Shown here in pieces: positions 1 through 64,000 of a stretch of 64,000 nt of DNA. The position numbers were made by a program, and so were the translations under genes. The DNA is from a bacterium (GTDB taxonomy: Bacteria > Hinthialibacterota > Hinthialibacteria > Hinthialibacterales > Hinthialibacteraceae). Every line of letters begins with the position of its first letter. The first letter of the stretch is position 1. A model generated the notes under the pieces. It saw only the letters and a list, made by a program, of their open reading frames with translations, searched no databases and was not told the origin of the DNA. Where the stretch lies: positions 192,001 to 256,000 of the forward strand of contig CAXXSM010000132.1 of assembly GCA_963663405.2 (NCBI GenBank), written 5' to 3'.

Positions 1-2
1 CG

Positions 3-347
3 GCAAACTGCGCTCCACTCTATCCCATGTTTCATGAAGGCCTGACCGAGCCGCCGACCATTGAAACGCTGGAAGTCGTCGCCGAAGGCATCGCGATTCC
101 CACCCCGCCCCGCGCCCATCAATTACTCGAAGCGATCCGCGAAACCGATGGAACCGTGCTCGTGGTCACAGACGAGGAAGTTACACAATCCATGCGGGAC
201 CTCTGCGCAAAAGGCCTCCACGCCGAACCCACCTCCGCCGCCACCGTCGCCGCCCTGCGCCACTACACCGCCAAAGATAATGAACGGATTGTCGTTCCAT
301 TGACGGGGCATGGCTTGAAATCGAAGTTTGGTTTGGGGGTGGAGTGA
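3..347 (+). CDS. thrC: threonine synthase-like PLP enzyme, C-terminal part (5' end outside window)
   Basis: ANCAPL...VAEGIAIPTPPR...AEPTSAATVAAL...VVPLTGHGLK fold-type II PLP motifs; frame open to the window edge. Confidence 0.75.
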   Translation, partial: ANCAPLYPMFHEGLTEPPTIETLEVVAEGIAIPTPPRAHQLLEAIRETDGTVLVVTDEEVTQSMRDLCAKGLHAEPTSAATVAALRHYTAKDNERIVVPLTGHGLKSKFGLGVE

Positions 348-476
348 TGAGAGATAAATCTTCATTAGAAATTCTCAAATATTATTTTGTATATGGCGTA
401 TCTATCAAATCTCATATTATGGATTATATAATTGCATTATCGGATTCATGCAATTTGGTGAGATTGAGGATAGAAA

Positions 477-797
477 ATGGTACGAATACCCAGTCATAGA
501 GAGCCAACCCACCCCGGTGAGATGCTCCTGGAGGAATTCCTAATCCCGATGGGGATCACACAAAGAGAATTGGCTGATTCCATTCACGTTCCTTATCAGC
601 GTGTGAATGAAATTGTAAATAAAAAAAGAGGCGTTACGCCAAGCACAGCCTTGCGGTTGGCAAAATATTTCGGGATGTCTGAAGAGTTTTGGATTAACCT
701 GCAACTACGCTGGGACCTATATAAAGCAAAAAACAAAGAGTTTAATACGTTAAAGGCAATCAAACCGGCAAACATTCAACATACATCAGCCCAGTAA
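477..797 (+). CDS. higA: HigA/VapI family HTH antitoxin
   Basis: PTHPGEMLLEEFL...RVNEIVNKKRGVTPSTALRLAKYFG...FWINLQLRWDL; GAGGA RBS. Confidence 0.9.
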   Translation: MVRIPSHREPTHPGEMLLEEFLIPMGITQRELADSIHVPYQRVNEIVNKKRGVTPSTALRLAKYFGMSEEFWINLQLRWDLYKAKNKEFNTLKAIKPANIQHTSAQ

Positions 798-848
798 CGA
801 TCGTTTGAATTATGTGAAAGACAAAATAAGCAAACATGGAGCAAACCA

Positions 849-2017
849 ATGATCCCCTCATTGGAAATCAAAAACTTCCGCACGTTCGATTATCTAAAAA
901 TTGACAAACTCGCCCAGGTGAATTTGATTACAGGAAAGAACAATGTTGGGAAGACGAGTTTGTTAGAGGCGATTGCGCTTTTGAAATATGAAGGGCGGTT
1001 AAATGTAATTCAAGAATTCGGTAATATTGAAAATCGGGTCATCAATTTATTGAACACATTTTTCATGGTTATATTTTATCAAATATATGAAGAATGCCTG
1101 AAATATCAATTGGTACTAATTTAGCATCTATGAATATCCTTAAAATAATACCCTTATATGATGATAGTATAAAATGTCATTTTGGAATTAGAATTCGATT
1201 TAATAAACTCTCAGGAACATTTAGTTTTAAAAAATTAGAAGATGTTTGGATTTCTGATTGGTCATCAGATGCCTCGAAGAAATGCAATTACATATCTCCC
1301 AATGGGCTTAATTTTAAAGTATTTGAAGAAATGTGGAACGGTCTATATTGAATCTCCTTTGGAAGAGGATGTTATCAATGGGTTAAAATTGATCGTGCCT
1401 GAGATTCAACGAGTTGGACTAATTAAGGAGAAGGAATCAGTTCATTTTTACGTACCACCAAGTGGATTAAATTTAAAGATATTCAAAGATTGGTGGAACC
1501 ACCTTTGTTTATCTACTTTTGAAGACGATGTAATCAATGGATTGAAATTGATAATACCTGATATCCAACGGATTGGTCTGAAGGAGGAATATGTTAAGTT
1601 CGTTGATGAAATTCAGAGAAAATTATCTTCCATTTTAAAAGCGAAAATAGAAGGATTGGATTTTGCTGTTCCTTTAGAGAGTTTCGGTGGTGGCGTTCTC
1701 CGCGATTTTGGAATCATATTATCGAAAGACGGCGTCTTGCTGATCGATGAATTTGAAAATGGCTTACATTATTCCGTCCAACCAGAAATATGGAAATTAA
1801 TATTGACATTAGCCAAACGTCTGAATGTGCAGGTCTTTGCTACTACACATAGCTGGGACTGCATTGAAGCGTTCAAAGAGGCGACTGGGGAATGTAAGGA
1901 AGATATATCCTGTCAATTAATTCGTTTAAGCAAAAAGAATGGCAAGTTTCTTATCGACGATCTATTGACGCGGATGAACTGCCAGTGGTTACGCGGCAAA
2001 AAATTGAGGTGCGCTGA
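849..2017 (+). pseudogene. AAA_15/AAA_21 ABC-type ATPase, frameshifted at least 3 times
   Basis: Walker A GKNNVGKT, signature-like ESFGGG, Walker B LLIDEFENGLH, ATTHS; fragments 849-1124, 1094-1351, 1242-2048; family-typical end ...QKIEVR* in another frame, stop at 2015-2017. Confidence 0.8.
1289..1589 (+). repeat. diverged internal tandem duplication (period 160 bp) inside the ATPase gene
   Basis: YISPNGLNFKVFEEMWNGL/IESPLEEDVINGLKLIVPEIQRVGL vs YVPPSGLNLKIFKDWWNHLCLSTFEDDVINGLKLIIPDIQRIGL. Confidence 0.85.
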
Positions 2018-2018
2018 T

Positions 2019-2668
2019 ATGTGTAATGGAATGCCCGGTTGCTTGTAGAAGGGAAGGACGATCTACATGTATTCTGTCATCTACGCGATTATCACAATGT
2101 GCCAAAGTGTTTTGAAATAAAAGAATGTGGTGGCGCTGATGAGGTGTTAGCCAGTATCGAAAACAACCGCGAAAGCGCTACGACAAACTGGGTATCGTTA
2201 TTGACGCTGATCTGGATATAGAAAAACGTTGGAAGCAGATACAAAAACGCTTACTAGACGCAGGATATCCCCAATCCTCTATTCCTGCTAATCCCGAACC
2301 GGATGGAACAATCATTGAATCTCAAGACAATAAACTCGCCCATCGTCGGCGTTTGGATTATGCCCGACAACAAAATTCCTGGTATCCTCGAAGATTTCAT
2401 CCAATTTCTTATTCCCGAAGAGGATACTTTAATGCCCCGTGTGAATGACTGCATCGATACAATCCCTTCAGCGGAAAAGAAATTCGCAGACGCGCATATG
2501 GCCAAAGCGCAGATTCACACTTGGCTCGCATGGCAGGAAAATCCAGGTCTGCCTTTTGGAACTGCGATTACTGCAAAATTTTTGGATGCCGATCGTGATC
2601 AAGCAGGAATCTTAATCAACTGGTTGAAGCGCCTATTCCTTCCAATCCTTTCTCAAGAAACCGCCTAG
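2019..2668 (+). pseudogene. DUF3226-like TOPRIM-fold protein, frameshifted
   Basis: LLVEGKDD, LGIVIDAD (other frame), GVWIMPDN..PGILEDF, KAQIHTWLAWQENPG pieces spread over several frames, directly after the ATPase. Confidence 0.75.
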
Positions 2669-2735
2669 TTCCATATAAAAAATCATAAAAATAACACTAC
2701 TCTCTCTTGATTTTGTTATTTATCTATGATTAAAT

Positions 2736-2756
2736 ATACAAATGTTCAGTTTGTAT
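2736..2756 (+). promoter_or_regulatory. candidate repressor (LexA-like) site upstream of recA
   Basis: ATAC-N4-GTTC inside the inverted repeat ATACAAA-N7-TTTGTAT, about 30 bp before the recA start. Confidence 0.35.
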
Positions 2757-2783
2757 CATCTTTCCCATATGGAGGGGCGTATC

Positions 2784-3851
2784 GTGGCTGAGGAGATTCA
2801 AGATAAAAGCAAGGCGATCGGGCTTGCGATTTCTCAGATTGAAAAACAGTTCGGGCGCGGCTCGATTATGAAAATGGGGGATATTCCCCAGCACCGGATT
2901 CCCGTGATTTCGACCGGTTCGATTGGGCTCGATTGGGCGTTGGGAGTTGGGGGTGTGCCGCGGGGACGGGTCGTGGAGATCTATGGTCCGGAATCGTCCG
3001 GCAAGACAACCTTGGCGCAGCATATTGTCGCCGAAGCCCAGAAAGCGGGGGGCACAGCCGCGTTTATTGACGCCGAACATGCGATCGATGTCGGATACGC
3101 CGAAAAGTTGGGGGTCGATGTGGAAAATCTCCTCGTTTCGCAACCGGATACGGGCGAACAGGCGCTGGATATTGTTGAAATGCTCGTTCGAAGCGGCGCG
3201 TTGGATATCATCGTAATTGATTCCGTGGCGGCTCTTGTGCCCCAAGCGGAAATCGATGGCGAGATGGGCGATCATCAAATGGGATTGCAGGCGCGCTTGA
3301 TGTCCAAAGGGCTGCGTAAATTGACAGGACTTCTCAACAAATCCCATACATGCGCTGTTTTCATTAACCAGATCCGTGAGAAGATCGGCGTCGTATTCGG
3401 CAATCCGGAAACCACGACAGGGGGACGCGCGTTGAAATTCTATTCTTCCGTGCGTCTTGATATCCGCCGAACCAGCACAATCAAAGATAAAAACGAAGCG
3501 ACCGGCACACGGGTGAAAGTTAAAGTTGTTAAAAACAAGGTGGCTCCCCCCTTCCGGGAGGCGGAATTCGATGTCTTGTTCGGTGAAGGCATCTCCCAAA
3601 CCGGTGAATTGCTCGATCATGGAGTCGCATACAATATCATCGAAAAAAGCGGCAGCTGGTATTTATATGGGGATGATAAACTCGGACAGGGCCGTGAAAA
3701 TTCGAAGCAAACTCTCCAATCCGATCCCGCATTGTTTGAAGAGATCCGGACCAAAGTCCGCGCAGCTCTTGGTTTTGATGGCGAAAGCGTCGAAGAGGAG
3801 AGCGAACCAGAAAAAGAGAATAAATCCAAATCAAAAGCCTCAAAAAAATAA
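2784..3851 (+). CDS. recA: recombinase RecA
   Basis: [36 protein letters not shown]; GTG start after GGAGG. Confidence 0.99.
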
Positions 3852-3970
3852 TCCGGAACAATGCGGAAACGAGCCGGTTTGCGCATGTCAAAACGCGGTT
3901 ATAGTGTGTAGGAAGGACGCTTTGATTAACACCCATTCATCCTTATTGAGTGATTGGACCGCGCGCCCCG

Positions 3971-5290
3971 ATGAGCGATCTTTATGAAAAACTGAAGCGG
4001 TTTAAACAGATCGGCGCGAATGCGACGGATATTCCTGCGCCTACGGATTCTTCCCCGGTAAAACAAACTTTCCCCGAAGGGCTGCTTAACATACCCGGTG
4101 TTCTCCCCGCGTCCAAATTAGCCGCTCACAAGCAAAAGCGGGAAGAAGAAAAACACCGTGTCCTCGCAACGATGGGGGTGGAGACCATCCAAAACGAAAC
4201 CGGTTCATATGGATATCGCGAACGATCCTATCCTCTCCACGATCTCGCCTATTCCAGCCGGGATATCACTCCTAATGAACTGCGCTATTTGACGCGGGAT
4301 GAATGTCTTGAACCAGTCGAGGCTTCGGATCTCCTCTTTATTGATACGGAAACCACCGGTCTGGCGGGAGGCGCCGGCACGGTTCCATTTCTCGTGGGAA
4401 TCGGTTTTTTTGAAGAACGCTCTTTTAAAGTTTGCCAATTTTTATTACGCGATTATCACGAAGAAGAAGCGATGCTGATCGATCTGCGGCGGCGGGTGGC
4501 GCCGTTCAAAGCGGTCGCGTCGTATAATGGGAAGACATTCGATTTACCTCTTTTGCGTACGCGTTATCTTCTGCAACGCCAAACCTTTTCCTTGCCCGAT
4601 TATCCCCACTTCGACTTGTTGTATCCAGCGAGGCGTTTCTGGCGGTCCGTTCTGCCGGATTGCTCGTTGGGGACAGTCGAAGAGGAAATCTTAGGTCATA
4701 CACGCGGGGAAGATATCCCAGGGAGTTTAATCCCCCACGTGTTTTTCGATTTTCTTCGCGGTGTACGGATCGATCGTATGCGTCCCGTCTTGTCTCACAA
4801 CGCGGAAGATGTGATTTCACTCGCCATGTTAGCGGCTAAAATGTGCCGGTTATTGAGTGATCCATTACACGAGCGCATGCATGCCGCTGAATTGCTGGCG
4901 ATCGCCCGGATAATGGAAGGTGAATCTCCCAGTCTCGCCAATCATTGTCTGGAACATGCGTTATTACTACCGGATCTCTCTACAAAAATAAAACAGACCA
5001 TCGAAAAACAACTTTCTCTTTTCTACAAGCGAATGGAACGATTCGATCAGGCCGCCGCGATTTGGATACGAATGGCGGATAGGCCAGAAGACCTATTCGC
5101 GCATATCGAACTTGCAAAATATTACGAACATTATAAAAAACAGTTCCCGGAGGCTTTGGATGTCACAGAAAGAGCCCTTCAACTCATGAGGAATCTCTCT
5201 GATAATAATCCGCGGAACGACGCTTCTTTTTTACAAGCTCTTTCGCATCGCCGTGCGCGGCTGTTGCGTAAATTAAATCGTGGTTCATAA
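3971..5290 (+). CDS. YprB/MrfB-like RNase H-fold (DEDD) exonuclease with C-terminal TPR-like helices
   Basis: FIDTETTGLAGGAGT, YNGKTFDLPLL, HFDLL, HNAEDV, ELAKYYEH. Confidence 0.85.
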   Translation: MSDLYEKLKRFKQIGANATDIPAPTDSSPVKQTFPEGLLNIPGVLPASKLAAHKQKREEEKHRVLATMGVETIQNETGSYGYRERSYPLHDLAYSSRDITPNELRYLTRDECLEPVEASDLLFIDTETTGLAGGAGTVPFLVGIGFFEERSFKVCQFLLRDYHEEEAMLIDLRRRVAPFKAVASYNGKTFDLPLLRTRYLLQRQTFSLPDYPHFDLLYPARRFWRSVLPDCSLGTVEEEILGHTRGEDIPGSLIPHVFFDFLRGVRIDRMRPVLSHNAEDVISLAMLAAKMCRLLSDPLHERMHAAELLAIARIMEGESPSLANHCLEHALLLPDLSTKIKQTIEKQLSLFYKRMERFDQAAAIWIRMADRPEDLFAHIELAKYYEHYKKQFPEALDVTERALQLMRNLSDNNPRNDASFLQALSHRRARLLRKLNRGS

Positions 5291-5393
5291 TGATGGATAC
5301 TGCCGTGGTGTAAATCGTGAAATGCCCTATACTCAAGGGAACGCTGTAATGAAATGGATTCGTCAGAATATCCGATTCATGATATTATTTTAG

Positions 5394-5451
5394 ATGAAAA
5401 TGAGTTTCTATGGTTTTCTCGTTCGGGATATCTCTCGCAACTCATTTTCAT
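5394..5451. repeat. 13-bp perfect inverted repeat with 32-bp spacer upstream of the pilin-like gene
   Basis: ATGAAAATGAGTT (5394-5406) / AACTCATTTTCAT (5439-5451). Confidence 0.7.
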
Positions 5452-5544
5452 TTGCAGTTGTGATCTCGATCCTGAAGGGTTTTACGAGATACAATATAAT
5501 TTAGTCATATAACAATAGTTTAATGAACATGGGAGGTTTTACAG

Positions 5545-6120
5545 ATGAAGAGTAGAAGAGCGTTCACTTTGATTGAATTGCTTATTGTTGTCGCCATCAT
5601 TGGCATCCTGGCCGCCATCGCCGTGCCGAATTTCCTGCAGGCGCAGATTCGCGCGAAAGTGTCGCGGGTTCAGGGGGATTTTAAAGCGTTGGCGACTGCT
5701 CTTGAGATGTACCATCTCGATAACGGACGTTATATCAGCCGTCAGGGCAACATATCATGGCCTTATCGCTTCTATCCACTCACAACGCCTGTGGCCTATG
5801 TCTCCAATGGCCGCTGGCCGGATCCATTTGCGCCGGATTGGGCTGTTACACCGGATGGCGACCCAGTTAATTATTGTTATGAATCGAAAGGATGGCCTGA
5901 AGCGCCGAGTCCGTACTTAGGCAATAAACTCCGGGGCTCCCCCCACGAATTTCTGCAAGATAAAGAAGACAACTATGAATTCGCGCTCATCTCCGCCGGA
6001 CCGGATACGGATCTGAACGCTGATTCAGGAGCCAAAGGGCAGCCTCAAGATGTGTTCTTTCTTTACGACACGTCTAATGGAACCATTAGCGCCGGTGATA
6101 TTATTCGCTTTGGCCCTTAA
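5545..6120 (+). CDS. prepilin-type N-terminal cleavage/methylation protein (type IV pilin / GspG-like)
   Basis: KSRRA|FTLIELLIVVAIIGILAAIAVPNFL with Glu5; GGAGG RBS. Confidence 0.9.
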   Translation: MKSRRAFTLIELLIVVAIIGILAAIAVPNFLQAQIRAKVSRVQGDFKALATALEMYHLDNGRYISRQGNISWPYRFYPLTTPVAYVSNGRWPDPFAPDWAVTPDGDPVNYCYESKGWPEAPSPYLGNKLRGSPHEFLQDKEDNYEFALISAGPDTDLNADSGAKGQPQDVFFLYDTSNGTISAGDIIRFGP

Positions 6121-6163
6121 TCGTTGTTCATTTTGATCTAGATTGTGATGGTTTATACGTAAT

Positions 6164-6195
6164 AAAAAGGCCGGGCAGCGATTCGGCCTTTTTTT
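6164..6195 (+). terminator. intrinsic terminator
   Basis: AAAAAGGCCG-N10-CGGCCTTTTTTT hairpin plus T-tract. Confidence 0.8.
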
Positions 6196-6288
6196 CATAA
6201 TTTAATTGTAATTTTTTCTACCATGTTTATTATTAATCTTTTGTCGATGGCGTTCATTTGGGGAGCGCTTAAAAATCGATTGCAGGCG

Positions 6289-8010
6289 ATGATGAACGTT
6301 CAGAAATATACGCTTCAAGACTGGTTCCAGGCATGTGCTCTGATCATTTTGGTTGGATGTATCTGTTCTTGCGGAGACGGGGAAACCGAAACGGAAAAAC
6401 GTCCTCCAGGTTTTTACAATGAGATCGAGTCATCAGGAATCACTTTCATTCACACCGATGGCAGCTGTGGCAACCATTTTTTAGTGGAAACCGTGACCGC
6501 CGGCATGGGGCTTTTCGATTACGATAACGATGGCGATCTGGATATTTACTTCGTCAACGGCGCCGCGCTTCCAGGAAAAACGTTTGACTCCCCTCCGCAA
6601 AACGCCCTGTACCGCAACGACGGCGGGCGCCGCTTCACGGATGTGACCGAACAAGCGGGTGTGGCCGATCCATCGTATAGCATGGGCTGCGTCATGTTCG
6701 ATTATGACAACGATGGGGATCTCGACATCTATAATTCGAATTTCCGGGAGGATGTCTTTTTCCGCAATAATGGAGATGGAACCTTCACCGATGTGACACA
6801 ACAGGCCGGTTTGGGTGATCCGCGGCTAGGGGCGGGCGCCTGCGCCGCTGATTTTAATCATGATGGATGGACCGATCTTTTCGTCGCGAACTACATAGAA
6901 TGCCCGCTTGATGAACCTGCTCCCTGCAAGAGATTGGGAGTGCCTCTCTATTGTGATCCAAGCACATTCGATATGTATGAACCCCAGCAGGCCAGTCTCT
7001 ATTTTAATAACGGAGATGGAACGTTCCGGGATGTGACTGAAGAATCTGGAATCGCCGCTTTCCGTGGCCGGGGGATGGGGGTTTCTTGTACGGATTTTGA
7101 CAATGATGGTGATGTGGATATCTACATCGCCAATGACGTCACGGAAAATTTTCTGTACCGGAACGACGGCAAGGGCGTTTTTGAAGAAACCGGCCTGTTC
7201 GCGGGATTGGCGTATGATATTCACGGACACGAACAGGGCAGTATGGGATGTGACTTCGGCGATTACGATGGTGATGGCTGGTATGACCTTGCCGTGACCA
7301 GCTACCAACGCCAATTCAATACGCTCTATCACAATCTGGGGGATGGATCGTTCGAAGATGTCACCATTCCCGCAGGCGTTTCGCCTGGCAGCATGAAATA
7401 TGTAAGCTGGGCCGTTTTTTTCTTTGATTACGACAACGATGCGGATATGGATTTATTCATCGCCAACGGTCATCTGCAGGATCGTATTGAGGAACTGGAA
7501 AAACAGACAAAGTATTTCGAGCCGAATCAACTCTTTCGTAATAACAACGATGGAACCTTCACCGATATCTCTTCAGATGCCGGTCCCGGCTTCCAAGTGG
7601 AGTTAAGCACGCGCGGTGGCGCGTTTGGGGATATCGATAATGATGGGGATCTGGATATCGTTCTCTCCAATTCACGCCGGGAAGCCTCTCTCCTTATCAA
7701 TGAACTGCACAACGGCAATCATTGGATCAACATCCAGCTGCGTGGCGAAAAAAGCAACCGGGATGGTATCGGTTCAAGGGTGGAGGTTACCGCAGGGGGA
7801 AAAACGCAAGTCAATGAGATTCGCGCCGGGAGCAGCTACCAAAGTCACTACGATCTGCGCCTTCATTTCGGATTGGGCAAAGCGGAACTCATTGATGAAA
7901 TCACAATCGCCTGGCCAAACGGCCATGTTGATTCCTACCAAAATATCAAACCGGATCAATTCCTCTCACTCCACGAAGGAGCGGAGAAAATCGCCTTTCA
8001 AAGAATCTAA
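6289..8010 (+). CDS. CRTAC1/ASPIC-UnbV family FG-GAP repeat protein, possible lipoprotein
   Basis: repeated DYDNDGDLDIY / LYRNDG..F.DVT units; C-terminal NRDGIGSRVEV...LHFGLG; hydrophobic N-terminus ending CSC. Confidence 0.9.
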   Translation: MMNVQKYTLQDWFQACALIILVGCICSCGDGETETEKRPPGFYNEIESSGITFIHTDGSCGNHFLVETVTAGMGLFDYDNDGDLDIYFVNGAALPGKTFDSPPQNALYRNDGGRRFTDVTEQAGVADPSYSMGCVMFDYDNDGDLDIYNSNFREDVFFRNNGDGTFTDVTQQAGLGDPRLGAGACAADFNHDGWTDLFVANYIECPLDEPAPCKRLGVPLYCDPSTFDMYEPQQASLYFNNGDGTFRDVTEESGIAAFRGRGMGVSCTDFDNDGDVDIYIANDVTENFLYRNDGKGVFEETGLFAGLAYDIHGHEQGSMGCDFGDYDGDGWYDLAVTSYQRQFNTLYHNLGDGSFEDVTIPAGVSPGSMKYVSWAVFFFDYDNDADMDLFIANGHLQDRIEELEKQTKYFEPNQLFRNNNDGTFTDISSDAGPGFQVELSTRGGAFGDIDNDGDLDIVLSNSRREASLLINELHNGNHWINIQLRGEKSNRDGIGSRVEVTAGGKTQVNEIRAGSSYQSHYDLRLHFGLGKAELIDEITIAWPNGHVDSYQNIKPDQFLSLHEGAEKIAFQRI

Positions 8011-8145
8011 AACTTACTCAAAAATGGTGATTTTCACAGAAACCGAAAAAATCCTGCCATTTCATATTTCTTTTGCTTAAATTAACAATAATGAAGAATA
8101 TGTTTTAGATGACCAATCTATAATCCATCAAGAAGGAGAAATAGT

Positions 8146-8613
8146 ATGAAAACGATCGTAAGACAATACTTTGGCGCGCATTCAAAGATCCATACTAGCG
8201 TGATTGCGATTCTGCTTTTTGTATTGGCGCTCACCCTTATTGGCGCGCCAGCGGATAAACCAGCCAATTCAGCGGAACCCACAAAATTGGCGGTGATCTG
8301 GAGCAGCGGGGATCCATACGTCGCGCATCGCGTCTGTCTCATGTACACGCACGCCGCGAAAAGAAATCAATGGTTTGATGAAGTGAAATTGATCATCTGG
8401 GGGCCGTCGGCTAAATTATTTGTGGAAAATGAGGATCTGCAGAACAAAATAGCGGATATGCAAAAAGACGGCGTCATCGTTCAAGCCTGCATCTCCTGCG
8501 CCAACGCTTATGGAGTGACGGACGATATCCGGAAACATGGTATTGAAGTAAAAGGAATGGGCAAACCACTGACTGAAATGCTTCAAAGTGATTGGAAAGT
8601 TCTAACATTTTAG
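8146..8613 (+). CDS. DsrE family protein with N-terminal signal/TM segment
   Basis: LIIWGPSAKL, VQACISCA, MGKPLTEML..WKVLTF; AAGGAG RBS. Confidence 0.8.
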   Translation: MKTIVRQYFGAHSKIHTSVIAILLFVLALTLIGAPADKPANSAEPTKLAVIWSSGDPYVAHRVCLMYTHAAKRNQWFDEVKLIIWGPSAKLFVENEDLQNKIADMQKDGVIVQACISCANAYGVTDDIRKHGIEVKGMGKPLTEMLQSDWKVLTF

Positions 8614-8711
8614 TTTGAGAGAAAGTACAATTTTGGGGATTTTTAGTCATAACAAACGTTGCAGATTTTGTTGTCAGGCAAGGATGATTTTATTTGAAAA
8701 ACATCGTTAAA

Positions 8712-8936
8712 TCAACAATTCCGGGTTATCGGCCATTCTCTGTCCGGAACATCAACTGTAATCATCTCAGCGTCAGCCTCAAATGGTATGGAAGTATCCA
8801 GCATATCTTCCGCGCCGATTTGAAGCGATTTTATCAACTGATCTTGGGTTCTTTCCTGCGCGTTCACGCCCGGCAGATCGACTAACCAGCCAATCCACCA
8901 ACCATCGATTTCTTTGATTATCGCCCGGTATTTCAT
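8712..8936 (-). CDS. HicB-like antitoxin (RNase H-fold only)
   Basis: MKYRAIIKEIDGWWIGWLVDLPGVNAQERT. Confidence 0.75.
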   Translation of the reverse strand: MKYRAIIKEIDGWWIGWLVDLPGVNAQERTQDQLIKSLQIGAEDMLDTSIPFEADAEMITVDVPDREWPITRNC

Positions 8937-9091
8937 ATTTATCTCACAAATGAATGTTTGAATCCTAACCGCTTATTCGATCATTGTACATGATTTCGAT
9001 TGTAGACGAGTGTCAAAGAAAAAAAAATTGTTGAATTTCCTTCCTGACTGGTTAGGATTCTTATAATAAATCCCAATTTGGAGATAAGGCT

Positions 9092-10744
9092 ATGAAAAAC
9101 ACTTTGAAACACGCGTTGTACATTTTTTGTATTCTCTCAATTTGCATTTCCACCGGACTTGCTCAAAAAGCCGATACGTTTGATCCCCAAAAAGCTGAAA
9201 ATATTTATGCCTTTAAGGTGAAAGATATCAATGGAAAGGAATTCAGCCTCAAAAAATATGAGGAGAAAGCCGTTCTGATCGTGAATACGGCATCCAAATG
9301 CGGATTTACACCCCAATATGAAGATTTAGTCAAGATTTACAAACAATACAAGGATCAAGGATTCCTCGTTTTGGGCGTTCCCGCGAATGAATTCGGGATG
9401 CAGGAACCTGGATCGAATGATGAGATCTTGGAATTCTGTCAACTTACCTATAACGTCGAATTTCCCATGCTGGAGAAAACCGTTGTCAAAGGAGATAACA
9501 TAGCGCCTCTCTTCCAATACTTGACCACAGCGGAAAATCCAGATTTCACGGGGGAGATCAAATGGAATTTTGAAAAATTTCTCATTGACCGCGAGGGGAA
9601 ATTGATCCGCCGTTTTCGAAGCCGTGTCAAACCCACCGATGAAGTCATTACGGGAGCGATCGAAAAAGTAATAAAACAGAAATCGACCAAAGCGATGTGT
9701 TTCCCCGGCGCCGCATGGAAAGAAGCCGTTCCCGAATCACAGGGCGTCGATTCGAAGAAACTGGCGGAAGCCGTTGAATATCTCAAAAATCATGCTCCCT
9801 CTGATGGAATTAAGGAACTGGTCATCATTCGAAACGGTGTTCTAATCTGGAAAGGTTCAAACATTGATAAGGTTCATGGTGTCTGGTCACTCACGAAATC
9901 GTTTACCAGCACGGTTTTGGGACTATTGATCGATGATGGAAAAGCTACGCTGGATACAAAGGCGAAAGAATACATCCCCGCAATGGCGGAGCATTATGGT
10001 GATGTGACGCTTCGACACTTCACGACAATGACATCGGGATATCGCGCGATCGGAGATGAACCGCAGGGCAGCTATCTGCATGGGCCTAGCAAGACGCCGT
10101 TTATTCCGAATCCAAAGCCTCTGTTTTCCCCGCCCGGTTCGAAATTCGCTTATTGGGATTCCGCCATGAACCAGTTCGGTAATGTTCTCACACGCATTGC
10201 GGAGGAATCGATGGAAGACTATTTCAAACGCAAAATCGCCGATCCAATCGGAATGAATTGGGATCAATGGGACTGGGGAGATTTTGGTGAAGTGGACGGC
10301 TTGGTGGTAAATGGCGGTTCGGGCAACAATGGCAATCATATTTTAACCAACGCGCGGGAGCTGGCCCGGTTTGGTCATCTCTTTTTGAATCGTGGGTGTT
10401 GGGACGGGAAACAATTAATCAGCGCGGAATGGGTCGATCAAGTTCATAAAGTCCACGTTCCCATGACACTTCCCTACGGACATCCCGAAAGTGGTATCGA
10501 CGGACCTGGTATGTATGGATTCAATTGGTGGGTGAATGGTGTAAAAAAGGATGGGGAACGGAAATGGCCGGGTGTTCCGGTTTCCACATATGCGGCCAGC
10601 GGCTACAACAACAATGATCTTTTTGTTCTCCCTGATTGGAAGATGGTGGTGGTCCGTCTTGGATTGGATCAAGGTGAATTCCGGATCACCGATGATATTC
10701 ATGCCAATTTTCTGAAAAAAATCGGTGAATCAATTATTGAATAA
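9092..10744 (+). CDS. signal peptide + Cys glutathione peroxidase domain + beta-lactamase-family serine hydrolase fusion
   Basis: VNTASKCGFTPQY, PANEFG.QEPG, IKWNFEKFL, then FPG..W...PESQG, WSLTKS (SxxK), PGSKFAY, ARELARFGHLFL. Confidence 0.85.
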   Translation: MKNTLKHALYIFCILSICISTGLAQKADTFDPQKAENIYAFKVKDINGKEFSLKKYEEKAVLIVNTASKCGFTPQYEDLVKIYKQYKDQGFLVLGVPANEFGMQEPGSNDEILEFCQLTYNVEFPMLEKTVVKGDNIAPLFQYLTTAENPDFTGEIKWNFEKFLIDREGKLIRRFRSRVKPTDEVITGAIEKVIKQKSTKAMCFPGAAWKEAVPESQGVDSKKLAEAVEYLKNHAPSDGIKELVIIRNGVLIWKGSNIDKVHGVWSLTKSFTSTVLGLLIDDGKATLDTKAKEYIPAMAEHYGDVTLRHFTTMTSGYRAIGDEPQGSYLHGPSKTPFIPNPKPLFSPPGSKFAYWDSAMNQFGNVLTRIAEESMEDYFKRKIADPIGMNWDQWDWGDFGEVDGLVVNGGSGNNGNHILTNARELARFGHLFLNRGCWDGKQLISAEWVDQVHKVHVPMTLPYGHPESGIDGPGMYGFNWWVNGVKKDGERKWPGVPVSTYAASGYNNNDLFVLPDWKMVVVRLGLDQGEFRITDDIHANFLKKIGESIIE

Positions 10745-10788
10745 ACCATCATGATTGAGACTACAACGTGCAAGTGTGAATGAATTAC

Positions 10789-10822
10789 GTAGCGGTGGGG
10801 CAAAAGACGCGACTCACCCTAC
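10789..10822. repeat. GTAG-type REP-like imperfect palindrome between convergent genes
   Basis: GTAGCGGTGGGGC-aaaagacgc-GACTCACCCTAC. Confidence 0.45.
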
Positions 10823-10855
10823 AGTGTATGGAATGCGAGTGTCATATCCGCAAAT

Positions 10856-11311
10856 CTATTTCAACAAACGGAGAATCGATTGTAATTCATCTTTGATGGA
10901 TTTCAGATCAACTTCTTTTGGAGGATTCGCTTCTTCAATCGGCGCCGGGGGAAGTTCTTGACGCGGATGTTCTTCCTCTTTTGCTAGCGTTTCTTTTTTC
11001 TTCGCTTTCCGCTCTTGTTTGAGGTTTTGTACGCCTTTGCGCAGTTTGCGTTCCGCCCCGTCGAGGGTATATCCTTCATTGTAGAGGAGATTTACGATCT
11101 CGTAGAGGAGTTCTAAATCGCTGCGCGTATATTTCCGTTGATTGCCACCTACTCGCTTTGGATTAAGTTTGCTAAACTTGGTTTCCCAATAGCGAAGCAC
11201 ATGGGGCTCCACTCCCGTATAGCCGCTCGCTTCGCTAATCGAGTAGAATATCTTCTTTGGGATCTCACCCAGAGATTTGGTCTGGGGTTTATTACGATTA
11301 TTCATAGCCAT
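10856..11311 (-). CDS. MerR family transcriptional regulator
   Basis: YSISEASGYTGVEPHVLRYWE...RKYT...LLYNEGYTLDGA; start uncertain. Confidence 0.9.
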   Translation of the reverse strand: MAMNNRNKPQTKSLGEIPKKIFYSISEASGYTGVEPHVLRYWETKFSKLNPKRVGGNQRKYTRSDLELLYEIVNLLYNEGYTLDGAERKLRKGVQNLKQERKAKKKETLAKEEEHPRQELPPAPIEEANPPKEVDLKSIKDELQSILRLLK

Positions 11312-11403
11312 AACATAATGAATAATAAAATGATATACCATAAAAGGTCAAGTACTTTCCTAAGTATAATTGAAAAATTGAATCAGTAAGGCGCCAATTT
11401 AAG

Positions 11404-12870
11404 ATGCAGATTAAACAATTTATCAAATTGAAGGACGATCTGATTGAGATCGCTGATTGTCTTTTATCGCTTGCGGAAGCGGGGGAAAACAGCGTATATC
11501 GTTATTCTCAAGTCGTTTACGACTCGATCTATCTAGACCGGGGGCGGAAGAATGTGAACCGCTATGGGCTTACATCGACGTATAATGTGGAAGATATCGA
11601 CGCGCAGGTTTTTTCGAGCGTTCGTGGTGAAGAATTGTTTCCCAGTAATCTATTACAATTTGAGAAATGGCGGGAACGGTCCGAGACGCCCTATATTTTC
11701 ACATACAAAGGAATCTCTCTCCCCACTCATCAAGACGTGCGCTTTGATCCTCTTCCCACTAATTTTGAACGATGGGATGACGAACTTCTCGCCTTCACTG
11801 ACCAGTTTAAAAATGTCCGCATTACGCGGGATTTCGGGGTGGAACAACGGGTCATTGTCAATTCAAGCGGTGGCGTCACGATTGAATCCCGCCCGTTTTT
11901 TGGCTTGTATTACCGCCAGGGATACGAACCGTATCTGGTGACCCGCAGTATTGGGGCGTATGTGAAATCCAACGAGGATATCAACCGGATTCCCCGGTTG
12001 ATCCGATACCTGCCCGATCCGACACCGGATCGTTCCATCAATAGCGCTTCGTCTTTCACGGAAGCGTTCGAGAACCTTCATGCGATTTCCGCTGAAGTGG
12101 AATTCGAAACATTGGAAGACGCGGGGCTTTCGGACACGCTCACGCATGATGTAATTATGCTCAGCGGCGTGCCGATCCATGAGATCTTCGGTCATCAATT
12201 CGAAGAGCCGGTTTACCCGCTTTCGGTAGGGCAGCAGTCACTCTTCCCGATTGGAAAAAACGTGCAGAATCCAAATTTAGCGCTGCGCGACAATCCTCTT
12301 CAGACGATTGAAGGACTGGATGTGATGGGATCGTACCAATTTGATAGCTACGGCCGTCAAGCCCGGGAGAAAGTTCTCATTGATCGATCCAAGGTTCACG
12401 AACATCTCGGCAGTGAGTATGTGGATGTCAAAAACTTGAAAACCTTCATCGGAATTGACCGAAGCGAGTTTATTGGAAACGCCCGGCAAGGGTATGAGGG
12501 ATCGTTTCCCCAATCGAGAATGTCCTGCACGATTTTGGAAGGCCGGGAGGAGGAAAACGTTTCTTATACGGGAAAAGTGATCATGATTCCATTTCATGGG
12601 TACGTTCTTGATGGGAATTTTTTCAAAGTTATGTCGTCCGAATGTTATTACATCGATCCTGACGGCATACCCAGGCGGCTTGGATCACTCGAAGGAAGCC
12701 GGGCCATCTACGATGCGATCATTGGCATGCACATTCTGCCCGGGAAATCACATCACATTGGATCCTGCAGCAAACCGAACGTCTTGGATGATGGAACCGA
12801 TACAGAAGTGATGGTCTCGTTTTACACCAATCATCAACTCTGGGAGCATCTTACGATCCGGTCGGTCTGA
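11404..12870 (+). CDS. divergent TldD/PmbA-family metalloprotease
   Basis: IHEIFGHQFE (HExxGH), GSYQFDSYG, GNAR...PQSRMS, GSCSK. Confidence 0.7.
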   Translation: MQIKQFIKLKDDLIEIADCLLSLAEAGENSVYRYSQVVYDSIYLDRGRKNVNRYGLTSTYNVEDIDAQVFSSVRGEELFPSNLLQFEKWRERSETPYIFTYKGISLPTHQDVRFDPLPTNFERWDDELLAFTDQFKNVRITRDFGVEQRVIVNSSGGVTIESRPFFGLYYRQGYEPYLVTRSIGAYVKSNEDINRIPRLIRYLPDPTPDRSINSASSFTEAFENLHAISAEVEFETLEDAGLSDTLTHDVIMLSGVPIHEIFGHQFEEPVYPLSVGQQSLFPIGKNVQNPNLALRDNPLQTIEGLDVMGSYQFDSYGRQAREKVLIDRSKVHEHLGSEYVDVKNLKTFIGIDRSEFIGNARQGYEGSFPQSRMSCTILEGREEENVSYTGKVIMIPFHGYVLDGNFFKVMSSECYYIDPDGIPRRLGSLEGSRAIYDAIIGMHILPGKSHHIGSCSKPNVLDDGTDTEVMVSFYTNHQLWEHLTIRSV

Positions 12871-12894
12871 GTGAATAAAAAAAGGAGAAATGGT

Positions 12895-14805
12895 ATGCGA
12901 AAAACAATCTTGGTACTATTCACACTAATCATCTACACAGGAATTCCAGTTCACGCGGCGGAAACGCAGGAAGCGCGGATGACGCCTTGGGTGGAGGAAG
13001 ATGTTCTTACCGTGTTGAAAAAATGTGACGAATTCGCCCCTTACCCTCGCTATCAAGCGCGTAGTGAATGGGAGAAGTTTAAACAAAACGCGCGATTTGC
13101 TGTAAGTTTGAGCAGCGCCGCTGACCGTGCTCGTGAGTTGATGAAGAGGCCCCGGCCCGCGTTACCTGCATCCCTTTATCTCGACTTCCAGCGCACCGGA
13201 CGCCGAACTCCTTTTGAAAGAATTCTTTCTCGAAGAAGCGTGTATCTTCACTCATTCGCGCTTGCGGAATGTGTCGAGGGCAAAGGAGAATTTCTCGATC
13301 CTATTTTTGATGAAGTGTGGGCGTATTGTGAAGAGAGTGATTGGTGTCTACCCGCTCATACGGATGGTTTGGTTGATATGGAGAATCCATACATCGATCT
13401 GCGGGCGTCCGCTGTGGCGGTGGAACTCGCATTGATTGATTATGTTTATGGGGACGCGCTTCTTCCCAGCATTAGGAAGCGGATTCGATACGAATTGGAA
13501 CGGCGTATTTTTGTGCCCTACCTTGCGCGGGACGATTTCTTCTGGCTTCACAGGACACACAATTGGAACGCGGTCTGCAATGGGAACATTCTCCGGGCGG
13601 CGCTTTTTATCATCGACGATCCCAACCGTCTTGCGAAGATTGTGACCAAAGCGCAGAACGCGATGTGTAACTACCTGATAGGATTTGGTAGTGATGGCGG
13701 AACGGCTGAGGGATTGGGTTATTGGAATTATGGATTTAGTAATTATGTCAACGCGGCGTATTTGTTAAATCAATATACAAACAAACGCCTCAATCTTTTT
13801 GAACCGCCGATCGTGAAAGAGATCGCATTGTTCCCACCCCGTGTGGAACTCTCACCGGATAAATATCCCAGTTTCTCGGATGGAGGGGAGAATCATCGGT
13901 TTTCCCCGGCTCTTCTTTGTACATTGGCCGATTCACTTGATCTTCCTGAATTACGAGCGTTCGCTTCCAATCAAATGGATCGAATCGGACAAGAGAGCAG
14001 CCTTGCAGGCTTATTCCATTCCACCCGTTTCCCCCTGCCGGAGAGACAGATGCCATGCCCGAAAAAAGCGTTCGACTATCTGAGTGGCGTGCAGTGGATG
14101 ATCTCCCGCAACGATCCTAACAATCCTTACGGCCTTGTCATCGCCGCAAAAGGCGGGAGCAACGATGAACCCCATAACCATAATGATGTGGGGAATTTTA
14201 TCGTTCATTTCCAAGGTGAGTCTCTTATCGTGGATTTAGGCGCCCCGGTTTACGACCGCGGTTTCTTTAGCGGGAAACGGTACAGCTATCTCGCCGCTCG
14301 ATCTCTCGGTCATTCCGTTCCCCTTATCAATGGCCTGGAACAACGGCCGGGGGGTGAAGCGCGCGCCGTGGCAAAAGCCAATCACACAGAATCCTGCGAT
14401 ACACTGCGTTCCGATATTACCACCGCGTATCCTCCTGAAGCGGGACTTACCCGTTTGGAACGCGTTGTTCAACTTTATCGGGATGGAAAGGACGGCTGGG
14501 TGGAATTAATCGATGAAACCGAATTCAAAGAGAAGCCATCGAGTTACGAAACGGCTCTGATGACGTACGGAGACGTGTCTCTCAAAGGAGATAATCAAGT
14601 TTATATTAAAGGGAATAAAGGCGCTCTACTCGTAACGTACGATCCTGAACGTTTTCAAGTGGACATTCAAGAGTTTGACACCAAAGAAGCGAAACTGCGC
14701 ACAGCGTCAATGTATCCCACGGCGCGGAGAATCGCGTTTCAGGCGAAATCACTTGATCAACGCATCAACATTCATTTAGAAATCCGGCCGCGGAATATCG
14801 AGTAA
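12895..14805 (+). CDS. heparinase II/III family polysaccharide lyase, secreted
   Basis: signal peptide; WCLPAH, HNWNAVC, EGLGYWNYG, HNHNDVGNF, GHSVPLING. Confidence 0.85.
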   Translation: MRKTILVLFTLIIYTGIPVHAAETQEARMTPWVEEDVLTVLKKCDEFAPYPRYQARSEWEKFKQNARFAVSLSSAADRARELMKRPRPALPASLYLDFQRTGRRTPFERILSRRSVYLHSFALAECVEGKGEFLDPIFDEVWAYCEESDWCLPAHTDGLVDMENPYIDLRASAVAVELALIDYVYGDALLPSIRKRIRYELERRIFVPYLARDDFFWLHRTHNWNAVCNGNILRAALFIIDDPNRLAKIVTKAQNAMCNYLIGFGSDGGTAEGLGYWNYGFSNYVNAAYLLNQYTNKRLNLFEPPIVKEIALFPPRVELSPDKYPSFSDGGENHRFSPALLCTLADSLDLPELRAFASNQMDRIGQESSLAGLFHSTRFPLPERQMPCPKKAFDYLSGVQWMISRNDPNNPYGLVIAAKGGSNDEPHNHNDVGNFIVHFQGESLIVDLGAPVYDRGFFSGKRYSYLAARSLGHSVPLINGLEQRPGGEARAVAKANHTESCDTLRSDITTAYPPEAGLTRLERVVQLYRDGKDGWVELIDETEFKEKPSSYETALMTYGDVSLKGDNQVYIKGNKGALLVTYDPERFQVDIQEFDTKEAKLRTASMYPTARRIAFQAKSLDQRINIHLEIRPRNIE

Positions 14806-14843
14806 ATAGTGATTTTTCATTAATTAATTGATCTGGCTCTCTT

Positions 14844-14992
14844 TTGTCTGAATCAGGATAACCAGGATGAAAGGATGAACTGGATTATTTAAGTCATAGT
14901 TGATTGATCTAAATCAACCTTCAAAGTTTCATTCCTCAATGAGGATTTCCATCCTGTAAATCCTTTTATCTTGTATATCCAGATTCAGACAA
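14844..14992. mobile_element. 149-bp MITE-like element with ~42-bp imperfect terminal inverted repeats
   Basis: TTGTCTGAATCAGGATAACCAGGATGAAAGGATGAACTGGAT (14844-14885) vs reverse complement of 14951-14992, TTGTCTGAATCTGGATATACAAGATAAAAGGATTTACAGGAT. Confidence 0.65.
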
Positions 14993-15970
14993 TTCATTCA
15001 TAAAATCACATACAAGACACCCCACTAACACATGCAAAGGGATAGCGAATTGGCCGAATAGGTCCCAATCATTGTATCCCCAGTCAGGATGCCAGATCGT
15101 TGTCCAAGCGACTCCGCATAGCGTTGATATGAATAGAAATTGCAGGTATGGGGTATTGATCCGTTTGCGCAGCAGGAAAAGAACGGGCCATTCCAACGCG
15201 AGGAAAAGAAACGACGATCGCCAATGGAAGTAGAGCAGCATCTTTAAGTGATCCCATGAGAAGAACGTGAAATAATGGTTTGGAAATGTTTTACGAAAAA
15301 GGGGAACGAGACGCTCTAAACCGTTATCTGTCCCTAAAAGAGGGAAACTTTCGTATGCTAACGCAAGGAAATTAAGTGTTAACAAGGTTATTGTAAACAC
15401 GATCAGAGGAACCAACGTCTCCAATGGATTGAACCGCCTGTTTTTCCAAAGCGCGTACACCATCGCCGGAGTGTAAAACACAGCCAACATATGAGAAAAA
15501 CAGGCGAGAACGAAAAAGACTGCACCTGGCCACAGTGGTTTCTCTTCTTCGAACCATTTTCGCATGTACAAAAAGCAAAGAATGAAGAACATATTGACCC
15601 AAGCGTAGTTCTCCACATGCCCCACGAATACGAGAAAGCAGCCGGAGAAGATATTGATGGCCAGAAAAAGGGGATCATGGCGGATCGCGTACAGCGCCTG
15701 AATCGCGATGGCGCCCGCCAGCGCGCTGCTGAACGCGATCGCGTTCCAGGCGTCGAAACCGAGTGGCGCCAGTATTGTATATACGATATTGTGTAGGACC
15801 ACCGTGAGCAGTGATCGGTAGAATAAATTCCATGAACCGGATTCAACTAAACCGGCCATATAGTAACCATCGGCCCCCATGGGAACCATCGACCGCATTG
15901 AATAAAGCAGAAACGCGAGCGATAGCGTCAGAGCGATGCGAAATAGGTATACTTGAATTCTTGCGTTCAT
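14966..15970 (-). CDS. polytopic membrane protein, possibly GT-C-like
   Basis: about 9-10 hydrophobic segments; polar loop motifs GHVENY and HPDWG..DWDLF. Confidence 0.6.
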   Translation of the reverse strand: MNARIQVYLFRIALTLSLAFLLYSMRSMVPMGADGYYMAGLVESGSWNLFYRSLLTVVLHNIVYTILAPLGFDAWNAIAFSSALAGAIAIQALYAIRHDPLFLAINIFSGCFLVFVGHVENYAWVNMFFILCFLYMRKWFEEEKPLWPGAVFFVLACFSHMLAVFYTPAMVYALWKNRRFNPLETLVPLIVFTITLLTLNFLALAYESFPLLGTDNGLERLVPLFRKTFPNHYFTFFSWDHLKMLLYFHWRSSFLFLALEWPVLFLLRKRINTPYLQFLFISTLCGVAWTTIWHPDWGYNDWDLFGQFAIPLHVLVGCLVCDFMNELSESGYTR

Positions 15971-16020
15971 TTTTTTAAAAATTAGGGCTTAAAGGTTGCT
16001 ATTCCAATAGCAGTAAAATG

Positions 16021-16057
16021 AAAAAAAGTGAAGAACCAGCGGCTCTTCACTTTTTTT
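16021..16057. terminator. intrinsic terminator of the ABC operon
   Basis: AAAAAAAGTGAAGA-N9-TCTTCACTTTTTTT. Confidence 0.8.
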
Positions 16058-16083
16058 ACGTTTTAAATTGTGTGAGGGAAAAA

Positions 16084-17520
16084 CTAGTTTGACTTAGAAT
16101 TATTTCCCCCAGTTTGTTCCCCGGCGCTGTCCCCGGTTTCTTCACTTGGCGCAGTTTCGGGTGGATTTTCGAGTTTCATCTCTTTGACTTTATTAAGAAA
16201 ATTTTGAATATCCCCGTTCTTGACCGCCAGGATTTCAAGTGGTTCCGGCCGGGCGCTGTAATAATAATGCGTCACATCCGTCGCGCTGAGCGGCTTTCCC
16301 AGAGCGATGGTTTCTACGCCTTTTTCGCCGGTCAGTTCAACAATCAGGCTGGGATCGCCAAGGCCGTATTCTTCTGTCGCTCCTTGAACAAATTCCGCCG
16401 CTTCCAGATCGGTGATCGCGCGCGCCACGCTGGAAACCGATGAGTAATCGGCTTCACCGTTCTGTGGCTGTAACAAGGTCCATTCACCCAGACTCTTGCT
16501 GGCTTCCGCGATCACGTCTCCTGCGGAGATGATTTTAAACCGGTTGATTTCCCACGTCTTGAATTCACTGAGTTTCTTCATCCGCATTTCAGAGATATCA
16601 TTCGGAATTTTGTCTAAATCTTTGGGATCGACGCTGAACACGTTTTCCTGGCTTTCGCGTTTGGCGTACAGGTGTTCACGGTCGTTTGTGGCGCCGAGTA
16701 GAAGCGCCTGCGCGGCCCAGCTGGATTCCTGGCTCGAATCCCCGCTCCAGAAAACGACTTTCGTCGCGGGTTGAGTCAGCCCATACGGTTCGTAATCATC
16801 AGCCGTCTCGGTGATAAACTGTTTGATCCGGCTATTCTTTACTTTATTAATTAGATCCTGCACTTTTGTGGAATCAACGCGCGCGGGCATCGGTTCGGTG
16901 AGAATCCATTGATCCGCATTCCGCCGTTGCAGGACCGAGTGGCTGTCATCCGCCGTGATTTCGATCTTTTGCACTTTGTCCATCTCTAACGCGAGAATGG
17001 TTTTATCGCGGAAATCGAACAATTTTTTATCCACGGAAGACTTCATGCCACTAAGGATGGTTACAACCTCGCTGGTTCCTTCGATCGCTCCATAGTACTT
17101 GCCGGAGATCGGAGATTCGGCGCCGATCAGCATAGTTGTGGACGTCGCGCCATCCACACCGGCCAATGTGACTTTAAATCCTGGATCGTCCAGACCGAAG
17201 GGACTGAGATCTTTAGGATCTTCTGCGATGACTCGCTGTTTTTTCCCATCGGCGAAGTTCCGGACAACGCTGTCCCAGTTGGACTTATCGCCGCTCGTTT
17301 CCAATGGAGTGACGATCTTCCATGAATCGCCGTCTTTAACGGCTTTAAATATCTCACTTTTTTTCTCGATGGTGACTTCTTTAACTTCGTCCTGCGTGAT
17401 GGAAAAGAGTTCTTTTTCTTTCGCCTCACGCTCTTCTTTCTTTTCTGTGCTGGATTTGTCCCAGAAATAGATCGCGGCGACAATTGCACAGATGGCTAAT
17501 AAAATCAAATTCCGTTTCAT
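16084..17520 (-). CDS. DUF4340 domain protein (three repeats)
   Basis: N-terminal anchor; repeated W.I..P...D, YGL..P, LIG units; last gene of a Gld-like operon. Confidence 0.8.
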   Translation of the reverse strand: MKRNLILLAICAIVAAIYFWDKSSTEKKEEREAKEKELFSITQDEVKEVTIEKKSEIFKAVKDGDSWKIVTPLETSGDKSNWDSVVRNFADGKKQRVIAEDPKDLSPFGLDDPGFKVTLAGVDGATSTTMLIGAESPISGKYYGAIEGTSEVVTILSGMKSSVDKKLFDFRDKTILALEMDKVQKIEITADDSHSVLQRRNADQWILTEPMPARVDSTKVQDLINKVKNSRIKQFITETADDYEPYGLTQPATKVVFWSGDSSQESSWAAQALLLGATNDREHLYAKRESQENVFSVDPKDLDKIPNDISEMRMKKLSEFKTWEINRFKIISAGDVIAEASKSLGEWTLLQPQNGEADYSSVSSVARAITDLEAAEFVQGATEEYGLGDPSLIVELTGEKGVETIALGKPLSATDVTHYYYSARPEPLEILAVKNGDIQNFLNKVKEMKLENPPETAPSEETGDSAGEQTGGNNSKSN

Positions 17521-17628
17521 GATTCGGCCTCATCAATCAAAAGGAGTGAATCTCAGGTTATTAAATCGGGACGCATTACGGTTTGTGGGAACACGGATGC
17601 GCGCGATCGCATTAATCGGTCAATCGAG

Positions 17629-19278
17629 TCAACCGCGCAGGCGTTTCATCGTCCAAACCACTACACCGAAGATCGCCACGAGTAATGGCAGAAGAATTAA
17701 TGATGTGATGAACAGCATCCGCGCTTGGAATTGAGTGACCATCACAGGCCGACCCGAATCGTCTTTGGGGCGAATCGAGATTAAATCTTCCTGCTGCGCC
17801 AACCAGTTAATTGAATTGAGAAAGAGATTCAGACTGCTTCGATAATTCCGATTCGCAGCGAAGTCCGAGTCTCCGTACAGAACGATTCGCGTCTCCGGTT
17901 GTTGTTCCAATTCTTCTACATTCTCGTCTTGGACTTCTTCTTTCGCCGCTTCATCCGTCGCGTCTGAAATGCGTTTTTCCGCCGGTTTGCTTAAGGCCAC
18001 CGCGATGGGAACCGGGCCCTTCATATCTTCGCCATCATCATATCCGGCCTGACCCGATGTTTTTAACGCTTCGATATCCCGTTCGGCCCAGCTCTGGGCG
18101 CCGGTTTTGATGATTTCCGTTCCAGTGACACCTTCTGGGAGATCGTCTTTCAAGTCAACGCTTTGCACCATTTCAAACATAATTCCCGGTGTCATGTTCC
18201 CAAACGGTTCGACGATGGCGTGCGTTCCCAATTCGCCGATCATCGGCGCGATTGGGCTGCCGCCGAAAACACGCATCAGTGGATTATTTTCCACAACGTA
18301 ATCATTACCGAAATGAACGCCGAAGTTTTCTTCAAAGAACTGCTCTAAACCAGTATCGGTTTGAGGATCCAGCATGGCGATCAGCTTGCCGCCGTAGGTC
18401 AAATAGTCGTTCAGGGTTTGAATTTCGGTTTCAAAGAACGGGGTTTTCGGCCCTGCGATGATGACCGCGACGGCGTCTTCGGGAACGTGTTCTACCGTAG
18501 CCAGCTGAAGGTCTTTACACTGATAGCCTTCCTCTTCCATCATCTGCTTCATGAAATTCATTCCATCGACTTCCCGGTCTTCGGTGGATCGTTCTTCATG
18601 GCCGGTTGTGAAGTAAACGACGCGGGATTCGCCCTTCAACAGTTTCATCAAGGCGTTGGTGAGATTGTTCTCGTCTACAGGGGAGACCTTCTCATGCGGG
18701 ACTTCTTGTTCTTGGGAAGGATCGACGCGGCCGGTCGTGTCTCCCTTCATGACATATAATGCCCCATAACTCACCGGCGCGAGAGCCTGCACCTTGAGTG
18801 GTTCTTTCTCCGGATCGATCACTTCGTATTTGACTTGAGAAGAATAATGTTGATAGAGATCCAGTAGATCTTTCACACGGATCGTGCTTTGTGGATCCAT
18901 TGGATTCTCCAGGTACAGCATCGTGACCGGTTCTTTTATTCCCTTTAATAGTTGGGTGGTTTGGGTCGCCAGTGTGAATTTTTTCGATTCCGTCAGATCG
19001 ATTCGCATGCTGTTCCGGGTTAAGAACATCTCCAGGAAGACAACAATCGCGAGGAAGATAATGATGGAAATAGCCGAATTTACATCCTCTAATGAAGAAC
19101 GGCCCGTAAAGAGTGAATTGAGATAAAGACCCATTATGACAATACCCGCAAGCAGAGTCAGAATCGATATGGGTGTCAAAATCTCATACGTGGATTGTAA
19201 GGCGACGATCAATGTCACCGTCCCAGCGGCAAGAAGGATAAGAGCCAATATAAGTGTAGGTGTATTTTTTGATTGCAT
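17629..19278 (-). CDS. GldG-family ABC transporter auxiliary component
   Basis: IDLTESKKFTL, VYFTTGHEE, IIAGPK, LYGDSDF, NSINWL, C-terminal TM. Confidence 0.85.
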   Translation of the reverse strand: MQSKNTPTLILALILLAAGTVTLIVALQSTYEILTPISILTLLAGIVIMGLYLNSLFTGRSSLEDVNSAISIIIFLAIVVFLEMFLTRNSMRIDLTESKKFTLATQTTQLLKGIKEPVTMLYLENPMDPQSTIRVKDLLDLYQHYSSQVKYEVIDPEKEPLKVQALAPVSYGALYVMKGDTTGRVDPSQEQEVPHEKVSPVDENNLTNALMKLLKGESRVVYFTTGHEERSTEDREVDGMNFMKQMMEEEGYQCKDLQLATVEHVPEDAVAVIIAGPKTPFFETEIQTLNDYLTYGGKLIAMLDPQTDTGLEQFFEENFGVHFGNDYVVENNPLMRVFGGSPIAPMIGELGTHAIVEPFGNMTPGIMFEMVQSVDLKDDLPEGVTGTEIIKTGAQSWAERDIEALKTSGQAGYDDGEDMKGPVPIAVALSKPAEKRISDATDEAAKEEVQDENVEELEQQPETRIVLYGDSDFAANRNYRSSLNLFLNSINWLAQQEDLISIRPKDDSGRPVMVTQFQARMLFITSLILLPLLVAIFGVVVWTMKRLRG

Positions 19279-19290
19279 GGTTTCCCCTCT

Positions 19291-20076
19291 TTACTTGTTG
19301 GATTCTAACATGCGCAATGTCAGAAAAAGAAAGAAAGCGGAAAAGAGAATGTAATAGGCGACGTGGCCTGTATCAATCACTCCCTTGCTGAAATCTTCGA
19401 AATGCGCATAGACAGAGATCTCTTTGCAGATATTACCCAAAACGCCTGGTTGAATCTCGTTAACAAACGAGATCAGCCAAAGAACCAGCAGGACCGTGAA
19501 GGATATGACGCCCGATACGATCTGATTCTCTGTCAACGAGGAACTGAAAATCCCAAAGGAAAGGAACGCTGTCCCCAGCAGGAACACACCTACATAGGGA
19601 GCGATCAGGGTTTTAAGATAGGTCTGATCGGGAACGACATTCGCGGAAATCAACGCGTATCCAAATGTCAAAATCAACATGCCCGCGAAAACGGTCAGCG
19701 CGGCGAGGAATTTCCCCGCTAACACTTCCCCGTTTCGTATGGGATAGCTCATCAACAATTCAATCGTGCCCAGTTTTTTCTCTTCGGAAAAGAGGCGCAT
19801 GGAGAGCATGGGAATGATAAAGAGAAGGATGAAGGTCATCACGTTTGTGATGCCCATCAAGACCAAATCGGTATAATTGGGCATTGGAGGCGCCCCCATT
19901 CCCTGCCGCATACTCATCATCGTCATATAATTATGACTGATCTGCGTGTAGTACGAAAAATTGATATTGAAAAACACACCACAGACCACAAGAAATAATA
20001 CATATAGGACATACGCGAGCGGAGAGACGAAGTACGCCCGCATCTCCCGTTTATAGATGGCCCAAACGTTTGTCAT
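19291..20076 (-). CDS. ABC-2 permease (GldF-like)
   Basis: KREMRAYFVSPLAY, SMRLFSEEKKLGTIELL, SSLTENQI, HFEDFSKGVID. Confidence 0.9.
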   Translation of the reverse strand: MTNVWAIYKREMRAYFVSPLAYVLYVLFLVVCGVFFNINFSYYTQISHNYMTMMSMRQGMGAPPMPNYTDLVLMGITNVMTFILLFIIPMLSMRLFSEEKKLGTIELLMSYPIRNGEVLAGKFLAALTVFAGMLILTFGYALISANVVPDQTYLKTLIAPYVGVFLLGTAFLSFGIFSSSLTENQIVSGVISFTVLLVLWLISFVNEIQPGVLGNICKEISVYAHFEDFSKGVIDTGHVAYYILFSAFFLFLTLRMLESNK

Positions 20077-20077
20077 C

Positions 20078-21028
20078 TCACACCTCCTTCTTTTCGCCCA
20101 TTGTGATATCGACAAAGATATCTTCGAGTGTGGGATCCATGGACCGCACTTCGTAAAGGTCCCAGCCTTTGTTGACGATCTGGGACGCGATCATGGGGCG
20201 AAGATCCTGATCGGGGCTGGTTTCGATCGAAAGTTGACAAACGCCTTCTTCGTTGGGGACAAGGACGCATTCAACTTTGCTTACGCCGTCGAGTTCCGAT
20301 AGCATTCCACTGACTTGATCCGAAGGGGCTTTTGAAAGAACACGGATCAAGCGAGATCGCGCAAGACGGCGCTGTAAATCTCCTACCGCGTCCGCCGCGA
20401 CAAGGCGCCCATCATTAATAATCATGACGCGTTCGCAGATCATGCTGACTTCAGGGAGGATATGCGTCGATAGAATGACGGTCCGCTTCCCGGCCATGTT
20501 TTTAATCACTTCCCGGATTTCCCGGATCTGCGCGGGATCGAGGCCAACGGTGGGTTCGTCCAGAATCAAGACTTTTGGATCCCCCAGAAGCGCCTGCGCC
20601 AAACCGACACGCTGCCGATACCCCTTGGATAGTTTTCCCAAAGACCGGGTGGCGACACCCTCAATGCCGGTTTCATGCATGGTATTCCGGATTTGCGCGG
20701 CGCGATCTCCGGGAGGGATGCCTTTGATCTGCGCGGCGAAACCAAGAAAACTCAGCACATCCATTTCGTTGTACAGCGGTGTGTTTTCGGGAAGATATCC
20801 AATTTGCCGGCGGGCGTTCACCGAATCATTCTGCACATCGTACCCCGCGATGACCGCTTTGCCGCTTGTCGGCGTCAGAAAGCCTGTTAGGATACGCATT
20901 GTCGTCGTTTTCCCGGCGCCGTTGGGGCCGAGAAACCCTAGAATTTCTCCTTCTTCCACTTCAAAGGAGACATCCGCGATAGCCGTGACCCGGCCATAGA
21001 TTTTGTTGAGATTCTCCGCAACGATCAT
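20078..21028 (-). CDS. ABC transporter ATP-binding protein (GldA-like)
   Basis: GPNGAGKTT, LSKGYRQR, LILDEPTVGLDP, STHIL. Confidence 0.95.
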   Translation of the reverse strand: MIVAENLNKIYGRVTAIADVSFEVEEGEILGFLGPNGAGKTTTMRILTGFLTPTSGKAVIAGYDVQNDSVNARRQIGYLPENTPLYNEMDVLSFLGFAAQIKGIPPGDRAAQIRNTMHETGIEGVATRSLGKLSKGYRQRVGLAQALLGDPKVLILDEPTVGLDPAQIREIREVIKNMAGKRTVILSTHILPEVSMICERVMIINDGRLVAADAVGDLQRRLARSRLIRVLSKAPSDQVSGMLSELDGVSKVECVLVPNEEGVCQLSIETSPDQDLRPMIASQIVNKGWDLYEVRSMDPTLEDIFVDITMGEKKEV

Positions 21029-21061
21029 ATTTTTTCCTCGTCATTTCACTAAGAGAGAATC

Positions 21062-21076
21062 GAATGATAATCATTC
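21062..21076. promoter_or_regulatory. Fur-box-like palindrome upstream of the ABC operon
   Basis: GAATGAT-A-ATCATTC perfect 7-1-7 inverted repeat containing AATGATAATCATT. Confidence 0.45.
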
Positions 21077-21369
21077 TTTTTTTATATCCGCACCTTCTCA
21101 GCCCCCGTCCAAACGATAGGAAGAAGGTGATTGCTCACAAAAAACAAATTGTGGAATTAAATACGGCTGGGGTTTAAAAAAGCATCCCCGGATAAGTATT
21201 TGCGAAACGAATCCGTAAGCAGGAAGTAACGCAAAAAATTTCAGAATTTTACGCCAGTGAATTTCTTTTTGGATACCATTATTCCTGCGATCGAATTGGT
21301 CCTAAATCAAAGGAGGTATTTTTACTCGATTCGAACCGTTTGGCAAGCCATGTGGATGAAAGGCGGGAA

Positions 21370-22296
21370 TCATGCCGCCGAATCGGATGGAATGGAACTG
21401 GACCGGCTCTTGATTAAGGTGATCCGGTTGCCCTTCTCGTTGAATTCAATATCTGACATAAACGCCCGGATTAAGATCAATCCCCGGCCATGATTGGAAA
21501 GCGCTTCAACATCCTCGAATTCTACCGGTAGATTGCGCCAATTAAATCCAGCGCCATCATCTTCAATAGAAAAAACGGCTTGGTTTGGGGTTAAACTCGT
21601 CGAAACTCTCACTTGTTTGGAGCGGTACGGTTCGATCGCGCTGCGCTCTTTCACCAGTTGATTGAATTGCACCAATTCATCCAGGGTGTTCCCTTTTGAG
21701 CGGGAGGAGATTTCCAGATTGCCATGAACAACCGCGTTGACCAGGGCTTCATCAAGGGCGAGGCGCACATTCATCAGTTCTGTTTGATTGCACAGCCCCA
21801 CCCGCTCGATTTTTTCCGTGACGAGGTCGATGAGTGGAAGCGTATATTGCAGATCGCTGGGAATTTGATAGGTCTGAGTCTCTTGAATGAAGAAATCGTA
21901 GATCCGCTTCTCCAGCCGTTTCTTCTTCCGAATCCGCAGGAGTTGAGTCGTGATGGGATATACCATCTCAATCTCCTGTGGTTTCATGAGAAAATTCGCC
22001 GCGCCCAGCCGCAACGCTTCTATGACGTCCTCCCGTTGTCCATAGCCTGTTAAGATACAGACGGGGATTTCTGGATTGTGTTTTTTTAGACCTGCGAGCA
22101 ATTCCATGCCCCCCATGACGGGCATGCGCAGATCTGTAAAAACAAGATCAATCTCTTTTTGATGGAACGTTTCGAGCGCTTCTTCCCCGTTCGAGGCGGT
22201 TAAGAGATTGTAGTCTCCCGCTTTTTCTAACATGTCAACGAGAAGGTTTCGAATCAACTCTTCATCATCGACTATAAGAATGGTTCCTTCCTTCAT
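21370..22296 (-). CDS. response regulator with C-terminal RsbW-like (HATPase_c_2) domain
   Basis: ILIVDDE, FTDLRMP, KP receiver motifs; EALVNAVVHGN, DDGAGF, GRGLILI. Confidence 0.9.
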   Translation of the reverse strand: MKEGTILIVDDEELIRNLLVDMLEKAGDYNLLTASNGEEALETFHQKEIDLVFTDLRMPVMGGMELLAGLKKHNPEIPVCILTGYGQREDVIEALRLGAANFLMKPQEIEMVYPITTQLLRIRKKKRLEKRIYDFFIQETQTYQIPSDLQYTLPLIDLVTEKIERVGLCNQTELMNVRLALDEALVNAVVHGNLEISSRSKGNTLDELVQFNQLVKERSAIEPYRSKQVRVSTSLTPNQAVFSIEDDGAGFNWRNLPVEFEDVEALSNHGRGLILIRAFMSDIEFNEKGNRITLIKSRSSSIPSDSAA

Positions 22297-22660
22297 GGCA
22301 TGCCTTTATTCTTTTAAACAATAACTATGAAAAAGAATGACTAGAAACGAAAATTCTACAATAAAACGGTAATAATCAAATTATCACCTATCTTCTCATA
22401 AAAGAAAAAAAAATTTCTATAGATAAATATACTTTCGTTTTACCTTGTAAGACCTTCTTTACCACCGAGTCACATATTAATTATATGTTCTAAAACATAA
22501 TTATAATTACCATTACTAAAATTAATGGTTTAAAGTATGTTTTTAACAAATTTTTAATGAGAATTTACTTTATTATTGCACAGATTCGATGGATTTGCAA
22601 GAATAAATTTAAAAAAATGTTACAAGATTGGATCGAGAAGATGCTCATTGAGAAGAAGAA

Positions 22661-23632
22661 TCAACATGGACGAGTGGAACGGTCTCCTTTCCATTTTTGG
22701 ACGAAATGCCTCCATAATCCTTTAATCAAGTGGCTGATCGAGAAGCCGATTGGCATTAGATCGGGGAATATGTAACCATCCACACGCGCCTCATTGAGGG
22801 GTAGGCCGGTGATATGAATGGCGTCTAACTTGGAACCGGGGAATCCCAATCGATCGGCCATTCGGAGTACAAAGTGATCTTGCCAGTTCATTCCTAAAAG
22901 TTCCGCCAGCGCCCGGTCGACCGCTACGGCGTCTTGACCGGCGAGCAGTAATCCCACATGCCGGGGGACGCCGATTACGGGCCCTTCTCCCTCCATCCCG
23001 GTAATCGCGTCAACAAGGGTTAGTTCCGGCCCGGTTTTTTCCAGAATGGCGAGAAGCATGGATGCGAAGGAATCCGGGCTCATTCTTTTTTTAAAGTGCC
23101 ATAGCGCTTTCCGGCGGCCGTTCACGCAGCCGAATAGGTTTTTCACCGCGCCGGTGAGCCGCATTTGGCAGTGGCTCTTCAATTTTGGGAGATTGATGAT
23201 GACATCGCATTCCAGCAAAGACGCGTCGAGCATTGGTGTGGGAACGCCATTGGTATAGATCGTTTCTTTGCGTGACTTGTTTGTGGGACGCCGGAACTCA
23301 ACGATCTCGATTCCCAACCGGTCCGCCACATCGGCGATCCCGCAAGCGCGGGCGACCCGGCGGGCGCTGGGCAGAGGCGGGCTGTCTCCAATGATGACCT
23401 TCGCGCCGCAATCCATCGCCATTCGCGCGACGACATCCACGATTGCGGGATGAGTTGTCACTGCTTTTTCCGGTGGTTTGGCGTAGAGTAGATTCGGCTT
23501 GAGAAGCGTCCGGTCTCCACGTTTGATATGGGCTTCGAGACCGCCAAACGGCGCGAACGCGTTTTGCACGGCTTCTTCCACCTGGGGGATCTCATATGAT
23601 GAACACCGTTCGATCGCGACGGTAAGGCTCAT
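22661..23632 (-). CDS. DUF362 domain protein
   Basis: LLKPNLL, TTHP, INLPKLKSH, TGAVKNLFG, DAITGMEGEGP. Confidence 0.9.
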   Translation of the reverse strand: MSLTVAIERCSSYEIPQVEEAVQNAFAPFGGLEAHIKRGDRTLLKPNLLYAKPPEKAVTTHPAIVDVVARMAMDCGAKVIIGDSPPLPSARRVARACGIADVADRLGIEIVEFRRPTNKSRKETIYTNGVPTPMLDASLLECDVIINLPKLKSHCQMRLTGAVKNLFGCVNGRRKALWHFKKRMSPDSFASMLLAILEKTGPELTLVDAITGMEGEGPVIGVPRHVGLLLAGQDAVAVDRALAELLGMNWQDHFVLRMADRLGFPGSKLDAIHITGLPLNEARVDGYIFPDLMPIGFSISHLIKGLWRHFVQKWKGDRSTRPC

Positions 23633-23760
23633 AGTAACGTCCTATAAAATAAAAAAAATTGACGAAACGCCGTAGATCCTTAGATGACGCCCGTCAATTC
23701 TAATTGTAATTGTTGAAAAAGAGACCGTCTAGCGTAAAATTGGGGGGATTCTGCGTTCGA

Positions 23761-24702
23761 TCAGCGGTGTTCCTGCTCGAATTCCCGCGTCCAGGCGATC
23801 GCTTTTGCGATCCCTTCTTCGAGAGGCGTGGTGGGATTGTATCCCAACAATCGACGCGCTTTGGAGATATCGGCGATGTAGCGGGTTACCTCACCGGATT
23901 GGGATGGTTTGAATGTGATTTTGGGATCGACGCCGACCGTTTTTCCAATCAGATTCGCCAGCGTCTCCAAAGTGTTGCCCTGCCCACACGCGAGGTTGAT
24001 GGTTTGATTGGTCACTTCGCGGCTGGTGAGTTTTTTGATTCCCAAGAAAATCCCTTGAACACAGTCATCGATATAGGTGAAGTCGAGTGTTTTTTCGCGG
24101 CCGTAGATCGTGATGGGCTGCTCGTGTGAGATTCGTTCAATGAAAAGAGGCGTCACCCGCTCCATCCGTTCCCGGTCATTGTCATACCGCCCATACACGT
24201 TGCTGAACCGGAAGACGATGTAGGGGAGGCCGTAACACTGGGCGTAGGAATAGATAAACGCTTCCCCGGCGATTTTGCTGGCCGAGTAGGGGCTTTCCGC
24301 CACAACAAAATCCGCACATTCTTCATTAGTGATATGGCGGTGGATGTCTCCATACACTTCGCGTGAACTGCCGAAGAGGATGGGGATTTCCGCCAGCCGC
24401 GCGCTTTCCGCCACTTTGAAGGTGATATCGACGTTTTCCATCGCGCGGGAAGGTTCCTGGACCAGTTCAAAGACTTTCGCATGCGCCGCCAGATGCACAA
24501 TCGATTCGATTCCATGTCCTTTAATCAATTCCAAAAGCCGCCCGACGCAATCCCCGGTCAAATCCACCTGCCGGAACGGAATCTCATCCGTCCATGTGTT
24601 CAGGCGCTTGTCCACGCCCAACACATGATGCCCTTCCGAAAGCAGCCGAAGCCCCAAATTCGTCCCAATCTGCCCACTCGATCCCGTGATAAGTACGTTC
24701 AA
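23761..24702 (-). CDS. NAD-dependent epimerase/dehydratase
   Basis: ITGSSGQIG, SSREVYG, YSASK, LDFTYIDD; probable TTG start. Confidence 0.9.
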   Translation of the reverse strand: MNVLITGSSGQIGTNLGLRLLSEGHHVLGVDKRLNTWTDEIPFRQVDLTGDCVGRLLELIKGHGIESIVHLAAHAKVFELVQEPSRAMENVDITFKVAESARLAEIPILFGSSREVYGDIHRHITNEECADFVVAESPYSASKIAGEAFIYSYAQCYGLPYIVFRFSNVYGRYDNDRERMERVTPLFIERISHEQPITIYGREKTLDFTYIDDCVQGIFLGIKKLTSREVTNQTINLACGQGNTLETLANLIGKTVGVDPKITFKPSQSGEVTRYIADISKARRLLGYNPTTPLEEGIAKAIAWTREFEQEHR

Positions 24703-24994
24703 GATAGTCTCGATTCTCGCTTTCCATAGAATGATGAAACGGTGAATTGATGAAGTCTGAATTATATCTCTTATGTTGGGGGAGTTAATAGAGGAATAAG
24801 GTAGTGAAATAGTAATGTAATGATTCTTGGTTTCGTTTTGTTGGATATAATGATCGCCGCACAGTAGAAAAATTCGCCATATATAAGTTTTGAAATCATG
24901 TTGACATCTCTGATACAATGGTTTATCGTTATTAGAAATGTTGTTGTATCATATATATTTAGAAATCTCTGATCTACGTATGAAGGGCTTATCA

Positions 24995-25204
24995 ATGATG
25001 AGTGAAAAACAAGAGACGCAAGATGAAATATCTGAGGTATTCCAACGCCTTGGTTTGGAGACTGAGGAAAAGCGTGAACGCCTTCGTAAACTAGAGGGCT
25101 TAGGTCGTATCGGTGAGGCGCCGGGAGTATACCGTTACGCTCTCGCTTTGAAAAATGACACTGCAAGGGAAAAAGACTATGCCCAACTGGAACGAACTTC
25201 TTAA
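24995..25204 (+). CDS. small hypothetical protein overlapping the protease start
   Basis: 69-aa charged ORF, overlaps the next gene by 26 bp, AT-rich context. Confidence 0.55.
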   Translation: MMSEKQETQDEISEVFQRLGLETEEKRERLRKLEGLGRIGEAPGVYRYALALKNDTAREKDYAQLERTS

Positions 25205-26132
25205 CGAGATTAAGGCTGAAGGAAGTATGTACGATGTTGTCCGTAGGCGCTACCTTAAGAAACTCTTTGAAATAACCAGTCGTAATATTATCCTATATTA
25301 CTCCGGATGGTTGCAAAACCGGGGTATTGCTGGCGCAGAGATCAATGATGAAGACAAGAACGGCTTAATGACTGTTATTCACAAATTAGACAGAAGTCTT
25401 GGTCTGGATTTGATCTTACATACACCCGGTGGTGATACTGCAGCTACTGAATCTCTTGTGGATTACTTACGATCTATGTTCAGCACAGATATTAGAGCGA
25501 TTATACCACAGCTAGCGATGTCTGGTGGTACAATGATTGCCTGTGCCTGTAAAGAAATACTTATGGGGAAACAATCAAGTTTGGGACCTGTTGATCCTCA
25601 ATTCAGGGGAATTCCAGCTCACGGTGTTGTCGAAGAATTTGAACGGGCAAAAAAGGAGATCAGCAGAGACGCATCAAATATCCCTGTATGGCAGCCGATT
25701 ATCGCTAAGTATAATCCAACGTTTATTGGTGAATGCGAAAAAGCAGTGGCATGGTCCAATGAGATGACGAAAGAGTGGCTCCGAACTGGAATGTTTAAAT
25801 CCGAGAAATCACCAAGTAAAAAAATTGAAAAGATTCTTAGAGAGTTAGGTGATCACGCGCTAACGAAATCTCACGCTCGACATTTGTCTATTGAGAGATG
25901 TCGTGACATGGGCCTGAAGGTTTGTGATCTCGAAAGTGATGATGAACTACAAGATGCTGTGCTATCATTGCATCATGCCTGTATGTTGACTTTTAGGTCG
26001 ACTCCCGCTCTTAAAATAATCGAAAACCATTGTGGTATCGCATTCATCAAAATTATACAGCAGGTGGTTGTCGCTGGACAAGTGGTGCCTGGACATGGAG
26101 TAGAGGAAACTCCAAACAAAGCGATTTTATAG
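25179..26132 (+). CDS. SDH family Clp-fold (S49-like) serine protease
   Basis: LILHTPGG, AMSGGTMIA, SLGPVDPQ, KSHAR. Confidence 0.85.
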   Translation: MPNWNELLNEIKAEGSMYDVVRRRYLKKLFEITSRNIILYYSGWLQNRGIAGAEINDEDKNGLMTVIHKLDRSLGLDLILHTPGGDTAATESLVDYLRSMFSTDIRAIIPQLAMSGGTMIACACKEILMGKQSSLGPVDPQFRGIPAHGVVEEFERAKKEISRDASNIPVWQPIIAKYNPTFIGECEKAVAWSNEMTKEWLRTGMFKSEKSPSKKIEKILRELGDHALTKSHARHLSIERCRDMGLKVCDLESDDELQDAVLSLHHACMLTFRSTPALKIIENHCGIAFIKIIQQVVVAGQVVPGHGVEETPNKAIL

Positions 26133-26347
26133 AACTAACCCTAATTTATCGTTGATTTCCAAATCGTAATTTCTAATCGTTAGACAAGTAAGGAAGTCTC
26201 AAAGCTAATCGTAGGTCGCTAAACGTGAAGGTAATGTATAGAGACTTCCTAATGATTGATATCGAAGAGGATACACTCGCGGATCATTTTACTCCATCCT
26301 GCTTTTGTGAGTAATTATCCTACGAAATAAGATAGGAATCATGGAAA

Positions 26348-26659
26348 ATGGCGAGTACTTTAAAAGAAATTCAAAATGCAATCAAACAATTATCACAAGA
26401 CCAGTTAAACCAATTCCGCGCTTGGTATGAAGAATTTGATGCGGACGCATGGGATGAACAGATCGAAAAAGACGTCATTGCGGGCAAACTTGATTCTCTT
26501 GCCAATGCGGCGATTGCGAATCATAAAGCAGGAAAAACAAAAAAATATAATTCGGAAACAGCCTACCTCACCCAAAGCCCAAAAAACAGAAAACGATTAT
26601 TGGAATCCATTGAGGAACTTGAATCCGGTAAAGGGCGTCAAAGAGATCTTATTGAATGA
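26348..26659 (+). CDS. chimeric antitoxin-like protein with a YefM-like C-terminus
   Basis: N-part EIQNAIKQL..FRAWY...WDEQIEKD..AGKLD; C-part ETAYLTQSPKNRKRLLESIEEL; ATGA overlap into MKLIFS. Confidence 0.6.
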   Translation: MASTLKEIQNAIKQLSQDQLNQFRAWYEEFDADAWDEQIEKDVIAGKLDSLANAAIANHKAGKTKKYNSETAYLTQSPKNRKRLLESIEELESGKGRQRDLIE

Positions 26660-26811
26660 AACTCATTTTCTCTAATCACAAAGCGCAGCCCCCATTCTCC
26701 AAAATATCCCCCAAACACCTGCAAGACTTATCGATGTTCCTCTACACTATCCCCTTATAGATTTTTTCTATAAACTCTTGGGGTAACAAAAAATCAAGAA
26801 TCGAGTGGTTT

Positions 26812-27510
26812 ATGGTGGATTGCGCCGCGATTGTTTTGTTGAGTGGCGGCCTGGATTCGGCTACGGCGCTGGCTGTCGCTCAAGCGGAAGGTTTTACATG
26901 CGTCGCGCTCAGTTTCCGGTATGGGCAGCGGCATGAAATTGAATTGGAGGCTGCGCGCCGGGTCGCGGAGGCGTTTGGCGTGAGGGAGCATTGCGTCGTT
27001 TCACTCGATCTGCGTCAATTCGGACACTCCGCGTTGACCGATGAGATCGATGTTCCTAAAGGCCGGTCAATCGAGGTGATGGCGGATGAAATTCCGTTGA
27101 CGTATGTCCCCGCCCGGAATATCATTTTTCTCTCGTACGCGTTGGCTTTGGCGGAGACGCGAAACAGCCGGGATATCTTTATCGGTGTCAACGCGTTGGA
27201 TTATAGTGGTTACCCTGATTGCCGTCCCGCGTTTATTAAACAGTTCGAAGAGATGGCCCGCTTGGGGACAAAAACCGGCGTGGAAGGTGATCCGGTCCGG
27301 ATTCATACGCCGCTGATTTCGATGACGAAAGCGCAGATCATCCAACAAGGCGTGAAGTTGGGAGTTGATTATTCCCTGACTCACAGCTGCTACGATCCCG
27401 ATCCGCAGGGACGAGCCTGTGGGGCGTGTGACAGCTGTTTATTGCGAAAGAAAGGTTTTCATGAAGCTCAAATCCCCGATCCAACTCACTATGTTTCAAG
27501 GGAATCGTAA
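26812..27510 (+). CDS. queC: 7-cyano-7-deazaguanine synthase
   Basis: SGGLDS, YGQRH, YVPARN, YPDCR, SCY...CGACDSC. Confidence 0.97.
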
Positions 27511-27535
27511 AAGCCGGATTGAGTCCTGTGTGTTC

Positions 27536-29281
27536 ATGACGGTATTCGTGTTGCTGGCCGCTATTGCCTGTGGGCCGCCACCGCCCCCGAAAAAAACACA
27601 ACCCACCGCCACACCGGCCGCTGGAACCTCAACAAAAGCCGCGTACCGCGATACGGCCTATTTCCTTAACCGTATGGCGGACTTATCCAGTTTGGCCCGC
27701 GCCTGGCCTAACGAGAAAATAATCATGCGTTCCAGCCACGATCCCTCCGATCAGGGAGAAGATGAGAATATTTTCGATAAACCCTACGTGCTGGGAAATA
27801 CGCGCTGGAACGTCCTGCTGAATCAAAACGGGCCGGGCTGTGTGACTCGATTGTGGATTACCGAACATGCGGAAGGGCGTCTGCGTATCTATTTTGATGA
27901 GGATCCCTATCCCCGCATCGATACAACGATTTCAGAATTCTTTAGTGGAACCTATAAACATTTCAATCCTCTTCTTGTTTTGGCGCCGGAGGAATCCGGC
28001 GGTGGCCATGTCAGTTATTTTCCACTTCCTTTTGAGAAGCGGTGCTCAATTATTACCGATTCCACTTCACCCCACTTTGTATACCAAGTGAACTGCCGTC
28101 TTTTCGAAGGGGGAGATCCAATTCGATCCTACCAACCGGAATTGGATGAAGCGGCGAAAACGGCCCTGGAACGGGTTAATAATACGTACTCAACAGCCGC
28201 GTTAACCCGCGCTCAGACCCTACCAGTCTCCCGCGGCGAGTTAATCAATGAAATTCCCCCAAAGCAGTCTAAACTGGTCGCCAATTATATCGGACCCGGC
28301 GCGATCGATTATTTTGAGGTGAAGTTGCATACGGTAAACACCGATACGGTGGTTGGTTTACGTATAAAAATGTTCTGGGATGGTCTTGACGCTCCAACGG
28401 TCGATTGTACGATTCGGGAATTTTTCAGCACTTTTTATGAAGTAAAAAACTGGAATTCCATTTTCCTGGGTTATTATGGTCAGCAAACAACTTTCTACTC
28501 TCAATTTTATATGCCCTTTTTGGAGAAAGCGGAAATCTATTTAGAAAATACAACGGATAAGCCTATCAAGGCTCAATTCGGTTCGCATAAGGTATTTACG
28601 GATGTCCCAAAAGATCCATTGTATTTCTACGCGAAAGCAAATATGCGAACCTTGAATAATGGATTTATCTACCCGTTTTTCAACTATCAGGGAACCGGCA
28701 ATTTCATCGGGATGTCTATGTTTGCGGTTACTAATTTCGCTGGTGAACCGCTCATTCACCTAAAGGGAGATGAATATATCTACCAGGATGGAGAACATAA
28801 TCCCCAGTGGATGGGAACGGGAACCGATCATTTTTTCAACGGTGATAATTTGCTAAAAACCAACGCCCCCTTCTGGAATCCCACGCATGGATGTGTCGCA
28901 GTCGATCCAAAAATGAGAGGGGGATTGTTTTCTTGTTTCCGATTTCTTCTTTTAGATTCAATTCCATTCAACACCTCGCTTTCCATAATCAATGAGGTGG
29001 GAAGCCCCTATGAAATCGCCGTTCGAGAGACGCAGGAGAAGATCCCAGCTCATTACGAATGGACCTGCTATTGGTATGCGCGGCCGATCCGTACAGCCAT
29101 CCGCCGTGGAGAAGAAGTCTATCATTTCACCTGCTCTAAGAATCCGGAGGATAATCCAAACGTAAACGATCCGGTCATAATTGATAGTAAATTGATTATG
29201 CAAATACCTGAAAAACCTTTCTGGATTCACATGGCTCCAATCTGGGATATCACCCAGGTACAACATCAAGCCGTGAAATAG
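27536..29281 (+). CDS. DUF2961 (GH172-like) lipoprotein
   Basis: lipobox LAAIAC then Pro/Thr linker; GPGCVTRLW, LRIYFD, SYFPLPF, GDE.IY.DGE, GTGTDHFFN; start uncertain. Confidence 0.75.
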   Translation: MTVFVLLAAIACGPPPPPKKTQPTATPAAGTSTKAAYRDTAYFLNRMADLSSLARAWPNEKIIMRSSHDPSDQGEDENIFDKPYVLGNTRWNVLLNQNGPGCVTRLWITEHAEGRLRIYFDEDPYPRIDTTISEFFSGTYKHFNPLLVLAPEESGGGHVSYFPLPFEKRCSIITDSTSPHFVYQVNCRLFEGGDPIRSYQPELDEAAKTALERVNNTYSTAALTRAQTLPVSRGELINEIPPKQSKLVANYIGPGAIDYFEVKLHTVNTDTVVGLRIKMFWDGLDAPTVDCTIREFFSTFYEVKNWNSIFLGYYGQQTTFYSQFYMPFLEKAEIYLENTTDKPIKAQFGSHKVFTDVPKDPLYFYAKANMRTLNNGFIYPFFNYQGTGNFIGMSMFAVTNFAGEPLIHLKGDEYIYQDGEHNPQWMGTGTDHFFNGDNLLKTNAPFWNPTHGCVAVDPKMRGGLFSCFRFLLLDSIPFNTSLSIINEVGSPYEIAVRETQEKIPAHYEWTCYWYARPIRTAIRRGEEVYHFTCSKNPEDNPNVNDPVIIDSKLIMQIPEKPFWIHMAPIWDITQVQHQAVK

Positions 29282-29415
29282 AGTCGATGAAACGGGAATA
29301 TTCGGATTCTTCTGTATGTTCTCACGATTATTGACGTTGACTGGCCTGCTTATTTCAAGCAATGCTTGAGCCGCATCGAATGGAGACTTGTTGTTCGTCG
29401 TTTTCGCAGGAAGGA

Positions 29416-31076
29416 TGGCTCTTCCTTTGTGGTTGAATAAGGTACCTCCCCAAATCCGTATACAGATTCTTATCACCGGAGCGTTTCTTCTTGTGGGCGT
29501 AGCGCTCGGTTCACTCTCTGTCTATTACCGGTTTTTTATTTTCACAGATGGGGCAGTCTATGCTACGTTGGGGAAAAACCTGGCGGAGAGAATTGGTCTC
29601 CGATACTGTGGCGCGCCCCATTTGTTTTACCCACCCGGTTATCCATTCGCTATTGCGGTTTTGTACTGGATCGTTCAAGACGCTGAACTCGCCGGTCACC
29701 TTGTATCTCTTCTGGCTTATCTAACCTCAATCCTTCTGATCTCCCGATTGGCTTGGAAACTTCATCCCTCAATTCTCTTCATGGCGCTGGCGACGGCGGT
29801 CGTCACATTTCATCCCCAATTTCGAACGTACGCCGGTGATGTTATGTCCGAATCGCTTTTTACCTGCGTAATTATCGCTTCAGCGCTCTTATGTTGGGAA
29901 CTCGCAAACAGAGACCATCCTCCCATTTGGCTTTGGATCGTGTGGGGGCTGCTTGGTGGTTTCGCGTATTTAATCCGGGCGGATGGAATCTTGTATTGGC
30001 CGTTACAAGCCGGATTTATTCTAGTGTATGGAAAAGGCGCCATTTCCCGCCACCTACTCTTTTGTGCGTTGAGTGGATTTGTTCTACTCCTCGCTATTGG
30101 TCCATATCTTCTATTGATCCACACACAGACGGGGAAATGGCAATTGTCGACAAAAACCGCGATCCTTCTGGAATTTGCGGAAATGAGAATGGAAGAGAGC
30201 GGTATGGAGAACGAAACCCGGCGCACATCGGCGCTCTCCAAGGATGGGCAGTCCTTCGAGATCGATCAAGCCGATGAAACGTTGACCGAGTTTATCATGG
30301 GGCGGCCCCGCGAGGCGGCGCGGCGTGTAACCCATAATGCGCTCTACTTGTTTCGCCGGCCGGGTATTTCATTCGGTTGGATCAATCTACCCGTTTTACT
30401 CTTTCTTTGTTGGCTATTAGGCCACCGAGTTGGATCTTCCAAAGCAGTGTTTCTTTATCTACATCTGCTTCCGATTGGACTCTTTCTTCTATTTTATATC
30501 GACACTCGGTTTCTGTTGGCTTTTATACCTTTTTTCGGTTTAGCCTACGCTCGAGCCGCCGAACCGGTTCTGTTTTGGATAGAGCGTTATTCCCGTGGGA
30601 ACCGCCGCTGGTTTCTCACCGCGGGGATTCTTGCCGTCGTTGGAATGGGAGTGTTTTTCCAAGAGAACCGTGTAGTATCTTTTGTCCAGCGTCTTCTACC
30701 GGTGGTTCAAGATCTACCTCTTGAACATAAGGAAATGGGATATTGGATGCGGAACCATCTAACCATCCAGCCAACAACCCGTATCAGTCATCGCAATCCT
30801 TGGGTGAGTTTTTACGCGGGCGCCTGCCATGTCCGCACGGCCTATACCAGTGATTTGAATCAGTTGCTAGACTGGCTTCGGTTGAATCAGGCGCAGTATT
30901 TAATCGTGGATGAAAGAATGACCGCTCATTATTATCCAGGATTGGCGTTCCTGCTTGATGAGGAAGAGGAACATCGGGGTCTGCGATTCATTCATGCCAT
31001 TGAAGGGGATAAACCGAAAATTGTTCTTTATGAAATCATCCCGGAGGATCAAGAATCCTCGCCGTCAGAGGGTTGA
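29416..31076 (+). CDS. ArnT/GT39-like GT-C membrane glycosyltransferase
   Basis: TDGAVY..LGKNL, YPPGYPF, MSESLF, AYLIRADG, DTRFLL; many TM segments. Confidence 0.75.
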
Positions 31077-31411
31077 TAAAACCGTTCAACCGCATCCTTA
31101 ACCGTATCAACTATTTCGATTACTTGATTGAGGTGAATGACTGAAAACGCGTGTTGGACCTGCCCGTCGACTCCGGCGCAGATGATTCGCCCTTTCAATT
31201 CCCGCACTTCGCGGAACGTTGTTATTAAAAAACCGATAAAAAATGAATCCACTAATGAGCATGCGGATAAATCAAAAATAATATCGTATTGTTGGTTAAG
31301 AAAAGCAACGGTTAATACTTGTCGTAAACGATCCAAAATCGCTTCCGTCAAATCAGGTTCCTCTATATGAATGACAAAACAATTCTCTATTTCTTCGTGC
31401 CAAATCGCCAT
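31049..31411 (-). CDS. STAS domain anti-anti-sigma factor
   Basis: IIFDLSACSLVDSFFIGFL; overlaps the convergent gene by 28 bp. Confidence 0.8.
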   Translation of the reverse strand: MAIWHEEIENCFVIHIEEPDLTEAILDRLRQVLTVAFLNQQYDIIFDLSACSLVDSFFIGFLITTFREVRELKGRIICAGVDGQVQHAFSVIHLNQVIEIVDTVKDAVERFYQPSDGEDS

Positions 31412-31674
31412 TTTCTCTAGCTGTTCTGCGCTCAGGATGTGAAAAGAATGACTTCCGTCATCAATTAAAACGAATTTTAAAGGATGCGCTTAAAATAACT
31501 CTATCTGTTCATCATATCTCAGTCAATCCGAATCTTCAACTATTTCTTTCAATTTGATTTACAATCACACAACATGGAAACCTTTTTTAATCCTATTGGA
31601 GATTTGATTCGATCATTCAGCTTAAAAAAAGATATGGATTGAATTCCCTCTTCATGGAACCAGGAATACAGGGA

Positions 31675-32235
31675 TTATTGACCGGGTTGAAAATCAATAT
31701 AAAAAATATCGCCAAAACTCATGATTCCGTTACTGATATCGTATACGCTATCACTGGTCCATGGGATGGCGGACGCCTCCGCGTCCGGTCCAGAACTGCG
31801 GATGAAATACTGCGCCCGTTCCGCCAGGCTGCCACCTGTGAATCCCCAATAATCTCCGGCGTATTCACGGCCCACGTAATCATAGACTCCTTTCCTGGCG
31901 TGGCTCGAGGGATCGCTGTTTTGTTTCAAAAAGAAAGGATCCAAAGGGAGACTGTTGATGTACGTGATAGGAGTCGTCAAGCGGACTTGGCGCATATACC
32001 AGTCCGTATTCCCATCTGGAAGAATGGGGAAGGGAACTTCGTTATTGTCTACTTTGTACATTTCGATTGCGTTCGATAACGCTCGCATATCCGAATAGAC
32101 GCGGCTGACTTTGGCCCGCACTTGAGCGTTTAAAAAGTTCGGAACTGCGATCGCTGCTAAAATGCCGATAATGGCGACGACGATTAATAATTCAATTAGT
32201 GTAAATCCGGTCTTCCATCCCAATACTTTTCCCAT
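31675..32235 (-). CDS. prepilin-type N-terminal cleavage/methylation protein, paralogue of 5545-6120
   Basis: KTG|FTLIELLIVVAIIGILAAIAVPNFLNAQVRAKVSR; LTTPITY, DPF, SSGPD, YDISNG..S.GDI. Confidence 0.9.
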   Translation of the reverse strand: MGKVLGWKTGFTLIELLIVVAIIGILAAIAVPNFLNAQVRAKVSRVYSDMRALSNAIEMYKVDNNEVPFPILPDGNTDWYMRQVRLTTPITYINSLPLDPFFLKQNSDPSSHARKGVYDYVGREYAGDYWGFTGGSLAERAQYFIRSSGPDAEASAIPWTSDSVYDISNGIMSFGDIFYIDFQPGQ

Positions 32236-32466
32236 TTTAATACTATCCTTAATTCTTTTTTACAATGAATCAGTTAGGATACCATAAAACCCAGTGAATA
32301 ATAAAAGGACATCAGCGCGTTTTTTTTGAATACTATTAATTTTTCCGGTTTTGTATAGGAGAATGTATTTCTACATCTTGATTCTTTTCTCTTTTGCAAC
32401 GAAACTTATAGGTTTAATCGTCAACCCTCAATCCCCATAAGGATGAGGATACTATTGGAGGAATTT

Positions 32467-33546
32467 ATGAAAACGCATAAAATCGCCGTCATGGGTGGCG
32501 ACGGAACGGGGCCGGAAGTTATTCGGGAAGGGATTAAAGTACTCAAAACGCTGGAACAGAAATGTGGTTTTAAGTGTGAATACACCGATTTTGATTTTGG
32601 TGGAGATCGCTATCTCAAAACAGGTGAAGTGCTGCCGGACAGCGCGATCGATGATCTTCGTCAATTTGACGCGATTTATTTAGGCGCGATTGGACATCCC
32701 GATGTAGCGCCGGGAATTTTGGAAAAAGGGATTCTCCTGCGCGCTCGTTTTGAATTGGATCAATATATCAACCTTCGTCCCGTGAAATTGTATCCTGGCG
32801 TCTGGACACCGGTGAAAGATAAAGGACCCGAAGAAATCGATTTTGTTGTTGTTCGCGAAAACACCGCTGGACTATATACGGGGAATGGTGGCATCATTAA
32901 AAAAGGGACGCCGCAGGAAGTCGCCGTCCAGGAAATGGTCTACACCCGGTTCGATGTGGACCGTTGCTTAAAATACGCCTTTGAATACACTCGAAAACGC
33001 AAGAAAGACAACACCCTGACCCTCTGTGGGAAAACTAACGTCTTGACGTTCGTTTTTGATTTATGGGAGAGGGCTTTTCATGAGATGGGTGAAAAAGAGT
33101 ATCCGGATATTAAGCGTGAGTATGCTCATGTGGACGCGACAACCATGTGGATGGTGAAGAATCCCGAATGGTTCGATGTGATTGTGACGGGGAATATGTT
33201 CGGTGATATCATCACGGACCTGGGCGCGATGGTACAAGGTGGAATGGGTGTCGCCGCGGGCGGCAACATCAATCCGGAAGGCACATCCATGTTTGAGCCC
33301 ATCGGTGGTTCAGCGCCGAAATACACCGGTCAGAATGTTATCAATCCGATCGCGTGTATCTCCGCCGGTCAGATGATGATCGAAGCGCTGGGAGAAGACG
33401 CCGCCGCGAAGATGCTGGATCAAGCGGTTTCTGATTTCTTCTCAAGTGGGGTGCTTCCTGGTTTGGGAGTGAGTGATATTATCAAAGCGGGAATGTCCAC
33501 CACGAAAATCGGAGACGATATCGCGCAGCGAATTCAAGATATGTGA
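32467..33546 (+). CDS. leuB: 3-isopropylmalate dehydrogenase
   Basis: [39 protein letters not shown]. Confidence 0.9.
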
Positions 33547-33646
33547 GAGTCGTAGGTTGATTAGGTTGAAGACTGAAGGTTGAAGGAACCGCTTCAATCA
33601 AGTTCTGTGTAGAGTATTTTTTTATCGCTGTATCATTCAAAAATAG

Positions 33647-33683
33647 AAACAGCCCTTTTCTTTTGGATCGGGCTGTTTTTTTT
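33647..33683 (+). terminator. intrinsic terminator after leuB
   Basis: AAACAGCCC-N14-GGGCTGTTTTTTTT. Confidence 0.7.
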
Positions 33684-33908
33684 CTTCTGAGCGCTTTGTT
33701 CGATTGATCGATCATACCACCTATGTTGTCCGCTGGTTTTGCAAACGGTAATTTTACTGCCGCCTTAAAAGAATCCCCTAAATTTGTTAAATGAATAAGG
33801 TATACTTCTCAAGGATTAATGTAATATTAATTTTCTGTTATGTAAAACTATGATTTCTTTTGGATTTGTATAGGAAATAAAATTCATCCATTGAGGCCAA
33901 GGAAGAAT

Positions 33909-35195
33909 ATGGGCTCAAAAGATATAGCATCAACACAATTTTATCCCGTTGAATGCTTTCGCGCTGTGCGAATAGGGTGGACGATTTTTTTAAAAGCGCT
34001 TTATCTTTTTATTAGTATCATAATTCCTTTAGACGCATTCAGCCAAACGCAAAACGAAATCGTATTAGGGATGTCCACAGCGTTGTCGGGACCGACAGCG
34101 TATTTGGGAGTCAACATGCGGGATGGAGTGGAGGCGGCCCTTGATGAGATCAATGAAAAGGGTGGAATCCATGGATATACGCTTCGATTAATTTGTTTGG
34201 ATGATGGATACGAACCCAAACGCACAATTCCCAATATCTATCGGCTTGTTGAACGGGAAAAAGTACTATCGATTATTGGAAATGTTGGAACGCCAACCGC
34301 AGTGACCGCAATTCCCATCGTACAAAAATTGAAAGTACTATTCTTTGGCGCGTATACCGGCGCCGGTGTGTTGAGAAAAACGCCGCCCGATCGGTATGTC
34401 ATTAACTACCGGGCCAGTTACGCCGAAGAAACCGCCTCCATGATCCAACATTTAATAGAATCGGCGAATCTACAACCGGAAGAGATCGCTTTTTTTACCC
34501 AGCGGGACGCGTTTGGCGAAGCGGGGTACTCGGGCGGAATTAACGCGCTTAAGAAATATGGATTAAAGAATGAGTGGAAGATCGCTCACGGGCGGTACGA
34601 TCGAAATACGCTGGCGGTCGAAAATGCGCTCGCTGATTTGTTGATGCACCCCGTCACGCCGAAAGCCATTATTTTGTATGGAACATACGCTCCCTGCGCG
34701 AAATTCATTCGCCTTGCGAAAGAAAATGGATTAGACGCGATTTTTATGATCGGTTCGTTTGTTGGAAGCGAACAATACTTGGCTGAGGTGGGAGAAAGTG
34801 GTGAAGACACATTTATCATGCAAGTGGTTCCCCACTACGAATTGGATATTCCGATCGCTAAACGCTACCTGAATGCGATACGGCAAATAGATGCTCAAAT
34901 GCAGCCAACGTTCACGTCTTTCGAAGGCTATATTTGCGCGCAAATCTTTTTTCTGGCGCTACAGAGTGCCAATCCTCCCTTTGATCGAGAATCGATTGTA
35001 TGCGTGATGGAATCCTTAGGGGAGTTTGATATTGGATTGAATTTTCCTCTTTCGATCAATCCATCCGAACATCAAGCTTCTCATCAAGTATGGCCCACGG
35101 TTGTTCAGGATGGAGAAATTAGACCTTTTGATTGGAATGCGTTGGGCTCATTCACGGATTTAAGAAAAGAAAATACAACGTTCCGTTCTAAATGA
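33909..35195 (+). CDS. type I periplasmic ligand-binding protein (LivJ-like, Peripla_BP_6)
   Basis: GMSTALSGP, DDGYEP, GNVGTPT, NYRASYAEE, SFEGY; start uncertain. Confidence 0.85.
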   Translation: MGSKDIASTQFYPVECFRAVRIGWTIFLKALYLFISIIIPLDAFSQTQNEIVLGMSTALSGPTAYLGVNMRDGVEAALDEINEKGGIHGYTLRLICLDDGYEPKRTIPNIYRLVEREKVLSIIGNVGTPTAVTAIPIVQKLKVLFFGAYTGAGVLRKTPPDRYVINYRASYAEETASMIQHLIESANLQPEEIAFFTQRDAFGEAGYSGGINALKKYGLKNEWKIAHGRYDRNTLAVENALADLLMHPVTPKAIILYGTYAPCAKFIRLAKENGLDAIFMIGSFVGSEQYLAEVGESGEDTFIMQVVPHYELDIPIAKRYLNAIRQIDAQMQPTFTSFEGYICAQIFFLALQSANPPFDRESIVCVMESLGEFDIGLNFPLSINPSEHQASHQVWPTVVQDGEIRPFDWNALGSFTDLRKENTTFRSK

Positions 35196-35222
35196 ATCTC
35201 CTTTGAAAGATAAAGACTATTC

Positions 35223-37157
35223 ATGATGAATCCGCCAATCGCAAGATCTCCGATTACAAGCTATCTAAAATTGTTTGTCCTCTTGGGTATTGGTGTTGGA
35301 TTTCTTTTACTCGTGTCGATTCGCTTGATTACATCCTATATGCAATCGGAACGAGAGAATGGTGAACTACTAAAGGATGAATCTACACAGTTCTTGCATG
35401 TCTTTGAGTTGAAATTAAAAGAAGGGAAAGAAGATCTGATCGAATTTCTTCAACCCACTCCCAAGTTAAATCCAAGAAAACAGTGGATCGAAACACTCAA
35501 GCAGAAAACGAATGAATACTACAAAAACCACCAGGAAGATTTTTTTTCCTTTCTAAAAGAGATTACACATTATACAGAGTTAGTGTCCGATTTATATCAT
35601 ACCTGCGCGCCCTGGAATTCTCATTATGTTTCCGTTCAAAATAAGATCAATCAAACAAGAAATCAGCTCTATGACTCGATCAATATGTTTCATGAATTAA
35701 CCAATATCGCCGAAGGGGAAAACCGGATTCAATTAGCCGCTCTGATCCATCGCTACAGAGATTCATCAGCAATGCGGAATGATACAATCGGCGCAGAGAT
35801 AATCGGCAAAATGACGGCGCTCAATTTTTCCAACTTGAAAATGGAAATCGGAACGTTGTCCCTATTAATTGAGCGTTTAATCAGCGAAACGGAAATCGAT
35901 GTGTTCGTGGATTACAAAGACAATCAGATCAAACCTGTTTTGTCGCGCATCGAGCGGATTGTGGGGTATTTAAATGACGCCTCTGGTGACAAATACCTTG
36001 CTATAACTAATTTAAAAAGGGAGATTATCAATGAATTGTTCGGTGACGGCGCGCTGCTGAATGATGAATACCAAACGATTGAATTAGGCCGGGAAGGATT
36101 ATATTCTTTTTTACTTGACGCGTTGTTGTTGGAGAGGGAACGGCAAAAAAACCTCGATCGAATTTCATTGATTTTTAATCAGTTCGAAGAGATTCTGATC
36201 CAGATGCAGAATGCTCTGTATTTTCAACTTGAAAATTTGTCCATTAACACCGGCATCCGGATCCAGTATGCTTCATACATTATCTACGCGATCACATTTC
36301 TTTTGTCCGCTGTTTTTCTACTCTTAGCCAGTGTGATTGTTAAAGCGGTTAATCGGCAGGTTGTAACAATTCATTCGGTCAATCAACGTCTGCAATCCCA
36401 AACCCAGGAATTGGAAACGGTAAACCAGACATTATATGCTGAGATTGAAAGACGAAAAGTCACGGAAAAGGCCTTGACAATCAGCGAAGAACGATACCGC
36501 AGTTTGTTTGAAACCAGCCGGGATAGTATTGTGTTTGTGACATTGGATGGGCGTATTGAAGATCCCAATCAAGCGTATCTGGATCTTTTAGGCTATTCAC
36601 GGGAGGAAGCGTTGAATAAATCAATTACCGATTTCACGCCCAGCCAGTGGAATGAATTCGAAGAAAGAATTCATGAAGAACAAGTGATGAAACAAGGCTT
36701 TTCGGAAGAATATGAAAAGGAAGTCGTTCGAAAAGATGGCAGTATACGTTATGTGAGTGTGCGTTCATGGTTGGTCAACAACGAAAAGAAAAAACCGATT
36801 CGCACATTACGTATTCTCCGTGATATCACGGAACGAAAAATTCTTGAAGGGGAACTTCAGAGAAAGACGCTTGAGTACGAACGGCAGCAGGTCATGATTA
36901 AAAGCTTTGCTACAATTTGCCATTATCTCAGTCAACCGTTGACGGTTTTATGGGGTCTTTTGCGGCTCCTCAAGAATACACCTGAATTCAGTCAGGACAA
37001 AAAAGTCAGCAAATACATCAACCAATGTATCGAGTCGACAGATAAAATGTCATCCTTGATCAATAAACTCCGTGCGATTGATGAATACAAAACCACCGAT
37101 TATACGAAACTTACTGAAATGGTGGAGATCGAAAAAGAGTCCGAAAACAACCTCTGA
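35223..37157 (+). CDS. membrane sensor: periplasmic helical domain, PAS-PAC and terminal HisKA-like helix pair, no HATPase domain
   Basis: two TM segments; SEERYRSLFE, LLGYSREE, RKDGS, DITERK; ATICHYLSQPL near the C-terminus. Confidence 0.8.
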   Translation: MMNPPIARSPITSYLKLFVLLGIGVGFLLLVSIRLITSYMQSERENGELLKDESTQFLHVFELKLKEGKEDLIEFLQPTPKLNPRKQWIETLKQKTNEYYKNHQEDFFSFLKEITHYTELVSDLYHTCAPWNSHYVSVQNKINQTRNQLYDSINMFHELTNIAEGENRIQLAALIHRYRDSSAMRNDTIGAEIIGKMTALNFSNLKMEIGTLSLLIERLISETEIDVFVDYKDNQIKPVLSRIERIVGYLNDASGDKYLAITNLKREIINELFGDGALLNDEYQTIELGREGLYSFLLDALLLERERQKNLDRISLIFNQFEEILIQMQNALYFQLENLSINTGIRIQYASYIIYAITFLLSAVFLLLASVIVKAVNRQVVTIHSVNQRLQSQTQELETVNQTLYAEIERRKVTEKALTISEERYRSLFETSRDSIVFVTLDGRIEDPNQAYLDLLGYSREEALNKSITDFTPSQWNEFEERIHEEQVMKQGFSEEYEKEVVRKDGSIRYVSVRSWLVNNEKKKPIRTLRILRDITERKILEGELQRKTLEYERQQVMIKSFATICHYLSQPLTVLWGLLRLLKNTPEFSQDKKVSKYINQCIESTDKMSSLINKLRAIDEYKTTDYTKLTEMVEIEKESENNL

Positions 37158-37326
37158 ATGTGATAAACCGAAAAGATTTGATTGGGTTCTTCCAATCAGG
37201 GAAATACCTTGGAATATTTAACTGCTCTGCGTTCATAATCCCTTTCTCAACCCCTCGTCAAAAACGATCGGATATATCCACGTATCAAATGTGTTGATGA
37301 ACGCGGATTCCGTGTTTCGAAAAAAA

Positions 37327-37377
37327 TACAAATGTCGATATTTTGGGTTGACAAATAGACAGATGTCGATATACAAT
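37327..37377 (+). promoter_or_regulatory. sigma70 promoter with two BlaI/CopY-type operators
   Basis: TTGACA (37348-53)-N18-TACAAT (37372-77); TACAAATGTC (37327-36) and GACAGATGTC (37358-67), each followed by GATA. Confidence 0.75.
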
Positions 37378-37525
37378 TCTCTATAACGCGCGTTGGTAGT
37401 AGTAAACAGTTTGACAAAGCAGATCGTTGTAGAAATACGAACGGTTCTTTATCCTAGTGTCTCTCTAAAGAAGTTAGAGATGATCCAGGAGAGATGAAGA
37501 GCCGGGAGAGAAAGAGAAAAACACA

Positions 37526-37933
37526 ATGGTTCCTCAAGAGATTCGGATTCCCGATTCGGAATTGCAGGTGCTGCAAGCGCTTTGGGAAAAGGGGCCTTCA
37601 ACGGCGCGGGAGATCCGAGAGACGATTGACGAAGCCCGTGGTGGGCGTCTCGCCCATGCGACCGTTGTGACCCTAATCCAACGGTTGGAAGAGAAGGGAT
37701 ACATCAAACGGACGGGAAAACAAGTGGGGAAAGCGTTTGTTTACCGCGCCTCGCTCAAACCGGAACGGGCGCAACAGCATTTCGTCCAGAAATATCTGAC
37801 CCGCGCGTTCGGCGGTGATCCCATCCCACTGTTTTCGCAGCTCATTGAAAGCGAAGACCTGAGTTTGGATGAGATCGTTAGGATCCGGGAGATGCTGGAC
37901 GAGAGAGAACGCCGGATGAAGGAGAAGGGCTGA
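37526..37933 (+). CDS. BlaI/MecI/CopY family transcriptional repressor
   Basis: SELQVLQALWEKGP.TARE, TVVTLIQRLEEKG, FGGD. Confidence 0.93.
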   Translation: MVPQEIRIPDSELQVLQALWEKGPSTAREIRETIDEARGGRLAHATVVTLIQRLEEKGYIKRTGKQVGKAFVYRASLKPERAQQHFVQKYLTRAFGGDPIPLFSQLIESEDLSLDEIVRIREMLDERERRMKEKG

Positions 37934-39864
37934 TGGTTGGCGAATGGATCGTTTCGGGGGCGGCGGTTTGGTGGGATTGGATTCTTGCCTGCCTGCCGGG
38001 AGCGCTTGGCTTGTACCTGATTGTTGAATTGGTGATCCGGTACGGGAAAAATATCCCGGCGCGAGCGCGGTATTGCATGCTGTTGCTCGTTTTACTGAAG
38101 TGTGTGATCCCCTGCCCCTGGACCCTTCAAGCGCCACTCCCCGCGCTGGAGGCGCCGGCGCCGATTTTAATGGACTGGGATTCACTGTCCTCGAAACCAA
38201 CGGTTCCCATCGTCAGCGCGAACGTCTCTACTCCCATTGATGTAGAGCCGATCTCTAAAGAGGTGGAACGTGTCACTTCACTGCTTCCAGCGTTTTCGAT
38301 CTTGTTTCTACTCAGCCTCTGCGGGACGATTCTGGCCGCGGCGGCGATTATCGCCAAGATGATTCGCTCGCGGATGCTGATACCGCTTCCACGTGAGGAT
38401 GAAATCGCGGTGGAATGCGCCCGGATCTGTGAGTGTCTGCGAATGAAAATACCCCGGATGCTTGTCTCGCAAACCGGTCAGGGACCGTATGCGGGGGGCT
38501 TGTTTTCACCGTGTTTGATTGTGCCGGCGCATTGGCTTGGACGCCCGGTTGCGCAGCGGCGCCCGGCGCTTGCCCATGAATTGGCTCACATCCGGCGTGG
38601 GGATTATTTCGTCAATTGGCTTCAAGTGACGGTGACGGCGTTCTGTTGGTGGAATCCTCTCATCGCCCGGTTGAATTATTTAATCCGGCTCGAACGTGAG
38701 TTGTGCTGTGATGAATTTGTTCTGCGCACTCTTGATATAGAACCCATCGCGTATTCCCGATTGTTGTTAGACGCGGCGGAAGAACAAGTCCGATTCCGCC
38801 ATTTCAGTTGGACTCCGGCCTTCGCCGATTCCACGCATTCGATCAATCAACGCATAAGGAGAATTCTCATGTTAAAAAAAGTTCGGCCTCGTTTTTCATG
38901 GATAGGATTATTCATTGTTTTGGCTTTCGGTTTTTCATTGTTCTTTGGCTTTCAGATCGCAGCCGCGGTATCGGATCAATCAAAACGGGATTTGGCTTAT
39001 CTCCGTATTGAACTCGCGCAACTGCAATCTATACTGAAAATCGCCTATGAGAATGATTTGGAAATTCCCTCCGAAGAAATCAGCGCCCTGCGGGAAGAAT
39101 TAGGGAAATTGAAAAAGACTGTAGAGATTGAAGGGTATAGGAATCCCAAGAATCCATTGCATCACCCCTTTGATAAACCTTATGAAACGATTCGTGATAT
39201 CACCGCCCATTTTTATGAATCTATACTAGACGCGAAACTGAGAGGCGATCAAGAGAAATTGAACGAATCCAAGAAAAAATTAAAAGCGTTTTATGATGAA
39301 TTGGAACAACAAAAATCGATTGGCCTTTCGATTTATGAAGAAGACAAAAAAGAGGAGAATTACGAACGTAGAGCCTTAGAATACGGTACCTCTCTCGTGT
39401 ATCGCGGGCAGCGGAGTATGCAGAACGCGCTGGAATCCTTCTTTATCGACCACAATACATATCCCGTACCCATCGAGGGGTATCGGCTCGATCAAATGGG
39501 ACTTATCGCACGAATGGAAACGGATGAGAAAGGAAATATGAAGATTACGCCTATAGAAGAAAAGCGGCCTGTAGGATCTCCATTAAAAGAGGGGGAAAGT
39601 ATTATACGGTTGACCACCCCCATCGCTTATCTCGTGGGATTTCCAAAAGATCCCTTTGATGTGGATGGGAAGACATACCGGTATTTCAGTGATGGGCCTT
39701 CGTTTTATATTCTTTCTTCCAAAGGCCCTGACGGGGATATCGATTTCAACGTCAGTGATTATAAAGGAGAACCGAAATCGGATATAATCAATAAATATCA
39801 GTATCAATATGATTTCAAAACAGGGAAGTACAGCTCAGGGGATATTATCCGTATTGGCCCGTGA
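37933..39864 (+). CDS. BlaR1-like M56 metallopeptidase signal transducer with C-terminal pilin-head-like domain
   Basis: TGATG coupling to the repressor; LAHELAHIRRGD, WWNPL, ERELCCDE, RIRRIL; last TM, then LTTPIAY..FPKDPF..SKGPD..GDIIRIGP. Confidence 0.9.
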   Translation: MVGEWIVSGAAVWWDWILACLPGALGLYLIVELVIRYGKNIPARARYCMLLLVLLKCVIPCPWTLQAPLPALEAPAPILMDWDSLSSKPTVPIVSANVSTPIDVEPISKEVERVTSLLPAFSILFLLSLCGTILAAAAIIAKMIRSRMLIPLPREDEIAVECARICECLRMKIPRMLVSQTGQGPYAGGLFSPCLIVPAHWLGRPVAQRRPALAHELAHIRRGDYFVNWLQVTVTAFCWWNPLIARLNYLIRLERELCCDEFVLRTLDIEPIAYSRLLLDAAEEQVRFRHFSWTPAFADSTHSINQRIRRILMLKKVRPRFSWIGLFIVLAFGFSLFFGFQIAAAVSDQSKRDLAYLRIELAQLQSILKIAYENDLEIPSEEISALREELGKLKKTVEIEGYRNPKNPLHHPFDKPYETIRDITAHFYESILDAKLRGDQEKLNESKKKLKAFYDELEQQKSIGLSIYEEDKKEENYERRALEYGTSLVYRGQRSMQNALESFFIDHNTYPVPIEGYRLDQMGLIARMETDEKGNMKITPIEEKRPVGSPLKEGESIIRLTTPIAYLVGFPKDPFDVDGKTYRYFSDGPSFYILSSKGPDGDIDFNVSDYKGEPKSDIINKYQYQYDFKTGKYSSGDIIRIGP

Positions 39865-39891
39865 TGAATGTAAAATTGATGAAAGGATCAG

Positions 39892-39923
39892 AAGCCTCCT
39901 CCAACATTGGGGGAGGCTTTTTT
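39892..39923. terminator. terminator between convergent genes
   Basis: AAGCCTCCTCCA-acat-TGGGGGAGGCTTTTTT. Confidence 0.75.
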
Positions 39924-40482
39924 AAGCGCTGACGGACGCCGCCGCTTGGATGGGCTCGAAGTTGTAGCCATGTTTGAATGCGTTAAGGTTGATGTCGATG
40001 GTTTTGGAGGGCACGGTGATTCGGATCGCTTCTTCCAAGGCCTCTTTGGAAATCGCATTGCACATCTTGGCGAGAAAACCGAGCATGACGATATTCAATA
40101 CAACACGGCTTCCCAATTCTTCCGCGAGGCGCGTGCAAGTGATGCCATAAGCGTTCCCACTTGGAGGAAGCGGCCCCGGCGTGACCAAGTCGCTTTCATA
40201 GAGTAATGTGCCGTTTTCGGCGAGATCAGGCAAATATTGCGAGCAGGCTTCCTGCGACAGTGTCACGAGCACATCGGGTTTAATCACGTATGGATATGTG
40301 ACGGGTGTATCCGAGATGACGATTTGAGCGCCACAGGCGCCGCCCCGCGCTTCCGGACCGTAACTGCGTGTCATGGTCGCAAATTTATTGTCAAATATGG
40401 CGCTTGCTTTACCGATAATTGTGCCGGACATCACAACTCCCTGCCCGCCAAAGCCGCCGACTTTAATTTGTGTAAGACTCAT
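39922..40482 (-). CDS. korC: 2-oxoacid:ferredoxin oxidoreductase gamma subunit
   Basis: GFGGQG, SYGPEARGG, NIVMLG. Confidence 0.9.
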   Translation of the reverse strand: MSLTQIKVGGFGGQGVVMSGTIIGKASAIFDNKFATMTRSYGPEARGGACGAQIVISDTPVTYPYVIKPDVLVTLSQEACSQYLPDLAENGTLLYESDLVTPGPLPPSGNAYGITCTRLAEELGSRVVLNIVMLGFLAKMCNAISKEALEEAIRITVPSKTIDINLNAFKHGYNFEPIQAAASVSA

Positions 40483-41405
40483 ACTATCGCTCCTGTATAT
40501 GGCACGTACTCGTCACCGATGCTGGCGCGGTATTGCTCTATCATTGAATCAAGAAATGTGGAGCGGTCTTTGTCAATGAATTTCCCACAGATGATTTTGC
40601 TCCCCGGTTCGATGACCGCTTCACGCGTGTCGATATCATTCTTGATTTCACTGTGATCTTTGAACATTTTTTGCTGGATTAGACCCGTGCGGCATTGGTT
40701 GCGCCGGCCGTACAGGGTTGGACAGGGTGAAAGGGCTTCGATAAAGGTGAAGCCTTTCTTGTCGAATGTTTCTTTAATCGCCTTTTGCAGCTGACGCACG
40801 TGGGCTGTTGTCCATCGAGCGATATAGACAGCGCCGCAGGCTTCCATGAATTGAGGCAGATTCAATTGATGCTCGTAGAATCCATATGGCGTCGTACTGG
40901 CGAGAGTGCCCCTCGGAGTGGTTGGCGCGGCCTGCCCGCCTGTCATGGAATAGACGAAATTGTTGACGCAAATGACTTTCAGATCAATGTTGCGGCGGGC
41001 GGCGTGAACAAGATGATTTCCGCCAATGGCGGTGAGATCCCCGTCACCGCTGAATACAACAACGGTCAGTTCGGGATTGGCCAGCTTTAATCCTGTGGCA
41101 AATGGAATCGCTCGGCCGTGGGTGGTGTGGAATGAATCAAAATCCAGGTACCCCGCTACGCGGCCGGTGCATCCAATTCCCGACACGATACACAATTTTT
41201 TCCTCTCGATTTTTGACGCCATAAACGCGCGGATAAACGCATTGACGACCGTTCCGACCCCACATCCTGGACACCAAATGTGGGGGATGCGGTCCATTCG
41301 GAGGTACTCTTCCAATGGATTCTTCGCCACTTCGGCGGGAGGGGAATCGGGCGCTGGATTTGGTTCGCTTGTTGGAGTGGCAATTGCGGCGCAAGTCTCG
41401 CTCAT
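40479..41405 (-). CDS. korB: 2-oxoacid:ferredoxin oxidoreductase beta subunit
   Basis: WCPGCG, SGIGC, HGRA, GDGD, MTGGQ, SPCPT. Confidence 0.93.
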   Translation of the reverse strand: MSETCAAIATPTSEPNPAPDSPPAEVAKNPLEEYLRMDRIPHIWCPGCGVGTVVNAFIRAFMASKIERKKLCIVSGIGCTGRVAGYLDFDSFHTTHGRAIPFATGLKLANPELTVVVFSGDGDLTAIGGNHLVHAARRNIDLKVICVNNFVYSMTGGQAAPTTPRGTLASTTPYGFYEHQLNLPQFMEACGAVYIARWTTAHVRQLQKAIKETFDKKGFTFIEALSPCPTLYGRRNQCRTGLIQQKMFKDHSEIKNDIDTREAVIEPGSKIICGKFIDKDRSTFLDSMIEQYRASIGDEYVPYTGAIV

Positions 41406-41406
41406 G

Positions 41407-42561
41407 TTATGATACTCCCATGATGCATTCAAGAATTTCTTCCGGCGGATGCACGGCGCCACCGGCGTTTAATACACCTGAAGTCGGGACTTTTCCGTTC
41501 GCGCATCGCTGCACTTCACGGACGATCTGTCCCTTGTTCATTTCTACAACAACAAATGCTTTAATCCGGTTGGCGAGTTCCTCAATAAATTTTTCTGGGA
41601 AAGGCCAAACGGTAATTAAGCGGAGATGACCGACTTTTAAACCTCGTTCGCGGGCGAGATCGACGCCACGAACGGCGACGCGGGAACTGATTCCATACGA
41701 AACTACGACGATATCCGCATCGTCCATTCCATCTTCTTCAATCCGGATGATCTTGTCTACGTTTGTGCGGATTTTATCGATTAGGCGGTTGACGAGAACT
41801 TGTTGGGCTTTTGCGTTCATGGCCGGATACCCACGCTCGTCGTGGGTCAAGCCGGTGATATGAACGTTGTATCCGTCACCCGCTTTAATCATCCGAGGCA
41901 CCAGTCCGTCTAAATCTTTGTACGGATAATATTCCCCCGGTTTCTGAGTTGTGTATTTCCTTGGCGTCAACTCAATCGAGTCTGGCGGGGGGATCACGAC
42001 TTTTTCGGTCATGTGACCGACGCATTCATCCATCATTAAAAAAACGGGTGTGCGGTATTCTTCCGCAAGGTTAAAACATTCGATCGTCAGATCAAAACAT
42101 TCCTGCGGGGAATTCGGCGCTAAAGCGATGGCTTCGTAATCTCCATGTGAACCCCAGCGGGCCTGCATCATATCTTGCTGACCGGGAAGCGTAGGCAGAC
42201 CGGTGGATGGTCCCCCGCGTTGAACATCGACGAACACACAGGGCGTTTCGGTCATGATAGCCAATCCGATATGTTCCATCATGAGCGAAAATCCTGGACC
42301 GGAAGTGACGGTCATGGTTTTGGCGCCTCCCCAGGCGGCGCCGGCGATCGCGATTGAGGAAGCGAGTTCATCCTCCATTTGGATAAACATCCCACCGATT
42401 CGGGGAACGCGTCTCGCCATTAATTCAACGACTTCCGTGGATGGGGTGATCGGATAACCAGCGACGAAACGGCACTCGGCGGCCAGCGCGCCCTCACAGC
42501 ATGCGCTGTCACCATCCATGAAGTGAGTTCCTGTGTTTACACCTTTTGGATCTGCTTTCAT
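41407..42561 (-). CDS. korA: 2-oxoacid:ferredoxin oxidoreductase alpha subunit
   Basis: GYPITPSTE, QMEDE, TSGPG, VQRGGPSTG, EMNKGQ. Confidence 0.93.
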   Translation of the reverse strand: MKADPKGVNTGTHFMDGDSACCEGALAAECRFVAGYPITPSTEVVELMARRVPRIGGMFIQMEDELASSIAIAGAAWGGAKTMTVTSGPGFSLMMEHIGLAIMTETPCVFVDVQRGGPSTGLPTLPGQQDMMQARWGSHGDYEAIALAPNSPQECFDLTIECFNLAEEYRTPVFLMMDECVGHMTEKVVIPPPDSIELTPRKYTTQKPGEYYPYKDLDGLVPRMIKAGDGYNVHITGLTHDERGYPAMNAKAQQVLVNRLIDKIRTNVDKIIRIEEDGMDDADIVVVSYGISSRVAVRGVDLARERGLKVGHLRLITVWPFPEKFIEELANRIKAFVVVEMNKGQIVREVQRCANGKVPTSGVLNAGGAVHPPEEILECIMGVS

Positions 42562-42579
42562 TTTATTCTATACCATCTC

Positions 42580-42819
42580 TCAGGATTTTTTGAACCGAGC
42601 GCCATAGATCGCAAAGTCGGGGCAGTACGAACCACATTGATCGCAGCCCGTGCACTTCTCACTATGATTGGCGATGGGGAAGTGATAACCATGACTATTA
42701 AATTCTTTGGCGAGTTCGAGAACGTTTAATGGGCAGAATTCAACGCAGAAGCCGCATCCTTTGCAACGTTCTTCGTTGATAACAACGTATCCTTTCGGTT
42801 TTTTTTCGGGTTTCTCCAT
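42580..42819 (-). CDS. korD: 2[4Fe-4S] ferredoxin, delta subunit
   Basis: CKGCGFCVEFCP and CTGCDQCGSYCP. Confidence 0.9.
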   Translation of the reverse strand: MEKPEKKPKGYVVINEERCKGCGFCVEFCPLNVLELAKEFNSHGYHFPIANHSEKCTGCDQCGSYCPDFAIYGARFKKS

Positions 42820-42853
42820 CTTTCTTTCCTTCTCAGGGTGGCGAGCCGCGAGG

Positions 42854-43453
42854 TTACGACCCAGAGCGCACTTTGGCGCTTTCTTCAAACACATCTTGAA
42901 TGCGGCGCCAAAAATCGACGATGTTTTGGGACATAATGACTAGATTATGTTTCACATCTTTTCCATCCACAACGTGATCTTTCAGAATCGCTTCCTGTTC
43001 GAATCCCAAACGAGAAAACACGTGAATCGCCGACGTTTGATCTTCCATCATTTGAGCGATGACTTTATCCAGTTTTAATTTCAAGGCGAGGAAGAAAATC
43101 TCTCTCGCCAAGTGGCAGCCAAGTCCCATCCGGCGGAATTCTGGATGAGTGACGATCCGGATTTCACCGACATGTTTGGACCAGCCGAATTGATTCCGAT
43201 GAAGTGTCGCGTCCCCAATAATTTTACCATCATAGATCGCCAGTAGGGGGATCACATGGTCGTAATCGAGATTTTCCGCCCAGCGATGGATCACTTCGGG
43301 GTGTGTGACATCTTCCTTGAGATAGAACCGGTCTTCAGGGGAGAGGCTAAGGAAGAAATTCCTGAGATCTTCTTCATCTTCCTTCACCATCTGCCGGATC
43401 GTGGCTTTCTGGCCCTTCAACAAAGCGATCGTTTTCGGGTATTCAGCAAACAT
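42854..43453 (-). CDS. GNAT family acetyltransferase
   Basis: IIGDATLH, HVGEIRIV, RRMGLG, LGFEQEA; GGAGG RBS. Confidence 0.85.
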   Translation of the reverse strand: MFAEYPKTIALLKGQKATIRQMVKEDEEDLRNFFLSLSPEDRFYLKEDVTHPEVIHRWAENLDYDHVIPLLAIYDGKIIGDATLHRNQFGWSKHVGEIRIVTHPEFRRMGLGCHLAREIFFLALKLKLDKVIAQMMEDQTSAIHVFSRLGFEQEAILKDHVVDGKDVKHNLVIMSQNIVDFWRRIQDVFEESAKVRSGS

Positions 43454-43750
43454 GATCCCAGGACCTCCCTTTAGGCAAGAATTCAAATCCATCAATACAA
43501 TTTATGAAGTTACACTATTTATAATTTATTAATGAGATAAGAAACATTATCTTTTTTTTAATTATACCGCAAGTTCTTAAGATGGGTATTGCTAAAAAAA
43601 ATTATGTTTTTTTAGCGATAGTTAGAAATAGAGATACAAATTTTTGATTTTAATAGATTGAGAAAATGGCTTGGATTATTTTAGAATAGAGATTGCATAG
43701 AGTATGGTCTATCATAATCGGTTTGACGAAAATTGAAGATTAATCTTACG

Positions 43751-43780
43751 TTGACAGTACTACACATTACAGATTAATAT
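43751..43780 (+). promoter_or_regulatory. putative sigma70 promoter
   Basis: TTGACA-N18-TAATAT about 50 bp before GGAGGT/ATG. Confidence 0.5.
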
Positions 43781-43832
43781 AAGAAATTGAGATCGTTTAT
43801 GGAACATTAAAACTATTTATGGAGGTAGTAAA

Positions 43833-44798
43833 ATGAATAGAATCAATGGAACCGCATGGTTCGTAGTCTATGTTGGATTGCTAGTTTTTACTTGCCCTTC
43901 TCAATCGGAAATCGTGTGGACGGATTATCTGGAAAATCCTTTGGCAATGCCTATGCCGAATGGGGACCGGTCGTATATGCCGAATGTAATATGGAATCCA
44001 GATCTTCAGAGATACCAATGTTGGTACGAGCAAGGGAGCATCGATCTTGTCACCTACGCTGAATCGGATGATGGAATCACTTGGTCGAATGAGACGTTGA
44101 CTCAAGGAATCACGATCGATGATCTCCAGGTAGGCCGCGGATTCATGCTCTATAACACAGAATGGGAATATCCTTATAAAGCGTATTTTTTTGGTAGAGG
44201 GGGTGATTTAGGGGATCATGTCAGGTTTGCAGAATCAATAGATGGAATTGTATGGGAGAACAATCAACCTCTCGATATGTCCGATGCGACCGTATCGGGT
44301 CAAACAATCAGTTCCCCCGACGGTCATGCGGTTTTATTCGATCCAGATTTTCCTGGAGAGCCATACCGGATGTACCTCAAGACAGGCGATCAAACATCGA
44401 TTATGCAGTCTTCGGATGGAATCACATGGACATGGTTTGATTTCGCTACACTGGATGAAGGTTTTCACATTACAGCTATCCTTCAAATCAGTGAGAATGA
44501 TTATCGAGCCTGGGGATTCCGGGATTACAGCGTGGCGGGGATTCAATATTTCCGCTCGGCCGATGGAATTGAGTTTGAACTTATTCAAGATCCAGTAGAG
44601 GTTATAGGGGGAGCTGGACCCGCTGAATCTTGGAATGGAGATCGTAACTACCACCCCAGCGTCGTGTATGAAGGAAACGGGCAGTTCAAAATGTGGCGAT
44701 CCGGAAAACATGATGTAACAGGCGCCTACCGGATGGGATTCGCAACAGGAATCGATACAGACTTAGGAACGCTCGTGGATCAATGGAGTATTTTTTAA
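43833..44798 (+). CDS. secreted beta-propeller protein with Asp-box repeats (GH43/32/130-like fold)
   Basis: signal peptide; four S.DG..W/F boxes (AESDDGITW, AESIDGIVW, QSSDGITW, RSADGIEF); ends TLVDQWSIF. Confidence 0.7.
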   Translation: MNRINGTAWFVVYVGLLVFTCPSQSEIVWTDYLENPLAMPMPNGDRSYMPNVIWNPDLQRYQCWYEQGSIDLVTYAESDDGITWSNETLTQGITIDDLQVGRGFMLYNTEWEYPYKAYFFGRGGDLGDHVRFAESIDGIVWENNQPLDMSDATVSGQTISSPDGHAVLFDPDFPGEPYRMYLKTGDQTSIMQSSDGITWTWFDFATLDEGFHITAILQISENDYRAWGFRDYSVAGIQYFRSADGIEFELIQDPVEVIGGAGPAESWNGDRNYHPSVVYEGNGQFKMWRSGKHDVTGAYRMGFATGIDTDLGTLVDQWSIF

Positions 44799-44827
44799 AA
44801 TCAATAAATAATAAATCTAAACCAACT

Positions 44828-44858
44828 AAAAAAGGGCGGCTGTTTTTGGCCGCCCTTT
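44828..44858. terminator. bidirectional terminator
   Basis: AAAAAGGGCGGC-tgtttttg-GCCGCCCTTT. Confidence 0.8.
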
Positions 44859-44878
44859 CATAATCTTATGAATCGTTT

Positions 44879-45028
44879 TTAGCGTGTTTCTCGATGGGGT
44901 GTATGTTTCCCACAAAACCGGCAGTATTTTTTGAACTCCAACCGGTCGGGTTGTTTCCGTTTATCTTTTGTCGTGCTGTAATTCCGACGTTTGCATTCTG
45001 TACATGCCAATAGAATCTGCTCTCTCAT
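44879..45028 (-). CDS. rpmG: 50S ribosomal protein L33, zinc-binding form (absent from the ORF track)
   Basis: manual translation [49 protein letters not shown]; GGAG RBS. Confidence 0.95.
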
Positions 45029-45141
45029 GATTATCTCCTAAATAGATTCTTTCAAGGCCAATCTGCAAATTCATATCTAAGATTCATTAAATGCCTTGAA
45101 AGAATTTGCAGTTACTTTCTACCAAAATATTCGAGTTGTTG

Positions 45142-46335
<1,194 letters not shown>

Positions 46336-46418
46336 GGTGGTTCCTTCCTGTCCTCGATTTCAAAGTGTGTTTTTTGTAATTGAATTTATAGATTGTAAAA
46401 ATTTATTTATAAAAGATA

Positions 46419-46492
46419 AGCCCTCGACCGGAGTTGAACCGGTGACCTCATCCTTACCAAGGATGCGCTCTGACCTACTGAGCTACGAGGGC
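46419..46492 (-). tRNA. tRNA-Thr(GGT)
   Basis: GCCCTCG acceptor stem, CATCC-TTGGTAA-GGATG anticodon arm, GGTTCAACTCC T-arm; CCA not encoded. Confidence 0.95.
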
Positions 46493-46598
46493 GTGATTAC
46501 GGTCAATAACTGCAAAATAGTAAAAGGCGCTCATCGTACTGTCAAGGAAAGCGGAACTTGAATTTCTGTTTCCATAATTCTATTAAAAACAAATAAGC

Positions 46599-46689
46599 CG
46601 GAGGGGGAGGGATTCGAACCCCCGAAACAGTTTAACCCGTTTAACCGCTTTCGAGGCGGTCGCCTTCAGCCAAACTCGGCCACCCCTCC
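46599..46689 (-). tRNA. tRNA-Ser(CGA)
   Basis: GGAGGGG acceptor, ACCGC-CTCGAAA-GCGGT anticodon arm, long variable arm, GGTTCGAATCC. Confidence 0.93.
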
Positions 46690-46869
46690 ATGTAATTCTT
46701 TAATTGTCAAATGACGATACGGAAAAGGACGTATTTTTAATTATATACCCTATCGTGGGTATATTGTTTGATTTGTTTGGACATATTATAGAGTTTTTCG
46801 CCTAACGAAAATATTAATCTCTATCTCATCCAATTGAAATCAGCTCTTTATTGTATCACGGAAAGTCCA

Positions 46870-47328
46870 TTATCGTAACCGCTCAAAAAAATCTTTCAAT
46901 AACTGTTGGCAATTTTCTTCAAGAATTTTTGGATGAACCAAGATTTGATGATTTAAGCGAGCGTCTTCGGTGATCTGATAAAGACTTTCCACTCCCCCCG
47001 CCTTTGGATCGGACGCGCCATAATATAGATGTTCAATCCGGGCTTGTACGATCGCTCCTGCGCACATGATACATGGCTCGAGTGTACAGTACAGCGAACA
47101 TCCATCAAGGCGCCATTCACCCCGCGCCGCAGCGGCGTCGCGCAATGCGAGAATCTCCGCATGGGCGGTTGGATCGTTGGTTTCTTCCCGCTGGTTCCGG
47201 CCCCGGCCAATCACTTGTCCTTTGTAGACAATAATCGCTCCAATGGGGGTGTCTCCATACGCCTGCGCGATTTTCCCTTGGTTGATAGCTAATCGCATGT
47301 ATCGTTCGTGTTCGTGTAATGAATTCAC
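46870..47328 (-). CDS. tadA: tRNA adenosine(34) deaminase
   Basis: DPTAHAE, TLEPCIMCAGA, DPKAGG, LNH. Confidence 0.95.
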   Translation of the reverse strand: MNSLHEHERYMRLAINQGKIAQAYGDTPIGAIIVYKGQVIGRGRNQREETNDPTAHAEILALRDAAAARGEWRLDGCSLYCTLEPCIMCAGAIVQARIEHLYYGASDPKAGGVESLYQITEDARLNHQILVHPKILEENCQQLLKDFFERLR

Positions 47329-47505
47329 TCTCTATTCCTGTCTTGTCACACTCTTTTAATGGAGCCATTTGTATTTTATTAAACTATTATAAACGACTTC
47401 AATTGATAACGATACTAACCAGCGGCGCATTGATCGTGGACAATTCGTTTAGACCGGACTATTATACTTATAAAGAGAATCGTTTGATTGGAGGTAGAAT
47501 TAATA

Positions 47506-47766
47506 ATGATTTTAGATCATGCGGCGTTGACGGCGGGGCCTGGAATTGGAGCGATTCTCTATGGGGCAACGGCGTGGGTGTTGAGTATGCTGGTCGTTCT
47601 ATTTCATCGCGAGGGAATCAAAGTCGTGGGAGGGACGATCGTGTTTACCGGCTTTTTGATCTTGCTCATTCATCCACAAATCATTCTTTCTATTGGCCTT
47701 ATCGCTTTTGGACTGGCCGTGCATTGGTGTGGACAGACGCTTTACAATCTGCGGCGCCGCGGATGA
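47506..47766 (+). CDS. small membrane protein (about 3 TM)
   Basis: GGAGG RBS, hydrophobic ORF. Confidence 0.6.
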   Translation: MILDHAALTAGPGIGAILYGATAWVLSMLVVLFHREGIKVVGGTIVFTGFLILLIHPQIILSIGLIAFGLAVHWCGQTLYNLRRRG

Positions 47767-47861
47767 AAGAATTACGTATCCAAATGTAAATAGATCAGTG
47801 GTTTATGGGCGAGTCTGACATAAGAGCCGTATTGTATTCCCCAAATTGTTTAACCGCCACC

Positions 47862-48125
47862 TTATGTTTTGATCCCAAACTCGGCATACCGAATTTTGAA
47901 CATATCATTCCATAAATTTTCCCGGATTCGTTTAAAGTCCTGCAACCGTTTTTGATAGAGTTTACTCCCCGCTTTCCAACGCGCGCTCCAAGCGAGAAAA
48001 CTGGGCTCCGCTCGCGCCAAGTGTTTAATGATCTTCCGGCTGTCACGTTCGTACTCGGAAATGATTCGCTCGTTTCTAATGATTTTGTCCGTTGTTTCTG
48101 CAAGAATGCTAATGTTCGTTTCCAT
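47862..48125 (-). CDS. hypothetical helical protein
   Basis: AAGGA before METNISIL; no recognisable motif. Confidence 0.45.
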   Translation of the reverse strand: METNISILAETTDKIIRNERIISEYERDSRKIIKHLARAEPSFLAWSARWKAGSKLYQKRLQDFKRIRENLWNDMFKIRYAEFGIKT

Positions 48126-48400
48126 TTTACATCCTTCCCATTGCATACGCGGATTTATACATTGTACATATATTTTACATTAAATTTAACGTTTTGCAAT
48201 ACCCTATTTCATTTATTTTCTAGATAAGTCTAAACTACGGTAATTTTCTATATTGAAAGGGCTCCAATTGAATTATTTGTGGGTACAGAGCCATTCATCT
48301 ATACAAACCCTATTGATTTCGTTTATCCTGAAACCTTTCAACAAGATAAACCATCAATAATTTTAATATATTTTTAATAAGGATGATCAGGAGATGTACG

Positions 48401-49423
48401 ATGAAGGAATTTGAAATTGCGCTTGAGAATCTTATCGCCGGGAAGAATCTATCCAGGGCAGAGGCGGGGGAATTGATTTCTTCGATCATGGAGGGCAAAT
48501 TAACTCCCTCGCAGATCGCCGCTTTTTTGACGGCCCTGCGATGCAAAGGGGAGAGTGTGGATGAGATTACCGGCGCCGCTGAAGCGATGCGTTCGCATGC
48601 GATGCAGGTAAAAAGCAAGCGGGAAGGGATTCTCGATACATGCGGAACGGGTGGTGACAAAAGCGGGACGTTCAATATATCCACCACAGCCGCCTGCATT
48701 GTGGCCGGCGCGGGCGCGCCTGTGGCGAAACATGGGAACCGGTCCGCTTCCAGCCAATGTGGAAGCATCGATCTGCTCGAAAAACTGGGAGTGAACGTGA
48801 ATTTGGATCCAGCGAAGATTGGAGCGTGCCTGGATACTGTGGGAATCGGAATTTTGTTTGCGCGGGTAGTGCATCCGGCAATGAAACATGCGGCTCCGAT
48901 CCGGGGAGAATTGAAAATCCGGACGATCTTCAATTTTTTGGGACCGTTGACTAACCCGGCGACGCCGGATTTTCAACTGGTTGGGATCAGCAATGTTAAG
49001 TTTATTGAGACGTACGCGGAATGTCTACAAAAACTGGGCATCAAACGCGCTTGGGTAGTCGCGGGAGAAGACGGATTGGATGAGATTACGCTGACGGGTT
49101 CGTCAACTATCCTGGATGTGCGTCCGGATTCAATCGAAAAGCGGAAGATTGTTCCTGAAGACGCCGGTCTCTCGCGTTGTACGCGGGAAGATCTCCTTGG
49201 CGGCTCTGTCGAGGACAACGCTCGTATGACGCTGGCGATTCTTGATGGAACCGACCGGGGAACGCGGCGTGACGCGGCGCTCTTCAACGCGGGCGCGGCG
49301 CTGCTTGTCGCTGGGAAAGCGGATTCGTTGCAAGCGGGCGTCAATCTCGCGGTGGAGAGTGTGGATTCCGGCAAAGCGAATGCGGTGTTGGATCAGTTAA
49401 TCCAATTCACGAATGAGTGTTAA
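48401..49423 (+). CDS. trpD: anthranilate phosphoribosyltransferase
   Basis: DTCGTGGD, NISTT, KHGNR, GPLTNP, GLDE. Confidence 0.97.
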   Translation: MKEFEIALENLIAGKNLSRAEAGELISSIMEGKLTPSQIAAFLTALRCKGESVDEITGAAEAMRSHAMQVKSKREGILDTCGTGGDKSGTFNISTTAACIVAGAGAPVAKHGNRSASSQCGSIDLLEKLGVNVNLDPAKIGACLDTVGIGILFARVVHPAMKHAAPIRGELKIRTIFNFLGPLTNPATPDFQLVGISNVKFIETYAECLQKLGIKRAWVVAGEDGLDEITLTGSSTILDVRPDSIEKRKIVPEDAGLSRCTREDLLGGSVEDNARMTLAILDGTDRGTRRDAALFNAGAALLVAGKADSLQAGVNLAVESVDSGKANAVLDQLIQFTNEC

Positions 49424-49429
49424 TCTGGC

Positions 49430-50734
49430 CTATACTTCATCGGGAACGTCGAACGGCCTGCGGTATTTCCCATGCAGGATTTCGTTCGCTTCGTCGTCGT
49501 TTACGCAGCGTTCTGTTGTGGGATCGAATTGAAGCGTTCGTTCGACTAGGTAGGACGCGTTGGCGAGATGACATAGCGAGGCGGAGAGATGCCCTTCGAG
49601 GATTTCCGCATGAAGGTCTTCTTTCTTCCGGCTGCGGACCGCGTCGATGAAGTTCTGGAAATGATTCTCTCCCGACTCACGGGATGGGCCTTCTTTCCGG
49701 TCGCGGCCCAGGAATACGCGATAGCGTCCATAATTGTCTGTGATCATATAGCCTTTTGAACCGAGGAACAGATCCCCAATCACGTTATCCGTGCCTCCCA
49801 CATTGATCTCATCGTTCGTTATCCAATGACGGACTTCGAACACCAGCATTTTATTCTCATCCGGATATTTAAACGTCGAGACGAGAGTGTTGGGGGTGTT
49901 TTGGTCGTCGTCGAACATGAAATGCCCACCGATGGCGGATGCGAGTTTGGGCAGGCCGACGCCCAATCCCCACCGGGCGATATCCATCTCATGCACGCCC
50001 TGGTTCCCGATGTCTCCATTGCCGTATTCATAATTCCAGTGCCAGTTGTAATGGAAGCGGTTGGGATTGAACGGGCGTTTATCCGCCGGACCGAGCCAGA
50101 GATTATAATGCACGCCGGGAGGAACGTCTCCATCCGGTTTGTGACCGATGGTGTCCCGCCATTTGTAGCAGAGGCCTTTCGCGTAATACACATCCCCGAT
50201 CACGCCGTCCCGCAGCAGTTCGACCGCTTCCCGGAACGCGGAGACGCTGCGGCCCTGGGTGCCCTGTTGGACGATTCGATTGTATTTCCGGGCGGCTTTG
50301 ACGAGTTGACGGCCTTCATGGATATTGTGCGAACACGGTTTTTCGACATATGCGTCTTTTCCATGTTGGCAGGCCCAGATACCCATGAGCGCGTGCCAGT
50401 GGTTGGGTGTCGCGATGGAGACGGCGTCGATCTCGTCGTTCTGCAGCATCTCGCGGATATCTGTGTATTTTTTGACGGGTTGTGCAAGAAATTCCTTCAG
50501 TTCCTCCGCCCGCTCGTTCAGGATATTCTCATCCACGTCACAGATCGCGATGACCTGGGTGTTCGTACATTTTGCGAATTCCCTTATATGATCCGCTCCC
50601 CGTCCTCTCAATCCCACCACGCCTATGTGGACTGTCTCATTCGCACTGGCCCCGGCTTTTGTCTGAATCAGAATGTTCAACGCAGCCGCGCCCCCAGCGG
50701 CGTTCTTCAAAAAACTTCGCCGATTTTCACTCAT
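49430..50734 (-). CDS. Tat-exported Gfo/Idh/MocA oxidoreductase
   Basis: NRRSFLK twin-arginine motif; ATPNHWH, YVEKP, NQGVHEMD. Confidence 0.92.
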   Translation of the reverse strand: MSENRRSFLKNAAGGAAALNILIQTKAGASANETVHIGVVGLRGRGADHIREFAKCTNTQVIAICDVDENILNERAEELKEFLAQPVKKYTDIREMLQNDEIDAVSIATPNHWHALMGIWACQHGKDAYVEKPCSHNIHEGRQLVKAARKYNRIVQQGTQGRSVSAFREAVELLRDGVIGDVYYAKGLCYKWRDTIGHKPDGDVPPGVHYNLWLGPADKRPFNPNRFHYNWHWNYEYGNGDIGNQGVHEMDIARWGLGVGLPKLASAIGGHFMFDDDQNTPNTLVSTFKYPDENKMLVFEVRHWITNDEINVGGTDNVIGDLFLGSKGYMITDNYGRYRVFLGRDRKEGPSRESGENHFQNFIDAVRSRKKEDLHAEILEGHLSASLCHLANASYLVERTLQFDPTTERCVNDDEANEILHGKYRRPFDVPDEV

Positions 50735-51091
50735 TATGATCACTCCTTCGCTTGAAGAAAATTTGAATGGATAGATACGAGATTACATGGATTTTTCTTT
50801 TGGGATAAGGGGGTGATCTATATATTTAAGGGGCTAAATGAAGACTGGTTCGAGCAGAATCGTGACTCTCGTAATCCTGATGTAATCCTATTAAGACGAT
50901 GCAAAATTGAAATATTATTTTTGTTTTCTCGTTGTTATTTAATGGACGTATTATTTTCATTCGAGAGAGTATATCATAATAATAAATGATAACGAAAAAT
51001 TATCCGCTCCATCAATCTAGATGTTTAGATTTTGTGCCGACTAGTGGGAATTCAGATTTTCTGAAATCAACTTGAAAGAAGGAATTAGAAT

Positions 51092-53106
51092 ATGATGTCA
51101 TATAAATCTTTCATTTTCTTTATTTTAACGTTCATGATTTTCCTTTCTTATCACCAAAAAACATCCTATGCGAGTTCTATCCTATCATTCAGTGAAGCCG
51201 AATCATGGGTGATAGAGAGAATCCAAAATGGAGAAATCGCTGATTTGAATAAATTTTCTCCCAAAGGAAATGATCGGATTTTGAGCGCTACGTTTTTAGA
51301 GAGATTGCTAACACGAAAAATTGGTGAACTGGAGAATACATTTAGTAGTGAGATTCGTAACGTCACCTTTACAGAACCTATAATTATGTTTTATGAAGAA
51401 ATTGATTTTGCCATATTATTCTCGAATTGCCAATTCAATGAAACAGTTAATTTTTCACGATGCCATTTTAAGAAGTTTCTAGGATTTGAAAATTCATCTT
51501 TTTGAAAAATGTTGATTTCCACAGAATGAGATCAGATTATGATGTAGAATTCACACGAATATCATTTCATGGAGATGTGAATTTAAAAGGAGCTAGCATT
51601 AATGGTGAATTAATCTCAAATTTCGGTCAATATAATCAGAAAGCAATTTTTAACAATATTAAAGTAGTTGACAATGCAGAATTTAATGAAACAATTTTTA
51701 AAGGATCTGTTGATTTCATTGGAGCAAACATAAATGGAGATTTCTTGTTTAGAAATGCTCAATTACTTAACAACGAAATTGAATCCTATTTTAATGGAAT
51801 TCAAGTCGCAGGGAATTTAGATATAAAAGAATCTTTGTTTATTTGTCCAGTCAGTTTTGCACATATTAAAATTGGAAAGAATTTCTTTGCTCGAAGAACT
51901 CGCTTTTTGAACTCAACCAATAAAACTACATTTAATGGTATGAAAGTTGAAGGTTTAGTAACTTTCAATTATGCAATTTTTGCTGGAGGGGCTAATTTTG
52001 TAGGTGGAAAGATTAATGGAGAATTTCAATTACATGAATGCCAATTTTATAATAGCTCTAATGGAGTTAGTTTCCAAGGTATTCAAATTTTGGGAAGTTT
52101 AATTATTAATAAAACTACATTTGAATGTCCTGCAGATTTCTCATATGCAAGAATTGGGAATTTATTTGATGCTAACAATACACAATTTTTAAATCCAAAT
52201 CATAAGATTGATTTTACTAATTTGAGTGTCCAAGGTGTTGCTTTCTTCAGTAATGCAAATTTTATGGGACCTGCACAATTTATAAATACAAAAATTGGGG
52301 GAGAATTCATTGCTAAAAAGGCAAATTTTCTAAATTCTGATTCTATGACAACTTTTAGTGCCATGGAAGTTCAAGGTATAGCTACTTTTGATAATGCAAT
52401 TTTCAATGGACCTGTTGATTTTCTTGGGACAATAATAAAAGGGGAATTACATACAAATGAATCAATTTTTTATAAAAATGTAAGATTTAATAAAATGAGT
52501 GTAGATATTCCAATATTTCGTTGCCTTACGATTAAAGGCTCTTATTGTCTAAATGGTATGATCTTCCAATCAATTGACGTTGGTGATGAAGAGGGTAAAT
52601 GTGAGAAAGTATTGTCATTTTTAAATAAAGCAGAATATAGTGCTGATGTTTATGCAAGATTAGAAGATTTTTATAAATTAAACGGCTATCAAGAAACTGC
52701 TAACAAGGTATTTATTACTTTCAAAAGAAGAGAACGTTGGGATGGAAACCTACCTTTTTTAATGAGAATGTGGAGTGATATTAAATATTATTTAATTGGT
52801 TATGGACGAAGGATTGAACAATCTATATATATTAGTATTTTTTTTATCATTTTAGGTTCATTTATTTTAAGAAAAGAAATAATGACCAAAAGCAGATCTC
52901 AAGAAAAGGTTCTATATTTTAATTGTTTTTGGTATAGTGTTGATCTTTTTCTACCTTTCATAGACTTGAAAATGGAAAAAAATTGGATTCCGAATCCTGA
53001 TCTTCCTTGTATTTGGTTATTAAGATTATACATGTGCCTGCATATAATTTCAGGCTGGTTTCTTATCCCCATCGGTTTGGCGGCATTCACAGGGATTATT
53101 GAATGA
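51092..53106 (+). CDS. AT-rich pentapeptide-like beta-helix repeat protein with C-terminal two-TM/pore-loop module; one frameshift near 51500
   Basis: ORFs 51092-51505 and 51502-53106 join at a T5 run; 47-aa repeats; IGYGRR-TM...FWYSVDLFLPFIDL...TM. Confidence 0.7.
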
Positions 53107-53145
53107 TTATTATATAAGGTTTATTTTTATTGTATTGGAGCCTGA

Positions 53146-54327
53146 ATGAACGAATTTACTCCCAAATATGACCTAATCCTAATTCTGAATTATTTCCGGA
53201 CGTTGACGTATTATCTGCCCCTGATTGAGCATCTTAGGGATGAATTTCGGATTGGGATATATCCTATTCCTTTGCATGAGAGTGAAGCGAAGAAGCATCA
53301 GAGTACGCAGCGGGAATTTATGCGGGAATGTGTAAACCGGGGGGCGGAGATCATTGAACGAGGGCCGGCGCGGGCGGCTGTTACGCTTTTTCCGCAGGAT
53401 GTTTACTCGGACGAAGCGGTTCAGTTGATTCATGAGAATATAATTAGTGACCGGAAAGTTGCGTCTCTTACGCTGGCGCGGCCTGGGATTATCGATGCGT
53501 TTATTGAAGCGTTCGATCCGTCGGTTGTGTTTGTTGTGCATAAGGCCTTTTTCGATTTTCTCTTGCGTCAGCGCGGCGATCCGGCGGTGTATGAAGGCCG
53601 TGAGTTGATTGAAGTGGGTCTTCCGTATCGGAAATATCCCCCGTTCCCGGAATTCGAAGCGGATTATTTTATCGCGATGCCGACGCCGTTCAGTTTTCCA
53701 AGAGAAGAGGATAAATGGGATTTTCTTGAAACGATCTTCGATTTAATTCAACAAATCCCACGCCAGGACCGAATCGTTCACAAAGCGCACAACGCATTGG
53801 AGAACGATTATTTTTCCGGGAAAAAACTCCGCTATATCGCGCGTTTTCTCAACCTCGATCCTACGGGCTGTCTGCGAAAAATCGTTAAGAAACTGACGGC
53901 GCTTGATTCCAGTGGGACAAACGGACGTGTAAGCCGCCTGTATACGGCGATGCTCTACGAAAAGCTGATGAAGCGTGTCGTTCCAATGCACGAAATGACT
54001 CCCCATGCCAATCTTGCGTTTGAAGCGTTCCTGCTGGGCGTCAAAAAGGGAGTGATCGGAGGGCTCAGCAATACGATCTGGGGCACGCTTTTCTTTGAAT
54101 TGCCGTTTTATAACTGTGTGGATATGGAACGGCAGAAACGGGAAGCGGGCGAGACGCTTTATAAAAAAGACGCTACGCGGCTGCTCGAATTAAATCTCCA
54201 ATTTTTCAACGTGCCTTTTTGTGAAGGAAAACTGGAATTCGATCGAAAATTTTTTGATATTGTAGACGAATCCACGCGGCAGGGCGATCTGTTTAATGAA
54301 TTGAGGACGTTGATCCAGCAAACATAA
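53146..54327 (+). CDS. hypothetical protein, possibly surface-polysaccharide related
   Basis: long ORF with GGAG RBS; only weak GT-B-like patterns (IVHKAH, GGLSNTIW). Confidence 0.55.
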   Translation: MNEFTPKYDLILILNYFRTLTYYLPLIEHLRDEFRIGIYPIPLHESEAKKHQSTQREFMRECVNRGAEIIERGPARAAVTLFPQDVYSDEAVQLIHENIISDRKVASLTLARPGIIDAFIEAFDPSVVFVVHKAFFDFLLRQRGDPAVYEGRELIEVGLPYRKYPPFPEFEADYFIAMPTPFSFPREEDKWDFLETIFDLIQQIPRQDRIVHKAHNALENDYFSGKKLRYIARFLNLDPTGCLRKIVKKLTALDSSGTNGRVSRLYTAMLYEKLMKRVVPMHEMTPHANLAFEAFLLGVKKGVIGGLSNTIWGTLFFELPFYNCVDMERQKREAGETLYKKDATRLLELNLQFFNVPFCEGKLEFDRKFFDIVDESTRQGDLFNELRTLIQQT

Positions 54328-54480
54328 GGTTCTGTCAATCGATAGAATGTACGAAAATGAAGGCGAAAATCGGTTAAAAAACGGATTCGATGTAACCATT
54401 TCACAGCCTGACTCGTTTACAGATATGATAACTGCGCCTATAATTTCGTTAACTGAAATTTACTTTCTTATTTTGATACA

Positions 54481-55368
54481 ATGCAAAAGGGTTTGATCTT
54501 CCGTTTTCTCTCTTCATTATACGTCGCGCTAGTAGTCATTGTGCCGTTCAGCGTTATGTTCCGCATGATGCTGTATATGGAAAGTCTTTGTAAAAAGGGC
54601 GCGATCGACAATACGGAAATTCCTGTTCTTTATGTGGCGAAACTCGATTCCGGCATGGAAGCGCCTCGTCAGCAGGAGATCGTTTCCCAGATCGCCAATC
54701 TGGAGAACGTCGCCGCCGCGTCTATCAATCTCCCTATACCCGCCTGGCCGGGTGATTCAGATCAGGAAGCGCAATGGAATGAACTTTGGAAAACCTATCT
54801 CTCTCCTCTGCTCTATGCGACCTGTGAAATTCAGCTGACCGACACGAGTCTCGCTGACCGAATCGCTGGACAAATTGAATCAGTCTCTGGAATTGTGGAG
54901 ACCGCCTGGGATCAAGACGATTTCGATAGACAAGTGAACGCGCTGACTCCTATCAGCGGGGAAGATTCGTTTTATTCGCGCTTATTCTTCTTTTTTATTG
55001 CGGCGTCGCTTTGCGCGCTGGTGGCGAGTTATCCGATCCGCTTCCGCCGCGATTTTGCTGTCCGCGCGGGATTGGGTGGGGCTGGGTCCCAGATCAATCC
55101 TGAGTTAATTTGGATAAGACTGGTGAGTTGGCAGGCTGGTTGGAGCGCCGCCTTGTACGTGATCGTCTACACGATTGGTTATCAATTGTTTCCCTGTCCA
55201 TCCGGTCAAATCCATCTCCCGCTCTACTTCTCGCTGTTGTGGAAAGGCGTATTGATGACAGCGGGATTGGTGACAGCCGTTTGCCTGATCGGGTGGTGGC
55301 TGCCAGCGGATGAAATCAACGATATCAGCGCCCCACATCCGGCGCCGTTGGAGTGGGAACGAGAATGA
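54481..55368 (+). CDS. divergent FtsX-like membrane protein
   Basis: 1 TM + periplasmic loop + 3 TM; translationally coupled to an EnvC-like gene. Confidence 0.5.
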   Translation: MQKGLIFRFLSSLYVALVVIVPFSVMFRMMLYMESLCKKGAIDNTEIPVLYVAKLDSGMEAPRQQEIVSQIANLENVAAASINLPIPAWPGDSDQEAQWNELWKTYLSPLLYATCEIQLTDTSLADRIAGQIESVSGIVETAWDQDDFDRQVNALTPISGEDSFYSRLFFFFIAASLCALVASYPIRFRRDFAVRAGLGGAGSQINPELIWIRLVSWQAGWSAALYVIVYTIGYQLFPCPSGQIHLPLYFSLLWKGVLMTAGLVTAVCLIGWWLPADEINDISAPHPAPLEWERE

Positions 55369-56594
55369 AACGATCTTCCTGCGTCCTCTTCACATTCCTA
55401 GTCTTGCTTTTGATGAAACCATATGGGCTTATCGCGAAAACTGCGCCGGATAAAAGCGCAGCGATTCTCCTCAAACAGCTGAAAGCCGAAGAAGCCCGCG
55501 CCAAGAAACTCAAACAAGAACGCCAACAATTGCAAGAATGGATTCAGCAGGGTAAATCCCGCATGAAACGCTTCGATAGTATCCTGCAAACGTACAATTA
55601 CAACCTAACACAAGCTCAAAAGGTGATTGACGCGGCGGAATCGGAAATCGGACAGATTCATAAACGGAATAATGAGAGAGAACTCTTGTTTTATCACTGC
55701 GTTAACACATTCGATCAAATGATCGATCTCCGATCTTCCGACCGGGCTGATGATCAGATGCTCTTCAATATGTACGCCCAGGCCGTCTCGGAGACCGCTT
55801 CAAAAATCTTCTCGGATATGTTGGCGGAACAGCCCCGCCTGCATGAGTTGGAACAAGTCATCACAGACCGGCGCGCTTATCAAGATCGAATCATGAAGAA
55901 ATACATGCCCGCCGACACCGAGAAGAAAGAACGGCATGAACGACTGCTCAACAAACGTGAAGAAGAGGCGAAAGCCATTCAAGACCTCTCCAAGCAGAAT
56001 GCCCAACGTGTTACAGAACTGAAAAATCAACTCGCCGCCGCACAAAAACGAATCGAAGAAATCCGGCTCCAACGGCTGAAAGAACAGCGGGAGCGCGAGG
56101 AAAAAGAACGCCAGGAATTAGCGAAACGACAACAAACTGCAGCCGCTAATTCAAAAACCACTTCTCCCCCCCAACCGCTGCCGAGTGGAACGCCGTTCGC
56201 TAACCGGAAAGGCGCTCTTCCGTGGCCTGCCCGTGGAACGATTGTCCGGCCCTTCGGTGAGTTTACCCATCCCGAATTCAAGGTTAAAATAGATAATCCA
56301 GGGATTGATGTCCGCATCAAACCCGGCGCGCCTATTTTGGCCGTCGCGCCGGGGCGGGTTCTTTATACGGGCGATATCCCCGGAATCGGACCCGCTGTGA
56401 TTCTCGATCACGGCGGTGATTACTGTACGGTCTATGGAAACGTAATTAGTTCCGTTTCAGAAAATAACAATGTGGAAAGCCAATCGGTTATAGGGAACGC
56501 GGCGACTAAAAACACGGATGGCACGAGCGCCTACCATTTCCAGATTCTTCAAGGAAAACGGTCCTTAAATCCTCTTTCCTGGCTTGTAAAATAA
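55365..56594 (+). CDS. EnvC-like coiled-coil/degenerate M23 murein hydrolase activator
   Basis: signal peptide, long coiled coil, KGALPWPARG, NPGID, VILDHG, YGN, NPLSWL. Confidence 0.8.
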   Translation: MKRSSCVLFTFLVLLLMKPYGLIAKTAPDKSAAILLKQLKAEEARAKKLKQERQQLQEWIQQGKSRMKRFDSILQTYNYNLTQAQKVIDAAESEIGQIHKRNNERELLFYHCVNTFDQMIDLRSSDRADDQMLFNMYAQAVSETASKIFSDMLAEQPRLHELEQVITDRRAYQDRIMKKYMPADTEKKERHERLLNKREEEAKAIQDLSKQNAQRVTELKNQLAAAQKRIEEIRLQRLKEQREREEKERQELAKRQQTAAANSKTTSPPQPLPSGTPFANRKGALPWPARGTIVRPFGEFTHPEFKVKIDNPGIDVRIKPGAPILAVAPGRVLYTGDIPGIGPAVILDHGGDYCTVYGNVISSVSENNNVESQSVIGNAATKNTDGTSAYHFQILQGKRSLNPLSWLVK

Positions 56595-56703
56595 AACAAT
56601 TCGAATCAAGCGTCGTTTCATTGTTACATAACGATATTACCGTTAGAATTCAGAATAAAACTATATACTCTTTTTTCGAACGTATTCTTTAAGGAGTTCA
56701 TTT

Positions 56704-58107
56704 ATGAAAACCCCAGGCGTCAGACATTTCGCGTTACTCTTCTGTTTTCTTTTTCTCGTATTTATCGTCCTTGGGATTGGCGTTCAGAGGAGCGTATTGG
56801 CCATTGATAATTATGAAGAGGCCATGAAACAATCCCTTACGCTGATAAAAATACTATCCGAAATCCAAAAAGAGTACTTTGATCCCGAAAAAACGAAAAC
56901 AGTGGATCTCATCGATGGAGCGATTCACGGTATGGTCGAAACGCTCGATCGATATAGCGTCTATCTGGATGAAGACGAGTATAAGGAGTTCAACGATCAA
57001 ACCCAGGGCATGTTCGGCGGCCTCGGCATTCACATCGATATCGTCAATCACTGGTTGACCGTCATCGCGCCGCTGCCGGGCACTCCCGCCGCCAAAGCCG
57101 GTTTAATGGAAGGAGACCGGATCGTTGAGATCGAGGGGGAAAGCACAAAAAATAAAAACATCTTCGATGCCCAGAAGAAACTGAAAGGGGAAGCGGGCAC
57201 ACCGGTGACGATCACCATCGCCCGCAAGGGTGAAAAAGAATTAATCACAAAAACCATCACGCGGGCCATTATCAACACGCTCGCCATTGAAGCAGAAGAA
57301 TGTAAAATGCTGGATGACACGGTGGGGTATATCCGTCTGCGGGATTTCACAAAAGACGCCGCGGAAGAACTCGAACAATCGATCCGTGATCTCCAGATGC
57401 AGGGGATGCGGAGCCTGATCCTCGATCTTCGGGATAATCCCGGTGGATTGCTGCCGGTTGCCGTTGATATTTGCGATCTCTTTTTAGATAAAGAACAAGC
57501 CATCGTATCCCAGCGGGATAAAAACGACCGGGAAACCTTCTATACCGCCCGGCGTGACAGCACAGGCGCTTTCCTTCTCGCTGTTTTGGTCAATGAATTC
57601 ACCGCCAGCGCCTCCGAAATTGTCGCCGGGTGCATGCAGGACCACAACCGGGGTATCGTGATCGGTCCCGTCGGGCACAAAACCTTCGGGAAAGGCACAG
57701 TCCAAACACTGATCGATCTTGGTGATTCCGCCCTGAAACTGACTACCGCGAAATACTATACCCCCAAAGGACGATCGATCCACGATGATGAAGGTTTAAT
57801 ACCCGATATCTTCGCACAGGTCACGGACGACGAACGATTTAATATTCGCGTCGCCAAAAAAGTCGGTTTTCTCCCGCCCGAATTGCTGGGTAAAAAACTG
57901 GTCAAAAAAGAAGAACCGGAAACCGTGGATGATTCACAACCAGTTACCGTGGAAGAAGTCTTCAACGACGAAGAGGAGGAGATCAAGGAAGAGAAAGATA
58001 GCCTATACGACGTCGAACTGTTCACCGCTTACCAATGCATAAAGGGCGCTGAAGTGCTTAAGTTTGGAAAGAAAGAACGAGAGAATTTTGCTGATTCTAG
58101 GAATTGA
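56704..58107 (+). CDS. ctpA: S41 carboxy-terminal processing protease
   Basis: FGGLGI PDZ motif, LDLRDNPGG, TASASEI, TFGKGTVQ, TTAKYYTP. Confidence 0.92.
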   Translation: MKTPGVRHFALLFCFLFLVFIVLGIGVQRSVLAIDNYEEAMKQSLTLIKILSEIQKEYFDPEKTKTVDLIDGAIHGMVETLDRYSVYLDEDEYKEFNDQTQGMFGGLGIHIDIVNHWLTVIAPLPGTPAAKAGLMEGDRIVEIEGESTKNKNIFDAQKKLKGEAGTPVTITIARKGEKELITKTITRAIINTLAIEAEECKMLDDTVGYIRLRDFTKDAAEELEQSIRDLQMQGMRSLILDLRDNPGGLLPVAVDICDLFLDKEQAIVSQRDKNDRETFYTARRDSTGAFLLAVLVNEFTASASEIVAGCMQDHNRGIVIGPVGHKTFGKGTVQTLIDLGDSALKLTTAKYYTPKGRSIHDDEGLIPDIFAQVTDDERFNIRVAKKVGFLPPELLGKKLVKKEEPETVDDSQPVTVEEVFNDEEEEIKEEKDSLYDVELFTAYQCIKGAEVLKFGKKERENFADSRN

Positions 58108-59077
58108 AACTTCATGCGACGACACAGGAGCCGCGATTGTACGTGATGGCTTCCACGTTCTTTCCAATCTCGTTTCCTCTCAAGTGGAAATCCACCGCCC
58201 CTACGGCGGTGTGGTTCCCGAAATCGCCTCCCGCGCGCATATCGAAACGCTCCTGCCTCTTGTCACCCGTTGTCTGGATGAATCCGGTGTGACCTTAGAG
58301 GAGATTGACGCCGTAGCGGTGACGAACACGCCGGGTTTGGCGGGATGTCTACTTGTAGGCGTATCGTTCGCTAAATCACTGGCGTACGCGATGAAGAAAC
58401 CGCTGATCGGCGTGAACCATTTAGAAGCCCATATCTACACCACGGTCCTCGACACGCCGGAAGAAAACCGCCCTCCTTTCCCCCATCTCTCGCTGCTTGT
58501 CTCCGGTGGACATACGGCCCTCTATCGTGTTGATGGTTGGAGCCAATTAACACCACTGGGCCGTACGAAAGATGACGCCGCTGGGGAAGCGTTTGATAAA
58601 GCGGCCAAAGCCCTCGGTTTGGGATATCCGGGTGGTCCAGCTATTCAACAGCGCGCGGAACCGTTCCAAGGCAATTGGATCGAGTTTCCCCGTCCCATGC
58701 TCCATCAAGGCTTCGATTTCTCTTTCAGTGGACTGAAGACGGCGGTTGTCAACTATATCAACGAGAATCAGCCGGATGAAGACGAAACCACCCGCATCGC
58801 CGCGTCTTTTCAACAGGCGGCGACCGATGTTCTGGTCACCAAAACGATCCGCGCCGCGAAACAGGAACAAATCGGCCATATCTCCCTTGTTGGAGGCGTC
58901 TCCGCCAACGAGCCGTTACGGAACGAACTGCGGCGCCGGGCCGAAAAGCGGGGATATACCGTCTATCTGCCCGAAAAACGTTTCTCGATGGACAACGGGG
59001 CGATGGTGGCTGGATTGGCCTATCATTATCTCAACGAAGGCCGTGTCTCCGATCTTACCCTCAACGCCACGGCTTGA
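58088..59077 (+). CDS. tsaD: t6A37 threonylcarbamoyltransferase
   Basis: GIETSCDDT, NHLEAH, VSGGHT, GEAFDK, SFSGLKT, DNGAM. Confidence 0.97.
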   Translation: MLILGIETSCDDTGAAIVRDGFHVLSNLVSSQVEIHRPYGGVVPEIASRAHIETLLPLVTRCLDESGVTLEEIDAVAVTNTPGLAGCLLVGVSFAKSLAYAMKKPLIGVNHLEAHIYTTVLDTPEENRPPFPHLSLLVSGGHTALYRVDGWSQLTPLGRTKDDAAGEAFDKAAKALGLGYPGGPAIQQRAEPFQGNWIEFPRPMLHQGFDFSFSGLKTAVVNYINENQPDEDETTRIAASFQQAATDVLVTKTIRAAKQEQIGHISLVGGVSANEPLRNELRRRAEKRGYTVYLPEKRFSMDNGAMVAGLAYHYLNEGRVSDLTLNATA

Positions 59078-59127
59078 AAGCATAAAATCCCGTAATTCTC
59101 TCCTCCTCTGATTTGTGAAAAGAGTCT

Positions 59128-59904
59128 ATGCTGTTTCCCATCATGGAATCCGCTTTCATCGCATTGTTGCTTTTTCTCATTGCGGCGGCGTACGCGTCCG
59201 TCGGCCTGGGGGGAGGAACTGCTTATCTAGCGGTTCTCTCGTTCTGGGATCCGAATCCGGAAAGCCTGCGCCCATTGGCTTGGACGTTGAATGTCCTTTG
59301 CAGCGGGGTTGTGTTTGTCAATTATTACCGTGGAGGATTTTTCAACGCCCGGATCGCGTGGCCGTATCTCTTGGGAGGGATCGTCGGCGCGGCGTTGGGA
59401 GCAAGCATAGACATCCAGGCTTTGAAATTTCAAATCCTGCTGGCTGCAACATTGACCTTCATCAGCGTGCAGATGCTCGTACAAACGAGGCGTTCAGGCC
59501 AACAGGAGAACGAACGGATTGAAGCGTCTCCAGTTTTCTGGTCACTGGGCTTGGGTTTAATCATCGGATTCATATCAGGGATCGTTGGGATTGGCGGGGG
59601 GATATTGTTAGGGCCGGTTCTCATCGCGTTCCGGTGGGTGGACGTGAAACGCTGCGCGGCGATCACGAGTTTATATATCTTTCTCTCTTCACTCTCCGCT
59701 CTGATCATGCATGGCGCGGGCCAAGGATCGATCGACTGGATAAAATCCATCCTCTATGGAGCAGCGGCTCTCCTGGGAGGTTTTCTCGGTTCCCGTTATG
59801 GATCGGAGAAAGCCTCCCCTACTGTATTGAAGCGGATTTTTGCGGTGATTATATTGACTGCGGCGGTGAATTTGTTGATTCGGACGATGTCTATATTATG
59901 GTGA
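59128..59904 (+). CDS. TauE/SafE (TSUP) family exporter
   Basis: ASVGLGGG and SGIVGIGGG repeated halves; multiple TM segments. Confidence 0.88.
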   Translation: MLFPIMESAFIALLLFLIAAAYASVGLGGGTAYLAVLSFWDPNPESLRPLAWTLNVLCSGVVFVNYYRGGFFNARIAWPYLLGGIVGAALGASIDIQALKFQILLAATLTFISVQMLVQTRRSGQQENERIEASPVFWSLGLGLIIGFISGIVGIGGGILLGPVLIAFRWVDVKRCAAITSLYIFLSSLSALIMHGAGQGSIDWIKSILYGAAALLGGFLGSRYGSEKASPTVLKRIFAVIILTAAVNLLIRTMSILW

Positions 59905-59993
59905 AAGTTAACTTCCAGAATAATAGGCTCATCCGAGTGAGTATGTAAAGTTAATATTATTCTCTTTTCATGTAAGATTGTGCAATCATGTTC

Positions 59994-60071
59994 GCCCAGC
60001 CTTGAAAGGCTGGGCTAGTATCTAATGTCCCTCCGGGACAAAAGAAAATAGCCCAGGATTTTAATCCTGGG
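59994..60071. repeat. REP-like cluster of three hairpins
   Basis: GCCCAGCCTT-GA-AAGGCTGGGC; TGTCCC-TCC-GGGACA; CCCAGGATT-TT-AATCCTGGG. Confidence 0.7.
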
Positions 60072-60109
60072 GATAGAGAGATGTACTTTCTTATTATGAA
60101 TCGCATTAA

Positions 60110-61165
60110 CTAACGATACTCACTGGATGAACCAAATATTGCATTGATTATTTAGATATAGCTTAATACATGCCCCATATTTCAATATCCATTATTTCGC
60201 GCATTTCATATATGGATGTGTCTTTGGGAAGATTGAGTTTTTCGATGGCCAATTTCATTTGTCTTACATAGCTTTTTGTTGGTGATGGCTCTTCACAAAC
60301 ATTGTTAATTGGATAGCGCCATTTAATACGCTTGTCCTTTAATGCACTGCACTTTTTCCGCCATCTCCGGTTCTAGTTGATCGATCAATTCCCGATCAAT
60401 TAATGAAGAATCAATTGTGTATATAAAAGTCGCTGCGCGCAATCGGAGATCTTCTCGAAGAGTCTTGTCTTTGACGGCGCTTAACAACTTTGGCGCAGCT
60501 GATTCCGTATTATTGAATATCGCGAAAGCGGAAGGCCAGTATTTTAACCGTTGCTCTGGTGTAAGTTTCACGATCGGATCACTAAATACAGATGTAACAA
60601 TCAAAGGCGCGCCAAATGCATATTGTGAAGCGCCAATATAAACTCTCGCATATTCGAGATAAGGTACAATGTTTTGTATGGAGCCAAGTTTGCCCGGATA
60701 AGAAGATTGCCGCTAACACACGCACGGAATCGATATCACCAGGTTTCTGCGAAATGACTGCCATTAAGTTGTGGTAACCCTGTATTGGAAAAGGATTGTT
60801 TTTTTGAAGTTCTTCAGCAAACACGGATTGAAAGTATTGATCCCGTTTTTCCTTAACTAAGGAACCAGTCCAATACATGTCGACTATCTCTCTTAATACT
60901 ATATTATATTGTTGATCGATAGCTCCTTGAAATAACTGTTTTTTTATCTGCATCAATTTCACTCTTATCAACCGGGAATCCGACGAGAACTTTTAAAACC
61001 TCAGCATTCACAATATCCGATTCTTGCGGCGGTTTTTTTTGAATTTTCAAGCATTTCATTAATGGATGGCTCACCTAAAATAACTGGCTGTCCAAATTCG
61101 TTCTCTTTCGCGATGGATATTAAACTGATAGCTAAACACAGCGTAAGTAATAGCAGGCGCTTCAT
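60110..61165 (-). pseudogene. fragmented secreted hypothetical protein (HEAT-like part)
   Basis: MKRLLLLTLCLAISLISIA signal peptide at a TAATG overlap; continues through fragments 60582-60971 and 60323-60604; shifts near A/T runs; 3' end uncertain. Confidence 0.5.
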
Positions 61166-61922
61166 TATATAGTATCCTTTCGATTTATCCTCATCAAATA
61201 TTTTCTACATTCCCCGCCATGACCAGAATACAGAACGTCACAACCGCCACGAGTATAGAAAAACACAGTTCCTAAAATCGGGAAGAGTTTATTTCGATCT
61301 TTTTGAAAGAGGCTTGCTGCGCCAAGAATAAAAGCGACGAAGTCCGCGCACAATAATAATGCAATACCTATGAAAAAAGATTGGATTCCAACTTCTCTCC
61401 CGGATTCTTTTATTGCTTCTGCGATGGATAAAAATACGATGACGAAAATGCCTACCATGACGCTCAAGAGGAAAGATAAAATCCCTATGCCTGAATGGCT
61501 TAATTTCTTATTTTGAACAAAATGTTCATTGACTGGAGAAAAGTAAGCTAGAGCAATGATTATTCCACTCATTAGCACTGTGGCGTCATCCATTGCATCG
61601 GTCAATCCAATTCCAATATTGGGACCCAGAAAAACCAGTAAGAATAATTCCGAATATCGTCGTCCATAAATAGATAGACCTAGCCTGTTTCCAAAATACG
61701 AATAAACCAATCGAAGAAATTAAAAGAGCAATTACGAAGAATATAAATAAAAAGACAAAGATATTTCCATATTCTGAAAACAACTTATCCATTTCCTTTT
61801 CACAATACTGCCTTATTTCTAATGGCAAATATTGTCCCCCGATTTCTGAAGCGATCATTATTAAGACAAATAAAATCCATTCCAGAACGATTAGTAATCG
61901 AAAAAAGGTTTTTGAGTGTCAT
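61165..61922 (-). pseudogene. fragmented membrane protein
   Basis: AGGAGG-ATG at 61922; removing one base of the run at 61901-61906 gives MTLKNLFRLLIVLEWILFVLIMIASE; joins ORFs 61586-61858 and 61165-61710. Confidence 0.55.
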
Positions 61923-62496
61923 GATATCCCTCCTATTATCAAATGAATGGTCAATCCTTATGTCTTCATTCTGTTATTAAGGATAATAAACCAATGATCG
62001 AACGACTCTTCTTTGAATATGCTTTAATTATTGTTGTTGCAATTATGGAACATGAGAAGAATTTACGCAAGGGATATTATGCTTCTTTAATGCAAATTAA
62101 ATAATTGTGCCGCATATGTGTATTTAGACGCTATTGTTTGTTAGATAATACTCAGAAATGAATTATGGTGTAAAATCCATGTGTATCAGGCAGAATATTG
62201 ACGATTTTGTCTGAATTGATGGGGAGCAGCATAAACATGGATTCACGACATGTTCAATCTTCATTGAGATTAAAGAAAACAATTTTTAAGAAGCCCTTGC
62301 GGCTTACAAACCGTTGTCAAAAACGTTCTGAGAGAAAATTCAGCGATTGGCATGGGTTGAATCCATAAAAAATAGAAGAAGTAGAGAGAAGGATTATTCG
62401 TTCGTAAAGCCTTGGAATAGTTTATTTTCTATCTGTTCCGGCAGGGAAAAAACGCTGGAGTTTTTCTCTTATCTTGCTTTGAATCCGTTGACGCCC

Positions 62497-62525
62497 TTGA
62501 ACCTGCGTTTTCTGGATGCTAGATT
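62497..62525 (+). promoter_or_regulatory. putative nuo operon promoter
   Basis: TTGAAC-N17-TAGATT with extended -10 TG. Confidence 0.4.
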
Positions 62526-62622
62526 TATTGTTCGTGTGTTAGACGCAGGCCGAACCGGTCTTGGACATTTTTTTATCCAGTTGTTTTGTTGAGAGACCTT
62601 TAAGAGAAGGAGAGTGTTTTTC

Positions 62623-63053
62623 GTGATCGAACTATCGATGTTGGCGAAAATTCTCCGTAGTTTCTAGTTTTTTTGTTAGTCGGCGTTGGTTTTATTCTAT
62701 TTAACCTCTTGGTTCCTATCCTGTTCCGGCCTAGTAATCCCTATTCAGAAAAATTGACGAATTACGAATGCGGTGAACGCCCTGTCGGCGGCCCGTGGAT
62801 TCGTTTTAACGTTCGTTTTTATATTGTTGCGATTGTGTTTTTGATTTTTGATGTGGAAGTCCTTTTTATTGTTCCTTGGGCGGTTGTTTATAAACAATTG
62901 TTTGGGGAATTGGGCTTATTGGTCTTTTTTGAAATGTTTGTGTTCCTTATCGTACTGGGCGTGGGACTCGCCTATTGCTGGAAAAAGGGACACTTGGAAT
63001 GGGTTCTTCGTGTGAAGACCAAGGATGGGAAATCCAAGCCCGTGATGTCCTGA
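62623..63053 (+). CDS. nuoA: NADH-quinone oxidoreductase subunit A (5' end out of frame, likely sequence error)
   Basis: KLTNYECGE, RFYIVAIVFLIFDVE, WKKGHLEW; AAGGAG-GTG at 62623. Confidence 0.9.
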
Positions 63054-63070
63054 TTGTGAGGTAATCGATT

Positions 63071-63232
63071 ATGGAATCATCCATTGAGGGATTGAGTACA
63101 GGTTTTTCATTAGCGCCGTTGGTTGAAATTGGTATTTGGATTGGATTAATTCTGGCGATTGGTTTATTCCTTTGTAATATCGGCCGGTTTTTCGACTTTG
63201 GCCAAGCGGTAATAAACCAGCGTCATTTGTAA
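63071..63232 (+). CDS. 53-aa single-TM protein between nuoA and nuoB (absent from the ORF track)
   Basis: GAGGT RBS; [53 protein letters not shown]. Confidence 0.6.
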
Positions 63233-63347
63233 TCCCCGCCTTGCGCAGGATGAAGTTTTTGAGGGAATCCTTTACATTCCCGGTTTTCAAAGCGCAAGGC
63301 GCTCTCTCCCCCGGATCGGATTTCGTGGGGGAGGAAGGAGAACATTG

Positions 63348-63879
63348 GTGGGCGTTTTAGAAGGCAAATTTGAAGAAAACGTCATCGTCACATCCGTCGA
63401 CGCGGTATTTAATTGGGCGCGCCTCTCTTCCGTTTGGCCGATGACATTCGGTTTGGCGTGCTGCGCGATTGAGATGATGCACACCGGCGCGTGCCGCTTC
63501 GATCTGGACCGGTACGGGATGGGCGTGTTCCGTGGTTCGCCGCGTCAGAGCGATCTGATGATCGTGGCCGGTACAGTGACCTATAAAAATGGCGAAACGG
63601 ATCAAACTGCTCTATGACCAGATGCCGGAACCCCGCTGGGTCATGGCGATGGGTGGATGCGCGATCGGCGGTGGGCCTTATTACGAACATGGATATCACG
63701 TCGTGAAGGGCGTGGATCTCTATGTGCCCGTGGATGTGTACGTGCCCGGATGTCCACCCCGGCCTGAAACGTTAATGGCGGGATTGATCGAATTGCAGCA
63801 GAAAATCCGCCAGGACCGGCTCCTGCGCAAAAAAGAGAAAGAACCGGAAAAACGCCGCTTAATTGAATATTACCTTTGA
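63348..63879 (+). CDS. nuoB: NADH-quinone oxidoreductase subunit B (+1 frameshift at the A5 run 63585-63589)
   Basis: [22 protein letters not shown]|[15 protein letters not shown]. Confidence 0.93.
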
Positions 63880-63901
63880 TTGACGGAAGCCGGAAATCAA
63901 T

Positions 63902-64000
63902 ATGGAACGAATAGAGATCTACAACCTGCTGAAAGAGACCTTCGGTGAAAAGAAGGTTCTTGAATACGTCGTGACCGGTGAAGAAAAGAAGGGATTGCGC
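63902..64000 (+). CDS. nuoC: probable NADH-quinone oxidoreductase subunit C, 5' fragment
   Basis: open frame MERIEIYNLLKETFGE directly after nuoB; assigned mainly by gene order. Confidence 0.55.
   Translation, partial: MERIEIYNLLKETFGEKKVLEYVVTGEEKKGLR

What the first reader, a model, noticed from the sequence alone, without database searches (positions are those of the whole stretch)
37526..39864. BlaI/BlaR1-type transducer whose extracellular sensor is a pilin head domain
Seen: the M56 protein has an intact HELAH site and a final TM, then a helical linker, then a C-terminal domain (about 39391-39864) that aligns motif by motif with the two prepilin-type proteins in this window. Matches are RSMQNALESFFIDHNTY vs KALATALEMYHLDNGRY / RALSNAIEMYKVDNNEV; RLTTPIAY vs PLTTPVAY / RLTTPITY; PKDPF vs WPDPF / PLDPF; LSSKGPD vs LISAGPD / IRSSGPD; and YDFKTGKYSSGDIIRIGP vs YDTSNGTISAGDIIRFGP. 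The FTLIE hydrophobic helix is missing. Established: BlaR1/MecR1 use a penicillin-binding domain at this position to trigger BlaI cleavage. Inference: a one-step regulatory circuit that reads pilus/pseudopilus assembly state, free pilin subunits, or whatever ligand, phage or cell the pilin heads bind. I know of no description of this architecture.
Basis: partly seen in the sequence, partly recalled or inferred. Interest (0 to 1): 0.85.

Follow-up and report, generated by a model that had tools for sequence, protein, structure and literature searches.

The report
BlaR1-like sensor protease with pseudopilin head
A BlaI repressor gene is followed by a BlaR1-type membrane protease whose outward-facing sensor is not a penicillin-binding domain but the globular head of a type II secretion pseudopilin without its membrane helix, a recurrent yet apparently undescribed way of wiring this signalling switch.

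Summary
blaI (37526-37933) overlaps by one base an intact 643-aa M56 gene (37933-39864). That protein has four hydrophobic segments, HELAH and ExxxD at BlaR1 spacing, a ~140-residue helical linker and a C-terminal domain homologous to pilin heads. The head is GspG-type. Pfam T2SSG passes its cut-off in 5 of 8 other fusion proteins, though not in the window protein itself. A 44-sequence profile hits eight solved GspG-type chains at E 1e-5 to 1e-4. The AlphaFold model has pLDDT 93, and its best Foldseek matches are GspG-type but weak. No prepilin leader or FTLIE helix is present.

The fusion is real. An ortholog in a sister genus has the same architecture. A contig of a ~95%-identical strain from another study bridges the junctions with no net frame change. 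Twenty-two further M56-head proteins exist in public data.

The head comes from a pilin-like family of about 125 copies in this genome. It is also attached to redoxins, a LolA-like domain, HEAT repeats and ECF sigma factors. Thirteen other M56 proteins here carry Kelch, WD40, PDZ-S41, DUF4097, SHOCT-like or unidentified C-terminal regions.

This is a new sensor module on a known modular scaffold. Only autoregulation is visible.

The parts
37325..37338 (+). Operator-like dyad 1 (AATACAAATGTCGA), upstream of the -35 box
   Evidence: Read from the sequence. A dyad of the form TCGAC-N4-GTCGA stands at the same place in 5 orthologous or related blaI promoters from other genomes, and in the paralogous promoter on contig C109 with changed half-sites. 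Its function as a BlaI site is inferred.
37348..37377 (+). Promoter-like TTGACA (37348-37353), operator-like dyad 2 TAGACAGATGTCGA (37356-37369) and TATACAAT (37370-37377)
   Evidence: Sequence. The same layout of -35 box, dyad and -10 box is conserved in 6 of 6 compared promoters. The pattern AC-N3-TGTCGATAT occurs 10 times in the genome, and only these two sites are paired.
37526..37933 (+). blaI-type winged-helix repressor, 135 aa
   Evidence: PF03965 Penicillinase_R at 90.4 bits against a cut-off of 22.6. NCBIfam CopY/TcrY and BlaI models match below their cut-offs. The stop overlaps the M56 ATG by one base.
37933..38958 (+). M56 transmembrane zinc-protease module (residues 1-342): four hydrophobic segments, HELAH 215-219, ELCCD 256-260, conserved Phe297
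   Evidence: PF05569 at 102.9 bits. Hydropathy and motifs. Spacings of H+41 to Glu, H+45 to Asp and H+82 to Phe equal those of S. aureus BlaR1 (H201, E242, D246, F284) as given in PMC9834060 (passages read).
38959..39387 (+). Extracytoplasmic helical linker or stalk (residues 343-485), rich in E, K and L and poorly conserved
   Evidence: Composition. Low conservation and length variation between orthologs. Helices appear only in the low-confidence single-sequence model. A related strain carries +1 at 39164 and -1 at 39180, which restores the frame.
39388..39861 (+). GspG-type pseudopilin globular head (residues 486-643) without leader or hydrophobic helix; it carries an insertion of about 23 residues relative to the ortholog
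   Evidence: BLASTP and phmmer matches to pilins. T2SSG passes its cut-off in orthologs, but scores only 11.2 bits here. The profile hits GspG, EpsG and PulG chains at E 1.3e-5 to 1.4e-4. The AF2 model has pLDDT 93.1. The best Foldseek rows are EpsG/PulG at E 0.12 or weaker.
5545..6120 (+). Comparator only: prepilin-type protein (191 aa) of the expanded family
   Evidence: Matches N_methyl and the start of T2SSG. BLASTP to the sensor head gives 6e-8.
31675..32235 (-). Comparator only: prepilin-type protein (186 aa) of the expanded family
   Evidence: Matches N_methyl and the start of T2SSG. BLASTP to the sensor head gives 8e-7.

Best explanation
This is a two-gene proteolytic signalling switch of the BlaI/BlaR1 kind in which the input domain has been exchanged.

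The membrane protein keeps the complete M56 gluzincin module, with the active site on the cytoplasmic side. After its fourth membrane segment it carries a helical stalk and, in the periplasm, the globular head of a GspG-type pseudopilin. This head lacks the leader and the hydrophobic helix, so it can be neither processed by prepilin peptidase nor built into a filament.

Inferred mechanism, by analogy with BlaR1: occupancy of the head by a periplasmic partner changes the stalk and membrane helices. That activates the protease, which cleaves the BlaI dimer. Cleavage frees the two operator dyads that bracket the -35 box of the operon's own promoter, and probably other promoters not yet found.

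Shown: the architecture, intact motifs, homology of the head, recurrence of the fusion, and a conserved promoter layout.

Inferred: topology, proteolysis of BlaI, that the head is the input, and the nature of the partner. My leaning is a protein of the pilin/pseudopilin world, at roughly 45% within this explanation.
For: -
- Motif spacing is identical to BlaR1 (PMC9834060 passages).
- Hydropathy gives four segments, and the 182-residue HELAH loop is K+R rich (27 against 17 D+E). This places the C-terminus outside, as in BlaR1.
- Head homology rests. The model has pLDDT 93.1 and its best Foldseek rows are GspG-type.
- Genome G010, a different genus of the same family, has the same blaI plus M56-stalk-head architecture at 39% identity over residues 1-643.
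- A second copy lies on contig C109.
- Of the 150 best library representatives, 8 besides the query are M56 proteins with a head.
- Of 62 long head-bearing proteins, 14 besides the query carry PF05569 and an HExxH motif ahead of the head.
- Heads of the three M56 proteins form one clade, support 95/80.
- A 5,876-base contig from another study, with 107 substitutions, covers 37727-39900. It therefore bridges both junctions, and its two indels cancel.
- The head also serves as the outer part of ECF sigma fusion proteins, which fits an input role.
- The operator and promoter layout is conserved in 6 of 6 promoters.
Against: - The window protein's own T2SSG score is 11.2 bits, below the cut-off of 21.
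- Nothing shows that the head receives a signal. It is also fused to redoxins, a LolA-like domain, HEAT repeats and DUF3352 proteins, so it could be a docking or anchoring module.
- No regulon was found. Paired dyads occur only at the operon's own promoter. In G010 the 14-mer with up to 2 mismatches is no more frequent than the control: 51 matches against 74.
- No type IV filament genes lie beside the operon in the window, and there is no conserved synteny with G010.
- The full fusion was seen in only 2 of the 35 genomes of the phylum that are held. The closest M56 relatives in G007 and G004 carry other, unidentified C-terminal regions.
Confidence: 0.7

Rival explanations
1. The architecture and switch are the same, but the head binds something other than a pilin. 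Candidates are a glycan, a metal such as calcium, a small molecule, or a non-pilin periplasmic or secreted protein. The pilin ancestry would then be only the evolutionary source of a convenient binding fold.
For: The family is hugely diversified here. Of 138 ORFs matching the head profile, 125 carry a prepilin motif, which suggests many specificities. The operon is not linked to a filament machine. The other M56 sensors of the genome use generic binding folds such as Kelch, WD40 and PDZ. The window head carries a private insertion of about 23 residues, modelled as a hairpin.
Against: The sensor heads stay close to one conserved pilin clade. That clade has 20 rows and support of 100/99, and the fused heads sit beside it. 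Motifs shared with all pilins are retained. One metagenomic M56 protein combines the head with secretin N-terminal and STN domains, which points to the secretion and pilus world.
Confidence: 0.3
2. The head is not an input. It is a docking module that places the protein, like the redoxins and other carriers of the same module, at a pseudopilus or pilin array. The protease would then be triggered by something else, or would act constitutively.
For: The same module ends enzymes that need no signal input: DUF2092-Redoxin-head and AhpC/TSA-like-head proteins. Atypical BlaR proteins without any sensor domain are reported for M. tuberculosis, M. abscessus and P. aeruginosa (preprint 10.64898/2026.08.03.742534, passages read).
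Against: In BlaR1 the domain at this position is the sensor (PMC9834060). The module also ends ECF sigma fusion proteins that have membrane segments between sigma and head. Related M56 cores exchange this position for other domains, as expected for an input slot.
Confidence: 0.15
3. The fusion is an assembly or gene-calling artefact: two genes joined by an error in a draft genome that has many indel errors.
For: The assembly shows several genes split into adjacent frames: Fe-ADH, Zn-ADH, a PALP enzyme, a helicase and the DUF2092/Redoxin-head gene. The second copy on C109 is spread over four frames.
Against: Errors break frames rather than join them. The same single ORF is present in G010, an assembly of 8 contigs, and in 22 other public proteins. 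A Logan contig of a run that may be the source matches with 0 differences. A contig from another study bridges both junctions with no net frame change.
Confidence: 0.02
4. It is an ordinary beta-lactam sensor of the BlaR1/MecR1 type.
For: The sources give generic names such as 'beta-lactamase regulating signal transducer with metallopeptidase domain'. Beta-lactamase-fold genes occur elsewhere in the genome and in the window.
Against: No transpeptidase or penicillin-binding domain is found. NCBIfam blaR1_generic scores 73 bits against a cut-off of 400 and aligns only to positions 12-340 of 585. No beta-lactamase gene is adjacent.
Confidence: 0.02

Closest known systems
BlaR1-BlaI and MecR1-MecI of Staphylococcus aureus and Bacillus licheniformis
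   Same: A repressor gene sits next to an M56 membrane gluzincin. Four membrane segments are present, with HEXXH and EXXXD at identical spacing and a conserved Phe at the position of the autocleavage P1' residue. There is an outer loop between segments 2 and 3, and an extracytoplasmic C-terminal domain. Dyad operators overlap the promoter.
   Different: The sensor is a pseudopilin head on a stalk of about 140 residues, instead of an acylatable penicillin-binding domain with SXXK. No resistance gene is adjacent. The gene order is repressor first, with overlapping stop and start.
Atypical BlaIR pairs without a sensor domain (M. tuberculosis and M. abscessus BlaR; P. aeruginosa PvmSR, preprint 10.64898/2026.08.03.742534, passages read)
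   Same: These are M56 plus BlaI-family pairs that do not sense beta-lactams.
   Different: Those proteins end after the protease module. This one carries a folded extracytoplasmic domain.
Other modular M56 proteins (Kelch, WD40, PDZ-S41 and DUF4097 in this genome; LRR, HEAT, Big_5, M23 and Secretin clusters in the ESM Atlas)
   Same: The same scaffold is used with an exchangeable C-terminal module.
   Different: The module here is derived from a filament subunit. I found no paper describing it.
GspG/PulG/EpsG/XcpT major pseudopilins of type II secretion
   Same: The globular domain is homologous over the helix end, the LTTPxAY/DPF region and the SxGPD strand region. The best structural rows are GspG-type.
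   Different: There is no leader, no Gly-Phe-Thr-Leu-Ile-Glu segment and no hydrophobic helix. The C-terminal extension ending in SxGDIIxxGP is longer. The domain sits at the end of a 643-aa membrane protein.
Pilin-like modules in non-pilin proteins, such as the C-terminal part of PilC/PilY1 tip adhesins (PMC13533445; listing and abstract only)
   Same: A non-pilin protein carries a pilin-like part that is said to engage minor pilins (abstract).
   Different: That case concerns filament-tip assembly, not transcriptional signalling. I did not read the paper's text and tested no structural relation.

Membership tests
Peptidase M56 (BlaR1-type signal-transducing gluzincins) | Match to PF05569 above the gathering score | tested here: met
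   102.9 bits against 31, residues 24-310 on profile positions 11-295 of 296.
Peptidase M56 (BlaR1-type signal-transducing gluzincins) | HEXXH and EXXXD zinc motifs at BlaR1 spacing | tested here: met
   H215ELAH and E256LCCD260. Glu lies at H+41 and Asp at H+45, as for H201/E242/D246 in PMC9834060.
Peptidase M56 (BlaR1-type signal-transducing gluzincins) | Four membrane segments, with the protease loop inside and the C-terminal domain outside | tested here: inconclusive
   Four hydropathy peaks and the charge bias fit this topology. No topology predictor or experiment was used.
Peptidase M56 (BlaR1-type signal-transducing gluzincins) | Cleavage of the partner repressor | not testable with these tools
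   This needs biochemistry.
BlaR1/MecR1 beta-lactam sensors in the strict sense | C-terminal penicillin-binding (class D beta-lactamase-like, SXXK) sensor domain | tested here: not met
   There is no transpeptidase or beta-lactamase Pfam match. blaR1_generic scores 73 bits against a cut-off of 400 and covers only positions 12-340 of 585. MecR1 scores 13.8 against 1200.
BlaI/MecI/CopY repressors | Penicillinase_R winged-helix domain, encoded beside the M56 gene | tested here: met
   PF03965 at 90.4 bits against 22.6. The genes overlap by one base.
BlaI/MecI/CopY repressors | Dyad operators at the regulated promoter | tested here: inconclusive
   Two dyads bracket the -35 box and are conserved in 6 of 6 promoters compared. 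Binding was not tested.
Type II secretion major pseudopilin GspG (PF08334 T2SSG globular domain) | Match to PF08334 above the gathering score | tested here: inconclusive
   The window protein scores 11.2 bits against 21. Among the other fusion proteins, P0002 scores 21.2, P0003 24.9, P0007 25.7, P0013 22.4 and P0061 26.5; P0004 and P0031 fall below the cut-off, and P0006 gave no T2SSG row at E<=0.01. The family profile hits 8 GspG-type PDB sequences at E 1.3e-5 to 1.4e-4.
Type II secretion major pseudopilin GspG (PF08334 T2SSG globular domain) | Pseudopilin fold | tested here: inconclusive
   The model has pLDDT 93.1 and pTM 0.85. Six of the top 10 Foldseek rows are EpsG-type major pseudopilin chains from Vibrio and two are PilW, but the best E-value is 0.12 and TM by target is 0.43-0.57. 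VIA-align was not accepted.
Type IV pilins and pseudopilins (filament subunits) | Prepilin leader with the N-methylation motif and hydrophobic N-terminal helix (PF07963) | tested here: not met
   There is no N_methyl match and no FTLIE-type motif. The domain starts at residue 486 of a membrane protein. It is therefore not a pilin.

The most novel reading that the evidence does not exclude
Helix-less pseudopilin heads may form a family of periplasmic docking and recognition modules that plug other proteins into the pilin world of these bacteria. In the M56 and ECF sigma fusions the head would contact membrane-anchored pilin or pseudopilin heads, or a filament. Transcription would then follow the supply or assembly state of type IV filament subunits. 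That would be a one-step feedback from filament subunit pool to gene expression that has not been described. The redoxin and LolA-like fusions would use the same contact to act on pilins.
Probability: 0.3. Interest if true: 0.8.

Novelty: new variant of a known kind. Interest (0 to 1): 0.55.

Why it matters
BlaR1-type switches are known almost only as antibiotic sensors, yet tens of thousands of M56 proteins exist: 90,138 library representatives matched at E<=1e-3. Most of them have unknown inputs. This case gives a defined, foldable and recurrent input domain with obvious candidate partners, namely the pilin-like proteins of the same genome. That makes the question of what non-antibiotic BlaR-like systems sense directly testable.

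It also shows that the globular part of a filament subunit can be freed from its polymerising helix and reused as a soluble periplasmic module on sensors and enzymes. That bears on the unexplained expansion of pilin-like genes in several poorly studied phyla.

Tried and rejected
- The search for homologous proteins on residues 480-643 at near length found only the query itself. The word index was too insensitive. Searching the alignment with lengths 'longer' worked.
- The search for related loci in genome contigs used only the HELAH pattern. It returned 80 generic M56 loci from many phyla, none informative for the fusion or for the taxon.
- The single-sequence AlphaFold model of the whole protein was unusable, with pLDDT 39.6.
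- Complex prediction, sensor head against the closest pilin head, was not available. No statement on binding can be made.
- The Atlas would not take the window sequence. The stored homologue P0003 gave only generic M56 neighbours.
- Regulon scans led nowhere. The consensus dyad with up to 2 mismatches gave 685 sites and 3 pairs, none convincing, and missed the operon's own promoter. The stricter right-half patterns found paired sites only at the two blaI promoters. In G010 the scan gave 2 exact sites, both at the own promoter, and 3 one-mismatch sites that I did not inspect. The total was no higher than the control.
- No RNA holder was listed for the stretch.
- The search of earlier findings returned nothing for this genome.
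- The listing of cluster members gave no organism names, so I did not determine the phylum's name.
- Neighbourhoods of the three closest pilins (C143, C89, C25) showed no secretion or pilus genes.
- Supplementary files of papers were not consulted.
Full report
**What is there.** The window is G000:C132:192001-256000 of an 8.44-Mb draft genome in 170 contigs, 82% complete. A 135-aa gene at 37526-37933 is followed, with a one-base overlap of stop and start, by a 643-aa gene at 37933-39864. Pfam assigns the first to Penicillinase_R (90.4 bits, cut-off 22.6). It assigns residues 24-310 of the second to Peptidase_M56 (102.9 bits, cut-off 31), and nothing significant to the last 300 residues. NCBIfam's BlaR1 model aligns only to its positions 12-340 of 585 and scores 73 bits against a cut-off of 400. 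The penicillin-binding half is therefore absent.

**The M56 module.** Hydropathy gives four segments at 17-35, 41-59, 123-141 and 324-342. The 182-residue loop between the third and fourth segment holds H215ELAH and E256LCCD260 and is rich in Lys and Arg (27, against 17 Asp and Glu). The distances from the first His to the Glu (41), the Asp (45) and a conserved Phe297 (82) equal those of H201, E242, D246 and F284 in S. aureus BlaR1, as given in the cryo-EM paper PMC9834060 (passages read). By analogy the HELAH loop is cytoplasmic, and residues 60-122 and 343-643 are outside. This topology is inferred.

**The C-terminal domain.** BLASTP of the last 157 residues gives 6e-8 and 8e-7 against the two prepilin-type proteins of the window. 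A phmmer search of all 21,991 stop-to-stop ORFs of at least 90 aa finds closer relatives elsewhere in the genome. These include true pilins matched over residues 7-157, the best being C143:4764-5393 at E 3.1e-17.

Pfam's T2SSG model (the GspG globular domain) scores only 11.2 bits on the window protein. It passes its cut-off of 21 on five relatives with the same architecture: 21.2, 24.9, 25.7, 22.4 and 26.5 bits. The window copy has an extra insertion of about 23 residues. A profile of 44 head sequences (A3) finds eight distinct PDB sequences at E 1.3e-5 to 1.4e-4, and all eight are GspG/EpsG/PulG-type major pseudopilins. Two geopilin chains follow at E 0.19 and above.

With that alignment AlphaFold gives a confident model, pLDDT 93.1 and pTM 0.85. 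It shows a long helix followed by a small sheet and a C-terminal strand. Foldseek ranks EpsG-type major pseudopilin chains from Vibrio first, but with weak E-values of 0.12 and above. The more sensitive aligner was not available.

The protein has no N_methyl match and no FTLIE-type segment. It is a pseudopilin head, not a pilin.

**Is the fusion real?** Several lines of evidence say yes.
- A search of 41 genomes with the whole protein gave one other full-length match. G010, a different genus of the same family assembled in 8 contigs, shows 39% identity over residues 1-643. Its locus has blaI overlapping an M56-stalk-head gene.
- The nearest M56 cores in G007 and G004 (41% and 35% identity over residues about 10-355) carry different C-terminal regions that Pfam does not recognise. 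G008's copy is cut by a contig end.
- A second blaI plus M56-stalk-head copy lies on contig C109, but the M56 part is spread over four frames. Several other genes of this assembly are split in the same way, so I cannot say whether that copy is a pseudogene or an assembly error.
- A profile of the two full-length proteins was run against 1.84 billion representatives and gave 90,138 matches at E<=1e-3. Among the best 150, a local head profile found the head in 11 proteins. Nine of these are M56 proteins, counting the query. Pfam confirmed M56 in all 8 others.
- Searching the head alignment against longer proteins gave 62 hits at E<=1e-5 among 7,999 scored candidates. Fifteen of them, counting the query, carry PF05569 in the precomputed annotation. 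All 14 others have an HExxH motif ahead of one or more head segments. No lengths coincide between the two sets, so 22 further M56-head proteins are on record. Three bear the NCBI label Candidatus Sumerlaeota, and one of these is named 'type II secretion system protein GspG'.
- Logan contigs were laid on 37400-39900. One run, possibly the source, matches with no difference. A run from another study holds a 5,876-base contig covering 37727-39900 with 107 substitutions and two indels, +1 at 39164 and -1 at 39180, that restore the frame within the stalk.

**Where the head comes from.** A head profile built from ten genome copies matches 138 ORFs at E<=1e-3. The ten seeds match by construction. Of the 138, 125 have a prepilin motif, nearly always FTLIELLIVVAIIGILAAIAVPNF. 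Six are long non-pilin proteins, and seven are short ORFs without a detected motif.

The six non-pilin carriers are:
- the M56 protein of the window;
- the C109 copy;
- two tandem AhpC/TSA-like proteins on C22;
- a 568-aa protein on C92;
- a Redoxin-head ORF just upstream of the window. Together with the preceding DUF2092 ORF, this looks like one gene split by a frame error.

In a tree of 44 heads the three M56 heads form one clade (95/80). All fused heads lie beside one well-supported pilin clade of 20 rows (100/99), which was found in 16 genomes of this family and its order. A single origin of the fused forms is neither shown nor excluded. The three members of that pilin clade in this genome have no secretion or pilus genes next to them.

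The genome does encode filament machinery: 7 T2SSE ATPase matches, 2 prepilin peptidases and 8 secretin matches. One such cluster lies about 6-14 kb from the C109 copy. I regard that as possibly coincidental.

**The module elsewhere.** Outside M56, the head ends proteins with DUF2092 plus Redoxin, HEAT repeats and DUF3352. It also ends two ECF sigma-factor fusions, in which hydrophobic segments separate the sigma part from the head. One M56 protein combines the head with Secretin_N, STN and GspD-N0 domains. Others combine it with Redoxin, or with LysM plus a thioredoxin-like domain.

Conversely, the 13 other M56 proteins of this genome carry Kelch propellers (3), WD40, PDZ plus S41 peptidase, DUF4097, a SHOCT-like segment, or nothing recognisable. 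Atlas clusters show M56 with LRR, HEAT, Big_5, M23 or Secretin. M56 is thus a modular sensor scaffold, and the pseudopilin head is a mobile periplasmic module. Their combination is one cell of a matrix, but a recurrent one.

**Regulation.** Upstream of blaI there is a TTGACA box (37348-37353) and TATACAAT (37370-37377). Two 14-nt dyads of the type TCGAC-N4-GTCGA stand at 37325-37338 and 37356-37369. The same arrangement is present in G010, G007, G004 and G008. It is also present in the C109 paralog, where the half-sites are changed to TCGGC/GCCGA. That change is what one would expect if the two paralogous repressors are insulated from each other.

This supports autoregulation, although binding is inferred. 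Scans for further paired sites found none. The neighbours differ between G000 and G010. In the window they are a periplasmic binding protein and a PAS-HisKA protein upstream, and a convergent 2-oxoacid:ferredoxin oxidoreductase operon downstream.

**How it most likely works.** By analogy with BlaR1, events at the outer domain are transmitted through the membrane helices to the cytoplasmic gluzincin, which cleaves BlaI (PMC9834060: abstract and passages).

Here the outer domain is a pseudopilin head on a stalk of about 140 residues. I commit to that switch with the head as the input (0.7). What the head binds is open.
- its nearness to one conserved pilin clade;
- its co-occurrence with secretin domains in one relative;
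- its use on enzymes that could act on pilins;
- the published idea of pilin-like parts docking onto minor pilins (PMC13533445, abstract only).

However, no binding test could be run, and a generic ligand-binding or docking role remains a serious rival.

**Novelty.** Three full-text searches found no paper describing an M56 or BlaR1-like protein with a pilin or pseudopilin domain. The sources name these proteins generically. Atypical BlaIR systems in print lack a sensor domain altogether (preprint 10.64898/2026.08.03.742534, passages read). A preprint on Bacteroides TonB homologs mentions M56, but I saw only its listing. I rate this a new variant of a known kind. The phylum holds only 35 genomes in the collection searched, and I did not determine its name.

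Noticed in passing
whole genome G000; for example window 5545-6120 and 31675-32235: About 125 pilin-like genes of roughly 190-280 aa share an almost invariant N-terminus (FTLIELLIVVAIIGILAAIAVPNF) but have divergent heads. They are scattered as single genes. The relatives examined also gave many first-look candidates, 11-128 per genome.
   Followed up: partly
G000:C109:23807-26167 (L147): A second blaI plus M56-stalk-head copy has its M56 part spread over four reading frames. Its promoter dyads are TCGGC-N4-GCCGA instead of TCGAC-N4-GTCGA. A secretin, a T2SSE ATPase and a prepilin peptidase lie 6-14 kb upstream on the other strand.
   Followed up: partly
G000 contigs C25, C132, C143 (L143, L146, L141): Several ordinary genes are split into adjacent or overlapping ORFs: Fe-ADH, Zn-ADH, a PALP enzyme, a DEAD helicase and DUF2092/Redoxin-head. 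This suggests indel errors in the assembly.
   Followed up: no
G000:C22:37663-44276 (L144:4745-11276): Three tandem paralogs have an AhpC/TSA-like domain. Two of them end in a pseudopilin head. They lie directly after selA, a 2-hydroxyglutaryl-CoA dehydratase-like gene and a selenophosphate-synthetase-like AIRS gene fused to a CMD domain.
   Followed up: no
proteins P0194 (641 aa) and P0195 (677 aa): These are ECF sigma-70 domains fused through hydrophobic segments to a C-terminal pseudopilin head. They represent a second kind of signalling protein that uses this module.
   Followed up: partly
protein P0013 (1165 aa); Atlas cluster row 6: P0013 is an M56 protein combined with Secretin_N, a pseudopilin head and STN/GspD-N0 domains. 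Separately, an Atlas cluster of 51 M56 proteins, most commonly from Verrucomicrobiota, has the Secretin family on 57% of its members.
   Followed up: no
proteins P0151-P0155, P0158, P0160, P0172, P0184 and others (about 1,040-1,224 aa): A longer class of M56 proteins has a head directly after the last membrane segment. A second head appears to be interrupted by an insertion of about 350-400 residues, with its last strand at the very C-terminus.
   Followed up: no
window 9092-10741 (+): A single 550-aa ORF combines a glutathione peroxidase domain (residues 38-144) with a beta-lactamase-fold domain (residues 256-523).
   Followed up: no
G000:C89:12863-14531 (L142:9864-11532): A DarT-like ssDNA ADP-ribosyltransferase gene is followed by a Macro-domain gene, which looks like a DarTG toxin-antitoxin pair.
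   Followed up: no
G000:C132:84158-87481 (L148): A 1,108-aa M56 protein carries a YscJ/FliF C-terminal-like segment, a PDZ domain and an S41 peptidase domain. It is a membrane protease fused to a periplasmic protease.
   Followed up: no
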